Shown here piece by piece: positions 1 through 64,000 of a DNA stretch of 64,000 nt; the first letter of the stretch is position 1, and the number at the start of each line of letters is the position of its first letter. The notes under the pieces were generated by a model that worked only from the letters and a program-made list of their open reading frames with translations, searched no databases and was not told the origin of the DNA. The stretch lies in the NCBI GenBank assembly GCA_009881065.1, contig WXFE01000017.1:6234-70233 (forward strand), written 5' to 3'. A program made the translations under genes and the position numbers. Source of the DNA: Bacteroidales bacterium. Its GTDB lineage: Bacteria; Bacteroidota; Bacteroidia; Bacteroidales; VadinHA17.

Positions 1-1
1 G

Positions 2-160
2 AGCGACCTCCGTTACCGCGACTCGGAAGTGGTCAGACAGTACGGCCTTACCGAAATCCCCGCCAGCTTCCTCATTGACCGTGAAGGAAGAGTGAGAGCG
101 GTTAACCTCAGGGGCAATGACCTTCAGAAAAAGCTGGAGGAACTGCTGGAGGCTCAGTAG
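2..160 (+). CDS. 3' end of a TlpA/ResA-like thiol:disulfide oxidoreductase (5' partial, runs off the window)
   Basis: Frame 2 is open from the window edge to TAG 158-160. It reads ...VVRQYGLTEIPASFLIDREGRVRAVNLRGNDLQKKLEELLEAQ, the typical C-terminal end of TlpA-like thioredoxin-fold proteins. Confidence 0.6.
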   Translation, partial: SDLRYRDSEVVRQYGLTEIPASFLIDREGRVRAVNLRGNDLQKKLEELLEAQ

Positions 161-207
161 CCAGTGCCGATTTTTAGTTTAATTTGTACCCGAAATATCA
201 AAAAGGA

Positions 208-1368
208 ATGAAGAGATTTTTACCTGTGCTCCTGGCCGTATCTCTCCTGGCAGGCTGCAACAACGAAAATAAAGTGGTAATAAAGGGTTCCTTTACCGTG
301 CCGGCTGAAGGTGTGGTATACCTTGACCAGTCTGAAGTTGACCGGAATATAAGGGTCGACTCGGCCATGATAAAAAGAGGACAGTTTAAATTCGTAACCG
401 AGGTGACGGGTCCGGAGTTCTACCAGCTGAGATTCACTGGCAATGAGTTCGTGGCGCTGCTGGTAATGCCGGGCGAGAATATATCCCTCGAAATTGGGAA
501 AACACCGGTTGCAATGAATTACACCGTGCAGGGTTCGCCGGGATCGGCAGACATACGGATGCTTGACCAGCAGCTGCTGGTGACAAAAACAAGGCTCGAT
601 TCAATAAGCAATATCTACAACTCCCTCAGCGCAAATGATATGGATATCCGCGGAGCGGAGCTTCAGAAGGCATACACGGAAGTTGTAGACGCACAACGCA
701 AATTCAACATCAAATTTGTGGTGGAGAATATAAGCTCAATGTCATCAATACAGGCTCTTTACCAGAGGATCGACGAAAACACATATGTCCTTTATCAGCC
801 CCGCGACCTTCAGTACCTGAAGATCGTATCTGATTCACTTTCGGTCCGCTATCCGGTTTCGCGCCATGTGCGCGCACTTAAGGAAAACGTCACCACGGAG
901 CTGAACCAGATGTACATCGACCGGATCTCATCCATTGCCATGCAAATGCCTGAAACCAGTTCATCACCGGAACTTCCTGACATCAATGGCAAAATGGTCA
1001 GCGTTGCATCACTCAAGGGAAAATATGTGCTGGTCTCATTCTGGAGCACCACCTCGGAAGAATCGATGAATCAGCTGCCGGTACTCAGGTCTATCTATAA
1101 CGACTATCACAGGAAAGGACTGGAAATCTACCAGATCAGTCTTGACCCTGATGCCGAACGATGGAAAAACGTGGTACGGTACGAGGAGATACCATGGATC
1201 AGCGTCAGGGAGCCTGACCCGGAAAATCCGGTTTATGCACGGCTGATGAATATCACATACCTCCCCTCAAACCTGCTTTATGACCCGCAGGGCAATATAA
1301 TAAACACCAACCTGACAGGGCGCAATCTGCTTATCAGGATGGACCAGTTATTCAACAAACAGAGGTGA
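208..1368 (+). CDS. Lipoprotein with C-terminal TlpA-like thioredoxin fold; active-site CxxC replaced by SxxS
   Basis: ORF track 184-1368 starts at a TTG; I prefer ATG 208 (MKRFLPVLLAVSLLAGC lipobox). The C-terminal half aligns to the TlpA/AhpC-TSA pattern (GKYVLVSFW....LPVLRSIYNDYHRKGLEIYQISLD...YLPSNLLYDPQGNII). The motif reads FWSTTSEES instead of FWASWCxPC. Confidence 0.75.
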   Translation: MKRFLPVLLAVSLLAGCNNENKVVIKGSFTVPAEGVVYLDQSEVDRNIRVDSAMIKRGQFKFVTEVTGPEFYQLRFTGNEFVALLVMPGENISLEIGKTPVAMNYTVQGSPGSADIRMLDQQLLVTKTRLDSISNIYNSLSANDMDIRGAELQKAYTEVVDAQRKFNIKFVVENISSMSSIQALYQRIDENTYVLYQPRDLQYLKIVSDSLSVRYPVSRHVRALKENVTTELNQMYIDRISSIAMQMPETSSSPELPDINGKMVSVASLKGKYVLVSFWSTTSEESMNQLPVLRSIYNDYHRKGLEIYQISLDPDAERWKNVVRYEEIPWISVREPDPENPVYARLMNITYLPSNLLYDPQGNIINTNLTGRNLLIRMDQLFNKQR

Positions 1369-1369
1369 T

Positions 1370-2116
1370 TTGGAAACCCGGAAAGCATATTTTGCCTCTG
1401 ACTTTCACCTGGGACTGGCCGCAGGGACTGATCCCCGTGAATGCGAGCAGAGAGTGACAGCATGGCTTGACCGGGTGTCAAAAGATGCAGAGTCTGTCTG
1501 GCTGCTGGGCGACGTGTTTGATTTCTGGTGGGAGTACAAGAAGGTGATCCCGAAAGGATTCACAAGGTTTCTGGGCAGGCTTGCCTCTCTGACTGACAGC
1601 GGAATAAAGGTACATGTCTTTACCGGTAACCATGATATGTGGATGAAAGGCTACCTGGCCGAAGAATGTGGCGTTACAGTACATTATGAACCCCTCGTCA
1701 CAACCATCGGAGGAGAGCTGTTTTATCTGGCCCATGGCGAAGGACTCGGAAGCAGAAGGATCAGGGAGAGGCTGCTCTTCAGCTTGTTCCGGAACAGGAT
1801 CGCGAGTATTCTCTTCTCTGCCATCCACCCGCGGTGGGGTGTGGCTATAGGACATGCATGGTCAAAAAACAGCAGGCTGGCAAGGCATATATCTCCTCCA
1901 TTCATGGGTGAGGAGAAGGAAGAGCTCATCAGGCATACAAGAAGTGTTGCAGCGGCAGGATGCAGGGCGAAGTATTACATCTACGGTCACAGGCACCTGC
2001 CACTGACATTTGATGAGGATGGGAGAAGGATGATAATCCTGGGCGACTGGTCCGGCTGCCGTGAGAGTTATGCCGTGTATGACGGAAAGGAACTCACGCT
2101 GGTCACTGTGCAATAA
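1370..2116 (+). CDS. lpxH: UDP-2,3-diacylglucosamine diphosphatase-like metallophosphoesterase (LpxH family)
   Basis: TTG start 1 nt after the upstream stop. Calcineurin-like motifs are present: SDFHLG, LLGDVFDFWWEY, TGNHDMW, GHRH. Confidence 0.7.
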   Translation: METRKAYFASDFHLGLAAGTDPRECEQRVTAWLDRVSKDAESVWLLGDVFDFWWEYKKVIPKGFTRFLGRLASLTDSGIKVHVFTGNHDMWMKGYLAEECGVTVHYEPLVTTIGGELFYLAHGEGLGSRRIRERLLFSLFRNRIASILFSAIHPRWGVAIGHAWSKNSRLARHISPPFMGEEKEELIRHTRSVAAAGCRAKYYIYGHRHLPLTFDEDGRRMIILGDWSGCRESYAVYDGKELTLVTVQ

Positions 2117-2378
2117 GATTCCTGTGCCGGCAGCGCCCCGGCCATCCTGTCTTGAGATTCCTGTGCGGGAAGGGCCGGACACCCTCCAATGATATTCCCG
2201 TGCCGGCAGCGCCGGTTTTCCTGCAATGATATTCCTGTACCGGCAGCACTGGACACCCTGCAATGAGATTTCTGTGCCGGTCAAGCCTCAGCCACCCTGC
2301 AATGAGATTCCCGAGCCGGCAGCGTCGGACACTCAGTAATGAGATTTCTGTGCCGGCACCGCCGGACACCCGGACAAT
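2115..2378. repeat. Tandem array, 7 degenerate units of 37-39 bp, consensus GAGATTCCTGTGCCGGCAGCGCCGGACACCCTGCAAT
   Basis: Units start at 2115, 2154, 2191, 2228, 2265, 2304 and 2341. Each contains a CCGGC-AGC-GCCGG type hairpin. The array fills the convergent gap between lpxH (stop 2114-2116) and the gene ending at 2396. Confidence 0.9.
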
Positions 2379-2395
2379 CAAAAGATTAATTCAGA

Positions 2396-3550
2396 TTAAC
2401 CTGCCACGGGCGACTTGAATCCTTTGGCCCTCACCCTGACAGTTACGGTGTAATAGGCATATTCGTCATTCACATCATCGAACTTGTAGGTAAGCCTGTT
2501 TCCTGACCTGCGGGCCATCTCCAGCAGACCCATATAGCCGGTGGAAACCTTTGACATATCCTGTCCCATCAGTGCCACCTTGAGCAGTTTCTTAAGCCCC
2601 TCCTCATCATACCTGTTAACCATGTCAAGCTTCTGTGTAAGGTAATCAGTGTCGCTTTTCCTGATCAGGTTTCCCGAGGTGATTATGAATGATGCCGGTG
2701 TTCTCCGTATCATGGCGAGGGGGATGCCGAAGTGCTTCTCAGCCTCAAAGCCCGGGCTGTGCTGTGCCACATTCTGAAGCAGTTCAATGAGTGTGGCAAA
2801 AACGCGCTTGTGGAGATTCTGTTCCAGTTCGGCCTCGCGCATTGTTGTCTCGCTGAAGTTCAGCAGTTCCTTGCTGATGGCATGGGTCATGGGCCCTGCC
2901 CAGATAAAAAAGATATTGTTTGACTTCATCATCCGCTCCATCTGCATTATCCTTTTAGAGTCAAACGTGCTCTCGCCCTGGTCCTGTTCGGGCGTTGTAA
3001 TCCCCTTACCGCCGGAATCAATGGTCTTGCTGAGAATGAAATAGGAATACCTGTCATCTATCGGGTAGAAATCATAGTCAAGCCTGTTTCCCGTCTTGCG
3101 GGCCATCTCCATCAGGCCCAGTCCTGCCCCGCCCTTCTTGCCGATTTTGGTATCCTGGAGCATGGTTCTGTAGACCTCCCGTATCTTGTCAGGATCAAGA
3201 TTGTTGATCTTCTGAAGGTTTTTTCTGAGCCCCCTGACCTCGCTCTTTTTGAGCGCATTGCCCGTGCTGACGGTGTAGCCGTCGGGGGTTTTGCTGTAAA
3301 CAACCAGGGAGGTGATGTCCTCACTCCGGGAGATGCCATGCCTGGTTATATTCTGGAGGTTTTCAAGGACGAACATGAAGAGCCGTTTGCGTCCCAGCAT
3401 GCTGAAGTCAGAAAACTCCATCTCACGTTCCAGCAGGGTCAGAAGGCTGACGGAGTTATCTCCTGTCACCTCTCCCCTGTAGGCGAACATCAGGTGTTCA
3501 TCTGAAAGCTTCTTCCGTAATTTCTTAATGAGTTTCATACAATCCGACAA
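2396..3550 (-). CDS. Tandem (two-domain) SiaB-like / DUF6272-type GHKL protein kinase (anti-sigma-factor-like)
   Basis: 384 aa with two homologous halves. Each half has an N-terminal ...F.Y.GE/GP...LL...E and a ...R.F..L.E.LQN..(R)H motif, plus a G-box: KKGGAGLGLMEMARKTGNRLDYDF in one and STGYMGLLEMARRSGNRLTYKF in the other. Confidence 0.6.
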   Translation of the reverse strand: MSDCMKLIKKLRKKLSDEHLMFAYRGEVTGDNSVSLLTLLEREMEFSDFSMLGRKRLFMFVLENLQNITRHGISRSEDITSLVVYSKTPDGYTVSTGNALKKSEVRGLRKNLQKINNLDPDKIREVYRTMLQDTKIGKKGGAGLGLMEMARKTGNRLDYDFYPIDDRYSYFILSKTIDSGGKGITTPEQDQGESTFDSKRIMQMERMMKSNNIFFIWAGPMTHAISKELLNFSETTMREAELEQNLHKRVFATLIELLQNVAQHSPGFEAEKHFGIPLAMIRRTPASFIITSGNLIRKSDTDYLTQKLDMVNRYDEEGLKKLLKVALMGQDMSKVSTGYMGLLEMARRSGNRLTYKFDDVNDEYAYYTVTVRVRAKGFKSPVAG

Positions 3551-3622
3551 AATGAAGTATCAATATTCCCATGAGACAAAATAAATAAAAAGAAATGTCA
3601 CAAGCTATAGTTAAAATGAATT

Positions 3623-5161
3623 TCAGCCTGCCCAGCCCTCACGGTCGAGGTTTCTGTAATTAATGGCTTCGGAAAGGTGGTCAGGCCTGATGGTTTCTGA
3701 TCGGTCGAGGTCAGCAATTGTACGGGATACCTTAAGAATTCGTTCAAAGGCGCGGGCGGAGAGTCCGCGTTTCTCCATCGCTGCCCGGAGGAGCCTTCCT
3801 CCGGCGTCATCTATGTGACAGTGCCTGCGTATCAGGGCCGGGGTCATCTGTGCATTGGAATGTATGCCATCATTGCCTGCAAATCGTTCCGACTGTAATT
3901 TGCGTGCCTCCGTCACCCGTTCCCTTATCATTGATGAACTCTCTGCCTTAGCAGTGACTGAAAGATTTTGATAGTCAACCGGCACCACTTCAATGTGAAT
4001 GTCTATCCTGTCAAGGAGGGGCCCTGAGATACGGCTCATGTATCTCTGCACCATTCCGGGGGCGCATGTGCATTCCCTCACCGGATGGTTATGAAATCCG
4101 CATGGACATGGATTCATGGAAGCGATGAGCATCACCGAGGCCGGAAAATTACAACTCTGCCTGGCACGGGCTATGGTAATAACCCTGTCTTCCAGCGGTT
4201 GCCGTAAGACTTCCAGGACACTTCTTTTGAACTCCGGCAACTCATCGAGGAAGAGCACTCCGTTATGTGCCAGGCTGATCTCCCCCGGCTGTGGCACGGA
4301 GCCACCGCCTACAAGTGATATGTCAGACGATGTATGATGAGGACTGCGGAAGGGTCTGCAGGTCATCAGCGGGATATGATTGTCTGTCTTTCCTGCCACT
4401 GAATGTATCCTTGTTGTCTCCAGCGCCTCATCGAGGGTCAGAGGCGGCAGAATGCCGGGCAGCCTGCGGGCAAGCATCGTCTTCCCGGAACCGGGCGGAC
4501 CTACCATGATTGCATTATGGTTCCCGGCCACTGCCACCTCCAGGGCGCGCTTGACATTCTCCTGGCCCTTCACATCTGCAAAGTCATTGTCATAGACATT
4601 TCCCTCGCGACTGAAAAGCTCCCTTATGTTGACTGTGACCGGCGCAGGAGTGATGTCACCCCTGAGGTAACTGAGCACCTCGCCAAGGGTATTGACACCG
4701 TAGATGGCCAATCCCTCAACCACAGCTGCTTCAGGAGCGTTGAGGGCAGGTACCATCATGCTGCTGAAGCCCTCCCCGCGTGCCTTCAGTGCCATGGGAA
4801 GCACTCCCCTGACAGGCCGTACCGCCCCGTCAAGCGAAAGCTCACCGGTGATCAGCATGCCATCAAGCCGGCTGCCGCTGACCATCTCCGAGGCAACAAG
4901 GATGCCCACGGCCAGGGGCAGATCATAGGAAGAGCCTTCTTTCCTGATATCTGCCGGTGCCATATTGATCACCACCTGCCTGCCCGGCCACCTGAGACCT
5001 ACAGCCCGCAGGGCCGACTCAATCCGCTGCTGGCTCTCCTTGACGGCAGTGTCCGGCAAACCGACAAGCATATAGCGGACACCGCGGGTGACATCCACCT
5101 CAATGGTAACCGGGGCAGCCTCAATACCGGAAACGGCAGCGCTGAAGGTCTTGACCAGCAT
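3623..5161 (-). CDS. yifB: YifB/ComM family Mg-chelatase-like ATPase
   Basis: 512 aa with an N-terminal Lon-protease-like domain, Walker A GPPGSGKTMLA, the cysteine cluster NPCPCG, and a C-terminal ChlI-like domain. Confidence 0.9.
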   Translation of the reverse strand: MLVKTFSAAVSGIEAAPVTIEVDVTRGVRYMLVGLPDTAVKESQQRIESALRAVGLRWPGRQVVINMAPADIRKEGSSYDLPLAVGILVASEMVSGSRLDGMLITGELSLDGAVRPVRGVLPMALKARGEGFSSMMVPALNAPEAAVVEGLAIYGVNTLGEVLSYLRGDITPAPVTVNIRELFSREGNVYDNDFADVKGQENVKRALEVAVAGNHNAIMVGPPGSGKTMLARRLPGILPPLTLDEALETTRIHSVAGKTDNHIPLMTCRPFRSPHHTSSDISLVGGGSVPQPGEISLAHNGVLFLDELPEFKRSVLEVLRQPLEDRVITIARARQSCNFPASVMLIASMNPCPCGFHNHPVRECTCAPGMVQRYMSRISGPLLDRIDIHIEVVPVDYQNLSVTAKAESSSMIRERVTEARKLQSERFAGNDGIHSNAQMTPALIRRHCHIDDAGGRLLRAAMEKRGLSARAFERILKVSRTIADLDRSETIRPDHLSEAINYRNLDREGWAG

Positions 5162-5263
5162 GACTCAGTCTTTATGTTGCACAATAAAAGGAGGAAATGC
5201 AGCATAAATTTAAGCAATCGGAATATAAGATGCAACAGTCAGTGGAATAAAACCGGGGGCCGG

Positions 5264-5500
5264 CCGCAGGGTGTCAGGTGGCAGGATGGCCAGGCTTTCT
5301 GTTCTGCATGTCCCTGGCGCGGTTTTGTATCAACCGCCGCAGGCCGCCAGGGTGGGCAGCCGTTCAGTTTGCCAGATTCCTGAAGGAGGATTGTATCAAC
5401 CGCCGCAGGCCGCCAGGGTGGGCTGCCGTCAGAATGGCCAAATTTACCGCTCTTCACATCCCTGGCGGAGTTTTGCACCTGCCGCCCAAAGCTGCAAGGG
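5264..5500. repeat. Interleaved GC-rich repeat modules (A/B) with mutually complementary 8-mers
   Basis: A 38/39-nt near-identical direct repeat occurs at 5325-5363 and 5391-5429 (period 66). A module A (CA..TCCCTGGCG..GTTTTG.A.C) occurs at 5307-5340 and 5455-5486. CCCTGGCG in A is complementary to CGCCAGGG in B (5345-5352, 5411-5418). Confidence 0.85.
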
Positions 5501-5573
5501 TTACCAGGTTTTTCATTCTTCTGATTTTTGACGGAGCACATAAAATTCACTTGCAAATAATAAAACAACATAT

Positions 5574-5581
5574 TATATTTG
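5574..5581 (+). promoter_or_regulatory. Bacteroidetes-type -7 promoter box TATATTTG upstream of the TetR gene
   Basis: Exact match to TAnnTTTG, 45 nt upstream of ATG 5626. An imperfect inverted repeat TTAAACT-ATAC-AGTTAA at 5604-5620 lies between the box and the ATG and is a possible TetR operator. Confidence 0.45.
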
Positions 5582-5625
5582 ACCCCATGGTTAATTCATT
5601 TGGTTAAACTATACAGTTAATAATT

Positions 5626-6259
5626 ATGGCAAAGGCGGTAGTAACTGACAGCCAGACAAGGCTTAAGATATTCAGGGCAGCCTCGGATATTTTTGAAGAG
5701 AAGGGCTATGAAGGCGCCAGGATGCAGGAAATTGCAGACAGGGCCGGTATTAACAAGGCTTTGCTGCACTATTACTTCCGCAGCAAGGATCAGCTCTTTA
5801 TGTCAGTATTCCAGGTGCTTCTGAAGAAGATGTTTGAAAGAATCATGACAATAGTTACTGCCGACATCACTTTCAGGGAAAAGATAAGACAGTTTATTGA
5901 TCATCACATTGACTTCCTGAACAAAAATCCCAAACTGCCTATTTCCTTCTTAACGAAGTCGCAAGGAATCCTTCCGTTGCTGCGGAACTGAAGGAGACAT
6001 TCCCGTACGAAGAGATACTTGACCTGATATACGAAAAGCATGCAAAGGAACTCAAGGGTTACGGCATAAAAAAAGTGATTTGCCGCAGTTGCTGATCACC
6101 ATTGTTTCAATGTCGGTATTCCCCTATGCGGCTCGCCACATGATAGCCTTCATGATGCCCCGGATGCGTGAAAACAGAAGGTTTAAAGCATTCATGGATG
6201 AACGGAAGGAATTTGCCACCGACTTCATCCTCAACTCCCTGAAACAAAGGAAAAAATGA
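5626..6259 (+). pseudogene. TetR/AcrR-family regulator (CecR/YbiH-like position) interrupted by two -1 frameshifts
   Basis: The N-terminal HTH (RMQEIADRAGINKALLHYYFRSKDQLF) is in frame 1 to about 5940. Translation continues as FLLNEVARNPSVAAELKETFPYEEILDLIYEKHAKELKGYGIKK in frame 3, then SDLPQLLITIVSMSVFPYAARHMIAFMMPR...LNSLKQRKK in frame 2. The second shift is inside the A7 run at 6068-6074. The final TGA overlaps the tolC-like ATG (ATGA 6256-6259). Confidence 0.8.
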
Positions 6260-7545
6260 AGAGACTGGCCTTTCTGACGATACTGATCCTGCCGGTATTG
6301 CCTCTCACGGCACAGCAGACAGTAACCCTGTGGCAGTGCTACGACTCTGCCGCCGTCATATCGCCTCTCTCGGGAGAGAGAGAACTCTACGCGGGCATGA
6401 CACTGCTGCGTGACCGTAACCTCGCTGCCGCATGGCTTCCCTCCCTTGACCTGGGGGGCTCATTCAACTATCATTCGGATGTTGTTGATGTTTCCGAGAT
6501 GCCTGGCTCCATGCCGGTACCTCCGGAGGTGCTCCCCTCAATACCGAATGAGCAGTACAGGGCCACGGTTGACCTGAGCCAGGTTATCTGGGACGGCGGG
6601 GTGACCCGCAGCGCACGCGAGGTGGAAAGGGTGGTCAGCGAGCTAAATATGCAGCAAAGCGAAGCCGATATATATCGTCTTCGTGAACAGGTTAACAACC
6701 TCTTCTTTCCGATCCTCCTCGTACGAAGCCAGGCTGAAGTGACCGCGGTGCTGATCTCTGAGCTGGAAGCCCGTATCAGTGAAGCCGAATCGGGAGTGAA
6801 GAACGGTGTGCTCCTGCCGGTTACCCTTGACGTTCTTAATGCAGAGATGATAAAGGCTGAGCAGGCTGCTGCTGAGCTCGATCGAAGGCATGAAGCGCTG
6901 GCTCGTGCCCTGGAGCAACTCACAGGAATGAGTGGGCTGAAATATGCCGTGCTGGAACTGCCCGATCACTTCATAACCGGCAATGAAAAGATGGAGAATC
7001 CTGACCTGCAGCTCTTTGATATCCGCAGCCGGCAGCTTGAATTATCCAAAAACCTCCTGAAGAGTCAGAGGATGCCGAGGCTCTTTGGTTTCATGCAGGC
7101 AGGCTATGGCAATCCACCCGGAAACAACTTTCTTTCCGATAAGGCAGACGTCTTTTACTCGCTGGGTGCCGGACTGAAATGGAACATATACGACTGGAAA
7201 AAGAACAGCAATGAACAGAAGACCCTGACGATTCAGCAGCAGCTTCTGGAAATCAGGAAAGGTGCAGCGGAAGAGTCGCTGGAGCGTATGCTAACCCTTA
7301 AGATGGCAGAGATTGAGTCTCTGCATGAGGCTGCTGGTCGCGACAAGGAGCTGATAGAGATTCGCAGCCGCATCACTGCCGCTGCTGCATCGCAGCTGAA
7401 GAACGGAACTATCACTGCCTCGCAGTACATGACGGAGCTGAACAATGAGAAGCAGGCCGTCATTGCGGCAGCGGCCAGGAAGATAAGCATTGCCAGGGCC
7501 GAAACGGAATATCTCTATATAACAGGATACAAAACAGAGGAATAA
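6256..7545 (+). CDS. TolC-family outer membrane efflux protein
   Basis: 429 aa with a signal peptide and the duplicated coiled-coil/beta architecture typical of OEP/TolC proteins. It is the first gene after the TetR gene in the efflux operon. Confidence 0.85.
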   Translation: MKRLAFLTILILPVLPLTAQQTVTLWQCYDSAAVISPLSGERELYAGMTLLRDRNLAAAWLPSLDLGGSFNYHSDVVDVSEMPGSMPVPPEVLPSIPNEQYRATVDLSQVIWDGGVTRSAREVERVVSELNMQQSEADIYRLREQVNNLFFPILLVRSQAEVTAVLISELEARISEAESGVKNGVLLPVTLDVLNAEMIKAEQAAAELDRRHEALARALEQLTGMSGLKYAVLELPDHFITGNEKMENPDLQLFDIRSRQLELSKNLLKSQRMPRLFGFMQAGYGNPPGNNFLSDKADVFYSLGAGLKWNIYDWKKNSNEQKTLTIQQQLLEIRKGAAEESLERMLTLKMAEIESLHEAAGRDKELIEIRSRITAAAASQLKNGTITASQYMTELNNEKQAVIAAAARKISIARAETEYLYITGYKTEE

Positions 7546-7546
7546 T

Positions 7547-8428
7547 ATGAAAAGAGCGGTAATACCAATTGTTCTGCTCCTGGCCGCCGCCGGATGCCAC
7601 CGCGGTGAGAGCGACGCTGATGCCTGGGGCACCTTCATGGCTGACGAGGTGATCATCTCTGCCGAGACCTCAGGCAGGATCATCAGCATGGATGTGACGG
7701 AGGGTATGCTGGTAGCGGGTGGCGCCGTCATCGCCGTCACCGACACGACGATGGCGGTGTTGCAGCGTGGTGAGCTTGATGCGGTGACGGCGCAGGCGCA
7801 GGCGCGCCTGGCGGGCATAGCGGCGCAGGACGCGGTCATACGCCAGCAGATGGATAACCTGTCAGTCAACATTGAGCGTACGCGCCGCATGCTCGCTGAC
7901 GGCGCCGCCACCCGCAAACAGCTCGATGACCTCACCGGACAGATGGAGGTGCTCCGCCTGCAGGCTGAGGCCAACGCCACACAGCGACGCTCAGTGGCGG
8001 CAGAACAGCAGGGCATAACAGCCAAACGGGCCGTACTAGATGAACAGATAGCCCGCAGCACCGTCTGCGCTCCCTGCGAGGCAACCGTTATTGAGAAATA
8101 TGCCTCGGCACACGAACTGACATCAGCAGGCAAACCACTGGTGAAGCTGGCAAACATGAATACCATGAAGCTGAAGGTGTGGGTCAGCGGTGCACAACTG
8201 GCAGAGGTGAAAACAGGAACAACATGCACCGTACGCATCGACCAGGGTAAAAAGGAATTCAAAAACTACACGGGCACAATTACCCATATATCAGAAAAGG
8301 CTGAGTTCACTCCTAAAATCATTCAGACAAAAGAAGAGCGGGTGACACTGGTCTACGCGGTTACCATTGAGGTGCAAAACGACGGCTCAATCAAGTCAGG
8401 CATGCCCGGAGAGGCAATATTCAACTGA
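7547..8428 (+). CDS. HlyD/YbhG-like periplasmic adaptor (membrane fusion) lipoprotein
   Basis: Lipobox LLLAAAGC, a long central coiled coil, and a C-terminal barrel ending in GMPGEAIF. It starts 1 nt after the tolC-like stop. Confidence 0.85.
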   Translation: MKRAVIPIVLLLAAAGCHRGESDADAWGTFMADEVIISAETSGRIISMDVTEGMLVAGGAVIAVTDTTMAVLQRGELDAVTAQAQARLAGIAAQDAVIRQQMDNLSVNIERTRRMLADGAATRKQLDDLTGQMEVLRLQAEANATQRRSVAAEQQGITAKRAVLDEQIARSTVCAPCEATVIEKYASAHELTSAGKPLVKLANMNTMKLKVWVSGAQLAEVKTGTTCTVRIDQGKKEFKNYTGTITHISEKAEFTPKIIQTKEERVTLVYAVTIEVQNDGSIKSGMPGEAIFN

Positions 8429-8526
8429 TATCTGGCTCCGCGATGCAATCTTACAGTGACTGATGACCCGGCGGCAATAACGAAAACCAGCTGTAAACCA
8501 GCGCACCAAAGTATAGTATAAATGAG

Positions 8527-9438
8527 ATGAATGCCGTAGATGCAAAGAGCATAACCCAAAGGTTTGGCAAAATCACTGCTGTTGACGATGTCTCGTTCAC
8601 CGTCAGTGAGGGTGAGCTCTTCGGCTTTATTGGTCCTGACGGAGCCGGTAAAACAACCCTCTTCCGCATCGCGGCAACCCTGATCATACCCACCGGGGGA
8701 CGAATGACCCTCTTCGGGCTCAATGTGGTGAGCGACTTCCGGGAGCTGCGTAATCATATCGGTTACATGCCCGGCCGCTTCAGCCTCTACACGGATCTGA
8801 CCGTGGAGGAGAACCTGCAGTTCTATGCAACCATCTTCGGGACAACCATAAAGGAGAACTACCACCTTATAGAACCGGTATACAAGCAGATAGAACCCTT
8901 CAGGAAACGCCGCGCCGGTCATCTCTCGGGAGGAATGAAACAAAAGCTTGCCCTCTCCTGCGCACTGATACACAAGCCGAGGATACTGATCCTTGACGAG
9001 CCCACCACCGGGGTGGATGCCGTCTCGCGCACTGAATTCTGGGAGATGCTGGAGGGACTGAAAAGGGAGGGGATAACCATCATTGTTTCCACACCATACA
9101 TGGACGAGGCACTCCGCTGTGACCGCATCGCCCTTATGCAGCAGGGGAGGCTGATGGGCATAGACACTCCGGCAGCCATACGCTCATCATACGGTAAGAA
9201 AATCTATGCCGTGAGCCATCGCGACAGGTACAGGCTCCTCCTGGCACTCCGGGCAATGACTGATGTTGACAGCCCGGAGCCTTTCGGCGAAGCAGTCCAT
9301 ATAAATATACGGGAAGGTGCAACCGTGGATGATGTGAAGAAGTCGCTGGAACGTGCCGGCCTGGAGGGCGCTGAAGTAACGGAGATCACCCCCGGCATTG
9401 AGGATGTGTTTCTCGAACTGATGAAAAAGGGAAGCTGA
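8527..9438 (+). CDS. ABC transporter ATP-binding protein (YbhF N-half-like)
   Basis: Walker A GPDGAGKTT, signature LSGGMKQKL, Walker B ILILDEP. Confidence 0.9.
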   Translation: MNAVDAKSITQRFGKITAVDDVSFTVSEGELFGFIGPDGAGKTTLFRIAATLIIPTGGRMTLFGLNVVSDFRELRNHIGYMPGRFSLYTDLTVEENLQFYATIFGTTIKENYHLIEPVYKQIEPFRKRRAGHLSGGMKQKLALSCALIHKPRILILDEPTTGVDAVSRTEFWEMLEGLKREGITIIVSTPYMDEALRCDRIALMQQGRLMGIDTPAAIRSSYGKKIYAVSHRDRYRLLLALRAMTDVDSPEPFGEAVHINIREGATVDDVKKSLERAGLEGAEVTEITPGIEDVFLELMKKGS

Positions 9439-10181
9439 TGGAGAGGGATAAAGTCATAGAGGTAAAGGATCTGGTTAAGCGTTTTGGCACATTCACGGCC
9501 AATGACCATCTCACCTTTGACGTCTGGCGCGGGGAGATATTCGGGTTCCTGGGAGCCAATGGCGCGGGCAAGACCACTGCCATAAGAATCCTCTGCGGCC
9601 TGTCACGACCCACCTCAGGAAGGGTCATGGTTGCCGGCATCGACGCCTCGCAGAAGCCCGAGGAGATCAAGAAACGGATAGGATACATGTCGCAGCGCTT
9701 CTCCCTCTATGAAGACCTCACCGTGAGTGAGAACATCGAGCTCTACGGAGGCATATACGGTATGAGCATGAAGGAGATCGTTCCCCGCCGTGAGGCGCTT
9801 CTTGAAAAGCTCAGCTTCACCTCATACGGTGACATGCTGATCAGGGCGCTGCCCCTCGGGCTGAAACAGAAGCTGGCATTCTCCGTGGCGATATTTCATG
9901 ATCCGGAGATAGTCTTCCTCGATGAGCCGACCAGCGGTGTCGATCCCATTACGCGGCGCCAGTTCTGGGAGATGATCTATGAAACCGCCTCGCGTGGAAT
10001 CACTGTTTTCGTCACAACGCACTACATGGATGAAGCCAGCTATTGTGACCGTATCAGCATCATGAGTGAGGGCAGGATAGTAGCCCTCGACTCCCCCTCT
10101 GCCCTGCTCCGCCAGTACGGCACGGCATCTGTTGAAGAGCTGTTCGTGAAGATAGCCAGACCTCAAAAGATCAGGGAATGA
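9438..10181 (+). CDS. ABC transporter ATP-binding protein (YbhF C-half-like)
   Basis: Walker A GANGAGKTT, Q-loop, Walker B IVFLDEPTSGVD. The start overlaps the upstream stop (TGATG). Confidence 0.9.
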   Translation: MERDKVIEVKDLVKRFGTFTANDHLTFDVWRGEIFGFLGANGAGKTTAIRILCGLSRPTSGRVMVAGIDASQKPEEIKKRIGYMSQRFSLYEDLTVSENIELYGGIYGMSMKEIVPRREALLEKLSFTSYGDMLIRALPLGLKQKLAFSVAIFHDPEIVFLDEPTSGVDPITRRQFWEMIYETASRGITVFVTTHYMDEASYCDRISIMSEGRIVALDSPSALLRQYGTASVEELFVKIARPQKIRE

Positions 10182-11299
10182 AAAGGTTAATGGCATTTGT
10201 CAGAAAGGAGTTCCTCCACATCTTCCGCGATTTCCGGACCCTGATAATCCTGTTCGGCATCCCGGCGGCACAGATACTCATCTTCGGCTATGCCGTCCGC
10301 ACCGACCTTAAGGATGCCGGCATCGCGGTGCTTGACAATGCCCGTGACGGGGTATCAAAGGAGCTGATTCAGAAGATTGAGGCATCGGAATTTTTCTATG
10401 TGAAGCGGTACCTCGCCTCCTATGAGGAGATTGATGCAGCCTTCAGGCAGGGTGAGATCAAGGCTGCGATCATCTTCCCCGGACAGATTGCCGCCTCCGT
10501 CGCCCGTGAGGGCAGCGCCACCATAGGTATCATCGCCGACGGATCAGAGCCGAATACAGCCAGCCTGGTGACGGGATACATTACCGGCATCGTGAACGAC
10601 TATTCATCATCGCTTGCTTCTGCCGTTACCTCCTCACTGCCGCTGATAGTTCCCGAGGTGCGTATGTACTTCAATCCCGGCCTAAAGAGCCACTTCATGT
10701 TCATCCCGGGCGTCATAACACTCATTCTCATACTTATATGCGCATTGATGACCTCTGTCACCATCGTCCGCGAGAAGGAGTACGGCACCATGGAGGTGCT
10801 GCTGGTGTCGCCGTTGAAACCATGGCAGATAATCATCGGGAAAGTGACTCCCTACTTCTTCCTCTCGCTGGTGAATGTGATAGTGATACTGCTGATGACA
10901 TGGTTCGTCTTCGGGCTTCCGGTCCGCGGAAGCATACCTCTGCTGATAGCCGGGTGCATGCTCTATATCCTGCTGGGACTCTCCTTCGGGATCCTGGTGT
11001 CAGCCTCTACCAGCAAGACGGAAAATGCAGTTTTCATCTCATTACTGACCCTGATGCTCCCGACAATACTTCTTTCCGGATTCATTTTCCCGATTGAAAA
11101 CATGCCAAAAGTTTATGATTATGTAAGTATGGCGCTGCCGCCAAGATGGTTTGTCGGGATCATCCGGGCGATAATGATCAAGGGGGCAGGATTCGGATAC
11201 ATCTGGAAGGAGACGGCCATCCTCGCCGGCATGACGCTGCTGATAATGGTCATAAGTGCACGCAGGTTCAAAACAAGACTCGGGGAGGAAGGGAGATGA
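10178..11299 (+). CDS. ABC-2 type transporter permease (YbhS/YbhR-like)
   Basis: 373 aa with an N-terminal TM helix, a large periplasmic loop and a C-terminal 5-TM ABC-2 domain. There is a 4-nt overlap with the ATPase gene. Confidence 0.85.
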   Translation: MKRLMAFVRKEFLHIFRDFRTLIILFGIPAAQILIFGYAVRTDLKDAGIAVLDNARDGVSKELIQKIEASEFFYVKRYLASYEEIDAAFRQGEIKAAIIFPGQIAASVAREGSATIGIIADGSEPNTASLVTGYITGIVNDYSSSLASAVTSSLPLIVPEVRMYFNPGLKSHFMFIPGVITLILILICALMTSVTIVREKEYGTMEVLLVSPLKPWQIIIGKVTPYFFLSLVNVIVILLMTWFVFGLPVRGSIPLLIAGCMLYILLGLSFGILVSASTSKTENAVFISLLTLMLPTILLSGFIFPIENMPKVYDYVSMALPPRWFVGIIRAIMIKGAGFGYIWKETAILAGMTLLIMVISARRFKTRLGEEGR

Positions 11300-11372
11300 G
11301 GATAAGGCTCCATACCAGACCCGGAGAGATTGGCACATGGATAGTCAGCAATAAACTCAGGGAGGGCAAAAG

Positions 11373-12509
11373 ATGAAAAAGCTTCTCTTCCTCCTGCGCA
11401 AGGAGTTCCGCCAGATACGCCGGAATCGGTTTATGATCAGGGCAATCATAGCCGTACCAATATTGCAGATGCTGATCTTTGTTCCGGCTATCACATTCGA
11501 AATCAAGCGCATAGACCTCGCCGTCATTGATAATGACCGTTCACAGGCATCGCGTGAGCTTGTCTCTAAACTGACAGGGTCATCATTCTTTGTTGTGACG
11601 GCCACCCCGGCAACCGTCACCGAGGCAGAGTCGATGCTTCTTTCCGGCGACGCCGACATTGCACTGGTCATTCCGCCTGATTTTTCCAGGGGACTTGCCG
11701 GAGTCACCACTCCGCGCCTGCAGGTGCTTGCCGATGCCGTAAACGCCAGCACTGCACAGCTCTCATGGAGCTATATCACATCGGTAATACGCGATTTCAA
11801 CCGGGAGGTGATTATCAGCACCGGGATGATACCCGCCAACATGGCAGCAATCAGGACAGGCTCATTGCCGGGAATCTCCGTTTCTCCGCGGTACTGGTAC
11901 AACCCGAAACTGAATTACAAATACTATATGCTGCCCGGTATGCTGGTAATTCTCATAACAGTCATCGGGTTGATGATGATAGGATTTAATCTCGTTAGGG
12001 AAAAGGAGAGCGGTACTATAGAGCAGATTAATGTAACCCCGATAATGAAATGGCAGTTGATAGTATCCAGGATAATTCTATTCTTCATCATCGGTCTCTT
12101 TGACCTGGCACTGGGGCTGGGCATCGGGTGGCTGGCATTCAATATACCCTTCGAGGGGAGTCTTCTCCTCTTCTTTGCATGTGCGGCGATATTCCTCGTG
12201 GCAGTGCTTGGACTGGCGCTTTTCTTTTCCACTATGGCATCGACGCAACAGCAGTTTCTCTTTATTGCATTCTTCTTTGTGATGGTCTTCATCCTGATGA
12301 GCGGCATATTTACTCCCACCGAAAGCATGCCACTATGGGCACAGCAGTTCAACCTGGTTAATCCGGTGGCTTACCTGATGCGCATAAACCGCATGGTAAT
12401 GCTGAAGGGATCAGGATTCAGTGAAATCATGCGTGACATGGCGATGCTGACCATTCTTGCATTATCATACCTCTCACTGGCAATAAGGGCATACCGCAAA
12501 AGGGCATAA
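11373..12509 (+). CDS. ABC-2 type transporter permease (YbhS/YbhR-like), paralog
   Basis: 378 aa with the same architecture as the preceding permease. It is the last gene of the efflux operon. Confidence 0.85.
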   Translation: MKKLLFLLRKEFRQIRRNRFMIRAIIAVPILQMLIFVPAITFEIKRIDLAVIDNDRSQASRELVSKLTGSSFFVVTATPATVTEAESMLLSGDADIALVIPPDFSRGLAGVTTPRLQVLADAVNASTAQLSWSYITSVIRDFNREVIISTGMIPANMAAIRTGSLPGISVSPRYWYNPKLNYKYYMLPGMLVILITVIGLMMIGFNLVREKESGTIEQINVTPIMKWQLIVSRIILFFIIGLFDLALGLGIGWLAFNIPFEGSLLLFFACAAIFLVAVLGLALFFSTMASTQQQFLFIAFFFVMVFILMSGIFTPTESMPLWAQQFNLVNPVAYLMRINRMVMLKGSGFSEIMRDMAMLTILALSYLSLAIRAYRKRA

Positions 12510-12536
12510 CCGTTACCTGACCTGGTCGGATTCACC

Positions 12537-12635
12537 GTGTTGCATATTCCCTGACACCTGTTTCCCTGATTAAGAGATAGTGCCTCTCGTGCTCACAACA
12601 GCTGTTGCATATCCCATGACACCACTCCTTTCCTG
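12537..12635. repeat. Direct repeat x2 (TGTTGCATATyCCmTGACACC ... TTTCCTG), period about 64 bp
   Basis: 12539-12559 and 12603-12623 are near identical. Both copies are followed by a TTTCC(C)TG tail. Confidence 0.7.
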
Positions 12636-12691
12636 CCTGTGTATCCAGTTATTCCGGTGCTTTGTTTTTTGCACAGACAGTTCAATCTGCT

Positions 12692-12699
12692 TATCTTTG
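12692..12699 (+). promoter_or_regulatory. -7 promoter box TATCTTTG upstream of the DUF1987 gene
   Basis: Exact TAnnTTTG match 28 nt upstream of ATG 12727. It overlaps the left arm of a 7-bp inverted repeat, CTTATCT (12690-12696) / AGATAAG (12713-12719). Confidence 0.45.
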
Positions 12700-12726
12700 C
12701 ACTTGTAAAGGCAGATAAGGCTCTGA

Positions 12727-13128
12727 ATGATGGCTGGCAATTATTGCCATATATTTCCTACAGACAAGACTCCGGAAGTCATTCTGGAGGCTGAAGGTAC
12801 GCTCGTTATCAAAGGAAGGGCCATGATCCTCAACAAAACGGCCCCGTCTGAAAAATTGCTCGATTGCATTGACCGCTACCTTCATAATCCGGCCCGGATA
12901 ACCACGGTTACAATAGCCCTTGAGTACCTGAACAGCTTCTGCACCCAGATTCTGGTAACGGTTCTGAGGAGGATAGACCGGGTGCGTGACCAGGGAAACA
13001 TGCTTATTGTCAAGTGGTATTATGACAAGGAAGATGATGATATACTGGAACGGGGTCAGCACATTTCAGAGACATTCAACATTCCGATAGAGTTTATCCC
13101 CATCGAGGATACCTCTCTTTTCAGGTAA
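12727..13128 (+). CDS. SiaC-like DUF1987 family protein (partner-switching phosphoprotein candidate)
   Basis: 133 aa. TPEVILEAEGTLVIKGRAM..., ...ITTVTIALEYLNSFCTQILVTVLRRID... and MLIVKWYYDKEDDDILERGQHISETFNIPIEFIPIE match the DUF1987 pattern (G.S.pEn, fkleYfNTSS, v.W.Y..dDeD.le.Ge). Confidence 0.7.
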   Translation: MMAGNYCHIFPTDKTPEVILEAEGTLVIKGRAMILNKTAPSEKLLDCIDRYLHNPARITTVTIALEYLNSFCTQILVTVLRRIDRVRDQGNMLIVKWYYDKEDDDILERGQHISETFNIPIEFIPIEDTSLFR

Positions 13129-13175
13129 AGCATCCCCCATCCCCCTGCCAGATATTCCGTGGGAAAACAACCTTG

Positions 13176-14018
13176 TCAGCGCACCCGCGCACTCACCGGC
13201 CAGTGATCGGAAATGAATACACCCTCTTCGATAATGCGATGGATTTCATGTGATAAAACCTTCATTCCGTTGCGGACGAAGACATAGTCAATCCTTCCCT
13301 CCCGAGGCTCATCCTTCCAGCCGTTGAAGGTATACGACTGACCTGCAGGCGGTGTTTCTGAGATAAGATAGGAATCGACTGCAAAGCCACCCTCTTTCAT
13401 GCGTGAAATCGCCAGGCTTTCCGGCAGCGCATTGAAATCACCGGTGATCACAAAATTATTGTCCCCCGCCAGTTTCCTGACCATTCCCAGCAGCACACCT
13501 GAGCTCATCACCCTGGCTGAATCGCTTACATGATCGAAATGAGTATTAAAGAACAGAACTGTATCCTGTTTCACTTTGTCATAGAGTTTCACCCAGGTCG
13601 CCACACGTGTCAGAGCCGCTCCCCATCCTATTGATCCCGGCACATCGGGGGTGGCTGAGAGCCAGAATGTGCCCCTGTCAATCTTGTCGAACCGGCCCAG
13701 GCGGTAGAACACCGGGCAGGCTTCACCTTCCCGGAGGCCATCATCACGACCAGCAGCCACTGATCCGTATCCTGCCAGCGCAGAATCGAGGTACAGGTAC
13801 TGGTGCCAGAGAACCTCCTGCATGCCAAGCAGATCAGGAATCTGGTCATTGACAAACTCTGCAACAATTGCAGCACGGTGTGGCCAGGCATTCGGACCAT
13901 CATGCGGCGTATCAAGCCTTATGTTGAATGTCATCACATCTATTGCCGGATCGTCAGCCGGTACACATGAAAAGAAAAGAATTGCAAAAAGAGCAGTGGT
14001 GATAAGTGATCTGAACAT
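13176..14018 (-). CDS. Secreted endonuclease/exonuclease/phosphatase (EEP) family protein
   Basis: Signal peptide, then the motifs MTFNIR, GMQEV, FNTHFDH, GDFN and SDHWPV. Confidence 0.8.
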   Translation of the reverse strand: MFRSLITTALFAILFFSCVPADDPAIDVMTFNIRLDTPHDGPNAWPHRAAIVAEFVNDQIPDLLGMQEVLWHQYLYLDSALAGYGSVAAGRDDGLREGEACPVFYRLGRFDKIDRGTFWLSATPDVPGSIGWGAALTRVATWVKLYDKVKQDTVLFFNTHFDHVSDSARVMSSGVLLGMVRKLAGDNNFVITGDFNALPESLAISRMKEGGFAVDSYLISETPPAGQSYTFNGWKDEPREGRIDYVFVRNGMKVLSHEIHRIIEEGVFISDHWPVSARVR

Positions 14019-14201
14019 ATCTTATGAAGTTTGTTTGAAGACAGTCTAAAGTTACTTTAAAAATTAGTTATCCCGAAGGAATGAACCATTGCGGAGATCA
14101 ATGAACAGATCTTCAGCGGTAAAGTGGCAGCGCTGACGGAATCCGGGGCTGATGAAGTGATAATTGAAAATGGCGGCAACATCTTCATGAAACTGACAGC
14201 A

Positions 14202-15770
14202 TCAGATCTTCGGCGGGTAGCCGGTCACATCCCTGATCTGCTCATAAAGAGGCTGCAGATGACGGTACATCTTCAGATACACCTTCTCATACAACTCACT
14301 GTAAATCTCCACATTGTGCGGGTCAGGCACAAATCTGTCACCCTTCCTGGTCATTGCCGCCACCGCTGCCGGGAAATCACTGTAATACTTCATTCCTACA
14401 GCCGCGTTAATTGCCGCCCCGAGAGCCGAGGTCTCATAGGTGTGCGGCCTGAAGGTCTCAAGATTGAATATATCAGCCGTGATCTGCATCGCCTGCCTGC
14501 TCTGAGAACCTCCCCCGGAAACTATAACACTTTTTGCAGGTATTTTCGTGCGTTTAACCGTCCGGTTAAGTCCATCTTTAAGTGAATAGGTGAGCCCTTC
14601 AAGTATGGCACGGTACACATGCGCACGGGTATGAACATCACCAAACCCTATAATCGCACCTTTGGCTTCAGTTCCCGGAACTTTTACGCCGGGCGACCAG
14701 TAGGGCTGGAGCATCAGGCCCATTGAGCCTGCCGGCACATCGTCAACCATGTCATCAAGGAAGATCTCAGGGTAACCGCCAGTCTGCTCGGCCATCTGTA
14801 TCTCCTTCAGGCCAAACTCATTCTTGAACCAGCTGATCATCCAGTAGCCCCTGTATATCTGCACCTCGGTGTTAAAGCAGTCAGGGACGGCGCTGGGATA
14901 TGACGGGAAGAACGGTATCACCTCGTGATATCTGCTGTGGGTGGTCTGCACCGTTGCCGTGGTGCCATAACTGAGGCATGCCACATCAGGCTTGATGACT
15001 CCGGAGCCCAGTACCTCACTGGCCTTGTCAGCCGCAGCAGCTATCACCGGCAGCCCGGCAGGAATGCCTGACAGCTCCGAAGCCTCGCGACTGATTGTCC
15101 CCAACACCTCAGAGGGCTTAACCAGGTCTGGCAGTTTCTCCCTGTCAACAGGAAACATCTTGAAGTTCATATGCTTCCTGCTGGTCCACTTCTGGGTCTT
15201 GTAATCAAACGGCAGATAAGCAACCGTACACCCTACCGAATCGCGGTACTCTCCTGTCAGGGCCCATGTCAGATAGCCGGAGAGAAGGAGATACTTTCCG
15301 GTCTTCTCCCATATCTCCGGTTGATTCTGAATAATCCAGTTGCACTCGCCGTTCTTGACGGCAAAATGAACAGCCTCCCTCATGCCAATGAGCCTCAGGG
15401 CCAGATCCATAATCTTTCCGGGATACTTCCCCACTGCACTAAGCCGCTGGTCAAGCCATGTAATGGCCGGGCGGAGCGACTTCCCCTCAGAATCGAGGTT
15501 TATCAGCGTCGATCGCTGCGAGGTGAGTGTCACTGCCTTTATGAGATGCTTGCTGTAAGTGGTCTCGCTGAAGAGCTTGCGAAGCGACTCGAACATCTTG
15601 TCCCTGAAGTACTCGGGGTACTGTTCGGCCCACCCGGGAGCCACGGAGAAATAAGGCTCAATCTCAACCTTTGCCAGCTGAAGCACATTTCCTTCAAGGT
15701 CAATAAGCACGGAACGTACCGACTGGGTGCCGAAGTCGATAGACAATATCAGTTCATCAGATGATTTCAT
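14202..15770 (-). CDS. FGGY-family carbohydrate kinase
   Basis: 522 aa. N-terminal ILSIDFGTQSVRSVLID (actin-like ATPase phosphate-1 motif) and a C-terminal VSGGGSQSRQAMQITADIF motif typical of FGGY kinases. Confidence 0.85.
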   Translation of the reverse strand: MKSSDELILSIDFGTQSVRSVLIDLEGNVLQLAKVEIEPYFSVAPGWAEQYPEYFRDKMFESLRKLFSETTYSKHLIKAVTLTSQRSTLINLDSEGKSLRPAITWLDQRLSAVGKYPGKIMDLALRLIGMREAVHFAVKNGECNWIIQNQPEIWEKTGKYLLLSGYLTWALTGEYRDSVGCTVAYLPFDYKTQKWTSRKHMNFKMFPVDREKLPDLVKPSEVLGTISREASELSGIPAGLPVIAAAADKASEVLGSGVIKPDVACLSYGTTATVQTTHSRYHEVIPFFPSYPSAVPDCFNTEVQIYRGYWMISWFKNEFGLKEIQMAEQTGGYPEIFLDDMVDDVPAGSMGLMLQPYWSPGVKVPGTEAKGAIIGFGDVHTRAHVYRAILEGLTYSLKDGLNRTVKRTKIPAKSVIVSGGGSQSRQAMQITADIFNLETFRPHTYETSALGAAINAAVGMKYYSDFPAAVAAMTRKGDRFVPDPHNVEIYSELYEKVYLKMYRHLQPLYEQIRDVTGYPPKI

Positions 15771-15779
15771 GTCAGGTTG

Positions 15780-17408
15780 TTAAAGGCCCAGCGTACCGCC
15801 GGGATTCATTATGTTATTCGGGTCAAGGTGTTTCTTCACTGCCCTTAGCAGTTCCATGGAGCTCCTGCCAAGATGCCCTTCCATCCACGGCGCCAGAACC
15901 CTGCCCACACCATGATGATGCGAGATTGAGCCACCGTGTTTCAGGATGGTCTCTACCAGTCCGCGGTGAAAAGTGGTAAAATCATGTCTCTCATTTCCTT
16001 TTTCCATAGGACTCAGGAAGGTGAAATAGAGGTTGGCGCCGTTCTCATAAACATGTGATATGTGAATCATCATGAAAGCCTTTGCCCGGCGTGCAACATA
16101 ATCATGCGCCGCCTTCCAGACATTCAGCAGGTTCTCCCAGGTAACCGCAGTCTCGAGCGTGTCGGTCATGATGCCCAGGTCCATCATCGGGTCACGCAGA
16201 TAGGCGCTGGAGTATCTCTGTTCCAGCCACTTCCTGACCGGAGTGGTTCCTATGTACATCCCCTTCCCTGCCCTGGCTTTCCTTTTTATCTTTCTGATAA
16301 CGAACCTTGTATACTCCTTCTCTCCCTCAACCGTCACGAACATCAGGCAGCGACTGCCGGTTTTGAATCCCAGCATCTGCAGCACCCTGTCGGCAAGGGT
16401 GCCATCGAACCCGCTTGTCCGGAATGCAATATCTGTCTCGTCAGGATCAGAGATCCGGAACAGGTGTGGCTTGCCGCATTCAGCCTGGATAATGGTGCGC
16501 ATAGCCTCAACGGCTGCCTCAAATGATCTGAATATAAAACCGGCGGAGGCAGTGTTTTCAGGAGCATAATTGAAGATATGGAGCGTGGCTTCGGTGATAA
16601 CGCCCAGTGTTCCTTCCGCACCGGCGAAGAGCCTGAAGATATCCCAGCCCTGTGCAGTACGCGGGAAATCACCTGTTGCTATCACTCCGGCGGGTGTCAC
16701 AGCCCTGACCGACACCAGCATGTCTTCAATCTTGCCGTACCCCGTCGATGCCTGTCCTGCCCCCCTGGCGGAGACCCAGCCTCCCACGGTTGAATACTCA
16801 AAAGATTGCGGAAAGTGACCGCAGCTGTAACCCTGCCTGTTGAGCTCCTCTTCAAGCGCCGGCCCGTATATGCCGGCCTGCACGGTAACGGTCTTATTTA
16901 CTTTATTGACAGCCAGCACCCTGTTGAGATGCTTCGTGAGGTCAAGTGCGATGCCTCCTGCAGGTGCGCGTACGGCACCCGTCACGGATGATAGCCCGCC
17001 TGCGGGAACAACGGCTATCCCCTCGTCACTGCAGTAACTGATTATTTTTTCCACCTCTTCATGAGTACGGGGAGCCACCACTCCATCAGGAGGGTCAGGC
17101 ACAAGGCCGAAGCGCAGATCAAGCAGCTCACCGTAAAACTTTCCACATGAGAAACGTGCCCGCGACAGATCATCTGTCATTATGTTCTCCGCACCCGAAA
17201 CACTCCTGAAAAAATCAAGCTGGGCCGGTTTGAGCATCGAAGGCTTATCAATCTTCACAGGTTCTGTTCCCGGCAGGTGCTTTCTTTTAAAATCCGCTTC
17301 CGGCAGGCCAAATTTTTCCTTTATCACTTCAGCCATGTGATGGCTTATGCTCTCCTCATGCTTGTCTCCCCACTTCAGAATGTGACGGTAACTGTTCCCG
17401 TTCTCCAT
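15780..17408 (-). CDS. FAD-linked oxidase, alkyl-dihydroxyacetonephosphate-synthase-like
   Basis: 542 aa. PCMH-type FAD-binding region (VVPAGGLSSVTGA...GGIALDL...), AGPS-like N-terminal extension (KWGDK...) and C-terminal HHHGVG...DP.NIMNPG. Confidence 0.7.
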   Translation of the reverse strand: MENGNSYRHILKWGDKHEESISHHMAEVIKEKFGLPEADFKRKHLPGTEPVKIDKPSMLKPAQLDFFRSVSGAENIMTDDLSRARFSCGKFYGELLDLRFGLVPDPPDGVVAPRTHEEVEKIISYCSDEGIAVVPAGGLSSVTGAVRAPAGGIALDLTKHLNRVLAVNKVNKTVTVQAGIYGPALEEELNRQGYSCGHFPQSFEYSTVGGWVSARGAGQASTGYGKIEDMLVSVRAVTPAGVIATGDFPRTAQGWDIFRLFAGAEGTLGVITEATLHIFNYAPENTASAGFIFRSFEAAVEAMRTIIQAECGKPHLFRISDPDETDIAFRTSGFDGTLADRVLQMLGFKTGSRCLMFVTVEGEKEYTRFVIRKIKRKARAGKGMYIGTTPVRKWLEQRYSSAYLRDPMMDLGIMTDTLETAVTWENLLNVWKAAHDYVARRAKAFMMIHISHVYENGANLYFTFLSPMEKGNERHDFTTFHRGLVETILKHGGSISHHHGVGRVLAPWMEGHLGRSSMELLRAVKKHLDPNNIMNPGGTLGL

Positions 17409-17412
17409 AATG

Positions 17413-19047
17413 TCAGAATATATCGTAAACCTTCATGAGTGATGCAATCTCATCCTCTTTTCTCTTTTCGCTCCAACCCATCATTCCGGCCGCCAGCGAG
17501 GCAATTTTCTCAATCATCGCTTTGCCGGGATTGCCCAGTGTGCCGATACCGGTCCTCCGCAGCATGATATCACGGAGTGTCCTGGCACTCTCGTATTGTA
17601 TCGCGTAGACCACCTCGGCAAGTATCTCCCCGTCGTGAGTGACCTTCTCGGCAAACCTGGTGTTACTGCGGGCAATGCGGAAGACAACCTGGCTCTCGGT
17701 ACCGTAGTTCCTGCTCACATACTCAACGGTGTTACGGCTGAAATCCTTGTAATTGAGGTGCTGCCTGATCATGAACTGCCTCATGTCACGTATCTCACAA
17801 CCCGACAGGTATAGATTGTCGGAGACCGGATCAGACAGGGTGCGGTTGAGCTTCAGCGAGATCAGCCTCAGCACCTCGCGTGCAAGGCTGCGGCTGGTGG
17901 TGTACTTGCCACCCTCCACCGTGATCATCCCCTCAATGCCGTCAGCAGCATTGTCATAGACCTCATATTTCCTGGAGGTCTCGTAGGAGCCCTTCGTCTG
18001 GTCATCTACCAGCGGACGAAGACCGCCATAGGCATGAATAATATCTTCACGCGCAATCTTCCGGCCGTAATTGGTGTTTACATTTTCAATGATCTCATCA
18101 ATGCTCTCCATCGAAACCTTATAGTCGTCAGGGTCACCAAAAAATTCCTTGTCGGTTGTACCTATCAGCGAGTGTTCGCGCCAGGGCATGATCATCATAT
18201 GACCTCCGTCAGGCTTCTGCAGTGAGACCACATGGTTGCCCGCGATCTTCCTTGTGATGATATGTATCCCTTCCGACCGTTTGACACGGTGTTTAACCTC
18301 TCCTTCGCCGGAGGCAAGGCTCAGTATCTTGTCAGCCCAGGTGCCTCCGCAGTTGACTACCAGGTTGGCATATACCTCCCTGGTCCGGTCGGTGAAAAGG
18401 TCCCTCACCCTGACTCCGGTGATCTTCCTCCCCTCTCCATAAATGAATCCTTCCACAGGCGTGTAGTTGGAGACCGAAGCACCATATTCGGCAGCCGACT
18501 TGATGAAGGCCAGTGTCAGGCGTTCAGGGAAAATACTCTGATAATCAAAGAAGTAAAAGGCATTCCGCAGGTTTTCCTTCAGCAGGTTGGGCTCTACCCT
18601 GATGGTTTTCCTTCGGTTTATAAGGCGGTGGTTCTCCAGTTTCTTGCTCTTGTCCCATGTATCCTTTTTATCGTATGAGAGGAGGTCATAGAGGTACATT
18701 CCTATGAGCATCTTCCAGATATTGCCTCGCCAACGCTTGTACATCGGAAGGAGGAAAGGGAGCGGGTAGACGAAGTTCGGCGCTATGTTGCCGAGAATCC
18801 GTCGTTCGCGGAGCGACTCACGTACCAGCTTCAGCTCGCCGTTGGCGAGATAGCGGAGTCCGCCATGGATGAGTTTCGAGGTGGCTGCCGAGGTGGCGCC
18901 TCCATAGTCCTTTTTCTCGAAGAGAGCAACCGAGAGGCCCCGCGCAGCAGCGATATATGCAACGGCAGCACCAGTGATGCCTCCGCCGATAATAACCAGG
19001 TCGAACTTATTAGGCCCCACTTCTTCAATATACCTTTTAAGCATCAT
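17413..19047 (-). CDS. glpD: FAD-dependent glycerol-3-phosphate dehydrogenase/oxidase
   Basis: N-terminal FDLVIIGGGITGAAVAYIAAARGLSVALFEKKDYGGATSAATSKLIHGGLRYL is the classic GlpD dinucleotide-binding signature. Length 544 aa. Confidence 0.85.
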   Translation of the reverse strand: MMLKRYIEEVGPNKFDLVIIGGGITGAAVAYIAAARGLSVALFEKKDYGGATSAATSKLIHGGLRYLANGELKLVRESLRERRILGNIAPNFVYPLPFLLPMYKRWRGNIWKMLIGMYLYDLLSYDKKDTWDKSKKLENHRLINRRKTIRVEPNLLKENLRNAFYFFDYQSIFPERLTLAFIKSAAEYGASVSNYTPVEGFIYGEGRKITGVRVRDLFTDRTREVYANLVVNCGGTWADKILSLASGEGEVKHRVKRSEGIHIITRKIAGNHVVSLQKPDGGHMMIMPWREHSLIGTTDKEFFGDPDDYKVSMESIDEIIENVNTNYGRKIAREDIIHAYGGLRPLVDDQTKGSYETSRKYEVYDNAADGIEGMITVEGGKYTTSRSLAREVLRLISLKLNRTLSDPVSDNLYLSGCEIRDMRQFMIRQHLNYKDFSRNTVEYVSRNYGTESQVVFRIARSNTRFAEKVTHDGEILAEVVYAIQYESARTLRDIMLRRTGIGTLGNPGKAMIEKIASLAAGMMGWSEKRKEDEIASLMKVYDIF

Positions 19048-19140
19048 TGATCAGTCAGTTTAAACGATGCTGAAAGTTAGTCGAAAAAGCTGAGAATCCT
19101 CATGAGGCAAATCAAATCATTCCCTTATTAAAAGCTCTCC

Positions 19141-19211
19141 CCGATGCGTGACGTCTTGCATCGGAGAAAGAGGCCGGGGATAAGGGAGGAGGGAAACCCA
19201 ACCGTCCTCCC
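19141..19211 (-). terminator. Two GC-rich hairpins downstream of creD (candidate terminators)
   Basis: CCGATGC-N10-GCATCGG at 19141-19164 and GGGAGGA-N14-TCCTCCC at 19184-19211. Both lie between the creD stop (19264) and the glpD start (19047). T-tracts are weak. Confidence 0.3.
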
Positions 19212-19263
19212 TTTGCAGTGAGAATTCGCGGGCGGGTGCCGGAGGCATTGCGCCCTGCATAAA

Positions 19264-20565
19264 CTACGACCTGAAGAGCCTGTACCTGGCAGATATGATC
19301 ATCAGCGCTGCCAGAAGCACGAAGAGGCCAATGTTGCCGGCAAGGAACGCATAATCCTTCATTGCAAGCAGGAAGAAAATGAACACGTAAAGTCCTGTCA
19401 GCAGGCCACTGATGAGCAGGGTCATCCAGCCCTTCTCCAGCAATGACCTGAAAAAGAAGGTTAAAAGACCGATGGTGGCCACCGCGGAGATGAGGTAGGC
19501 AGGATTGAAACCGACATGCTCGCTCAAGGCGGTAAGCAGTGAGAAAAACATGATAAGCGCCAGTGCCACAAGCAGATAATAGAAGATATGTATTCTCCGG
19601 GAAAATCGCAGTTCAATGATTATCAGTACCAGGAAGGTGAGAGCGATGAAAAGGAGACCGTATTTGGCGCTGCGCTCTGCCTTGGTGTAATGGTCTGCCT
19701 CCAGAATCAGGTCAACGCCAAAGGCATCATCAGCCGGGGAATAATGTTTGCCCTTCCACACCTGCGGGAAGCTCCTGTTAAGATGGGTCACAACCCAGCT
19801 GGCCGTGAACCCTTCGTTAGTCACATTCCGTTCCGCAGGAAGGAAATTACCGGTAAATTTGGGTGCGTTCCATTTTGAAGAGAGAGCAACCTTTGTAGTC
19901 TGCCCCACAGGAGAGAAGGCTATGCTGCTGCTTCCGCGGAGATGCAACTCAAGAGTGAACTCCCCTCCTGATTCTGCCAGTTTTGAAGAATCAATGGAAT
20001 AGGGGAAAGAGACACCCCTGTCAAACAGATCACTCTGCCCCGCACCGGGAATGGCGCTGATGACCCTTCCCCCGATTGAAAGCTCAGCCTTGTTACTTAT
20101 CCCTTTATTGTCGGAGACCCCCAATGATATGTAGGCCTTGTCCCACTCCCAGGTGTAATCATTGAGTTGCTCAAATCCTGCAATGGTAAAACTGCCGGAG
20201 ATTTCTATCTCTGATTCATATACAACAGTCTCATAAATCCCCCTGTACCTTATCTCAGGTTCCAGCACACCGTTGACCCTGAGTTCATCGGGAAGGATAT
20301 GCATGGTTGTAGTTATGAAGTTGCCGTCTTTATCTATAACCTGTGTTCCCGGAATATTCAGCACCGGACCGGTTACCGTCTGGGCCGACGCCCAGGTCTG
20401 GCCAATCTCGGTACGGGCAGTCTCGGCATTCGCCGAACGCTCCCTTATCACATCCTTTATCAACGCAAGCGGAATGAGCAAAAACAGACCCATTATTCCG
20501 ATCAGTACCATTTTGAAGGTCATCGACTCATACCATTTTTCCTGTTTTAAGTTTTCTGTTTCCAT
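19264..20565 (-). CDS. creD: Cell envelope integrity protein CreD
   Basis: 433 aa with an N-terminal TM helix, a large periplasmic domain and a C-terminal cluster of about 5 TM helices. The N-terminus (KMVLIGIMGLFLLIPLALIKDVIRERS) is typical of CreD. Confidence 0.8.
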   Translation of the reverse strand: METENLKQEKWYESMTFKMVLIGIMGLFLLIPLALIKDVIRERSANAETARTEIGQTWASAQTVTGPVLNIPGTQVIDKDGNFITTTMHILPDELRVNGVLEPEIRYRGIYETVVYESEIEISGSFTIAGFEQLNDYTWEWDKAYISLGVSDNKGISNKAELSIGGRVISAIPGAGQSDLFDRGVSFPYSIDSSKLAESGGEFTLELHLRGSSSIAFSPVGQTTKVALSSKWNAPKFTGNFLPAERNVTNEGFTASWVVTHLNRSFPQVWKGKHYSPADDAFGVDLILEADHYTKAERSAKYGLLFIALTFLVLIIIELRFSRRIHIFYYLLVALALIMFFSLLTALSEHVGFNPAYLISAVATIGLLTFFFRSLLEKGWMTLLISGLLTGLYVFIFFLLAMKDYAFLAGNIGLFVLLAALMIISARYRLFRS

Positions 20566-20585
20566 TTTTATTGAGCTGATTAAAG

Positions 20586-20604
20586 TACTTTGTATTTCAA
20601 AGTA
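20586..20604. promoter_or_regulatory. Palindromic operator candidate TACTTTG-N5-CAAAGTA upstream of creD
   Basis: Perfect 7-bp arms with spacer TATTT, 20 nt upstream of the creD start. The arms are identical to those of the site at 21564-21582. Confidence 0.6.
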
Positions 20605-20619
20605 TAGGTATAAAAAAAT

Positions 20620-20916
20620 TTATTGGTTTCTGATAAGTTCCTCGAGCGCCTTCAGATGGCTGCTGAAGCTCTCCATCCCCTCATCTGTGATTGAGTAACG
20701 GGTGTTGGGCCTGCGGTTTATGAAGCTCTTCTTCATCCTGATATAACCGGCCTCCTCCAGAGCCCGCAAATGACTGGCCAGGTTGCCGTCAGTGACTGCA
20801 AGTGTCTCCTTCAGGCCAGTGAAGTCCATGCCGGGATTCACCGCCAGCAGTGACATGATACCCAGCCTGACGCGGCTCTCAAAGACCTTGTTGAAGTTTG
20901 CAAGTATCTGTTTCAT
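20620..20916 (-). CDS. Small winged-helix transcriptional regulator
   Basis: I prefer ATG 20916 (MKQILANFNKVFESRVRLGIMSLL...), which overlaps the upstream stop as ATGA. The wHTH pattern is FTGLKETLAVTDGNLASHLRALEEAGYIRMKK...RRPNTRYSITDEG. Confidence 0.75.
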   Translation of the reverse strand: MKQILANFNKVFESRVRLGIMSLLAVNPGMDFTGLKETLAVTDGNLASHLRALEEAGYIRMKKSFINRRPNTRYSITDEGMESFSSHLKALEELIRNQ

Positions 20917-21551
20917 CCCCTGTACCTGAGATGCATGAATAGTCCGTAGACAATGTGCAGGAGTCCAAATCCCAGAACCCATATCAACACGCTGTACTGC
21001 GGCAGTGCGAGGCAGAAGAGACCTGCAGTCACCTCAAGCACTCCCAGCCAGTGTATCTCGCCGAAAGTGAATTTCCCGGCACTGATAAGGGCAAGTCCAT
21101 AGAAGATCAGGGTTGACGCTACTATGACACCGGCAGGAACAGTTGCGGCTGTCAGAAGAATGAACAATCCGCCTGTGCCCAGTGGGATAAGAAGGCTCAC
21201 CAGCATCCTCCTGGTGACGGGTGTCCATGCTTTGATGCCATTTTTCCGGGCTTTCCGGGTTGAAAGGAATGCTGCAACGGAAAACGCCAGTATCAGAATC
21301 ACAGCCATCATCACAAACAGGGGAAGGAACTCACGGATTCCGTCCGGACCCTCTGCAAATGGCCGTGCATACCAGTCAACAGGAGCGCAAATCCTGGTGA
21401 TGATGAGCTGTGCCCCCAATGCTCCGGCAATGCCAAGAACTCCTGTAATAATACCGGACAAGCCGCTGAGCGAAAGAAACCTGGAGGAAGACTCCATTAG
21501 CCTCCTGATGGCCTGGATATCTTCAAGATGCTGATCTGTCTGATTTGTCAT
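20913..21551 (-). CDS. Multi-TM membrane protein of unknown function (first gene of the wHTH module)
   Basis: 212 aa with about 5-6 predicted TM helices. It is translationally coupled to the wHTH gene. Confidence 0.65.
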   Translation of the reverse strand: MTNQTDQHLEDIQAIRRLMESSSRFLSLSGLSGIITGVLGIAGALGAQLIITRICAPVDWYARPFAEGPDGIREFLPLFVMMAVILILAFSVAAFLSTRKARKNGIKAWTPVTRRMLVSLLIPLGTGGLFILLTAATVPAGVIVASTLIFYGLALISAGKFTFGEIHWLGVLEVTAGLFCLALPQYSVLIWVLGFGLLHIVYGLFMHLRYRG

Positions 21552-21563
21552 TGTATTTCGTAG

Positions 21564-21582
21564 TACTTTGCACTACAAAGTA
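21564..21582. promoter_or_regulatory. Palindromic operator candidate TACTTTG-N5-CAAAGTA upstream of the membrane-protein/wHTH operon
   Basis: Perfect 7-bp arms with spacer CACTA, 12 nt upstream of start codon 21551. Confidence 0.6.
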
Positions 21583-21634
21583 AAATAATGCTTTTTATTC
21601 CTGCAAGAAAAAGTGAGATTTTTTTGGGGGAAAG

Positions 21635-22780
21635 TCAATAAAGCTGCATCTCATACTGCACCCCCTCAACCGGGTACTCTCCTATTATCAGGGAATCCTG
21701 TGAAAATGAAAGTGCTCCTACAATCCCCAGTCCGTTGGTAATGTTGGAATAGACCGGCACGGGTTCAGCAAACGGATTGTCCGCTGTCCGGTTATAAGCC
21801 GAATATGACTGAAGGTACAGATAAAGGTCCCTGGTTATTGAGTTCAACCTGAAGAATGCGCGGAGGAACTCGTAATGCTCAGTACTGAAATGAAATCCGT
21901 TGTACTCAAGATTGAGAGTGTACTCTTTGCCGGGGATAAGATCATCAGTGAAGATATAATACTCATTCTGAGGGTAAATATCCAGGAGGTCATCCTCCTT
22001 CGTTGGTGAAATGATCGGATCGCCGAGGGCACCGTAGCTGAGGTCATTGATGCGGACATAAACCTTTTGTTCAGGATCATAAGGCTGGCCGTGGTCACCA
22101 TAGTAGTTCCCCCTTGTTGACGGTGCAGTTAACCTGTAGTAGTTTTTCCCGTCAGCCGGATCGCGGAAGCGCAGTTTCACGGTCAGCCGCCTGTTGCCGT
22201 AACCGATATCACTGTATGTGGTGTCAGCCAACTCAACAGCCACCGGGGCTGGCAGCTCTGTCTCTCCGTAAGCCGCCGGGTATCCCGGAATCATAACTTC
22301 AATACGGTAGACATGCCCGTATTCCGGTTTATTTGTTTCAGAGGTGTACTTCGAGTAGGGACTCACAGGAGCGTTCTCATCAGCCGGGTCGGAACCCTGG
22401 TATGCAAGGGTTTCCAAAAGCTTACCGTCACGGTAAACCCGTACTGTAGCATCCCTGATCTGCCTTGGCTTCCATGGTATCTGGAAGACAGAATGGCTCT
22501 CCGATATCGTTACCGAAATAAACCTGTCCGGTTCAAGAAGGGCATAGATGACTGCCTTTGGCTCGGTCTCAGGGCCCTTATAGTCAATCACCGTTTCGCA
22601 ACCGGCAAGCATCAGCACTACAAGCATAAGGGCAACCAGAGCGACTATTCCACCCGTGCTCTTCGCGGCACCAGGGGTGACTGGTTTCCTTGTGGTCTTC
22701 ACGGCAGCCAGAAGAACTGGTTCCCCCGGAATCTTCATGGCTGTCAGGGTAACTCTTTTCCTTATATTCTTCATGGCCAT
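21635..22780 (-). CDS. DUF4249-family lipoprotein (partner of the upstream TonB-dependent receptor) with a repeat-extended N-terminus
   Basis: Lipobox LMLAGC about 60 aa into the ORF and a C-terminal ...NITNGLGIVGALS motif typical of DUF4249. The first ATG (22780) overlaps the receptor stop (TGATG). The true start is uncertain because of the 36-bp repeats. Confidence 0.7.
   Translation of the reverse strand: MAMKNIRKRVTLTAMKIPGEPVLLAAVKTTRKPVTPGAAKSTGGIVALVALMLVVLMLAGCETVIDYKGPETEPKAVIYALLEPDRFISVTISESHSVFQIPWKPRQIRDATVRVYRDGKLLETLAYQGSDPADENAPVSPYSKYTSETNKPEYGHVYRIEVMIPGYPAAYGETELPAPVAVELADTTYSDIGYGNRRLTVKLRFRDPADGKNYYRLTAPSTRGNYYGDHGQPYDPEQKVYVRINDLSYGALGDPIISPTKEDDLLDIYPQNEYYIFTDDLIPGKEYTLNLEYNGFHFSTEHYEFLRAFFRLNSITRDLYLYLQSYSAYNRTADNPFAEPVPVYSNITNGLGIVGALSFSQDSLIIGEYPVEGVQYEMQLY
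22631..22780. repeat. In-frame 36-bp tandem repeat x4 (+6 bp) covering the 5' end of the DUF4249 gene
   Basis: Units at 22631-22666, 22667-22702, 22703-22738 and 22739-22774, all of the form GGCA.CCAG...ACTGGTT.CC......TCTTCAy. The translated 12-aa units are MAMKNIRKRVTLT / AMKIPGEPVLLA / AVKTTRKPVTPG / AAKSTGGIVALV. Confidence 0.85.
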
Positions 22781-25239
22781 CAGAACTTGAATGAATATGA
22801 TACGGACGGTATTATCGGAAAGACAGTCACCTTTCTCAGTTCAGGCTTGGTGTAATAGATCTTTTCTCCCGGATTATCCGGATCGGGTTCTTCCACCCAT
22901 TCTTCGCCCCAGTAGACAAAGAACGGGTTGAGCCGGTTATAGGCATTGTATACCGAGAAGCTCCATGTGCTAATTCCGTTTTTCCTCTGTCTGTGAAGGT
23001 TTACCCCCAGATCGAGTCTGTGGTAAGATGGTAAACGATAGTTGTTGCGCCCGGGAAAATCAGTAATCATAGTATACCGTGAATCATGTACAAAGAGATT
23101 ATCACCAGGATACTGTGAAGCTCCCAGCGTGGCAGCGTTCCCTGTTCCGTATACCCATACCAGTCCGGCATCAACCTTGTCATTGAACTTATATGTCAGC
23201 GCGAGGCTCACGTCATGCCTTCGGTCATACTTCGCCGGGAAAGTGTTCCCATAGTTCAGATTCTCGAATTTGCGCCGGGTCCATGAAAGAGTATATCCTA
23301 TCCATCCCGTCAGCTTTCCGTAGTTCTTTTCAATCATTATCTCTGATCCGTAGGCCCATCCCCTGCCCTTCTCCACCTTCGACTCCCATCCTTCACCCGT
23401 ACCTCCGAAGGAGGCTCCCTCCTTGTACTCAATAAGGTTATCCATGGTCTTGTAGAATGCTTCCACCGATACCTCAAGGTCTCCGGGTATCAGGAATCCT
23501 GATCCCAGTGCCACCTGATGCGAGACAGGTGGCTCATACCGCTTTGTAACCGGCAGCCAGAGGTCCGTCGGAAGGCTTACGGCAGAAGTGGTAAGCAGGT
23601 GTACGAACTGCCCCATCTTACTATATGACAGCTTGAACGACAGGTCATTGGTGGCTATGTACCGGAGCGAGAGCCGCGGCTGAAAGACGAAATAGCTTGT
23701 GTCCTGAACGTTGAAGAGTGACAGGCGAACGCCGGCATTCATCTTCAGCTTCGGGGTGAGGTCGATGTTGTCCTCGGCATACATAATGAACTCACCGGCT
23801 CTCACCTTCATGTCTCCCACAACGGTATCAAGCCCGGTTTCGCCAATTATGCCCGAATTAAACCTGTAAGTGGTGATGCCGGGCTTGAAGTGATGGTATG
23901 TGTAACCGGCGCCAAACTTCACGGAATGGTTTGGCGACAGGTAGTAGTCGAAGTCTGTCTTTGCACCAACATCCTCAATCCCGGAGAAATACTTGAAGTA
24001 ATCCACTCCCTTTGCTTTTGAATTGAGATCCTCAACAGACGATTCAATTGTCACATCGAAATCATATTTGCTGAAGGTAAGGGTAGTATTACTGAACAAC
24101 TTATTGGTAATCAGATAATTCCATCTGAGGGCAGTGATGAAGTTACCCCAACCCAGTCCGAAATCATCTTTGTATTCAAACCTTTTTTCTCCGTCCTCAC
24201 TCTGGTAACTTGACCTGGAGGTGTGTCTCATGTATGCCCTGTCTCGTCCAAGGTACGAGCTCAGATAGAGTCTGCTCTTCTCCGAAAACTTGTGGTTGAT
24301 CTTGGCATTGAGATCGTAGAAATAATAACCTGCGTTTGTCTTGTCATTCTGATTCTCGTTGAATTTCATGATAAACGGCCTGGTAAGGATATCATAATAT
24401 GTACGTCGACCGGAGATGACAAATGAAGTCTTGTCTTTTATTATCGGCCCCTCAAGTGACAGTTTGGATGATATCAGCCCTACGGAGACATTTCCATGGA
24501 ACTCCTTCTCGTTGCCCTCTTTCATGCGTATGTCAACCACTGATGACAGGCGTTCACCGAACCGGGCCGGGAATCCGCCTTTGTAAAGCTGGACTGATTT
24601 GACGGCATCGGGATTGAATACCGACATGAATCCGAAGAGGTGGTTGGCATTGTAGACAGGTACTCCATCGAGGAGAAAAAGGTTCTGGTCAGGGCCGCCT
24701 CCACGTACATAGATGCCGGTGGATCCTTCGGTGCCCGACTGCACACCCGGGAGCAGTTGTATCACTTTCAGCACATCGGCTTCGCCGAAGATCACCGGCA
24801 ACTTGAGAAATTTCTCCACCGGGATGTCTATCATGCTCATCTGGGTGCTTTCGATCTTCGCCCTCCGGCCGGAGGCCGTAACTGTAACGGCAGCTATCTC
24901 GCTTGATAACATAACCAGGCTGAAGTTGATAACCGTGTCACGGGATAGTTGTACGACAAGGGTGTCAGGCCTGTAGCCCAGGTATGATACGATCAGTTCA
25001 GCCTTCCCGGCAGGCAGTGGCAGGCTGTAGAATCCATAGTTGTTAGTGGTGGTACCGGCGAATGAGGCTCTTTCATAAACGGTGGCGTCGATCATTCGTT
25101 CGCCGCTGCCAGCATCGGTGACGAAGCCGCTGACGGTGATCCTTGCAGTTGCGGCAGATGAGCCGGTTATACTCCGCTGCGCCTCAAGAGACAAGCTCAG
25201 GGCGAGTGCTGTAAAAACGAGGAAGAGCAGTATGCGCAT
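22780..25239 (-). CDS. TonB-dependent receptor with N-terminal carboxypeptidase-regulatory-like domain
   Basis: 819 aa with a signal peptide, a CarboxypepD_reg-like segment (ITVSGFVTDAGSGERMIDATVYE), a plug domain, and a beta-barrel ending in ...SYSFKF. Confidence 0.9.
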   Translation of the reverse strand: MRILLFLVFTALALSLSLEAQRSITGSSAATARITVSGFVTDAGSGERMIDATVYERASFAGTTTNNYGFYSLPLPAGKAELIVSYLGYRPDTLVVQLSRDTVINFSLVMLSSEIAAVTVTASGRRAKIESTQMSMIDIPVEKFLKLPVIFGEADVLKVIQLLPGVQSGTEGSTGIYVRGGGPDQNLFLLDGVPVYNANHLFGFMSVFNPDAVKSVQLYKGGFPARFGERLSSVVDIRMKEGNEKEFHGNVSVGLISSKLSLEGPIIKDKTSFVISGRRTYYDILTRPFIMKFNENQNDKTNAGYYFYDLNAKINHKFSEKSRLYLSSYLGRDRAYMRHTSRSSYQSEDGEKRFEYKDDFGLGWGNFITALRWNYLITNKLFSNTTLTFSKYDFDVTIESSVEDLNSKAKGVDYFKYFSGIEDVGAKTDFDYYLSPNHSVKFGAGYTYHHFKPGITTYRFNSGIIGETGLDTVVGDMKVRAGEFIMYAEDNIDLTPKLKMNAGVRLSLFNVQDTSYFVFQPRLSLRYIATNDLSFKLSYSKMGQFVHLLTTSAVSLPTDLWLPVTKRYEPPVSHQVALGSGFLIPGDLEVSVEAFYKTMDNLIEYKEGASFGGTGEGWESKVEKGRGWAYGSEIMIEKNYGKLTGWIGYTLSWTRRKFENLNYGNTFPAKYDRRHDVSLALTYKFNDKVDAGLVWVYGTGNAATLGASQYPGDNLFVHDSRYTMITDFPGRNNYRLPSYHRLDLGVNLHRQRKNGISTWSFSVYNAYNRLNPFFVYWGEEWVEEPDPDNPGEKIYYTKPELRKVTVFPIIPSVSYSFKF

Positions 25240-25244
25240 ACATT

Positions 25245-25655
25245 TCAGAAGCCGGTTGTCTCTTTCAGGAATTTCCGGACGGCCTGTTTCTCCTCGAACT
25301 CAAGCAACCTCGTCGGGAGCCGGATGATACGACCTGTTTTCATCACGATACGGACAAAGTTTTCGTCGGTCATAATCTCATCGATCTCATGTATCGGCAG
25401 GATTATCCTCATGGGTTTAGTGTACCATTTTATTGTCAGCACACCTTTTTCGACTGTCAGCCTGTTAACGAGTGTTCCGAAGTTCAGGCTGAGGAATGCC
25501 AGCCCCAGCAGGAGCAGGGCTAAAATCTGGATCCAGAATGACCACTCATTTTTATCACCGGTAATGATTATTATGATAACCATGATCAGGCAGACGATCC
25601 CCAGCGAGCGGTATATCCGTGCATAGAGTGAGTTCCTGAGTACAAGCTGTTTCAT
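25245..25655 (-). CDS. 2-TM membrane protein with C-terminal PH-like (bPH-type) domain, paralog A
   Basis: 136 aa with two hydrophobic helices, a beta-rich segment and a conserved C-terminal helix AVRKFLKETTGF. Its stop is 5 nt from the receptor start. Confidence 0.6.
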   Translation of the reverse strand: MKQLVLRNSLYARIYRSLGIVCLIMVIIIIITGDKNEWSFWIQILALLLLGLAFLSLNFGTLVNRLTVEKGVLTIKWYTKPMRIILPIHEIDEIMTDENFVRIVMKTGRIIRLPTRLLEFEEKQAVRKFLKETTGF

Positions 25656-25804
25656 GACAGTAAGGTTTATTATTGTAAAGATAGGAAATCCTATGGACTG
25701 GATGATGGAGTATTATGATTTTCCTGAAGTCAAAGAAATCATCCGGTGGCAGGGTGAGTTGCCGGCCGGCAGGGTGCGGTTCAGAGTAAACAATGCAGCG
25801 GATT

Positions 25805-26215
25805 CTACAGTCCCGTGTTCTCCTTCAGGAATTTGCGTGCTGCCCGGCGTTTGTCGGCATCCATGTGTTTCACGTGAAGGCGGATGTTACTGCCGTCTTT
25901 CATGGTTATCCGGATGTATCTCTCATCCTCCGTGATCTCAGCGATCTGGTCAATGGGGAGACGTTTTTTAAAGATTTTTGTATTCCATCTGATTGTCAGT
26001 ATTCCACGGTCAGCGGTGATCTGGTTGATGATGGTGCCGAAGTTCAGGGTCAGAAAGAAGATGGCAACCAGGATAAAAACCACAGCCAGCATCCAGAAGA
26101 TGGCTGTTTTGGGACTTTGAATGAAGAGTTGTAACCCGACACTGAGCAGTGTCAGTACTCCCAGAAACCGGAAGAGATATTCCTGAACCTTGTCTCTAAG
26201 CACCAGTTGATTCAT
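25805..26215 (-). CDS. 2-TM membrane protein with C-terminal PH-like domain, paralog B
   Basis: 136 aa. It aligns without gaps to paralog A at about 55/136 identical residues by hand. Shared blocks include M.QLVLR, LNFGT, G.LTI.W.TK, LPI..I.EI..DE, IRL and ARKFLKE.TG. Confidence 0.6.
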   Translation of the reverse strand: MNQLVLRDKVQEYLFRFLGVLTLLSVGLQLFIQSPKTAIFWMLAVVFILVAIFFLTLNFGTIINQITADRGILTIRWNTKIFKKRLPIDQIAEITEDERYIRITMKDGSNIRLHVKHMDADKRRAARKFLKENTGL

Positions 26216-26412
26216 CAGGACTGAATTGGTTTCAACAATAAAGTTAAATAAAAACGGTGACTAATGGCAAGATAACCGTAATGATTAAGCACCTGCGGTC
26301 TTCAACTTTTGGATCCGAAAACAATTTTGTAAAGAAAGCCATGATTATCATGACCATTAACACCAGAGTGAGTCTGGAGTTTTATTTTCATTTTAGCTGA
26401 GTTGTTCGGGAA

Positions 26413-26607
26413 CTACGGATTTTTTCGTCTGAGTTGAAGAATGCACGACATTCCAATCAGTAATGCCACAATGCAGGTCCCTGTCATTGCCACTCTGCTG
26501 TATGGGCCGGAAGGTGGCATTATGAGTGCTGTCAATGAAAGAATAAGGCAAATGATGCTCAGGATTAATCCTGCCCACAATATCTTCCTTCTTCTGCTGG
26601 TGTTCAT
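26413..26607 (-). CDS. Small 2-TM protein (hypothetical)
   Basis: 64 aa with a basic N-terminus, two hydrophobic helices and a basic C-terminus. There is no other support. Confidence 0.3.
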   Translation of the reverse strand: MNTSRRRKILWAGLILSIICLILSLTALIMPPSGPYSRVAMTGTCIVALLIGMSCILQLRRKNP

Positions 26608-26649
26608 GTCAGATTATTATTTGTTAGTGTACCAATCAGTGTGTCTGAG

Positions 26650-27215
26650 ATAGCAGATCTTCATCGAAGTTTTACATCTCAAATAGTCGACCCTTAACAA
26701 GTCATGTTAAAGATAGCCATTTGCGAACACTCCTATACAGATATTGTAAAGAGAAGCCAGCAAATTATCCAGTGAGTGAAGTATAAACACCAGGATTATA
26801 CCGCCCTCTTTTCGGTATCTCCCAAAGTAGTAAGCCAGGGCATAAATGATGCACCTTGTTTTCCTGACCAACAACATGGACCTTAATGCCACTGAGATTG
26901 CATTCCTTTATAAGAAGAGATGGGAAGTAGAGATGTTTTTCAAATGGATGAAGCAGCATCTTAAAATAAAAGCCTTCTGGGGAACTACTATCAATGCTGT
27001 GAAGATCCAGATATACTGTGCAATCATCGCTTATTGTCTGGTTGCTCTGGTTGGTTTCAAATTGAAAGTTGGACGTTCAATCTACGAAATATTACAGATC
27101 CTCAGCATCTCACTACTGGATAAAACGCCTGTAAAAGAGACACTTACGAAATGTGATTACAATAATGTTAAAGAACTTAATAATAATCAATTAATAATCA
27201 GTGGGTTTTAAGTGC
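26650..27215 (+). mobile_element. IS4-family (DDE_Tnp_1) transposase remnant; only the C-terminal third is intact
   Basis: ORF 26846-27211 reads VFLTNNMDLNATEIAFLYKKRWEVEMFFKWMKQHLKIKAFWGTTINAVKIQIYCAIIAYCLV, the conserved C-terminus of IS4-like transposases including the YKKRW-E-FFKW-K block. The upstream same-frame sequence (..PPSFRYLPK**ARA*) carries stops, and there is no N-terminal catalytic region. Confidence 0.7.
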
Positions 27216-27288
27216 CCACTAATGAACAGTAATCATAAAAGATAAAGGGTGCCTTTTTGAGACACCCATTTCTAAAGGATTTACCGTG

Positions 27289-27486
27289 TCAGTGAGTGGA
27301 ATTGTTTTTTCCCTTTTTCTTCTTCAGTAAGTACCTTGCTGCAGAATGAAGAAGTGAACCTGCCAAAAAGACAATCATTAAGATATTATCTGTTCGGCTT
27401 AACTCTTCAATTGCTATCAGCTTATACAACAAGTAGATTGCAATAATTAATAATCCTGTAAAAAGAATGATATTAACTAGTTTCAT
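27289..27486 (-). CDS. Small 2-TM protein (hypothetical)
   Basis: 65 aa with two hydrophobic helices and a lysine-rich tail. It lies in the AT-rich islet. Confidence 0.3.
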   Translation of the reverse strand: MKLVNIILFTGLLIIAIYLLYKLIAIEELSRTDNILMIVFLAGSLLHSAARYLLKKKKGKNNSTH

Positions 27487-27678
27487 GATCTACCTTTATT
27501 TTGAGAGATTAATTTTCAATTCAACCATGATGGCAAATAACCTCCCGATCCCAATGCTTAGCAATAAAGACAATGCCAGTGAAATTGCTAGCCATAAAGA
27601 AATCAGGCGATACAGTAATGAGTTTATGAATCCATAATTTAAACAGTCCTCAAAGAACTCACCCCCAAAAGCCTGTTT

Positions 27679-27891
27679 TTACACCTCTTTTGGTTTCCGT
27701 TTTCTAAATGTTGCATACAATCCACTTAGTACTACTACTGTGATTATTATCCGTGCAGGAATTTCCCCTTCCCGGAAAACCCAGAGCCAGATAAGCAGAG
27801 CGATCCCAAATAATAAAGATAATGGAAGTAAAACCTTTATGGGCAATCTGGTCTTTAAATAGTACACACCAACCATGATTAACACGAACAA
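27679..27891 (-). CDS. Small 2-TM protein (hypothetical)
   Basis: 70 aa with two or three hydrophobic segments and a basic tail RKRKPKEV. It is in the same reading frame as the ORF at 27289-27486. Confidence 0.3.
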   Translation of the reverse strand: MFVLIMVGVYYLKTRLPIKVLLPLSLLFGIALLIWLWVFREGEIPARIIITVVVLSGLYATFRKRKPKEV

Positions 27892-28344
27892 AACTACAAG
27901 TATGATCTCTATGATTATATGAAATTAATTATTATGGATTAATTGGCCAAATATCTCAATTTCAATAGGCTAAGACCTATTTTTTCAACAACACACCATC
28001 AATAATGAATTACCAAGTCATCTCAGAAGTGTGACAATATTCGCTTTCACAGTTCTTGATTCCAGCCTTAAATAAAGCCTCGTTGAAGAGTATCCCTGCT
28101 TCTTTACAGACATCTTCCCTCAAAGATTAACCAAATACAGTTTTATACATTTACACATATTAACAGGCAATTGCCGCAAGTTGTCCGGAGGCAAAGGAAG
28201 ATATAAATATTGAACCATTCACCTTACTCAAAAGAAATTACAGCAGAGCACAACTGCTGCTATTTTAATCTCTGATGATATGAAAAACAACCTCATCAAT
28301 ATGCTAACCACTCTGTTGAATGCTAAAGTATTTACAATTAGCCT

Positions 28345-28617
28345 TTAAAAAAAATCTTGCAAAATATAGAAAACACCAACTGGTTTGAGGGTTATTGCCC
28401 TTCTCCAATAAGTCTTGTCGTCTTTGCCGGGAAAGACCCTTTTCTGAAAATCTCTCAATGTCCAAAATTTACACACTATCGAAACTATTCCATACAATAG
28501 AAAAAATTCGCCTATTAATCCCGCCATTTTCACTGCAATGAGATAATCCATTCTTTGCAAATGAGATATGTACTTTACCAATAACATATTAATTATCTTA
28601 AAAATGCAGCATTTCAA
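28345..28617 (-). CDS. Hypothetical small membrane protein
   Basis: 90-aa ORF in AT-rich DNA with one clear hydrophobic helix. No family was recognised. Confidence 0.25.
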   Translation of the reverse strand: MKCCIFKIINMLLVKYISHLQRMDYLIAVKMAGLIGEFFLLYGIVSIVCKFWTLRDFQKRVFPGKDDKTYWRRAITLKPVGVFYILQDFF

Positions 28618-28675
28618 ATTTAAGAAGAGTTTTTATTAATGTCAATAGTTCGCGCAAGGGAAAGCGATCGACTGA

Positions 28676-29330
28676 CTAAAGTTGAAATAATAAAGTCAGG
28701 TTTATAACAAAATGAAAGACAACTGCATAAATAAACCCATATCTAATCCTTAAATACCCCGGTATTATTCCTGCAATAAACTGTGGTATAACCACTAACA
28801 GTGCAGGTAATATTTTATGGAATTCCATCCCCGGGAAATTTCCGAGGTGTATCAAAGTAAAGAGAATGGCAATTAAAAAAAGAAAAAACTGAAATGCTTG
28901 TAGAAATAAATCTCACAGCTTTTGAAAAGAATAATAACAAACCGGTTAGAAAGACTAATGAACAAAAAGCTATCGTCATTAGCATGTTGCCATTCACCAT
29001 AAAGAATACTGCCATTAACAAAGAGGCTATAGAAAGAATGATAAGATTCCTTCTATTGAAGATATACATCAGTCTGAAAAATGTCTCTTCAACTATGGGA
29101 GCTATGATTATTCCATAGTAAATCTGTCTCGGAAAAGCTATTTGGCCAACTTTTGAAGTCATTCCCAGGAGATCAGAGACAACGGCAGCTAACACCCCAA
29201 ATGGAATGGCCCAAAGGAAGTAAAAAAACAATAATTTAAGATATTCCTTTACCGGCAACCTGATCAAACTACGAGTATGTACAGGATTGCGTATAAAACA
29301 TAAAAAATCACTCATATAGACAAAAGACAC
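28676..29330 (-). pseudogene. CPBP (CAAX/Abi) family intramembrane metalloprotease, frameshifted
   Basis: The N-terminal ORF (28815-29330) carries motif 1, APIVEETFFR. A second frame continues FLIAILFTLIHLGNF...YGFIYAVVFHFVINLTLLFQL* to stop 28676-28678 and carries the FxxxH and HxxxN motifs. The frames switch around the A7/A6 runs at 28875-28888. Confidence 0.75.
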
Positions 29331-29586
29331 TACCCAAACTTATTGAGGAGTGTCTGCAATACTCATTTAAGGTTAGATCAATAGTGAAAACTACTGACTG
29401 CACTATCGCTGACTTATGACCGCAGACTTCACTCCCGCCAAGCGCGAACAACCTGCCCCCTGCCGCGCGCTGCCAAATGCCAACCGAAACCTGCAGACCT
29501 TACTCCAGCCAAACGCTAACCACCTGCAGCCAACCGCCCGCCATCTGTTGTCTGCCGTGCGCTGAGAACTGCCTGCCCACTCCCGC

Positions 29587-30132
29587 CTACTGCCTGTTGC
29601 CTGATTTCCTGGAGATTAACCTGACCAGCTGTTCATGCAACCGGACTGACCAGGTCTCAACCTCCGAATGACTCCGTGACTCACCTTCGCGAAGCAACCC
29701 GAGCAAAAGCCGCAACTTGAACCTCGACCGCTCACCAGGATGCAGTGACTCCCGCTCTTCAGCTTCACCACTGAAAAAACCTTCACTCATCGGGTGAACC
29801 ATACTTCTCACATGAGCCGTGTACTGCATGACCACCATCCTCGACTCAGCACCTTTATCCATATCCTGCGACGAAACGACAGTGAATATGGCAAACGGCT
29901 TCCTGCTCAAAACCGACCGGTTTCGCCTGACAAACTCAATGGCCTCCGGAACCCAGCATCCACCATGCTCCGGGCTCCCTGCAACAACAGCTGAAAAACC
30001 CTTTACCGTTGCCACACCGCTCATGGGCCTGACAGTTACATCAGCTCCCAGACCGGTCAATACCCGTGCCACACGCTCAGCCATACCGGCCGCCTGCCCT
30101 GATGTCCCCGCATGGGTTACAAGAATCTTCAT
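29587..30132 (-). CDS. Flavodoxin-like fold protein (HemG/flavodoxin_5-like)
   Basis: 181 aa. N-terminal MKILVTHAGTSGQAAGMAERVARVL followed by ...AVVAGSP...W matches the short flavodoxin-domain pattern. The specific function is not assignable. Confidence 0.5.
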   Translation of the reverse strand: MKILVTHAGTSGQAAGMAERVARVLTGLGADVTVRPMSGVATVKGFSAVVAGSPEHGGCWVPEAIEFVRRNRSVLSRKPFAIFTVVSSQDMDKGAESRMVVMQYTAHVRSMVHPMSEGFFSGEAEERESLHPGERSRFKLRLLLGLLREGESRSHSEVETWSVRLHEQLVRLISRKSGNRQ

Positions 30133-30231
30133 CGCTCCCGAACAAGGTTTAGATTCCCAAAAGTAATAAAAAGTGAACTACCTTTAACTCCGGGAAAGCG
30201 GCCTGAAATTCCCCGTTAACCGTTTTCTTGC

Positions 30232-30239
30232 TATTTTTG
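30232..30239 (+). promoter_or_regulatory. -7 promoter box TATTTTTG
   Basis: Exact TAnnTTTG match 14 nt upstream of ATG 30253. Confidence 0.4.
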
Positions 30240-30252
30240 CAAAAAGAGCACA

Positions 30253-30621
30253 ATGGCTATCCCGAGTTTCTTCAAACAGAACAAACCCCGCGGCTTCAAC
30301 TACAAGCCACGGTACTATGATCCGGTTAAGGATGAACTGGAACAGAGACGCAGGGCTTATGAGGAAGAGAGGAGAAAAAGCGGGGAAGAACCAGAAAATA
30401 TTGAGTCCTCCTCCACTGAAACTACGGAGGACGGACAGCCCGCCTTCGCTAAAGCTGCGGAGAAGAGAGCCCAACAACCATACCGCTCCAGGATAATGCG
30501 CGGTGACATGAGAAAACACTTCAACCGCAGACATGAGAGAGTGCAGAAACATTCCAACATCAGGCTGATTGTGATACTAATTATTCTGGCTTTTGTAGTC
30601 TATCTTTACCTCCGTTTTTAA
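30253..30621 (+). CDS. Conserved hypothetical tail-anchored protein
   Basis: 122 aa. N-terminal FFKQNKPRGFNYKPRYYDP, a charged middle region and a single C-terminal TM helix (IRLIVILIILAFVVYLYL). It sits directly upstream of mutL. Confidence 0.6.
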   Translation: MAIPSFFKQNKPRGFNYKPRYYDPVKDELEQRRRAYEEERRKSGEEPENIESSSTETTEDGQPAFAKAAEKRAQQPYRSRIMRGDMRKHFNRRHERVQKHSNIRLIVILIILAFVVYLYLRF

Positions 30622-30630
30622 TCGCACTGC

Positions 30631-32475
30631 ATGAGTGACATCATAAAGCTCCTGCCCGACTCCGTCGCCAACCAGATAGCAGCCGGCGAAGTTATCCAGC
30701 GCCCGGCCTCGGTGGTCAAGGAACTGACTGAGAACGCCGTTGACGCAGGAGCCACGGAGATAAGCGTCGTTATCCGCGATGCGGGACGCACCCTGGTACA
30801 GGTGATTGACAACGGCTGCGGCATGAGCGAGACCGATGCCCGCCTCGCATTCGAAAGACACGCTACCTCAAAGATCTCATCAGCTGATGACCTCTATATC
30901 ATAACTACCAAAGGATTCCGGGGCGAGGCACTCGCCTCAATAGTAGCAGTCTCAATGACCGAGTTGCGCACAAGGCGCGAAGAAGAGGAAGCAGGAACAC
31001 TCATTGAGATAAACAACTCGAGAGTAACCAGACAGGAACCATGCTCATGCGCCGCGGGATCAGTATTCAGCGTCAGGAACCTCTTTTACAATGTCCCCGC
31101 CCGCCGCAAATTCCTGAAGTCAGACACAACAGAGTTCAGGCATATCATCACCGAGTTCCAGCGTGTGGCGCTGGCACACCCCGAGATACGGTTCAACCTT
31201 ACCCACAATGACCAGGAGGTTTACCGCCTGCCGGCGGGAAATCACCGTCAGCGTATAGCAGGACTGTTCGGTAAACACTACAACCAGAATCTGGTAAGCG
31301 TGGAGACCGACACCTCCATAGTGACTGTAAAAGGTTACGCGGGGAAGCCTGAAAATGCCCGCCGCTCCGCCGGGGAACAGTTCTTCTTTGTGAACAACAG
31401 GTTCATCCGGCATCCATACCTTCACCGCGCCGTGCTTGAAGCTTACCATGGCCTCCTTCCTCCGGAGACGCTGCCGGCATACTTCATCTACCTGACCGCC
31501 GACCCGGCAACAATAGATGTCAACATTCACCCCACCAAAACCGAGGTCAAGTTTGAGGATGAGAGGTCTGTCTGGCAGATCATGCTGGCATCCGTCCGTG
31601 AGGCGCTGGGCCGGTTCAACGTTGTTCCGTCGCTTGACTTCGGACCTGAGAGCGCTGTGGAGATTCCCGTTATCATTGGCAACACCGCTCCTCCACCGGT
31701 GCCGCAGATAGAGTTTGAACACACCTTCAATCCCTTCGAGGGAACCGAATACCAGAGACCTGAAACGAAATGGCAATGGGATGCCGAACGCAATCCTCCC
31801 CGCGACTGGGAGTCGCTTTTCACCATTACCACCCGCAGCGGAGACAAGGATGAGAGCGGGAGCGGAGACAGAATATCAGGCGGGCAATCAGCAGATGCCG
31901 GAGAGGTGACAGGCCAGCGCCGTTTTTTCCAGGTGAAGAACCGCTACATAATGTGCCATGTGATCTCAGGCATTATGATGATTGACCAGAAGAGAGCGCA
32001 TGAGAGAGTGCTCTACGAGAAGTACCTTGCCTCGCTCGACGACGGCCCGAAACCTGCACAGATATCGCTTTTCCCGGTGGAAGTGGAGCTCAACCCGGCA
32101 GACATGGTTATCATTGAAGAGATCGCCGGCCAGCTCAGGATGCTCGGATTTGAGATAACAACCGGCAGGGAAGGCATTGTGACTATCACCGGCCATCCCG
32201 CTGCAAGCCGCAATGCAAGCCCCCTGTCGATGCTCGAAACAATCATCGCTGAATACAAGCACTCAATGGAAGACCCGGCCATAGGTGAACGCGAACGGAT
32301 TGCCCTCTCCATGGCCAGGGCTTCAGCTATCCAGTACGGCACCCCGCTGACAGACACAGAGATGGAGGAACTCTTTGACATGCTCTTTGCCTGCTCTTTG
32401 CCAAACTACTCTCCCTCAGGCAAAATAGTGATGAGCATCATCACCCTCGAGGAGCTTGACCGGAGATTCAGCTGA
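30631..32475 (+). CDS. mutL: DNA mismatch repair protein MutL
   Basis: N-terminal GHKL ATPase domain (IKLLPDSVANQIAAGEVIQRPASVVKELTENAVDAGA, DNGCGM, GFRGEAL) and a C-terminal dimerisation domain. Confidence 0.95.
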   Translation: MSDIIKLLPDSVANQIAAGEVIQRPASVVKELTENAVDAGATEISVVIRDAGRTLVQVIDNGCGMSETDARLAFERHATSKISSADDLYIITTKGFRGEALASIVAVSMTELRTRREEEEAGTLIEINNSRVTRQEPCSCAAGSVFSVRNLFYNVPARRKFLKSDTTEFRHIITEFQRVALAHPEIRFNLTHNDQEVYRLPAGNHRQRIAGLFGKHYNQNLVSVETDTSIVTVKGYAGKPENARRSAGEQFFFVNNRFIRHPYLHRAVLEAYHGLLPPETLPAYFIYLTADPATIDVNIHPTKTEVKFEDERSVWQIMLASVREALGRFNVVPSLDFGPESAVEIPVIIGNTAPPPVPQIEFEHTFNPFEGTEYQRPETKWQWDAERNPPRDWESLFTITTRSGDKDESGSGDRISGGQSADAGEVTGQRRFFQVKNRYIMCHVISGIMMIDQKRAHERVLYEKYLASLDDGPKPAQISLFPVEVELNPADMVIIEEIAGQLRMLGFEITTGREGIVTITGHPAASRNASPLSMLETIIAEYKHSMEDPAIGERERIALSMARASAIQYGTPLTDTEMEELFDMLFACSLPNYSPSGKIVMSIITLEELDRRFS

Positions 32476-32527
32476 TATTCGGGCAGAATGGCTACATTTG
32501 CGGACTGAAATATGTGAAAACAACAAG

Positions 32528-33262
32528 ATGAACAGAATACTTTCAGGAACTCCCCCGGTGGTGAGAAAACTCATCATCATCAATGTGGTTATGCTCCTGC
32601 TTAATGAACTGCTCAGGCTGACCTCAGGCATCAACCTGAACGGCATGCTGGGGCTTTACTTCCCTAAATCGGAGTTCTTCCGCTCATGGCAGATAGTAAC
32701 ACATATGTTTATGCACGGCGGATTTATTCATCTGTTTTTCAATATGTTCGCACTATGGATGTTCGGAAGGATACTCGAGCAGGTGTGGGGACCGAAGCGG
32801 TTCCTGCTCTATTACCTGGTGACAGGCCTCGGCGCAGCCTTCTTCTTCGAGCTTGTGCAATGGATCCAGTACAACAAGGTGATGGCAATACTCTCTCCCG
32901 AGCAGATTCAATACATATATGATGTTGGCGGTGATGCGGTCAGCCAGGGCAAGAATTTCACTGACAGCCATATGGGAAGGCTTAACTCGATTCTCAACGT
33001 ACCCGTTGTGGGAGCATCAGGCGCCGTCTTTGGTGTGCTGCTGGCCTTCGGGATGCTATTCCCCAACACTCAGCTGATGTTCATATTTCCGCCAATTCCG
33101 GTTAAGGCAAAATACGTTGTCATCGGGTATGCTGCCATTGAGCTTTACCTTGCCATCACCAGTCCCGGAAGCGGAATAGCCCATACCGCCCACCTCGGAG
33201 GGATGATCTTCGGCTACATCCTCATAAGGTACTGGCGCAAGACAACTAAAACCCTTTACTGA
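32528..33262 (+). CDS. Rhomboid family intramembrane serine protease
   Basis: I prefer ATG 32528 (MNRILSG...). Motifs are HMFMHGGFIHLFFNM, the catalytic GASGAVFG and the downstream AHLGGM. Confidence 0.85.
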   Translation: MNRILSGTPPVVRKLIIINVVMLLLNELLRLTSGINLNGMLGLYFPKSEFFRSWQIVTHMFMHGGFIHLFFNMFALWMFGRILEQVWGPKRFLLYYLVTGLGAAFFFELVQWIQYNKVMAILSPEQIQYIYDVGGDAVSQGKNFTDSHMGRLNSILNVPVVGASGAVFGVLLAFGMLFPNTQLMFIFPPIPVKAKYVVIGYAAIELYLAITSPGSGIAHTAHLGGMIFGYILIRYWRKTTKTLY

Positions 33263-34176
33263 TGAGCATCTGGAACGAAATAAAGAGCTCATTCAGACGT
33301 GGCTCCACCCTGACGCGGCTGATGTACATTAACGGCGCCATCTTTCTGTTTATCAAGATCATTGAAGTAATAGGGGTCCTTACCTCCAATCCCGGCCTGG
33401 CAACGGCAGTAATATCGAACCTGGCAGTTCCGGCATCTACCTCCGCCCTGGTCTTCAAGCCATGGACCCCGGTCACCTACATGTTTACCCACCAGGGATT
33501 CATTCACCTGCTCTTTAACCTTCTGTGGCTCTATTGGTTCGGTAAAATTTTCCTGGCATACCTCGATCAGCGGAAGCTGGTCTCAGTTTATATAATGGGA
33601 GGTCTTGCCGGGGCGCTTCTTTACATCATTGTCTTCAATCTCTTCCCGGCCTTCGCGTCAGCGGTAAATATCTCAATCGCGCTGGGCGCCTCAGCCTCGG
33701 TAATGGCGCTGGTAATAGCCACGGCTGTCTACCTTCCCGACCTCGAGCTGCACCTCCTGTTTATCGGAAGGGTGAAACTTAAATACCTGGCACTGATAAC
33801 CTTCCTTATCACCTCAGTATTTGATTTTTCGGTTAATACCGGTGGCAAGATCGCCCATATCGGCGGTGCGGTGATGGGATTTGCATACGGGCAGGGTTTG
33901 AGAAATGGCAGGGATTTTGGAGCATGGCTAAGCAGGATACTCGACTTCTTTGTCAATCTGTTCAGACCGGGGAAAGGGCTCAGGGTGAAATACAAGAGGG
34001 CCGGAGCATCCTTCAATACAAAAAAGACGAAAACCGATTACGATTACAACTCCGCAAAAGCCGAAAGGCAGAAGGAGATAGACCATATACTCGACAAAAT
34101 TTCTAAGGGAGGTTATGACAGTCTCACGAAGGAAGAAAAAACGATTCTTTTCAGCGAGAGCCAGAAAAAAGGATAG
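33262..34176 (+). CDS. Rhomboid family protein (second copy, with C-terminal soluble extension)
   Basis: Motifs HQGFIHLLFNL, GASASVMA and AHIGGAVMG. There is a 1-nt overlap with the upstream rhomboid stop. Confidence 0.8.
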   Translation: MSIWNEIKSSFRRGSTLTRLMYINGAIFLFIKIIEVIGVLTSNPGLATAVISNLAVPASTSALVFKPWTPVTYMFTHQGFIHLLFNLLWLYWFGKIFLAYLDQRKLVSVYIMGGLAGALLYIIVFNLFPAFASAVNISIALGASASVMALVIATAVYLPDLELHLLFIGRVKLKYLALITFLITSVFDFSVNTGGKIAHIGGAVMGFAYGQGLRNGRDFGAWLSRILDFFVNLFRPGKGLRVKYKRAGASFNTKKTKTDYDYNSAKAERQKEIDHILDKISKGGYDSLTKEEKTILFSESQKKG

Positions 34177-35302
34177 CGGTATCAGGCGCTTCACGCGAAA
34201 CACACTGCTGGCGGTCAACCTTTTACTGGTTATCCTCCTGGTGCTGGCATACATTTCAATCTATATCAATCCTGCAACGATAGCATTCCCTGCCCTTTTC
34301 GGGCTTGCATACCCCTATATCGCTGCCATGAACGTTATCATGGTCATCGTCTGGATCCTCTTCAGGAAATGGTATGCGCTGCTGTCTGCAATTGCACTTG
34401 CGGCAGGATTCGGGTATATCCACAACTTCATCAGGTTCACCAACCATGGGAAGGAGGAGCATCATGACCTTAAGTTACTAAGTTACAACGTACGTCTGTT
34501 CAATAATTATGAGTCGGACGAGAAGAACACCCACAGCAGGGTGCTTCAGCTTCTGAGGAAGGAGAATCCGGGGATTATCTGCCTGCAGGAGTATTATGTC
34601 AGGGGTGACCCGGCAGTTGGTGAGAGAAAACTTAAGGAGGGCGTGGGAGGAAACAGATACACCCACTTCAAACTGATAAAGAGCGGAACGGCCAGCCGGT
34701 ACGGTATTGCTACCATATCACGCTATCCGATCATTTACAGGGGCGATGTCATTCATCCGGGGTCATCATCACTGACCATCTTCAGCGATATCGTTGTTGA
34801 CACTGACACTTTCAGGGTTTACAACAACCACCTGCAGTCGTTTCGCCTGCGGCGCATGGAAAGGAATCTGCTCAGCGAGCTTGCCGGTGAGGAGAGAGGG
34901 CGCTCCATGGATAACATCTCAGATATTTACAAGAGCCTGATGCAGGGATTTGCCAGTCGTGCCCTGCAGGTTGACCGTGTAAGGAGACACATGGAGTTGT
35001 CGCCCTACCCGGTGATTGTTGCAGGCGATTTCAATGACACGCCGGTTTCATATACATACCGCGTTATGCGCCGCGGATTGAACGATGCATTTGTGGAGGC
35101 GGGTTACGGGGCCGGGTTTACCTATCGCGGCAAGTACCCGCCCAACCGGATAGACTATATCATCTACGGCGAAGGAATTGAGTGTACTGATTTTGACATT
35201 GTCAAGGTCAGGTATTCAGATCACTACCCGGTCATTGCCTATTTCAGGCGCGCTGACCGGATGGCGGTTCCAAAAGAGAAAATCTCCCGCCGGAAGCAGT
35301 AG
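34115..35302 (+). CDS. Membrane-anchored endonuclease/exonuclease/phosphatase family protein
   Basis: N-terminal TM helices followed by the EEP motifs LLSYNV, CLQE, NNHLQS, GDFNDTP and SDHYPV. Confidence 0.8.
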   Translation: MTVSRRKKKRFFSARARKKDSGIRRFTRNTLLAVNLLLVILLVLAYISIYINPATIAFPALFGLAYPYIAAMNVIMVIVWILFRKWYALLSAIALAAGFGYIHNFIRFTNHGKEEHHDLKLLSYNVRLFNNYESDEKNTHSRVLQLLRKENPGIICLQEYYVRGDPAVGERKLKEGVGGNRYTHFKLIKSGTASRYGIATISRYPIIYRGDVIHPGSSSLTIFSDIVVDTDTFRVYNNHLQSFRLRRMERNLLSELAGEERGRSMDNISDIYKSLMQGFASRALQVDRVRRHMELSPYPVIVAGDFNDTPVSYTYRVMRRGLNDAFVEAGYGAGFTYRGKYPPNRIDYIIYGEGIECTDFDIVKVRYSDHYPVIAYFRRADRMAVPKEKISRRKQ

Positions 35303-35322
35303 ATGAAAATCACCCGCACTAA

Positions 35323-35520
35323 CTGAACAGAAACTTCGACAAGTCAGCTTATCTGCCAGGGGAAAGAACAGGTATCAGTTATCCACCCTGACCGGACGAA
35401 AGTTTTGACAGGTCAGCTTATCAGTAAGGGAAAAAATGAGTACCAGTCATTCTCGCTGACCGAACGGAAGTTTCGACAGGTCAGCATTCCCGCCGGAAAC
35501 AATAATTGCACTTCTTTTGC
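35323..35520. repeat. About 65-68 bp tandem repeat x3; the third copy is the 3' coding end of the PLP-enzyme gene
   Basis: Copies start at 35323, 35388 and 35456, with a shared core CTGAmC.GAmmGaAAsTTTyGACArGTCAGC(TTATC). Copy 3 encodes ...ADLSKLPFGQRE* on the minus strand. Confidence 0.8.
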
Positions 35521-36427
35521 CGCTGAACAGCTCCCTGTTGGCAAGCACCGCAGCCAGGGGGACGGCTGATGAAGGCTCCACGACGATCTTCAGCCTCGTC
35601 CACATCAGGGTCATGGCCTCTGTTATCTGCTCCTCGGTGACGGTGAGGATGTCGTCAACATTCTCTCTTATGACCGTGAATGTTCTTTCGCAGAGCGATG
35701 TAAGGAGTCCGTCTGCTATGGTGCGTGGGGGAAGTGCCGGCTGTATGACGCCTGTGCGGAGTGATCTGGCCGCATCGTCGGCCAGCAGCGGCTCGGCCCC
35801 GTAGATTTTTGCATGCGGAGCCATGTGGCGTATTGCTATGGCCGTGCCGCTGAGGAGGCCGCCGCCGCCCACCGGGGCAATGACCGCATCAGGGTCCGCT
35901 ATCTCATCAGCCAGCTCCATTGCCGCGGTCCCCTGACCGGCGATGATGTAAAAGTTATCATAGGGATGAACCATCGTGGCGCCGGTCTGTTCAATAACCT
36001 CCGCGGCGGCGGCCTCCCGTGCCGCCAGCGTGGGCTCACAGAAGGTGATCTCCGCGCCATAACCTGCCACCGCCCTCTTCTTCACCCCGGGCGCCGAGGA
36101 GGGCATCACAATATAGGCCTTCACCCCGCGCATCGCTGCCGCATGAGCGAGGGCGGCAGCATGATTGCCCGACGAGTGCGTCACCACGCCGGCGGCACAC
36201 TGGCCTTCCGTGAGATTCTGCACCGCATTGGTGGCGCCCCTGAACTTGAAGGCCCCTGTCTTCTGGAAGTTCTCACACTTGAAGAAAAGCTTCGCGCCAC
36301 TGATGGCATCAAGCTGCCTTGAGGTAAGCACCGGTGTACGATGCACATACGGCCTTATAAGCCTCAAGGCAGCCTCAATATCTTCAAACTTCGGAATGAA
36401 TGACATGACCCTCAGGCCGGCGGGCAC
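35447..36427 (-). CDS. PLP-dependent serine/threonine dehydratase family enzyme (serine-racemase-like, no ACT domain)
   Basis: PLP-lysine motif FFKCENFQKTGAFKFRGATNAV, plus SSGNHAAALA and a glycine loop PVGGGGLLSG. The start is either 36427 or ATG 36406. Confidence 0.85.
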   Translation of the reverse strand: MPAGLRVMSFIPKFEDIEAALRLIRPYVHRTPVLTSRQLDAISGAKLFFKCENFQKTGAFKFRGATNAVQNLTEGQCAAGVVTHSSGNHAAALAHAAAMRGVKAYIVMPSSAPGVKKRAVAGYGAEITFCEPTLAAREAAAAEVIEQTGATMVHPYDNFYIIAGQGTAAMELADEIADPDAVIAPVGGGGLLSGTAIAIRHMAPHAKIYGAEPLLADDAARSLRTGVIQPALPPRTIADGLLTSLCERTFTVIRENVDDILTVTEEQITEAMTLMWTRLKIVVEPSSAVPLAAVLANRELFSGKRSAIIVSGGNADLSKLPFGQRE

Positions 36428-36449
36428 AACTGAAACCGTTTAATCAGGT

Positions 36450-38744
36450 TTAGCCAATTATGCTCCACATAACCGTAAGGCCGGCGAGCACAACTGAAAC
36501 CATTGACATCAGCTTGATGAGGATGTTCAGTGCCGGTCCGGAAGTATCCTTGAACGGGTCACCAACGGTGTCGCCAACAACACCTGCCTTGTGACACTCG
36601 CTCCCTTTACCGCCGTAGTTGCCCTTCTCAATGAATTTCTTGGCATTGTCCCATGCGCCGCCAGCATTGTTCAGCATACAGGCCAGGGTAAATCCGGCAG
36701 TCATACCACCCACAAGGAGTCCTACCACACCCGGAACACCAAGTACAATCCCCGTTACAGTCGGGACTGCTATTGCCAGGAGCGAAGGAAACAGCATCTC
36801 GCGCTGTGCACCCCTGGTTGATATGGCAACGCACTTTGCATATTCGGGCTTGCCTGTTCCGTCCATGATACCCGGTATCTCGCGGAACTGGCGTCTTACC
36901 TCGTCAACCATGTTTCCTGCAGCACGTCCGACAGCTTTCATCGAGAGGGAGCTGAAAAGGAATGCCATCATGGCACCTATGAAGATACCACCCAGAAGAA
37001 GCGGGTTAAGAACCGACAGGTTATAGGCGTTTACAAAGTCCATTATACCGGCGTTGCTGGTCATCACTGCAGTCATGCCTTCAGGAACATCTACTGGGAC
37101 ATGGCTCTTGTAGAAAAGGACATCACCTATCTGTTTGAATCCTTCCGGGGCACTGTCAGCCGTTCTGCCGAGCCAGAGCCTTACCTCTTCAATATATGCA
37201 GCAACGAGGGCCATTGCGGTAAGAGCTGCTGATCCTATTGCAAATCCCTTGCCTGTTGCAGCTGTTGTGTTACCAAGTGCATCGAGGGCGTCAGTGCGTT
37301 CACGCACCTCCTTGGGCAGATTTGACATTTCGGCATTTCCGCCTGCGTTGTCGGCAATGGGCCCGAAAGCATCAGTGGCAAGCGTGATACCAAGTGTTGA
37401 AAGCATACCCACGGCAGCGAAACCTATACCATAGACACCGTCTGCGAAGCTGGTGAATCCGCCTGCAAATCCGTATGCTGCAATAATTGCAATGGCAATA
37501 GTAAGAACCGGCACCCATGATGACATCATACCTACTGCCATCCCTTCAATAATGGTTGTTGCCGGACCCTGCTGGGTCTGTTTCGCGATCCCTCTTGTCG
37601 GTTTATACTCATCCGAAGTAAAGTACTCAGTAGACTGTCCGATTATGACACCGGCTGCAAGCCCTGCCACCACAGCTCCAAATACACCCCATGAAATCCA
37701 GCCCATAAATGCCAGAATGCCTACGGCTACCAGGATCAGTGCAGAACTGCCTCCTGTGCCGAGCAGCAATGCGTTCAGAAGGTTTTTCTGAGTGGCCTGT
37801 TCCTTTGTACGTACCATATAGACGCCGGCGATTGACAGCAGTATCCCCACACCGGCAACGATCATCGGTGAGACGATTGCCCTGATCTGGTCATTGGCAC
37901 TGAGTAACGGCAGTGCCGCACCAAGGGCAGCCGTTGAGAGTATTGATCCTGCATATGATTCGTAAAGGTCAGCACCCATACCTGCCACATCACCCACATT
38001 GTCACCGACGTTGTCAGCGATGGTTGCAGGGTTGCGTGGGTCATCCTCGGGGATACCTGCCTCAACCTTTCCGACGAGGTCAGCGCCCACATCGGCAGCT
38101 TTGGTGAAGATACCGCCGCCCACACGGGCAAAGAGAGCCTGTGTGGAAGCACCCATTCCGAATGTTAGCATGGTTGCGGTAATCTCAATCATCTTACCAT
38201 GCTGATCAGTTCCCGGATGGACAAATGTCAGGCCCATCCATGTCCAGCCCTCAACCATATGCTCCGGCGTAAATACCCAGTAGTTAAGGATGAGGAACCA
38301 GAGCACTATATCGAGCAGGCCGAAGCCTACCACAACAAGCCCCATAACAGCCCCGCTGCGGAAAGCAATCTTAAGCCCGCGGTTCAATGAGACTGATGCT
38401 CCCTGGGCAGTCCTTGAGGATGCCATGGTAGCTGTCTTCATTCCGAGGTAACCGCATAGTCCGGAGAAGAAACCCCCGGTAAGGAACGCCAGCGGCACAA
38501 ACGGGTTCTGAACACCGAGATATGCCAGACCCAGAAGCAGTACCACAAGTATCATAAACACCTTAAATACCACACTGTACTGGCGCTTGAGATAAGCCAT
38601 GGCGCCTTCACTGACGTATCCGGCAATCTCCTGCATCCTTTCATTACCGGCAGGAGCCTTTATCATGCTCCTGTAGAAAATCCATGCAAACAGCAAAGCA
38701 AGCACCGATGCAACGGGTGCAATCCAGAAAAGAGCTTCAATCAT
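36450..38744 (-). CDS. hppA: Membrane-integral pyrophosphate-energised cation pump (K+-dependent-type signature)
   Basis: 764 aa with about 16 TM helices. Motifs are GGIFTKAADVGADLVGKVE, DNVGDNVGD and GNTTAATGKGFAIGSAAL. GNTTAA (Ala rather than Lys) marks the K+-dependent subfamily. Confidence 0.9.
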   Translation of the reverse strand: MIEALFWIAPVASVLALLFAWIFYRSMIKAPAGNERMQEIAGYVSEGAMAYLKRQYSVVFKVFMILVVLLLGLAYLGVQNPFVPLAFLTGGFFSGLCGYLGMKTATMASSRTAQGASVSLNRGLKIAFRSGAVMGLVVVGFGLLDIVLWFLILNYWVFTPEHMVEGWTWMGLTFVHPGTDQHGKMIEITATMLTFGMGASTQALFARVGGGIFTKAADVGADLVGKVEAGIPEDDPRNPATIADNVGDNVGDVAGMGADLYESYAGSILSTAALGAALPLLSANDQIRAIVSPMIVAGVGILLSIAGVYMVRTKEQATQKNLLNALLLGTGGSSALILVAVGILAFMGWISWGVFGAVVAGLAAGVIIGQSTEYFTSDEYKPTRGIAKQTQQGPATTIIEGMAVGMMSSWVPVLTIAIAIIAAYGFAGGFTSFADGVYGIGFAAVGMLSTLGITLATDAFGPIADNAGGNAEMSNLPKEVRERTDALDALGNTTAATGKGFAIGSAALTAMALVAAYIEEVRLWLGRTADSAPEGFKQIGDVLFYKSHVPVDVPEGMTAVMTSNAGIMDFVNAYNLSVLNPLLLGGIFIGAMMAFLFSSLSMKAVGRAAGNMVDEVRRQFREIPGIMDGTGKPEYAKCVAISTRGAQREMLFPSLLAIAVPTVTGIVLGVPGVVGLLVGGMTAGFTLACMLNNAGGAWDNAKKFIEKGNYGGKGSECHKAGVVGDTVGDPFKDTSGPALNILIKLMSMVSVVLAGLTVMWSIIG

Positions 38745-38812
38745 AAGATGGTTTTTTAAATTTGAACAAAACTAATCAGTTTTTTAACACTACATAAACA
38801 AAACTGCAGTTA

Positions 38813-41224
38813 TCATTCTTTATTTTTCACGTACTTGTCAAGCCACCTGAGGTACTCCCAGTGCATGTGGAGGAGTGACTCCCGTGCCGAGTATCCGTGA
38901 GACTCATGTGGTAGCAGCACCAGCCTTGTCACAGCGCCTGCTCCCCTGAGTGCCGCATAGTACCTCTCGCTCTGTATCGGGAAGGTACCCTGGTTGTTAT
39001 CAGCCATGCCATGGATCAGCAGTATCGGATCTTTCACCTTTGTTGCATGGGTGAAGGGTGACATCTCAAGGTATAATTCAGGATCCTCCCAGAAACTGCG
39101 GCGCTCACTCTGGAACCCAAACGGTGTCAGCAAACGGTTATAGGCACCGCTGCGGGCAATGCCTGCAGCGAAGAGTCTCGAGTGCGACAGCAGGTGTGCG
39201 GTCATGAAAGCACCATACGAATGGCCGGAGACTGCAACCCGCTTCGGATCAGTGACACCCATCTCAACAGCCTTGTTGATGGCTGCCTCGGCATTGGCAA
39301 CAAGCTGTTCCACAAACGTGTCATTGGGCTCTTTCCCCTCCAATCCGACTATGGGAAAGCTGGCATCGTTCAGCACGGCATAACCCTGGGTCACGTAAAC
39401 AAGCACTGATGACGGGCTGATGCGTGTGAAGGTATAGGGTGAACCACTCACCTGGCCTGCCATCGAGGGATCATTGTACTCACGCGGATAAGCCCAAAGT
39501 ATGGTGGGAAGCGGACCGTCCTTGACCCTGTCATATCCGGCCGGGAGGTAGAGGGTGAATGAAAGATCAATGCCATCCTTCCTCTTGTAGGTGACCAGCT
39601 CCTTATGCACACCTGCCATCTGCGGATAGGGATTCTCAAATTGCGTTACCTGCTTCAGGGTCCCTTTCTTCAGATCACGTATGAAATAGTTCGGCACCTC
39701 AGAAACGGATTGCCTCACGGTCAGAAGAAGGCCGCGGGCAGGATCAAGAAACTCATTTACCGTCTCATGGTACGGAGCCTCTGAACGCCACAGCCTGGTT
39801 GTCTTTCCGGTCCTGAGATCATATTTGTCTACAAAAGGCCTGTCACCCTCCGGTGATGCACCCTGACCTGACAGGTGCAAACTCCTGCCCCTGTCTGTAA
39901 TCAGTAATACTGACCTTCCCCATGCGTTGGGTACAGTCATCGGCATCCCGGGGTTATTGTACCTGTCGTCTGAATTAAGCTCCCATAACTTCTTAAGAGT
40001 GGCCTGCGGACTGGCAGGACTGAACGTTGATGTAGCCCTGACACGTGACTTTGACAATCCTTCCATCAGGATAGCCAGGTTTTCATTGCCCCAGATAATT
40101 CCCTGGAACCGTTTTTCCGTGGCAATGAAAGGTGCCGGTTCGCCGGTAAAGGGTGCCTCGAACATGAAAACCTGATCATGGTACTGCATCTCCTTTGCAT
40201 GGTAATCGCCTTCGTCAAGGGCTTCCACCCACATCAGCGATGCCGGCCTGTCATTACGCCAGTTGAAGCTCCTGGGACCAGGTATGACAACATCATATCC
40301 CCTGGGCAGGCTTTCACGGAGCGGAGTCTCAAGCATCAGCCTGACCATCTTTCCCTGAAGGTCCCATATCTCTGTCCGTGACGGGAAATTGTAATACGGA
40401 ACCAAATACGAGAATGGCCTTTCGATAATGGAGACAAGGAGCCACTTCCCGTCAGGCGAGGGCGAAACACCTGTGATCATTCCCGGACGGCCAAAGGAGG
40501 CTGCCGACGTGCCATCCCATCTTACCAGCTCGGAAGTGGCATAGTATTCAAATATCTTTTCATCGTCAACACTCTGCAGGAGGTCCTGGAATGTCCGTAA
40601 ATCTCCCCTGACTCCTTCGCTTTCCTGAACCGAAGGACCCGCCGGCACCCTGGAGGATTCGGGAGCTGGTCCCCTGTCGCGCAGGGTGCGCAGGTATATC
40701 AGCGAACCATCAGGCAGCCACGTAATATCCCTTTGAAGGACGCAGTTGAGCCCTTCATCAACTTTTTGCGCCGTCATTGTTGCAGCATCGGCAACCCATA
40801 GTTCAATTGTATTGTCAGTGGTGTTGGTGAAAGCAAACCTTTTGTTGTCAGGTGACCATGTAACCCCTCCCATACTGGCACCGGAAGGAAGGCCTTTCAG
40901 ATCACCCAACTGCGTTCCGTCTCTCTTCATCGAAGAGATCCGGATCATTCCCTGTACACGGCTGGGACCATTGGTCGAAGGATTGAACCTGATCCCTGCC
41001 AGACGCAGTTCAGGCTGCGACAGGTCGGCGATGGATGGTAACCCCGGACGATATAACAACAGCATCGTCTGATTGTCAGAGCTAAGAATTACAGACGGGG
41101 TCTGCGGAGCATCCAGGAGTGAGACAATAGCTTCAGGAGGAAGCTGATAACCGGTTTTGTCCTGTGCGCTGACCAGCATTGCTGAAGCAGCAAGGATGAC
41201 AAAGGCAAGCATTTTACGCATCAT
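38813..41224 (-). CDS. S9 family serine peptidase (prolyl oligopeptidase/dipeptidyl-peptidase-like) with N-terminal beta-propeller
   Basis: Signal peptide, a long propeller region, and a C-terminal alpha/beta hydrolase domain with the nucleophile motif VSGHSYGAF and downstream IHGMADNN / HESHGY. Confidence 0.85.
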   Translation of the reverse strand: MMRKMLAFVILAASAMLVSAQDKTGYQLPPEAIVSLLDAPQTPSVILSSDNQTMLLLYRPGLPSIADLSQPELRLAGIRFNPSTNGPSRVQGMIRISSMKRDGTQLGDLKGLPSGASMGGVTWSPDNKRFAFTNTTDNTIELWVADAATMTAQKVDEGLNCVLQRDITWLPDGSLIYLRTLRDRGPAPESSRVPAGPSVQESEGVRGDLRTFQDLLQSVDDEKIFEYYATSELVRWDGTSAASFGRPGMITGVSPSPDGKWLLVSIIERPFSYLVPYYNFPSRTEIWDLQGKMVRLMLETPLRESLPRGYDVVIPGPRSFNWRNDRPASLMWVEALDEGDYHAKEMQYHDQVFMFEAPFTGEPAPFIATEKRFQGIIWGNENLAILMEGLSKSRVRATSTFSPASPQATLKKLWELNSDDRYNNPGMPMTVPNAWGRSVLLITDRGRSLHLSGQGASPEGDRPFVDKYDLRTGKTTRLWRSEAPYHETVNEFLDPARGLLLTVRQSVSEVPNYFIRDLKKGTLKQVTQFENPYPQMAGVHKELVTYKRKDGIDLSFTLYLPAGYDRVKDGPLPTILWAYPREYNDPSMAGQVSGSPYTFTRISPSSVLVYVTQGYAVLNDASFPIVGLEGKEPNDTFVEQLVANAEAAINKAVEMGVTDPKRVAVSGHSYGAFMTAHLLSHSRLFAAGIARSGAYNRLLTPFGFQSERRSFWEDPELYLEMSPFTHATKVKDPILLIHGMADNNQGTFPIQSERYYAALRGAGAVTRLVLLPHESHGYSARESLLHMHWEYLRWLDKYVKNKE

Positions 41225-41324
41225 AATGGTTCTTTTTGGTCTGTCTCAAATTTAATCTTCTGATTTCAGATAGAGAAAGCAAATAAGAGTTATTATTGTT
41301 TTTTAACTTTATAAAAAACTGTGT

Positions 41325-41921
41325 ATGACCGTTCAGCGTAAAGGGATGAAGAGTGAATTCGGAACCGATCTGGCTGCTGCCCTGAAGGTTCTCAGGGCCG
41401 GCGGGGTAATACTTTACCCCACTGACACCATCTGGGGGCTGGGCTGTGATGCCACCAACGCGAAGGCTGTACGCAAGATTTATGAGATAAAGCATAGAGC
41501 TGAGAACAAGAGCCTTATAATACTTGTGAACTCTGTGGCGATGCTTGAGAGGTATATCGAAAACCCTCCCGGAGTGGCCATAGAGATGGCAGAGCTCTCG
41601 GAGAAGCCCCTGACGGTGGTCTATGACAGGGGAAGGAACCTGGCTGAGGGGGTTGCCTCTTTCGACGGGTCAGTAGGTGTGCGCATATGCGCGGAACCGT
41701 TCTGCGATGCGCTCATTGAAACGCTTCGGAAGCCTTTGGTATCAACATCGGCAAACATTAGCGGCGGCAGCAGCCCCGTAATATATGACGAGATAAGTGA
41801 AGAGGTTAAGGCCGCGGCAGATTATGTATGCCTCTGGAGACAGGATGACCGAAGCAGGGCCACACCCTCTCCGGTCATCAGAATATCCGGTAACGGTATT
41901 GTAAAGATTCTGCGCAGATGA
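41325..41921 (+). CDS. tsaC: L-threonylcarbamoyladenylate synthase (YrdC/TsaC family)
   Basis: Motifs ILYPTDTIWGLGCDATNAKAVRKIYEIKHR, LIILV and STSANISG. The stop directly abuts the convergent gene's stop (41921/41922). Confidence 0.85.
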   Translation: MTVQRKGMKSEFGTDLAAALKVLRAGGVILYPTDTIWGLGCDATNAKAVRKIYEIKHRAENKSLIILVNSVAMLERYIENPPGVAIEMAELSEKPLTVVYDRGRNLAEGVASFDGSVGVRICAEPFCDALIETLRKPLVSTSANISGGSSPVIYDEISEEVKAAADYVCLWRQDDRSRATPSPVIRISGNGIVKILRR

Positions 41922-42617
41922 TTACTTCATCAGCACCTTGCCTGAGCCTGTAACAGTAGCATCAATCTTCGGATCACCCGAGTATCTGATATTGCCACTG
42001 CCCGAGATAGAGGCTCTCAGCATCTCAGTCACATGGCAGTCGCAACTGCCGCTGCCGGAAATCCTGGCATCCATGATACCAACAGTGGTGTCATCCCCCA
42101 CATAGTCGCCCGAACCTGAAATTGAGATTTCCAGTTTCCTGATGGTGCCGTTCCCGGTGAGATTGAGACTGCCTGACCCGGATATGTCGCACTCCACTTC
42201 CCTGAGTGACACATCACGGAGAAACGCCTTGCCGCTGCCACTGATGGCCACATCCAGCTCATCCCCCATGAGAGGATCGATTACCGTTAAGCTCCCTGAG
42301 CCCAAAATGCTGATACCATCGAGGGCGGGCATGGTGATTCTTACAGTAACCTTTTTGTTTCTGAAATCAAACCATTTATCCCGTCTGATTATCAGCTCAT
42401 CATCGTCAACTCTGGTAATGATCTCCCTGATGTAATCCCTGTCTCCTTCCAGCTCAACGCTGAAATCCCTGCCGAGGCTGATCAGCACTTCGCCTGAAAC
42501 GGCAAAGGTTACCTCATCAAAGCCTGACAGCTGTCTCTTTTCGGTACAGGTTGTCTGAGCAAATGAAGCCCGGGCGGCGAAAATCGTTAATAATGAGAAA
42601 ATCAGGATTCTTTTCAT
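41922..42617 (-). CDS. DUF2807 / head-GIN-domain protein (secreted beta-helical repeat protein)
   Basis: Signal peptide and repeated (I/L)SGSG(S/D/K) beta-solenoid rungs. Confidence 0.7.
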   Translation of the reverse strand: MKRILIFSLLTIFAARASFAQTTCTEKRQLSGFDEVTFAVSGEVLISLGRDFSVELEGDRDYIREIITRVDDDELIIRRDKWFDFRNKKVTVRITMPALDGISILGSGSLTVIDPLMGDELDVAISGSGKAFLRDVSLREVECDISGSGSLNLTGNGTIRKLEISISGSGDYVGDDTTVGIMDARISGSGSCDCHVTEMLRASISGSGNIRYSGDPKIDATVTGSGKVLMK

Positions 42618-42702
42618 AGCTGCTCCGTTTTATCTGGTTACAACAGAAAGACGGCGCAAAATGTTCTATGCTGCACTGTAAATCAAAAAAGAGGCAGGAT
42701 TG

Positions 42703-43197
42703 TCAGTCGTTAAGGCTTACCAGACCTTCCGGGAGGGTCATCGTGATTGTCTTGTGCCTGCGGTCAACGGAAACAATCAGGTCAGGGTGGAGAGGGATAT
42801 AAACCCTCCGGCCTTCTATAACAGCCACGGCAATAACCTGGCCGGGGTTCTGTATTAAATCATCTATTATGCCTGACAAGCCGGTGTTTGTATCAGTCAG
42901 TGTGAATCCCTCCAGCGCCATGAGATCATTACCTGACTCTCCGGCGCCTTCAGAAAGCATCTCGCATCCGCGGAGGTGCGCCACAGACTCTGCAGTGAGG
43001 TAATCATCAAACGATATTATCATAGTATCGGGGGCAGGTAAAAATGCTTCCCGTGTAAAAAAGGGAACCGGTATCCCTTCGGTAATGACGAATACCGGTT
43101 CTCCCTGTTCCGGATCCCCTGTGATGGCTCTCCTGCTCTTCACTACCACGGCTCCATCGAAGCCGTGGGTTTTTGTTATTCTGCCAATGGTTCTCAT
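42703..43197 (-). CDS. rimM: 16S rRNA processing protein RimM
   Basis: N-terminal IGRITKTHGFDGAVVV (RimM motif) and a PRC-barrel C-terminus. It lies immediately downstream of rpsP, as in most bacteria. Confidence 0.8.
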   Translation of the reverse strand: MRTIGRITKTHGFDGAVVVKSRRAITGDPEQGEPVFVITEGIPVPFFTREAFLPAPDTMIISFDDYLTAESVAHLRGCEMLSEGAGESGNDLMALEGFTLTDTNTGLSGIIDDLIQNPGQVIAVAVIEGRRVYIPLHPDLIVSVDRRHKTITMTLPEGLVSLND

Positions 43198-43223
43198 AAT
43201 CAGGTGGCAGGGGGCAGATGACC

Positions 43224-43889
43224 CTATTCGGTCTTTTCTGCAGTATCTTCCTGAGCTTCAGCTGCGGGCGCTTCAGTCTCTGTCTGTGCGGGAGCTTCTG
43301 TCTCTGCCTCTGCGGGCGCTTCAGTCTCTGTCTGTGCCGAAGCCTCTCCGGCTGCATCTTCGGCAGCGCTCTCTTCAGGAGCCTCGGCTGCTTCAGCAGC
43401 TTTTGCTGCTGCCTCTGCCTCAGCGGCAAGGGCTGCCGCCCTTTTGGCGAGCTCTTCTGCCCTGGCCTCCTTGATTGCCTTTTCAGCTTCAAGTTTCTTC
43501 TTGCGCAGCTCTTCGCCCTTCTTCTCCAGGCCTGACCTCTTCAGTTCAATTTTCTCTTCCTTGCCCTTCAGCCATTCATTAAACCGGCGGTCAGCTTCTG
43601 CTTCGTCAAAAGCACCTTTTCTTACTCCTTCAAGCAGGTGCTTCTTCATCATTACTCCCTTATACTTCAGGATTGCCCTGCAGGTGTCCGTAGGTTGCGC
43701 ACCATTCTGCAGCCATTCCAGTGCCCTCTCGAAGTTGATTTCAATTGTTGCCGGGTCAGTGAGCGGATTATAAGTTCCGATCTTCTCAATGAATCTGCCA
43801 TCACGTGGCGACCTGCTATCTGCTACCACCACGTGGTAGAAGGCCTGCTTCTTGCGGCCCTTCCTAGCTAATCTGATTTTTACTGACAT
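43224..43889 (-). CDS. rpsP: 30S ribosomal protein S16 with a long acidic/alanine-rich C-terminal extension
   Basis: N-terminal [42 protein letters not shown] is canonical S16. The C-terminal approximately 130 aa are K/E/A-rich and end in TETEAPA-type repeats. Confidence 0.9.
43262..43337. repeat. 48-bp tandem duplication inside the rpsP tail
   Basis: CTGCGGGCGCTTCAGTCTCTGTCTGTGC occurs at 43262 and again at 43310. It encodes AQTETEAPA / AETEAPA units. Confidence 0.8.
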
Positions 43890-43930
43890 TTAAAGAATTA
43901 ATTTATTGTTACTCTTTTTAAACGAGGGTG

Positions 43931-43938
43931 CAAATATA
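43931..43938 (-). promoter_or_regulatory. -7 promoter box TATATTTG upstream of rpsP
   Basis: The plus strand reads CAAATATA. The 13-mer GGTGCAAATATAC is shared with the site at 45670-45682. Confidence 0.45.
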
Positions 43939-43986
43939 CAAGTTAATTTTTACCTGCCGACAGTTCTGCATATTAAAATTTGCCTC

Positions 43987-45654
43987 TCAATACCTGACAA
44001 TGGTTTTTGAATGCTGTTTTCCCCTGGCCGTTGTGACGGTGACAATATAGATTCCTGAAGGCCAGCCGGCGCCGGAAATTGTTATTATGTCAGATTCCGG
44101 AACCATTCCGGCCATTTCGGCGCCGCTGATATTTCTTATCGAAATCCTGTTTGATTCGGGAGGAAGTTCAATCATAAACCGGTCTGTGAAGGGCACGGGC
44201 CAGACTGTGAAAGCATCCTCCTGCCAGCCATCGCCGGCAGCAAGCGAAGCTGTGAGCCGAAGCAGCCTTGCAGCCCTGATATTGTTTCCGTGCGCATCGC
44301 TCACTATGAAAGTTATGGTGTCTGCCGGGCCATCGCTGACCTCGAAGGAACGTGACATTCTCAGCGAGTCACCGTCAAGATAGTAATCAGGCACCCACTC
44401 AGTTCCTGTCAGGGTTGAGTCACATTCGAGGACAATGTCATAGGAGTTATCAGTGGCTTCGTCAACCACGGTGAATTTGCCTATTGCCGTTCCGGGCGGA
44501 TTGCTTAACAGTACCACGGTGTCAGAGAGGGCCACGTCAGTGGGATAATAATAAGGTTGTATACCCAGAATGGCTGTATGATCCTTCGTAAAATCGGAGC
44601 TGCCGGGTTTTAGGTTGTCAATGGTATAGTAACCGTCATCAACACCGGTCCATCCCCAGTTGAGGTGATAGTAGTTGCTTCTAAATACTCCGTCGATATT
44701 GAATGCGTGCCCCGATGCTCCGGTTCCCGGGAAACCGGAATAGATAATCGGCCTTCCGGCAAGAAGATTCTCATCAAGCAGAGCCTTCCATTCAGCAGTA
44801 TTGGTTCCCCGTTTTTTGAAGGCTATCCTTTTGGAAAAGAAAAAGAACTCCTTCAGTGCGCTTGCCGCGGCGGCAGACGTAAGGGTACCTGATCCCGCAG
44901 GGCTGAAATCCATGTCTACTGAGACGGCACAGTGGAACAGGATCAGTGCATTATTATCATCAGGCATTGCAAGTTTCATATTTGCCCAGTCATAGGTGGC
45001 AGAACTGAAGTCGGCATAAATACTTCCGTACGTGGGGTGATCATATTGTCTGGCACCTTTACCATGCTCCGGTATACCGAAGACACTCATTGCCTGTGCC
45101 ATGCTCACAGCCACGCATCCCACGTAAACATGTCCTCCGGGGCCGTCCGGGTCTTCCGGACAGAAGCGGTTCCAGCCCTTATTCTGATTCCAGGTGACCT
45201 TGATCAGCGGTGAGACAATCACCTCTGCTGTGCTTGCAACAGCTGACTTATTGAAGTAATATGCAGGGTCCCACCTGGGATCCCTTGAAGAGCTTTTCGC
45301 GGTAACAGAAAGCTTTAGTTGATCTGCATATCCGGAAAGGAAGACGAACCTGTTGTCCTTTTCGCTTTCAGATGGCTCAGTAAAAGTTCCGGTAAGGGAG
45401 AATGCCAATACCGGCAATGCAGAGTAGTCTCCTGACATAAGGAGCCAGCCTTCCGGCAGAAGGTCAATCACAAATATTGCATCTCCACCTGCGACAGACA
45501 TTGGTCTTATACCAGATACTTTATGAACAGCGCTTCCAAGATATCCATTTATAAAGGCATTGGCCGTTTCTGCCATCTGAGACCTGGTGACAACCTGTGC
45601 ACCCGCTGCAACGGGCAGCAGAAAGAGAAGTGATATGAATAACCGTCTTAGCAT
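43987..45654 (-). CDS. C10-family (streptopain/PrtT-like) cysteine peptidase with T9SS C-terminal sorting domain
   Basis: I prefer ATG 45654 (MLRRLFISLLFLLPVAAGAQ signal peptide); track position 45666 is a TTG. An Spi-inhibitor-like prodomain is followed by the catalytic Cys context WNQNKGWNRFCP...VGCVAVSMAQAMS and the His context SGHAFNIDG. The C-terminal approximately 80 aa (..ISIRNISGAEM..GIYIVTVTTARGKQHSKTIVRY) resemble a Por secretion tail. Confidence 0.8.
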   Translation of the reverse strand: MLRRLFISLLFLLPVAAGAQVVTRSQMAETANAFINGYLGSAVHKVSGIRPMSVAGGDAIFVIDLLPEGWLLMSGDYSALPVLAFSLTGTFTEPSESEKDNRFVFLSGYADQLKLSVTAKSSSRDPRWDPAYYFNKSAVASTAEVIVSPLIKVTWNQNKGWNRFCPEDPDGPGGHVYVGCVAVSMAQAMSVFGIPEHGKGARQYDHPTYGSIYADFSSATYDWANMKLAMPDDNNALILFHCAVSVDMDFSPAGSGTLTSAAAASALKEFFFFSKRIAFKKRGTNTAEWKALLDENLLAGRPIIYSGFPGTGASGHAFNIDGVFRSNYYHLNWGWTGVDDGYYTIDNLKPGSSDFTKDHTAILGIQPYYYPTDVALSDTVVLLSNPPGTAIGKFTVVDEATDNSYDIVLECDSTLTGTEWVPDYYLDGDSLRMSRSFEVSDGPADTITFIVSDAHGNNIRAARLLRLTASLAAGDGWQEDAFTVWPVPFTDRFMIELPPESNRISIRNISGAEMAGMVPESDIITISGAGWPSGIYIVTVTTARGKQHSKTIVRY

Positions 45655-45671
45655 TGTTTGAAACAAAGGTG

Positions 45672-45679
45672 CAAATATA
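45672..45679 (-). promoter_or_regulatory. -7 promoter box TATATTTG upstream of the C10 peptidase gene
   Basis: The plus strand reads CAAATATA, 17 nt upstream of ATG 45654. Confidence 0.45.
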
Positions 45680-45766
45680 CCGAAATTTACAGAGGTGAAA
45701 AAGAGGGTGTTCCCGGTAAATGGAAAACACCCTCTTAATTCAGTTAATTACCTGTCCGGTCTCTGT

Positions 45767-46645
45767 TTACTTTGTCCAGGTTGTATTAAAGCAGTCCCAT
45801 GCATAGACATAGGCATCAATAACAATGCACATTCTGTCAATCTTGATGGTTCCGTCTGCCTCAATGGTACCAGTAATTTTATATGATGAAGCAGCTTCAA
45901 GCATGCCGGCAGTAAGGTAACCGCTGGAAATTGCAAGAATCTCATCAGTTGCGTAGTAGAGTGATCCGCTGGAATAGCCGTAGGTTTCCCCAAGGGCGCT
46001 CGGAGACTTCATCTCAATTGTCATGTCAGTAGTGTTGAGGGTTGCCACAACCGGGGTTGAGGTTCCTGCAATACCAACAACGTTAAGCTTGTTATTATCA
46101 GATTCAACTGCACTGGTGGTGATTGTCCAATCCTCATCCCAAGCACCTGGTTTTCCGTAACTGACAGCAGTAACATTAAATGTGCCCAGCCATGTTTTAA
46201 GCGGATGTTCATCATCAACAATGGTTACCAGGATTGAATTCTGAACCGCTACCGGATAGTTTTTACTGTTGGAGGCAATAGAGACTCTAAACTGCTTGTT
46301 GCCGGTAAAAATGTCATTATCGATCGGGGTAACCGTTACCGATGCAAGGCCTACAGGCAGATTCAGATTCTTTGTTGAAAGGGTGAAGTCTGTTCCCTCC
46401 ACTGCCGGTTTGCCTATTCCTTCAACAGAGACAGAAAGAGTGACATCTGTAGCCTCTGTTCCTTGAGCAGCGCCAAGGTAGATTGTGAATGAACCTGTTG
46501 CATCTTCCTTGACTGAAAGAGTGGCCTGGCTCATTCCAACGATGGTGCTTGAATCATCAAAAATTAAAGGATATTTATCATCGCACGAGGTCGTCATTAA
46601 CATGACAACTGTGAGAATGAGTAAGTTGGAAATTATCTTTTTCAT
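45767..46645 (-). CDS. Surface lipoprotein with Calx-beta-like domain (PUL accessory protein)
   Basis: Lipobox MLMTTSC. The segment ATLSVKEDATGSFTIYL...VEGTDFTL...VTVTPIDNDIFTGNKQFRVSI resembles Calx-beta. It starts 17 nt after the susD-like stop. Confidence 0.55.
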   Translation of the reverse strand: MKKIISNLLILTVVMLMTTSCDDKYPLIFDDSSTIVGMSQATLSVKEDATGSFTIYLGAAQGTEATDVTLSVSVEGIGKPAVEGTDFTLSTKNLNLPVGLASVTVTPIDNDIFTGNKQFRVSIASNSKNYPVAVQNSILVTIVDDEHPLKTWLGTFNVTAVSYGKPGAWDEDWTITTSAVESDNNKLNVVGIAGTSTPVVATLNTTDMTIEMKSPSALGETYGYSSGSLYYATDEILAISSGYLTAGMLEAASSYKITGTIEADGTIKIDRMCIVIDAYVYAWDCFNTTWTK

Positions 46646-46662
46646 AATTTACGAGTTTAATG

Positions 46663-48108
46663 TTAATAACCCGGATTCTGTTCGCAGTTGACATTAGCGT
46701 CAATCTCCGCCTGAGGAATAGGCATAGCCCATTTATAATTGACAAGAGCTGTTCCGCCTGCGGTGAATGGGATATCCTTGTTTGAAAGCCCGGTATAATC
46801 ATTCCTGACAAGGGAGCGCTGTGTGCGTGCAAGATCGAACAATTCATTGCCTTCGAAGCACAGTTCTCTTCTTCTTTCAGCGTAGATATCACTCAGGGTG
46901 ACAGCACCTGCGGCTGCCAGTCCGCGATTTGTACGGATTGCGTTATAGTCGTCCAGTGCGGTTGCTCCTGCTACTGAAGCTCCGTTAAGGATAGCCTCAG
47001 CACGGATAAGGTACATTTCTGCCAGACGGAGAACTGGCACATTGAACTCACGGTGGGGTGTTCTTCCAAGACGTCCCGGATATTTCAGGCTCCAGTATTC
47101 GCCAGGATAATCATCCGGCTGGAGGAACAGGTCAGCACGCACATCACCGGCTTCGTAAAGGTTGAGTACATCAAGTGATGCAGCACAGTCGCCGTAGCCG
47201 CCCGGATCCATCATATAGGATATTGCATCCCACCAGGGATGTGAGGAGTTGCCTTCTGAGCCGTCAACCTGGAAGATAATTTCTTTACCCGGGCCACCAC
47301 TGCCCCAGTAACCCTTATTATCCCATGTGGTGTAGTCATCGGCGGTGAAGAGTGAAAGCCCTGCAGTACCAATTACCGTGGTGGCATATGATGCAGCTTC
47401 CGCCCAGTTCTCCATATAGAGGTAAACCTTGGCAAGAAGCGCCTGAGCAGCCACCTTGGTTGCGTATGCAGCATCATCTCCTCTCTTGTTGGTGACCGGC
47501 AGGAGAGCGATAGCATCCTTAAGGTCAGCTACAACCCTGTCATAAGTTTCACCAACCGTATTACGGGCGGGATAACCGTTTTCCGTTACAAGCACAACCG
47601 GAACACCCAGGTTAGTGGTTCCTGCCGAATATGGCTGGCAATACATGCGTGCAAGGTCAAAGTAAGCAAGACCTCTCATGAAGAGGCACTCGCCCCTAAG
47701 CACGTTCAGTTGAGCCTCTTCAACGCCGGTCTCGGTGAAACCGCCGTCAATTACTTCCAACACGTTATTGGCCTTTGCAATTGTAGAATAAGCTGTTGCC
47801 CAAAGCCCTGATGTTGATGCAGGAGTGTTGTTCCACAGATACTCATCAGTATACCGTCCTGATATTACAGAACCCCTTTTGGCATTACCACCCTTCATGT
47901 CAGCTGTGATCACAAACTGTGATCCGTACCATGCATAACCACACAGTTGGGAATATACACCACCAGTGGCATTATCAAGGCCCTTATAGGTGGAAAGTGT
48001 AAGCTCGTTTGACTGGGATAACCGGGGCTCCTTGACAAGGAAATCCTCACAAGCAGTGAAAAGTACTGCAAAGGTTACCATTAAAAGTATTAAGTGTTTT
48101 GTTTTCAT
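46663..48108 (-). CDS. SusD/RagB-family nutrient-binding outer membrane lipoprotein
   Basis: 481 aa with lipobox LFTAC, a TPR-like helical core (RGECLFMRGLAYFDLARMY, AKVYLYMENW, AEMYLIRAEA) and a C-terminal WAMPIPQAEI. Confidence 0.9.
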   Translation of the reverse strand: MKTKHLILLMVTFAVLFTACEDFLVKEPRLSQSNELTLSTYKGLDNATGGVYSQLCGYAWYGSQFVITADMKGGNAKRGSVISGRYTDEYLWNNTPASTSGLWATAYSTIAKANNVLEVIDGGFTETGVEEAQLNVLRGECLFMRGLAYFDLARMYCQPYSAGTTNLGVPVVLVTENGYPARNTVGETYDRVVADLKDAIALLPVTNKRGDDAAYATKVAAQALLAKVYLYMENWAEAASYATTVIGTAGLSLFTADDYTTWDNKGYWGSGGPGKEIIFQVDGSEGNSSHPWWDAISYMMDPGGYGDCAASLDVLNLYEAGDVRADLFLQPDDYPGEYWSLKYPGRLGRTPHREFNVPVLRLAEMYLIRAEAILNGASVAGATALDDYNAIRTNRGLAAAGAVTLSDIYAERRRELCFEGNELFDLARTQRSLVRNDYTGLSNKDIPFTAGGTALVNYKWAMPIPQAEIDANVNCEQNPGY

Positions 48109-48127
48109 AGCGTCATCGATTTATTTG

Positions 48128-51103
48128 TTAGAATGATACCTCAATGCCACCTATGATCTTCTTGGACATCGGATATATACCGAAACCGCATCCGTCAACG
48201 CCTCTTTCCGGATCCCAGAAGTCAACGTTATGGAAGGTGTACAGGTTCACTGCGCTAGCATAGACCCTCAGGTTCTGCATTTTCATCTTGTTAACAACTG
48301 CCCTGGGCAGGTTGTATGAGAGGGTGATATTCTTCAGCCTCAGGTATGAGCCGTCATATAACCATCTTGTGCTGCGGTAGCCGTTTGAACTGGTAGTGTT
48401 GTTGGCTATCGGTTTCGGGTTTCTTGCAATCTGGCCGGGTGTAGTCCAGTAATCGAGCTGGGTATTTGCACCGGTATTGGGCCAGCTGTATCCGTCAGAG
48501 TTGGCATAACGGTTCTCCTCAATGGATACAAGATTGCCCCACTTATATTCAAGGTTGACGTCAAGTGTTACGCCATAGGCTGCCAGCTTGGTATTAATAC
48601 CACCGGTCAGCTTGGGTTCAGGTGTCCCGGCTATGATTCTTCTGGCCTGAGCATAGTTGTTGGTGAGTTCACCATTCTCATTATACCACATGGCGTCACC
48701 GTTGGCCGGGTTAACACCGGCATAGTCATACAGGTAGAAGCTGTACAGGTGTTCACCTACCTTATGTACAAGGCGGTTATTGCCAGGGATGAACTGCTCA
48801 TCCTTGCCAAGGTCAAGAATTGTACTGTTATTATGGGCAACATTGAAACCGGCAGACCATTCAAAGTTATTGCCTGTGATCAGCGTCCCGTCCAACATAA
48901 ACTCAATACCTTCGTTCTTGATTGACCCGATGTTGGTTGTTATGGAGCTGAAACCGGATGTACGTGACAGGGGATAGGCAAGAAGCATATCCAGGGTCTT
49001 GCGTGAGTACACATCAAATGAACCGGTGATGCGGTCAAATAATGCAAAGTCAAGACCTGCGTTATAACCGGTATTGTTTTCCCATCCAATATCAGGATTT
49101 GATGGCTGGGTGGGAACCATAACAGAGTTTCCGTTGTACTGCCCTGCACCGTAAAGACCATACTGGGCATAGTTGCCAATGTTGAAGTTACCGCTGATAC
49201 CATAGCTTCCGCGAAGCTTAAGCATGTTGATGAACTCTACATTGTCCATGAAGTGCTCCTTATGAATGTTCCATGATGCACCCACTGACCAGAAGGTACC
49301 CCAGCGGTTCTTTGATCCGAAACGTGACGAACCGTCTGTCCTGAGGCTTGCCTGCAGATAATACTTATTGTCGTAATTATAGCGGGCAACACCAAAGAAT
49401 GACATTATGGTGTATGCTGTCTCATAATAATCCGCATCATCGTCATCCGAGGTGGCCGTGTTTGGGAACGGAATATTCGGGTCTACGTTGGGAGATACGA
49501 TATAGTACTCGTTATAGTCAAATTTTGAAGCTTCCTGACCGCCTACAATTGAGAGGTTATGCGAGCCAAACTCCTTGTCGAAGTTAAGGGTGTTTGAGGT
49601 TGTAAGCAGTACATACTTGGTTCTTGAGGTCTGAAGGTAACCCAGTGTCTCACCATAGTTGGCCTCAGGGCTCCAGTATCTTACACCTTCACCGTCAGTT
49701 AATTCAATACTGTTGGCTGTCTTTGCTGTAAGACCCTTTATAATCTGATACTCAAGGAATCCGTTTGTGTTGAGCCTGTACTGCTTTTCCCACTGCGGGT
49801 CATACTCGGCAGTGGCACGCGGGTTGGCATTGGCATTCTCCGGAATAATCAGGTTATATGTACCGTCATCATTCCTGATCGGAGTGAATGGCTTGATCAT
49901 CATCATGGCAAACAGCGGGTTCACGTAGTACATTGACTGCATGGGAACGTCGTTTGCAACTGAATATGCTCCGTTGAAACGGACACCCAGCTTCAGTTTC
50001 TTGTTCAGCTGATGGTCAACGTTTGAACGTATGGAAAACTTGGTGAAGTCAGAACCGTATACAATACCCTCGTGCTTGTCATACAAACCTGAGAAGAAGT
50101 GCTGGGTCCTGTCGCTGCCACCCTGTGCACTCAGCTCTGCAGAATAGATGCTGCCTGTACGGGTGAGCTCTTTCATCCAGTCAGTAATAGGTCCGTCAAG
50201 AAGAGAATTCGGGAAATAGTATTTCGAGTTTGACGGATCATCAGGGTTACCACCTGCATTTATCACAGCCGTCCTCTGGAAGGTAAGGTATTCTTCTGCC
50301 GTGAGTGGCCTGTAACCATTGTCATTGGCAATCTGCTCAACACCATATGATGCACGGAAATTCATCTTTGCAGCACCGGCTTTACCTGACTTGGTAGTAA
50401 TGAGAATTACACCGTTGGCTGCCCTTGAACCGTAGATACTTGAGGCAGCGGCATCCTTGAGGATCGTCATTGACTCAACATCATTCGGGTTGAGTGAAGC
50501 AAGTGCATTACCTGTGTTTGTAAAGAAACTCTGGTCACCTGACATCACGGGAATACCATCAATAACGTACAGGGGTTCCGAGCCTGCATTGATTGAGCTG
50601 ATACCACGGATTCGAATCTGGGTATTTGCACCAGGCTGCCCTGATGTTGCAGTTACCTGAACACCAGCCACCTTTCCGGAAAGCATTTTCTCAATACTTG
50701 TCTCAGGAACGTTCTGAATCTCCGAACTCTTTACTTCGCCTACCGATCCCGTGCTGGCTTCACGCTTCTGAACACCGTATGCCACAACAACAACCTCTTC
50801 GAGGTTAAGAAGGTCAGGCTGCATTACAATATCAATTGTATTGGCAGCACCTACAGTGACCTCCTGCGTTTTCTGACCGGTAAACCTGAAAACAAGAATT
50901 TGGCCCGGTGAGGCCTGAATTGAGTAGTTTCCGTCTACGTCGGTAACTACTCCAATTGTGGTTCCTTTAATCAAAACGGTTACTCCTGGTATCCCGAGGT
51001 TGTCCTCAGAGGAAGTAACCATTCCGGTAACTGTCTTCTGCTGGGCAGCAGAAGTCAGCAGTAATCCACAAAGCAAGAAAAATACTGAAAGTAGTCTTTT
51101 CAT
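48128..51103 (-). CDS. SusC/RagA-family TonB-linked outer membrane transporter
   Basis: 991 aa with a CarboxypepD_reg-like N-terminus (VTGMVTSSEDNLGIPGVTVLIKGT), a plug domain (LEEVVVVAYGVQKREASTGSV, ILKDAAASSIYGSRAANGVILITTK) and a barrel ending in IEVSF. Confidence 0.95.
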   Translation of the reverse strand: MKRLLSVFFLLCGLLLTSAAQQKTVTGMVTSSEDNLGIPGVTVLIKGTTIGVVTDVDGNYSIQASPGQILVFRFTGQKTQEVTVGAANTIDIVMQPDLLNLEEVVVVAYGVQKREASTGSVGEVKSSEIQNVPETSIEKMLSGKVAGVQVTATSGQPGANTQIRIRGISSINAGSEPLYVIDGIPVMSGDQSFFTNTGNALASLNPNDVESMTILKDAAASSIYGSRAANGVILITTKSGKAGAAKMNFRASYGVEQIANDNGYRPLTAEEYLTFQRTAVINAGGNPDDPSNSKYYFPNSLLDGPITDWMKELTRTGSIYSAELSAQGGSDRTQHFFSGLYDKHEGIVYGSDFTKFSIRSNVDHQLNKKLKLGVRFNGAYSVANDVPMQSMYYVNPLFAMMMIKPFTPIRNDDGTYNLIIPENANANPRATAEYDPQWEKQYRLNTNGFLEYQIIKGLTAKTANSIELTDGEGVRYWSPEANYGETLGYLQTSRTKYVLLTTSNTLNFDKEFGSHNLSIVGGQEASKFDYNEYYIVSPNVDPNIPFPNTATSDDDDADYYETAYTIMSFFGVARYNYDNKYYLQASLRTDGSSRFGSKNRWGTFWSVGASWNIHKEHFMDNVEFINMLKLRGSYGISGNFNIGNYAQYGLYGAGQYNGNSVMVPTQPSNPDIGWENNTGYNAGLDFALFDRITGSFDVYSRKTLDMLLAYPLSRTSGFSSITTNIGSIKNEGIEFMLDGTLITGNNFEWSAGFNVAHNNSTILDLGKDEQFIPGNNRLVHKVGEHLYSFYLYDYAGVNPANGDAMWYNENGELTNNYAQARRIIAGTPEPKLTGGINTKLAAYGVTLDVNLEYKWGNLVSIEENRYANSDGYSWPNTGANTQLDYWTTPGQIARNPKPIANNTTSSNGYRSTRWLYDGSYLRLKNITLSYNLPRAVVNKMKMQNLRVYASAVNLYTFHNVDFWDPERGVDGCGFGIYPMSKKIIGGIEVSF

Positions 51104-51216
51104 AACTCTTAGATTAGGTTAATACTAAACAAAATGTAGTTTCAAATAAAGCAGGTAAATATAAGAAAAAATATTTGCATGAAATAAGTTGGACATAAAC
51201 AATCTCTATTTTTCCT

Positions 51217-51224
51217 TAGATTTG
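51217..51224 (+). promoter_or_regulatory. -7 promoter box TAGATTTG upstream of dnaE
   Basis: Exact TAnnTTTG match 37 nt upstream of ATG 51261. Confidence 0.4.
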
Positions 51225-51260
51225 TAATCTGGTGAGGAGAAAAACCCGTTTAGCACTTTT

Positions 51261-54200
51261 ATGTCATCATTTGTTCATTTACACGTACATACACAATACT
51301 CCATTCTTGACGGGGCAGCAGCAGTAAAACCTCTGGTCAGCAGGGCCAGGGAACTGGGAATGACGGCCATTGCCATCACTGACCACGGTAACATGTTCGG
51401 TGTGAAAGGGTTTCATGATGCCGCTACCGAAGAATCAATAAAGCCCATTATAGGATGTGAGATCTATGTGGCCCGGACAAGCCTTGAAGACAAAACATCG
51501 ATAGAGGACCGCTCCGGTGACCACCTCATATTACTGGCAAAAAACAAAACCGGCTACCAGAACCTGGTCAGGCTGGTCTCCGAAGCCTGGATAAGAGGCT
51601 TCTATTACAAGCCCCGTATTGACAAGGAGCTTCTCCTCAAACACCGGGAGGGGCTGATAGCCTCCTCAGCCTGCATAGCCGGTGAGGCAGCCCAGGAGAT
51701 ACTGGCAGGAAACATGCGGGAGGCAGAGGAAGCCATCCTTTCATACAGGGAGATTTTCGGCGACGATTACTATCTTGAAGTGCAGCGCCATGAAACAACT
51801 GACCCGACAGCAGACGTCACCGTCTTTCCGCAGCAGCAAAGGGTGATAGCTGCATACCGTGAACTTGCTGCAAAACATAATATTAAAATAATTGCTTCGA
51901 ATGACGTCCACTTCATAATGAAGGATGACGCCGAGGCCCATGACCGTCTCATCTGCCTCAATACAGGCAAGGACCTCGATGACCCGAAAAGGCTTCGATA
52001 TACCAAACAGGAGTATCTGAAGAGCGCAGAAGAGATGCTCAGCATCTTTGCCGATATGCCAGAGGCGGTCAGCAACACTGTGGAACTGGCTGACAAGGTT
52101 GAATATTATGATCTCAACAGCGAGCCCATAATGCCGGAATTCACCATACCGGCGGAATTTGCCGACAAGGACGAGTATCTCAGGCACCTGACAATGAAAG
52201 GTGCAGCAGAGCGGTGGGAGACTATCACACCCGAAATAGAGAAACGTCTTGACTTTGAGCTCTCGGTAATAAAAAATATGAAGTTCCCCGGATACTTCCT
52301 GATTGTGCAGGATTTTCTGAGGGCTGCCCGCGAGATGGGCGTATGGGTGGGGCCGGGCAGAGGCTCCGCCGCAGGAAGCGCTGTAGCATATTCCCTCCGG
52401 ATTACAGACATTGACCCGATAAAATACAACCTCCTCTTCGAGAGATTTCTAAACCCTGACCGCATCTCAATGCCTGACATAGACATCGACTTCGACGAAG
52501 ACGGACGTGAAAAGGTGCTCAGGTACGTGGTTGAAAAATATGGTCATGACCGTGTGGCACATATAATCACATTCGGCACCATGGCCGCAAAGATGGCTAT
52601 CAGGGATGTTGCACGGGTTCAGAAACTGCCACTGCCGGAAGCAATAAGACTGACAAAGATGGTGCCCGACAAGCCCGGGGTAACACTGAAGGCAGCCTAC
52701 GAAGAGGTGCCTGAACTCCTTAAAGAGAAGGATTCAAAGGATCCGCTGGTGGCACAGACACTGAAATATGCCGGGGTGCTCGAGGGAAGCATCAGGCAGA
52801 CCGGCGTGCACGCCTGCGGTATAATCATTGGCAAGAATAGCCTGTCTGAACATATACCCATCTGCACGGCAAAGGATACAGACCTCTATGTGACCCAGTA
52901 TGAGGGCAATCACGTTGAGCCTGTCGGCCTGCTGAAAATGGACTTTCTGGGGCTGAAAACACTTTCGATAATGAAGGATGCCGTTGAAAATATAAAAAAA
53001 TCAAAGGGCATAACCATTGATCTTCAGACCCTGGAACTTGACGACCGGGCTACCTATGAACTCTTTAGCAACGGCGAGACAACAGGTGTGTTTCAGTTTG
53101 AATCTGTCGGCATGAAACGCTATCTCCGCGAGCTGAAACCAAACCAGTTTGGCGATCTCATCGCCATGAACGCTCTCTACCGCCCCGGCCCGATGGATTA
53201 CATACCTCAGTTCATCAGACGTAAACACGGTCAAGAGAAGATCTCGTACGTGGTGCCGGCAATGGAGAAGTATCTGAAGGAGACCTACGGCATCACTGTC
53301 TTCCAGGAGCAGGTGATGCTTCTCTCACAGGAACTTGGCGGCTTTACCAAAGGCGAGGCCGACTCGCTGCGCAAAGCAATAAGCAAGAAAAAACTCGACA
53401 TCATGAACATGCTGAAGGAGCAGTTCATCAAGGGTTGCCAGGCGAACGGCTATGACCAGAACACGATAAACAGAATATGGTCTGACTGGGAGTCATTCGC
53501 CCAATATGCCTTCAACAAGTCACACTCCACCTGTTATGCGCTGATAGCCTACCAGACAGGATACCTCAAGGCAAACTACCCGGCTGAGTTCATGGCGGCA
53601 GTACTGAGCCGGAACATCAATGACATAAAGAAGATCACCGTCATGATGGAGGAGACCAGGCGCATGGGAATAGAAGTGCTGGGGCCTGACGTCAACGAAA
53701 GCCTCCTGCAGTTTACCGTCAACAGTAAAGGCAACATCAGGTTCGGGCTGGGCGCCATCAAGGGAATGGGTGAGAATGCAGTGCTTCACCTGATAGAGGA
53801 ACGGGAAAAGAACGGGCCATACAAAGACATATATGATCTTGCAGAAAGGGTGAACCTGAATACCGTCAACAAGAAAATGCTTGAAGCCCTGGTGGTATCA
53901 GGCGCCCTCGACGGGCTGCCGGATATGACCAGAGCACGGTACTTCGCCGCAGACGGCAAGGGCTCAAGCTTCCTCGAAAGCCTCATCCGCTACGGCAACA
54001 ACGTCAAGAACATCAGAAACAGCACTCAACAGTCTCTCTTCGGTGATACCGGAGGATTTGACCTTGTGCGCCCCGAACCGGCACCATGCCCCGACTGGTC
54101 TAAGCTTGAAAAACTGAACAAGGAGAAGGAGGTTATCGGTATCTACCTCTCATCACACCCTCTTGACGACTTTAAGCTGGAAATCAATACATTCTGCAAT

Positions 54201-54746
54201 GCAAGCCTGGCAGACCTTCAGAACCTGAGCGAGTTCGCAAACCGTGACGTCTGCGTTGCAGGAATTGTCAGCGATACCCGAAGCGGAGTGACCAAAAACG
54301 GAAAACCCTTCGGTGGGTTCACACTTCAGGATTATACCGACTCATTCTCCTTCCTGCTGTTCGACAAGGATTATGTTGCCTTCAGCAACTACTTCAGGAA
54401 TGACTACCAGCTCCTTGTCAAAGGAAGGGTGCAGGGAAGACATTACAAACCAGAGGAGCTCGAATTCAGGATAAAGGAGATACACCTTCTGACAGCAGTC
54501 AGGGAAGACCTGATAACCTCTCTTACAATAAAACTGAAACCGGAACTGGTTAATCCCGAATTCATTAAAAACCTGAAGTCAGTCATCTTGGAAAACCCGG
54601 GAAACAAATCCCTGAAATTCCTGCTGATTGACCATGACGAGCGGATTACCATCCCGCTCTTCTCGCGAAGCATAAAGGCAGGAATCACCGATGAACTTAT
54701 CGGATGGATTGAAGATAATCCTGAACTGGGGTTTAAAGTAAATTAG
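51261..54746 (+). CDS. dnaE: DNA polymerase III alpha subunit
   Basis: 1161 aa with an N-terminal PHP domain (FVHLHVHTQYSILDGA, ITDHGNMFG), the Pol IIIa core (GPGRGSAAGS, PDIDIDF) and a C-terminal OB fold. Confidence 0.97.
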   Translation: MSSFVHLHVHTQYSILDGAAAVKPLVSRARELGMTAIAITDHGNMFGVKGFHDAATEESIKPIIGCEIYVARTSLEDKTSIEDRSGDHLILLAKNKTGYQNLVRLVSEAWIRGFYYKPRIDKELLLKHREGLIASSACIAGEAAQEILAGNMREAEEAILSYREIFGDDYYLEVQRHETTDPTADVTVFPQQQRVIAAYRELAAKHNIKIIASNDVHFIMKDDAEAHDRLICLNTGKDLDDPKRLRYTKQEYLKSAEEMLSIFADMPEAVSNTVELADKVEYYDLNSEPIMPEFTIPAEFADKDEYLRHLTMKGAAERWETITPEIEKRLDFELSVIKNMKFPGYFLIVQDFLRAAREMGVWVGPGRGSAAGSAVAYSLRITDIDPIKYNLLFERFLNPDRISMPDIDIDFDEDGREKVLRYVVEKYGHDRVAHIITFGTMAAKMAIRDVARVQKLPLPEAIRLTKMVPDKPGVTLKAAYEEVPELLKEKDSKDPLVAQTLKYAGVLEGSIRQTGVHACGIIIGKNSLSEHIPICTAKDTDLYVTQYEGNHVEPVGLLKMDFLGLKTLSIMKDAVENIKKSKGITIDLQTLELDDRATYELFSNGETTGVFQFESVGMKRYLRELKPNQFGDLIAMNALYRPGPMDYIPQFIRRKHGQEKISYVVPAMEKYLKETYGITVFQEQVMLLSQELGGFTKGEADSLRKAISKKKLDIMNMLKEQFIKGCQANGYDQNTINRIWSDWESFAQYAFNKSHSTCYALIAYQTGYLKANYPAEFMAAVLSRNINDIKKITVMMEETRRMGIEVLGPDVNESLLQFTVNSKGNIRFGLGAIKGMGENAVLHLIEEREKNGPYKDIYDLAERVNLNTVNKKMLEALVVSGALDGLPDMTRARYFAADGKGSSFLESLIRYGNNVKNIRNSTQQSLFGDTGGFDLVRPEPAPCPDWSKLEKLNKEKEVIGIYLSSHPLDDFKLEINTFCNASLADLQNLSEFANRDVCVAGIVSDTRSGVTKNGKPFGGFTLQDYTDSFSFLLFDKDYVAFSNYFRNDYQLLVKGRVQGRHYKPEELEFRIKEIHLLTAVREDLITSLTIKLKPELVNPEFIKNLKSVILENPGNKSLKFLLIDHDERITIPLFSRSIKAGITDELIGWIEDNPELGFKVN

Positions 54747-54747
54747 G

Positions 54748-54755
54748 TATCTTTG
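54748..54755 (+). promoter_or_regulatory. -7 promoter box TATCTTTG upstream of trxA
   Basis: Exact TAnnTTTG match 38 nt upstream of ATG 54793. Confidence 0.4.
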
Positions 54756-54792
54756 GAACGCAAAAAAAGCAATTTAAGAAACGTATAATATT

Positions 54793-55110
54793 ATGACACA
54801 ACAAGTTAACGACAGCAATTTTGATGAGGTTGTATTGAAGTCAGACAAACCGGTTATTGTCGATTTCTGGGCTGAATGGTGCGGACCCTGCAGAATGATA
54901 GCGCCATACATCGAACAGTTGGCAGATGCTTACAGGGAAAGGGCCCTGGTCGTTAAATGTGATATCGAAAGTTCACCGGGAATTGCCCGCCGCTTTACGA
55001 TCAGGAATATCCCGACAGTGCTTTATTTCAAGAACGGCGAGGTGGTTGACAAGCAGGTGGGCGCAGCTGCCCGCTCAGCCTTCGAGGCCAAACTCACTCC
55101 CCTGCTCTGA
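54793..55110 (+). CDS. trxA: Thioredoxin
   Basis: 105 aa with the canonical VDFWAEWCGPCR active site. Confidence 0.95.
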   Translation: MTQQVNDSNFDEVVLKSDKPVIVDFWAEWCGPCRMIAPYIEQLADAYRERALVVKCDIESSPGIARRFTIRNIPTVLYFKNGEVVDKQVGAAARSAFEAKLTPLL

Positions 55111-55117
55111 TACCATA

Positions 55118-55693
55118 ATGAAGGTATGTGTATTTGCAGCCTCCAGCAGCCGGATTGACGCTGCCTACATGAAGGCTGCCAAAGAACTGGGCATGGCATT
55201 CGCCAGGCACCGGGTACATGCCGTGTTCGGTGGTGGCGGCATAGGGTTGATGGGAATATTTGCCGATTCGCTCATGGCTAATGGCGGTTCCATCACCGGC
55301 GTCATCCCGGGTTTTATGATGGATGAAGGATGGGGGCACAGCGGCGTCAGTGATATGATTGTAACCCCTGACATGTCAGAGAGGAAGAAGACCATCTTTG
55401 CCATGTCCGATGCTGCCGTGGCGCTTCCGGGAGGCGTGGGCACACTTGAAGAACTCACCGAGGTGATAACACTGAAGCAGCTCGGCCAGTTCAATAAACC
55501 TGTTATAATCATTAATGTCAACGGCTTCTATGACCACCTCATCGAGTTCTTTGACCACATGGTCAGAGGCCACTTCATGAGGCTGGAACACAAGGATATC
55601 TGGCAGATAGTCACCACTGCCGAAGAGGTTGTGCCGGCTATTGTCAATTACACCGGGTGGTATGCAGACCCGAAGACGATTGCCAGGATCTGA
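55118..55693 (+). CDS. LOG-family (TIGR00730) nucleotide phosphoribohydrolase-like protein
   Basis: I prefer ATG 55118 (MKVCVFAASS...) over the track start 54926, which overlaps trxA out of frame. Motifs are GGGGIGLMG and PGGVGTLEEL. Confidence 0.85.
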   Translation: MKVCVFAASSSRIDAAYMKAAKELGMAFARHRVHAVFGGGGIGLMGIFADSLMANGGSITGVIPGFMMDEGWGHSGVSDMIVTPDMSERKKTIFAMSDAAVALPGGVGTLEELTEVITLKQLGQFNKPVIIINVNGFYDHLIEFFDHMVRGHFMRLEHKDIWQIVTTAEEVVPAIVNYTGWYADPKTIARI

Positions 55694-55701
55694 ACCTGAA
55701 T

Positions 55702-55770
55702 CATCAGATATGTCTGCAGGGCTGACCCGGAAACATGAGCCATCAGATATGTCTGCAGGGCTGACCCGGA
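55702..55770. repeat. Perfect 30-nt direct repeat x2, period 39 bp
   Basis: CATCAGATATGTCTGCAGGGCTGACCCGGA occurs at 55702-55731 and 55741-55770. It fills the convergent gap between the LOG gene (stop 55693) and the PP2C sensor gene (stop 55772). Confidence 0.95.
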
Positions 55771-55771
55771 T

Positions 55772-58700
55772 TTAAGGTACCCTGGTACCTATAAACAGGA
55801 TATCATCCACCTGTGCCAGTTCACCCATCCACTCCCTGATGGCTTTTTCAAGACGGCGCTTCTGCTCCTCAACGGAAAACATATAGATTTCAGAGAGCAG
55901 CGACCTGATTTTCAGGGTCTTGAACTTTTTCTCGTGCTCCCCGCCAAACTGGTCGGCAAAGCCGTCTGTGAAGATATAGAGCATGTCTCCGGACTTTACG
56001 TCCACCAGGTTGTTGGTAAAACTCTTCCTGGCCTGGCCGTCGATCATTCCTATCGGGAAGCGGTCACCCCTGTATACCGTAACCTTGCCGTCACGGACGT
56101 GATAGAGGGGCTGGTACGCCCCGGCATACTCAACGGTATGCTCGAGAATATCATATGAGATAACCGAGATATCCATCCCGTCCCTGACAGCCTTTTCGCT
56201 GCGCTGCAGCAGGGCATGCACCACCTCGATGTTCAGGTGGTCAAGTATGTCAGAGGGTTTTTCAATACCACTCTCCCTGACAATCTTGTTGAGGGAGTTG
56301 TGGCCTATTATTGACATGAAGGCGCCGGGAACGCCGTGACCGGTACAGTCAACAGCAGCAATATACTGCTTGTAGCCGGTGTCATACATCCAGTAAAAGT
56401 CGCCGCTGACAATGTCTCTCGGCATGAACAGCACGAAGGTGTCATTGAAGTAATTCTCCGGGGGCAGCATGGCTGCCTGTATCCTCTCTGCATACCTGAT
56501 GCTGGCGGTGGTGTCCCTGTTCTTCTCCTCCAGCTCATGACTCTTGCTGACAACCTCGGCAGTGCGCTCCTTAACCTTCTGCTCAAGATGCTCCTTCTCC
56601 CGGCGCAGTTTTCTCTCGCGGAGGCTTATATAGAGATATACACCAGCCACTGCCACGGCTATGCAGAGTATGATGAACCAGGATGTCAGATATACCGGCC
56701 CCCTGATGGAGAATGACAGTTTTGCCGGCACCTCGTTCCAGAAACCGTAATTGTTTGAAGCTTTCACCAGGAAGATATACTTGCCGGGTCTGAGTGACGA
56801 GTAGACCGCCCTGTTCTGGTCAGTGGTGATCCACTCCTTGTCAGCGCCCTCAAGCATGAACTGGTATCTCACGGCGCCGGGATTAACAAGGCAGATGCTC
56901 AGGAAGTCAAAAATTATCCTGTTCTGGGTGTGGAGGAGCCTTATTCCGTCATGCATGGGATAGACCTCATAGTTGACCAGGGTTCTCCATATATGTGTTG
57001 CCGGTTCTGTCACCACCGGAGGTAACATGGAGGGAGAGAGCCTCATGGCCCCGTTGGAAGTGCCAAACCAGAGATCGCCCATGTCATCGGCAAATGAAGC
57101 ATTGGGCCTTGTCTCAATTCCGGTGAATCCGCTCTTTTCGGTGAATGATGATATCCGGCCGGTATTGCTGTCATACCTGTTCAGCCCCAGGTTGGTGCCG
57201 ATGAACAGGTTGCCGGACCTGTCAGGCTGAAGAAGGTTGATTGAATTCATCAGCAGCCCTTCAGCCTCGGTGAGTTTCTTTTTCACCGTGTCATTGCTCA
57301 GGCCGTAGAGTCCGTCAATTGTCCCCACCCAGATCATTCCGTCAGGAGTCTCGGTGATGGCTGTCGGATGCACATCTGATCTGAAGGTCAGGGTGATGAA
57401 AGTGCCGTTCCCGGGGTTGAGCCTGGCAAGGCCTTTTTGTTCCTCCGTGCCTATCCAGAGTGAGCCCCGGCTGTCACAGAAGAGGGCTGTGATATTGTTT
57501 CCCGTCAGGCCGTCGCTCCGGGTATATTTCGTGCTTTTCTTGAGCTGCGGATCCCACATGATGAGTGCCCCGTCAGTGCCGATCCAGAGGTTGTTTCTCT
57601 GGTCAGTGGTCATGGCAGTGATTCTCAGCGGGCGGAGGCTGGCGTTAAGGTCAAGGTCATACCGGAAATTCTTATCATCAGTGTCATAGCGGTAGACTTC
57701 GTCGCCTGCCGTGGCAATCCATACGTTCCCCTCCTTGTCAGGCCTGATGATGCTTATCTGTGTCTCCTCAAGCGACGGCGGGAATCCCCTGAGCCTGACA
57801 CGGTCATCCTCTTTAAGGGCGGGGTTGTAGAGCGAGAGGCCACTGCCGGTGCCGAACCAGTATCTGCCTGTATGATCCTGGGCGAGGGTGAAGACATCAT
57901 TTGACGGCATGAACCGCGGCGCCATGAACGAGGCGAAGTGATCACCCTTGTAAATGAAAAGGCCGGCATCGCGGTCAGCTATCAGGATATTCTTCTCCTT
58001 GTCCTCAATCATGCAGAGGATATGCTGTGCCTGCAGACCGTTGCTGTTGTTGTAGACAACTGTTCCCTCCGGTGAAAATACCGTTATCCCTCCCCTGCTC
58101 TCCCAGTCTTCCATTGAGGCTACCCAGATATTGCCGCGATAGTCTTCAAGGATGTATGAGACAAAGTTGCCCCAGAGGCCGTTGCGGGTATCAAACAGTC
58201 CCATCTTGCCCGTCTCACTGTCCTGCCTGTAAAGCCCGCCGTTGAAGGTGCCGAACCACATGTTGCCGCGGGAGTCCTCGAAGATGGTTGTTGTCAGGAA
58301 GTAGCGTGTAAGTCCTTCCGGATGGAAAGGAATGAACCTGTCACTTGCATGGTCATACTTCCTGATGCCCACGTCGGTGATGCAGTAGAGGTTTTCGCGG
58401 TGATCGGCATAAAGGCCGAAGGCATCATTGCTGAGTCCCTGGCGGCCGGTGTACTGCTGGCCGGTCATCACCCTGACACCATGCCCGGGCATGTCAAGCT
58501 TCAACGCTCCGCTGCGGGAGGTTGAGACCCAGATTGAACCACCATATTCAGTGATTCCGGTAATATCTCCCGTCAGGCTGTTTATGGGCTTCAGCGGGTC
58601 TCTGATACGGGCAGAATCAACCCCGATGAAAATGGAAGGGGAAAAGCAGACTCGTCTGATTATGTTGTCCTCTATTATTGAGACACCCCCTCCGATATGC

Positions 58701-59014
58701 CCCAGCCAGAGTCTGCCGCGACTGTCCTCGCAGATGCTTTTTACACCTCCGGGAGCAAGGCTGTCAGAAGTGGAGAAGTTTTCAAAGTGCAGGCCATCAA
58801 AGCGGGTGAGGCCGCTACCGGTACCAAGCCAGATGAATTCGTTGGCATCCTGTATGATTGTATAAACCTTGGAGGCGCTCAGCCCCTCCTTGGAGCCATA
58901 CTGTTCAAAATAGAATGTCTGACCGGATAGCCGCGGAATAAGTATAACATGAGACAGAAGCAGTAATGCCAGGATAATAATAGATCTGCCGGAGTTTCTG
59001 CCTCGTCCTCGCAT
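55772..59014 (-). CDS. Sensor protein: periplasmic two-component-regulator propeller repeats + Y_Y_Y domain, TM helix, coiled coil, C-terminal PP2C/SpoIIE phosphatase (SiaA/RsbU-like)
   Basis: 1080 aa with an N-terminal signal/TM segment. Many propeller blades with W(I/L/F)GT..G(L/A) motifs are followed by TM WFIILCIAVAVAGVYLYISL. The PP2C motifs are SGDFYWMYD, DCTGHGVPGAFMS, DGMDISVISYD and FTDGFADQFGG. Confidence 0.85.
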   Translation of the reverse strand: MRGRGRNSGRSIIILALLLLSHVILIPRLSGQTFYFEQYGSKEGLSASKVYTIIQDANEFIWLGTGSGLTRFDGLHFENFSTSDSLAPGGVKSICEDSRGRLWLGHIGGGVSIIEDNIIRRVCFSPSIFIGVDSARIRDPLKPINSLTGDITGITEYGGSIWVSTSRSGALKLDMPGHGVRVMTGQQYTGRQGLSNDAFGLYADHRENLYCITDVGIRKYDHASDRFIPFHPEGLTRYFLTTTIFEDSRGNMWFGTFNGGLYRQDSETGKMGLFDTRNGLWGNFVSYILEDYRGNIWVASMEDWESRGGITVFSPEGTVVYNNSNGLQAQHILCMIEDKEKNILIADRDAGLFIYKGDHFASFMAPRFMPSNDVFTLAQDHTGRYWFGTGSGLSLYNPALKEDDRVRLRGFPPSLEETQISIIRPDKEGNVWIATAGDEVYRYDTDDKNFRYDLDLNASLRPLRITAMTTDQRNNLWIGTDGALIMWDPQLKKSTKYTRSDGLTGNNITALFCDSRGSLWIGTEEQKGLARLNPGNGTFITLTFRSDVHPTAITETPDGMIWVGTIDGLYGLSNDTVKKKLTEAEGLLMNSINLLQPDRSGNLFIGTNLGLNRYDSNTGRISSFTEKSGFTGIETRPNASFADDMGDLWFGTSNGAMRLSPSMLPPVVTEPATHIWRTLVNYEVYPMHDGIRLLHTQNRIIFDFLSICLVNPGAVRYQFMLEGADKEWITTDQNRAVYSSLRPGKYIFLVKASNNYGFWNEVPAKLSFSIRGPVYLTSWFIILCIAVAVAGVYLYISLRERKLRREKEHLEQKVKERTAEVVSKSHELEEKNRDTTASIRYAERIQAAMLPPENYFNDTFVLFMPRDIVSGDFYWMYDTGYKQYIAAVDCTGHGVPGAFMSIIGHNSLNKIVRESGIEKPSDILDHLNIEVVHALLQRSEKAVRDGMDISVISYDILEHTVEYAGAYQPLYHVRDGKVTVYRGDRFPIGMIDGQARKSFTNNLVDVKSGDMLYIFTDGFADQFGGEHEKKFKTLKIRSLLSEIYMFSVEEQKRRLEKAIREWMGELAQVDDILFIGTRVP

Positions 59015-59237
59015 CAGATTATTTATTTACAAAGAAGAATGGTTCGTCTTCATCCTTCAGGCTGGTTATCATGCAGAAACCGGATTTCTGCCGGTTGTTT
59101 CCGGTAACGGCTTCTGTAACATGAACAATGAATGCTTGCTGCATAACTTTAGGTCCTTTCCCGGTCGGGTCTCAAAAATACGAATTAATATTTACTAATA
59201 TAAAAGCAGTTATTAACATTAATTATACGGAATTCTC

Positions 59238-60287
59238 CTAAAAATGATACGCGAATTCCAGAATACTTTTGTCAAAAAGCACTGTTTCCCCGGGAGTGAA
59301 TCCGGGGAACGGATCGGGCACCCCGTCACCGAAGCTTGCAGTGCCGGTGAATCGCCGTGCTTCATCCCACTGCCCCGATTCAATGAAACTGCCTATGATG
59401 TATGCTCCGCCTTCAACAAAGAGTGACTGTATGCCCTCCTGCCACAGATTTGCCAGCACCTCGCCGATAAACGGTTCAGCGCCCGTCAGTGTGACGGTTC
59501 TGGTGTTACGGAATTGCGCCTGTCCGTTGCAGGTATAGAGAACCGTCTCAGCTCTCCCGTCAAAGAGTGACGAATCAGGATCAAGGTTTCCGCTGCGGCT
59601 GACGATGATACGTACCGGATTCCGGCCGCTCCAGTACCTGACGGTCAGCGATGGATTGTCAGCACGTATGGTTCCTCCGCCAGCGAGAATGGCATCTTCC
59701 ATGGCGCGCCAGCGGTGGACGAGAACGCGCTCTGCCATCCCTGTGATCCAGGTTGGCCCTGGCGGGTCAGATTCCTTCCTGCACCGGTCGATGAAACCGT
59801 CTGCACTGCGGGCCCACTTGAGTATCACGTATGGCCTCTTTTTTTCATGCCAGGTGAAGAAGCGCCTGTTGAGACGGCGGCACTCCTCCTCCGCCACACC
59901 GGTTATCACCTCCACTCCTGCCTGCCTCAGGCGGGCAATCCCCCTGCCTGCCACCAGCGGGTTGGTGTCTGCGGCGCCGATAACCACCCGGCGTATGCCG
60001 CTGCTGACTATCAGGTCAGCACATGGGGGAGTGCGTCCCTGGTGTGAGCATGGCTCGAGGGTGACATAAATGGTTGAGGATGGCAGCAGAGTGCGATCGC
60101 TGACGGCATTGATGGCATGCACCTCCGCATGGGGGGTGCCAGCTTTCAGATGATACCCTTCTCCGATAATGACGCCGTTATGCACTACCACCGCGCCCAC
60201 CATGGGGTTGGGTGAGGTGCATCCCTCAGCCATTGCTGCCAGCTGCAGGGCGCGTCTCATCCATATCAGGTCATCAGGTCGGGGCAT
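59238..60287 (-). CDS. ribD: Bifunctional riboflavin biosynthesis protein RibD (deaminase/reductase)
   Basis: Deaminase zinc motifs HAEVHAI and TLEPCSHQGRTPPC, followed by a C-terminal RibD_C reductase domain. Confidence 0.92.
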   Translation of the reverse strand: MPRPDDLIWMRRALQLAAMAEGCTSPNPMVGAVVVHNGVIIGEGYHLKAGTPHAEVHAINAVSDRTLLPSSTIYVTLEPCSHQGRTPPCADLIVSSGIRRVVIGAADTNPLVAGRGIARLRQAGVEVITGVAEEECRRLNRRFFTWHEKKRPYVILKWARSADGFIDRCRKESDPPGPTWITGMAERVLVHRWRAMEDAILAGGGTIRADNPSLTVRYWSGRNPVRIIVSRSGNLDPDSSLFDGRAETVLYTCNGQAQFRNTRTVTLTGAEPFIGEVLANLWQEGIQSLFVEGGAYIIGSFIESGQWDEARRFTGTASFGDGVPDPFPGFTPGETVLFDKSILEFAYHF

Positions 60288-60300
60288 GAGCTCAATTTCC

Positions 60301-60308
60301 TATCTTTG
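60301..60308 (+). promoter_or_regulatory. -7 promoter box TATCTTTG only 4 nt upstream of the prmC ATG
   Basis: Exact TAnnTTTG match inside the 25-nt ribD/prmC divergent gap. Confidence 0.4.
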
Positions 60309-60312
60309 AATC

Positions 60313-61179
60313 ATGGACGGAAAGGTACAAACAATAAGCGAAATCCGTGGTCGTATCACTGAATTGCTTAAGGCGGGATGGCCTGCGGAGGAGGCTGCGG
60401 CGCTGGCGTCAGCCATCATAGGTGAGTATACCGGGATGGGCAGGGCGGCGCAGATGGCTTTTGGAGAGCGTGTCCCGGAGGCTGGTGCCGCCGCCCGTAT
60501 AGAGAATGCCGTGGCACGCGCCGCAGCCGGCGAACCGCTGCAGTATATCCTTGGTTATACGGAGTTTTGCGGACACAGGATTGAGGTGGCGCCGGGTGTT
60601 CTCATACCAAGACCCGAGACAGAGGAGATGACCATGATGATCATAAGTGAAAACAGCGGCTTCACCGGCACCGTCACCGACATCTGCACAGGATCAGGGT
60701 GCATGGCAATTGCCATGGCCATGGCATTCCCCCGTGCAACTGTTGCGGCAACAGAGCTGTCAGGCGCAGCACTGGAGATGGCACGGCGAAACATTAGCAG
60801 CAACGGAGCAGCCGTGACACTGATAAAATCTGACATCCTGAATGATGACCCCCTGCAGATACCCCTGAGCAGTATCATCGTCAGCAATCCGCCATATATC
60901 ACCATGCGCGAGAAGGCGATGATGCACCGCAACGTGCTTGATCATGAGCCCCATGAAGCCCTGTTTGTGCCTGATGACAATCCGTTGCTTTACTACCGGG
61001 CCATGGCAGCCGTGGCTGAAACACGTCTCCTGCCCGGAGGAACCCTGTGGCTTGAGGTGAATGAGAATCTTGCAGGAGAGACCGCTGCACTGCTGTCACC
61101 GAAAAGCTACAGTGAGGTGCGGATTATAAGGGATATAAGGGGAAAAGAGAGATTTATCAAAGCTGAGAAATATGGCTGA
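60313..61179 (+). CDS. prmC: Peptide chain release factor N5-glutamine methyltransferase
   Basis: SAM-binding motif DICTGSGCMAI and catalytic motif VSNPPY. Confidence 0.9.
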   Translation: MDGKVQTISEIRGRITELLKAGWPAEEAAALASAIIGEYTGMGRAAQMAFGERVPEAGAAARIENAVARAAAGEPLQYILGYTEFCGHRIEVAPGVLIPRPETEEMTMMIISENSGFTGTVTDICTGSGCMAIAMAMAFPRATVAATELSGAALEMARRNISSNGAAVTLIKSDILNDDPLQIPLSSIIVSNPPYITMREKAMMHRNVLDHEPHEALFVPDDNPLLYYRAMAAVAETRLLPGGTLWLEVNENLAGETAALLSPKSYSEVRIIRDIRGKERFIKAEKYG

Positions 61180-61660
61180 AAAGAAAGAGATGGATGAGTT
61201 GCTGCAAAGGGCAATGAGAGCCTGCTCGGCAAGGGAATACTGTATCAGTGATATCGAGGCGCTGCTTGAACGCTGGGGTGCTGACAGCGCTGAGACACGC
61301 ACCCGTATCATCGGGAGGCTGATAAAGGAAAAGTTCATTGATGAACAACGCTACAGCAGGGCATTCGTGCTTGACCATTTCAGGCACAGCCTGTGGGGGC
61401 GCGTAAAGATCAGCATGGCACTCAAACAGAAAAAGATCAACCCGGAAGCCATAGCATCAGGGATGGAAGCAATTGATGAAGATGAATACCTGCAATTGCT
61501 GCAAAAAATCCTGAGCGATCAGCGCAGGAGGATAAAGGCAAAAAACAGGCTTGATCTCAAGGGAAAGCTTCTCAGATATGCACTGGGAAAAGGCTTTGAG
61601 AGCCACCTTGTCTATGATGCTATCAACTCACTTCTGTGTGAGGGAGATGATGCTGAGTGA
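61172..61660 (+). CDS. recX: Recombination regulator RecX
   Basis: 162 aa. ACSAREYCISDIEALLERWG, FIDEQRYSRAFVLDHFRHSLWGRVKISMALKQKKI and three-helix repeats typical of RecX. Confidence 0.8.
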   Translation: MAEKKEMDELLQRAMRACSAREYCISDIEALLERWGADSAETRTRIIGRLIKEKFIDEQRYSRAFVLDHFRHSLWGRVKISMALKQKKINPEAIASGMEAIDEDEYLQLLQKILSDQRRRIKAKNRLDLKGKLLRYALGKGFESHLVYDAINSLLCEGDDAE

Positions 61661-61696
61661 GTGGGGTACTGCCGGGCGGGAGAGATTCCTCATATC

Positions 61697-62116
61697 TCAG
61701 AACAGGCTGATCCACAGCATCCTGATAAACGGCCAAAAGGCAGCCAGGGTCATCACGCCGGATATGACAGCATCAGTAACGGCAACCACCCTGAGATTCC
61801 GCTTCACCCACATGGCCGTCACTGCAAGACCGGAACGCATCACAAGCTGAAGTGCAAAAAAGATGAACACCCTGAGCGACTGACTGTTCCACTCCAGCGC
61901 CTCATCAACCCTGCCGCGGACGATAAGTGAAAATGCATGCGACAGACCGCATGAGGGGCATGGCTCACCGGTCAGTTTCTCATGAATGCATGGGACCGGG
62001 TACTCATCCTCCTCAGGCGAATAAAAAAGGGAGTAACCCATGATCAACAGGATTACTCCGGCAAGTATAAGATTAAGTATCAGATACGGCCTTGCAGCCC
62101 GGTTTGGCCTCACCAC
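61697..62116 (-). CDS. DUF2752 family membrane protein
   Basis: CIHEKLTGEPCPSCGLSHAF matches the DUF2752 C..tG..CPgCG motif. Flanking TM helices are present. Confidence 0.7.
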   Translation of the reverse strand: MVRPNRAARPYLILNLILAGVILLIMGYSLFYSPEEDEYPVPCIHEKLTGEPCPSCGLSHAFSLIVRGRVDEALEWNSQSLRVFIFFALQLVMRSGLAVTAMWVKRNLRVVAVTDAVISGVMTLAAFWPFIRMLWISLF

Positions 62117-62610
62117 TCTCCCTTTGTGGTGTCAGAGCGGCTCTTCAGGGTGTCAACAGACCCTTCAAGCTCCTCCAGCCTCTCCTCAAGATCACCCCTC
62201 TTTCCGGAAGACTTTATCTCCACGGTTTCATCATCCTTGTTGATCTTGATTGTCACCTCCTGGTCACCGAACTCATCCTCGATGTCATCGGCAACATTCC
62301 TTATAACCTTCTCGATATTCGTTGCCCAGCTGCCCGATTTTTCTGCAATCTTGCCGAGGACAAAGATCTGTGAGGCTGATATCATCAGGGCGATAATGCC
62401 TACTACAAGTCCGCCAACGAGCATCCCCTGGTTAACCTGGGGTCTTGAGAGCCCTATTATGGCAAGGACAATGGCTATCACTGCCGGGATTACAGCAACC
62501 AGGCCTACGCATGGAATAACTGCCAGCAGGAAAGCTATTATGGCGGTTACAAGGGCGCCAACACCCATTCCTGTTCCTGACGACTGTCCGGCGGATTTTT
62601 CTTCTTCCAT
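62110..62610 (-). CDS. Membrane protein (DUF4190-like N-terminal TM pair + acidic soluble tail)
   Basis: 166 aa with glycine/valine-rich TM helices followed by an acidic C-terminal region. There is a 7-nt overlap with the DUF2752 gene. Confidence 0.55.
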   Translation of the reverse strand: MEEEKSAGQSSGTGMGVGALVTAIIAFLLAVIPCVGLVAVIPAVIAIVLAIIGLSRPQVNQGMLVGGLVVGIIALMISASQIFVLGKIAEKSGSWATNIEKVIRNVADDIEDEFGDQEVTIKINKDDETVEIKSSGKRGDLEERLEELEGSVDTLKSRSDTTKGEW

Positions 62611-62631
62611 TGGTTCATGTATTAATTGTTC

Positions 62632-63285
62632 CTAATTTCCTTTGAGGATATTTCTTGTATCCTGTTCTAAAGACGTCTCAGGAACTTCAATGATGCGTCC
62701 CTTTTCAATATTTTTTTTATAAAAAATAAATGTCGGTACTCTTTCAATAGCCAGCTGAAAGTAATCTTCAAGTGGTGCCACCTTGTTTATGTCAACCCCA
62801 ATGAATTTGATTCTGTCATGCGGAAATCCCCACAGGTCAGCAATTTTCATAAAGCGCGGAACCTCTCTCCTGCTATCGGGGCACCATGTTCCTATTACGA
62901 TTGTGATTGTCAGGTCATCCTTTTCGATTTCCATTAATTCCGCCATTACTTCCTGGTCAGGCTGGTAACCGGCGTAGCCTTCATGATACCATTCTGAATG
63001 CGGAGGATTGTTCAGCATCCCGGGTAAGAATTCTCCCAGCAGCCATGTGGTGGCATCGCGGAAATCCCATACGTGTGCGGCTCCCTCATCACCTTCCGGT
63101 TTCCCTGCAAGGGCGGCATTGCCGAAGGGGGCAACATCCGGAACCTGTGCCTCGGGCTGCTGTTGTTCTGCGGCTACTGCAGCAGAGGGTTCCCCGGCTA
63201 CTGCCACATTCTTCCGGCCGGCGCTGCAGCCGGCAAGGAGAGCGATGGCCACCACTGACAGCAAGGCGAAAGCTGTTCTCATCAT
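62632..63285 (-). CDS. Thioredoxin-fold lipoprotein with CxxS motif
   Basis: Lipobox LLAGCS. The thioredoxin-like core is [19 protein letters not shown] ... VPTFIFYKK, with WCPDS replacing WCxxC. Confidence 0.7.
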
Positions 63286-64000
63286 ACCGTTTGCAACAAC
63301 AAGGTTAATATCTCTTTTGCTGTTTTTGCCACTGATGTGCCCGGGCCAAAGATTGCTGCCACACCGGCATCATAAAGGAACTGGTAGTCCTGCGGCGGAA
63401 TGACACCACCGGCAATCACAAGGATATCCTCCCGCCCAAGTTTCTTAAGCTCGCTGATGACCTGCGGAATAAGAGTCTTGTGACCTGCGGCAAGGCTTGA
63501 GACCCCGAGCAGGTGTACATCGTTCTCAACTGCCTGTCGTGCAGCTTCTGACGGGGTCTGGAAGAGTGGTCCGATGTCGACGTCAAATCCTATATCGGCA
63601 TATCCGGTTGATATCACCTTGGCTCCGCGGTCATGACCGTCCTGCCCCATCTTGGCTACCATTATGCGGGGTTGTCTTCCCGCCCGGGTGGCAAACTCAG
63701 CTGCCATGGCCCTTGCCTGTTCGAAATCAGAATCTGATTTGTACTCTGATGAATAAACCCCTGAAATTGTTCTAATCACAGCCTTGTACCTCCCTGCTAT
63801 TTTTTCACATGCGTATGATATTTCACCCAGTGTTGCTCTCTTTGATGCAGCATCAACGGCCAGTTCAAGCAGATTGCCCTCACCGGTTTCTGCTGCACGG
63901 GTGATGGCATCGAGAGCCCTGCGGCAATCCTCTTCGTTGCGTCCGGCCTTCACTTCGGCAAGTCTTTTCAACTGAGCTTCGCGCACTGCGCTGTTATCAA
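63282..64000 (-). CDS. mutB: Methylmalonyl-CoA mutase large subunit, C-terminal linker and B12-binding domain (5' part outside the window)
   Basis: The frame is open to the window edge (..[24 protein letters not shown]..). The B12-binding signature is [18 protein letters not shown] ... [13 protein letters not shown] ... VIAGGVIP. The GTG at 63986 in the ORF track is an internal valine. Confidence 0.9.

Follow-up and report, generated by a model that had tools for sequence, protein, structure and literature searches.

Genes and repeat units at the locus

The window, i.e. the whole 64-kb stretch of Bacteroidales DNA analyzed here, carries a gene for a TonB-dependent receptor on its minus strand, directly followed by a gene encoding a DUF4249 lipoprotein (Table 1). 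The receptor reading frame ends with ...SYSFKF-TGA, the stop codon occupying positions 22782-22780. The receptor gene thus reaches to 22780, with the start of the lipoprotein gene at 22780 or 22774. In a comparison with Pfam, the product of the ORF 21635..22780 (minus strand) matched PF14054 over residues 63-361 (E = 6e-36; 124.8 bits against a cut-off of 28.5), which places it in the DUF4249 family. An antisense ORF (22313..22855, plus strand) had no Pfam match and was treated as spurious.

The order of receptor and DUF4249 gene was kept at all fetched related loci. The conserved synteny comprises genes for (i) a 136-aa protein, (ii) the receptor, (iii) the DUF4249 lipoprotein, (iv) a 212-aa membrane protein, (v) an HTH_34 regulator, and (vi) CreD. 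Upstream of the receptor, the window contains two tandem paralogous genes for the 136-aa membrane protein (25245-25655 and 25805-26215, minus strand). They gave only weak, sub-threshold Pfam matches (DUF6136, EbsA-like), and one or two copies of the gene were present at all related loci. In Bacteroides, DUF4249 lipoproteins are putative lids of non-SusC TonB-dependent transporters, as described for BT2173/BT2172 (bioRxiv 10.1101/2023.03.17.533168). The lipoproteins of that study have ordinary short signal peptides, and a leader repeat was not reported there.

Direct reading of the sequence revealed four tandem 36-nt units in frame at the start of the lipoprotein gene (22774..22631, minus strand), located between the stop codon of the receptor and the hydrophobic core and lipobox (LAGC) of the lipoprotein. 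On the minus strand, the order is ATGGCC, followed by the units ATGAAGAAT...GCC, ATGAAGATT...GCC, GTGAAGACC...GCC, and GCGAAGAGC...GCC, and then by CTTATGCTTGTAGTGCTGATGCTTGCCGGTTGC (encoding LMLVVLMLAGC). Pairwise identity between units was 19-24 out of 36 positions (53-67%), while the flanking 36-mers reached only 6-14 out of 36. Tandem Repeats Finder, applied to the region, did not report the array because the units are too diverged; a direct scan for period 36 was used in its place. The summed pairwise identity of 133/216 was the highest period-36 value in the whole window, compared with a maximum of 90 in 50 shuffles of the window. Similarity continues for about 9 nt further upstream (CTGATGGCC), into the receptor stop codon and the spacer, so that the array is about 4.25 units long. 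In a scan of 108 ORFs in the window, no other real gene carried an N-terminal tandem repeat. An earlier note, made from the sequence alone, had described four in-frame 36-bp copies of the start-codon region, the last of which had lost its initiator (GCG). Both observations were confirmed: the sequence is as described, with a period signal far above that of the shuffles, and unit 4 has no start codon.

Table 1. Features of the receptor-lipoprotein junction and of the repeat array.
Feature	Position in the window	Strand	Remarks
TonB-dependent receptor gene, 819-aa ORF	22780..25239	-	CarboxypepD_reg-like domain, Plug, and beta-barrel; not SusC type
Junction motif CTGATGGCC (CTGACAGCC in relatives)	22775..22783	-	receptor stop TGA and spacer; the 9-mer recurs at each unit end
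Unit 1, ATGAAGAAT...GCC, encoding MKNIRKRVTLTA	22739..22774	-	conserved first start codon; 5 nt past the receptor stop in relatives
Unit 2, ATGAAGATT...GCC, encoding MKIPGEPVLLAA	22703..22738	-	same sequence as unit 5 of the 7-unit allele (L019)
Unit 3, GTGAAGACC...GCC, encoding VKTTRKPVTPGA	22667..22702	-	last usable start codon (GTG) of the window allele
Unit 4, GCGAAGAGC...GCC, encoding AKSTGGIVALVA	22631..22666	-	no start codon; second half opens the hydrophobic core
Example peptide IPGEPVLLAAVK, expected from units 1-2 if these are translated		-	translation
Rest of the hydrophobic core and lipobox L-A-G-C (LMLVVLMLAGC)	22598..22630	-	Cys codon 22600-22598
Mature DUF4249 lipoprotein (320 aa); putatively the lid of the neighbouring receptor	21635..22597	-	Pfam PF14054

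Other repeats were noted elsewhere in the window. Seven tandem 37-nt units with a GC-rich palindromic core (TGCAATGAGATTCCTGTGCCGGCAGCGCCGGACACCC, 73% matches) occupy positions 2109-2371, between an ORF ending at 2116, of metallophosphoesterase type by our own reading of its sequence, and a minus-strand gene starting at 3550; this repeat is covered by spurious ORFs only. Three 66-nt direct repeats (5282-5495), with 70-74% identity to the reference copy and start-to-start distances of 66 and 82 nt, lie in the gap between the divergent genes 3623..5161 (minus strand) and 5626..5991 (plus strand). A 24-nt unit repeated three times in frame (43263-43337) lies within the stretch for the acidic C-terminal tail of the product of gene 43224..43889 (minus strand), which looks like ribosomal protein S16, judged by its N-terminal sequence. 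Finally, 2.2 copies of a 68-nt unit (35335-35485, 78% matches) span the ends of the ORFs 34115..35302 (plus strand) and 35447..36427 (minus strand).

Copy-number variation among orthologs

A protein search retrieved 91 homologs of the DUF4249 lipoprotein. Most were 339-346 aa long and had an ordinary lipoprotein leader of 20-23 aa, e.g. MKIIRIVNSFVA-AAMTALAIVSC. The closest relatives lengthened in steps of 12 aa (355, 367, 379, 391, and 415/418 aa). On the basis of protein and DNA sequences, these lengths correspond to 2, 3, 4, 5, and 7 units, respectively, so that orthologs with conserved synteny contained 1, 2, 3, 4, 5, or 7 units in all. The cysteine followed by E-T-V-I-D-Y was conserved in orthologs. 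In a tree of the mature protein, all multi-unit alleles fell into one Bacteroidales clade, whose sister is a lineage with one unit. The duplication thus happened a single time, before several splits at the species level. An alignment of the orthologous junctions, proposed in the earlier note as a check, gave 2-7 in-frame units throughout this clade and a single unit with a normal 22-aa signal peptide in distant orthologs. The suggestion that the in-frame duplication is of long standing was thereby supported, the duplication being clade-wide and the units of all orthologs in frame.

Copy number also differed between close strains. In L019 (GCA_035328885.1), seven units are present against four in the window, with flanks that are 99.1-99.4% identical over about 6.2 kb. 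Units 1-4 of the window correspond to units 1, 5, 6, and 7 of L019, and the three extra units of L019 are themselves diverged (25-29 out of 36 positions shared with their nearest relatives). Judging from these alignments, a 108-nt deletion between two ATGAAGA heptamers in the window lineage is the most likely event. In a second species, a 4-unit allele coexists with a 2-unit allele (two independent assemblies). The shorter allele equals the longer one minus exactly 72 nt, the flanks are 98.5-100% identical, and the breakpoint falls inside a 23-nt stretch that is identical in units 2 and 4. A third species has both 3- and 5-unit alleles, with a flank identity of 96-97%. All nine distinct alleles are in frame. 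With tandem units in the range of 10-100 nt and a copy number that differs between close strains, the array fits the description of a coding minisatellite (VNTR).

One homolog, P0002 (379 aa; two contigs, JGI/ENA), combines the leader array of the L004-type species (MKIPRIIVHPTS MKITTKIVDRIS...) with a mature part nearly identical to that of the window. Either natural recombination at the array or a chimera from co-assembly would explain this combination.

Start codons, translation, and the leader peptide

In relatives, the receptor gene ends with TTC-TGA, followed by CAGCC and then by ATGAAG; this 5-nt spacing is invariant, whatever the copy number. The first unit opened with ATG, 5 nt past the receptor stop, in every multi-unit allele seen. 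The inner units carry ATG, GTG, CTG, CCG, or GCG at this position and are polymorphic even between close relatives, e.g. within the 4-unit clade, where unit 4 has ATG or GTG and unit 3 has CCG or CTG. The earlier note had drawn attention to the most upstream ATG (22780-22778), which overlaps with the receptor stop (TGATG, 22782-22778). This overlap is real, but it arose by a lineage-specific change from ACA/ACG to ATG (L019 has ATGGTC), and the conserved start is the ATGAAG located 5 nt past the stop.

The end of the unit, CCCTGACAGCC, matches the sequence preceding the first start, TTCTGACAGCC; each junction (CTGACAGCC-ATGAAGA) therefore copies a module of stop, spacer, and start. In the one-unit relative L030, CTGAAAGCC-ATG and CTGACGGCT-GTG are found 39 nt apart, and short direct repeats of this type would be the expected substrate for a first duplication by slippage. 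In the inner units, the best-kept part is the start (RTGAAGAT), with a conservation of 0.84 vs 0.71-0.76 elsewhere, which could reflect selection on alternative starts instead of drift. Annotation pipelines choose different starts on the same DNA: some take the first ATG, others that of unit 2 or one within unit 1. This resulted in calls of 358, 367, 379, 381, and 413 aa for the same genes (P0093, P0099, P0101, P0108, P0133, and P0137 vs L003, L019, and L020).

In unit 4 of the window, a start codon is missing, and the hydrophobic core already contains the next ATG; translation must therefore cover at least units 3-4. Each of the 16 unit lineages measures exactly 36 nt, has no in-frame stop, and shows no indels other than whole units. 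The true intergenic spacer following the gene ranges from 83 to 462 nt among loci. In the earlier note, the period being a multiple of 3 was read as a sign of translation. The frame is indeed kept in all alleles, but this is weak evidence when taken alone, because copy changes of 36 nt preserve the frame automatically. The extension was also said there to have been translated and tolerated for a long time; this is better argued by the invariant first ATG as opposed to the decaying inner starts. Absence of stop codons was dropped as an argument for translation: in a neutral simulation, the upstream units were all stop-free with P of about 0.22, and one alternative frame is equally open.

The ratio pN/pS was 0.50 for the array, 0.48 for the genuine tail of the signal peptide, and 0.21 for the mature part (few substitutions in non-independent pairs). 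The value for the array is in line with a leader that is translated under loose constraint. No wobble signal was detected between units, the top-base frequency being 0.73, 0.76, and 0.79 at codon positions 1, 2, and 3, respectively; the amino-acid sequence of the units is therefore hardly constrained. Folding of the junction RNA was no better than for shuffles (z = -0.14). The only Rfam hit, Ysr283, was a sub-threshold chance match (19.8 bits vs a gathering score of 58). A scan for sigma-70 promoters and terminators yielded a few weak consensus matches (6 vs 2.4 expected), which carry no meaning in a Bacteroidales genome.

The leader contains only one true hydrophobic core; uncharged runs in the upstream units do not exceed 8 aa. 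In the window, the n-region comprises about 40 aa within a signal peptide of 60 aa and has a net charge of +8. It is thus long, as the earlier note had stated, but shorter than the 48 aa or so given there. Across alleles, the upstream units add 18-76 aa with a net charge of +4 to +15. Using a hand-made pattern for signal peptidase II substrates (a lipobox [LVI][ASTVI][GAS]C after a charged n-region and an uncharged hydrophobic core), we found all elements in place, i.e. a charged n-region, an uncharged stretch of 20 aa before the Cys, and the lipobox LAGC. The positional rule of PROSITE PS51257 expects the lipoprotein Cys within about the first 35 residues. In the window, the Cys is residue 61 when counted from the first ATG of the reading frame and residue 59 from the conserved ATG. 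It would be residue 35 only with a start at the GTG of unit 3, and it is residue 97 in the 7-unit allele. Searched alone against Pfam, the leader gave no match to ESPR (PF13018) even at E values up to 10, and only a sub-threshold chance match to Circovir2_Orf1. A comparison of the 61-aa leader with 1.84 billion representative proteins returned no hit at E ≤ 0.001, so that this leader is not known from any other family; with a short query of low complexity, the power of this search is low.

From these comparisons, we consider it probable that a coding minisatellite has arisen within the cleavable signal peptide of this lipoprotein and that the array is translated from the first ATG. In the single-copy ancestor, 36 nt encoding MK, the n-region, and the first hydrophobic residues would have been flanked by two similar strings of 9-12 nt, CTGAC(A/G)GCC-(A/G)TG. 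One of these would have run from the receptor stop through the spacer to the start codon, and codons 10-13 (..L-T-A-x) would have made up the other. Slippage or illegitimate recombination between the strings may have caused one duplication at the base of one Bacteroidales clade; this origin by microhomology was read post hoc from present-day sequences. Turnover by whole units, or by blocks of two or three units, has since led to 2-7 copies, presumably again by slippage or by unequal exchange. Initiation would take place at the first ATG, 5 nt past the receptor TGA, and would probably be coupled to termination at the receptor gene. The whole array would be read as a positively charged n-region of 18-76 aa (+4 to +15) ahead of the single hydrophobic core and the lipobox, and signal peptidase II would cut off the entire leader. 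With the whole leader removed, the mature lid lipoprotein would be the same at any copy number, and the array would therefore be tolerated. Its sequence would drift almost freely, with constraint on frame and openness only. Ribosomes may in addition start at inner ATG or GTG codons; this would do no harm, since every product would end up as the same mature protein. The array is a real, unusual length polymorphism and probably does no harm. One point against this explanation is that signal peptides of 60-96 aa with such n-regions are unusual for lipoproteins.

The main rival reading, which we regard as unlikely, takes the units as a ladder of alternative in-frame starts, so that copy number sets the amount of lid lipoprotein relative to the receptor while the mature protein stays the same. 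Every junction duplicates the start context from positions -9 to +7 (CTGACAGCC-ATG-AAG-A), and conservation within the unit peaks at its start end; high conservation at the junctions, however, is also expected where slippage breakpoints fall. ATG or GTG is still present in most inner units, yet the inner starts are decaying to CTG, CCG, and GCG, including that of the last unit in the window, while the first ATG never changes. Bacteroidia initiate without Shine-Dalgarno guidance; in Bacteroidetes, local mRNA features pick the starts, around which AUG is normally depleted (PMC6847099). Because of this depletion, the extra AUGs are likely visible to ribosomes, but ribosomes elongating from the first ATG would occlude the inner starts. 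Copy-number differences between strains also agree with a ladder. Of the two alternatives left undecided in the earlier note, a long n-region and a ladder of starts, we favour the former, with a mixture of both being possible.

The upstream units might instead be an untranslated spacer, with initiation only at the last usable codon, which is the GTG of unit 3 in the window. The remainder of the array would then be a non-coding tandem repeat separating two operon genes. Such a start would give a 35-aa leader of near-normal shape, inner starts are indeed picked by some annotation pipelines (P0133, P0137, and P0099), and neither a significant excess of stop-free units nor a wobble signal between units argues for translation. 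We nevertheless think this improbable. The first ATG and its 5-nt distance are invariant, whereas the supposed downstream starts vary (ATG/GTG) or vanish, and the 16 unit lineages changed by whole-unit indels only, as opposed to the length range of the true intergenic spacer. Moreover, a ribosome beginning at the first ATG must be tolerated regardless.

It is likewise doubtful, although conceivable from the sequences, that the array is no tolerated passenger but a selected, evolvable tuning knob. Altering how many start modules there are, or how long and how charged the leader is, would then control how fast the lid lipoprotein is initiated or processed by Sec/LspA. If true, the lid-to-barrel ratio of a TonB-dependent transporter would depend on copy number, and the array would be a new type of contingency locus that acts via signal-peptide length and leaves the mature protein unchanged.

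An assembly artefact or a chance periodicity has hardly any probability: all sequences are from short-read metagenome assemblies and the 2-unit allele is conceivably a collapse across the 23-nt identical stretch (one contig has a coverage below 1x), but the periodicity exceeds that of shuffles by far, the exact protein of the window occurs on 107 + 61 (i.e. about 170) independent contigs, the 7-unit allele was recovered on contigs from four sources (NCBI, JGI, Logan, and ENA), and the difference between 4 and 7 units has only 7 nt of junction homology. Since the units are 33-47% diverged, assemblers are unable to expand or collapse them. An assembly artefact is excluded for the allele of the window, and the concern of the earlier note that orthologs might show a single unit, and so expose an artefact, did not materialize.

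Comparison with known systems

If the whole array is translated as part of the signal peptide, as we favour, the strain-variable leaders of 46-96 aa form a natural test series for the limits of n-region length and charge in Sec/LspA processing of Bacteroidota. The array would also be a clean example of a repeat that evolves freely in a discarded part of a protein. As the unit carries a stop-spacer-start module, the locus is usable for studying start selection without Shine-Dalgarno sequences. For annotation, it illustrates a failure mode: pipelines disagree on the start, and position-based lipoprotein rules would miss the lipobox. In the literature searched on tandem repeats in bacterial signal peptides, we found no precedent, only human signal-peptide indel polymorphisms, which does not prove that there is none.

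Coding VNTRs occur in bacterial surface proteins such as the Vlp/Vsa lipoproteins of Mycoplasma and the staphylococcal Sdr/Clf proteins. As in the array described here, their units are multiples of three and measure tens of bases, their number varies among strains by slippage or unequal exchange, and the frame is kept. In those proteins, the repeats lie in the mature, exposed part and alter its size or antigenicity. In contrast, the present repeat lies wholly in the cleaved signal peptide, including the start codon and the upstream stop and spacer, and would leave the mature protein unaltered.

Phase-variable repeats in leaders include the CTCTT repeat of Neisseria opa genes and CT repeats in outer-membrane protein genes of Helicobacter. 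These share with our locus the position of the repeat tract in the leader-coding region of an outer-membrane protein gene, and their number is altered by slipped-strand mispairing. Their units, however, are homogeneous, measure 2-5 nt, and are not multiples of three, so that changes in number shift the frame and switch expression on or off. The array analyzed here is not a simple sequence repeat of a phase-variable contingency locus, given its 36-nt unit, the 53-67% identity between units, and nine alleles in frame. With the frame intact in every allele, the locus lacks the on/off switch of opa.

A third likeness is to the extended signal peptide region (ESPR, PF13018) of autotransporters and to other long signal peptides (PMC2805444), in which a long charged N-terminal extension precedes a normal n-h-c core. 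Leaders of at least 50 aa are thus workable in Gram-negative bacteria. The ESPR motif is conserved and free of repeats, and it occurs on proteins of type V secretion, which signal peptidase I cuts, whereas the extension described here is a variable repeat of the protein's own n-region, carried by a lipoprotein that would be cut by signal peptidase II.
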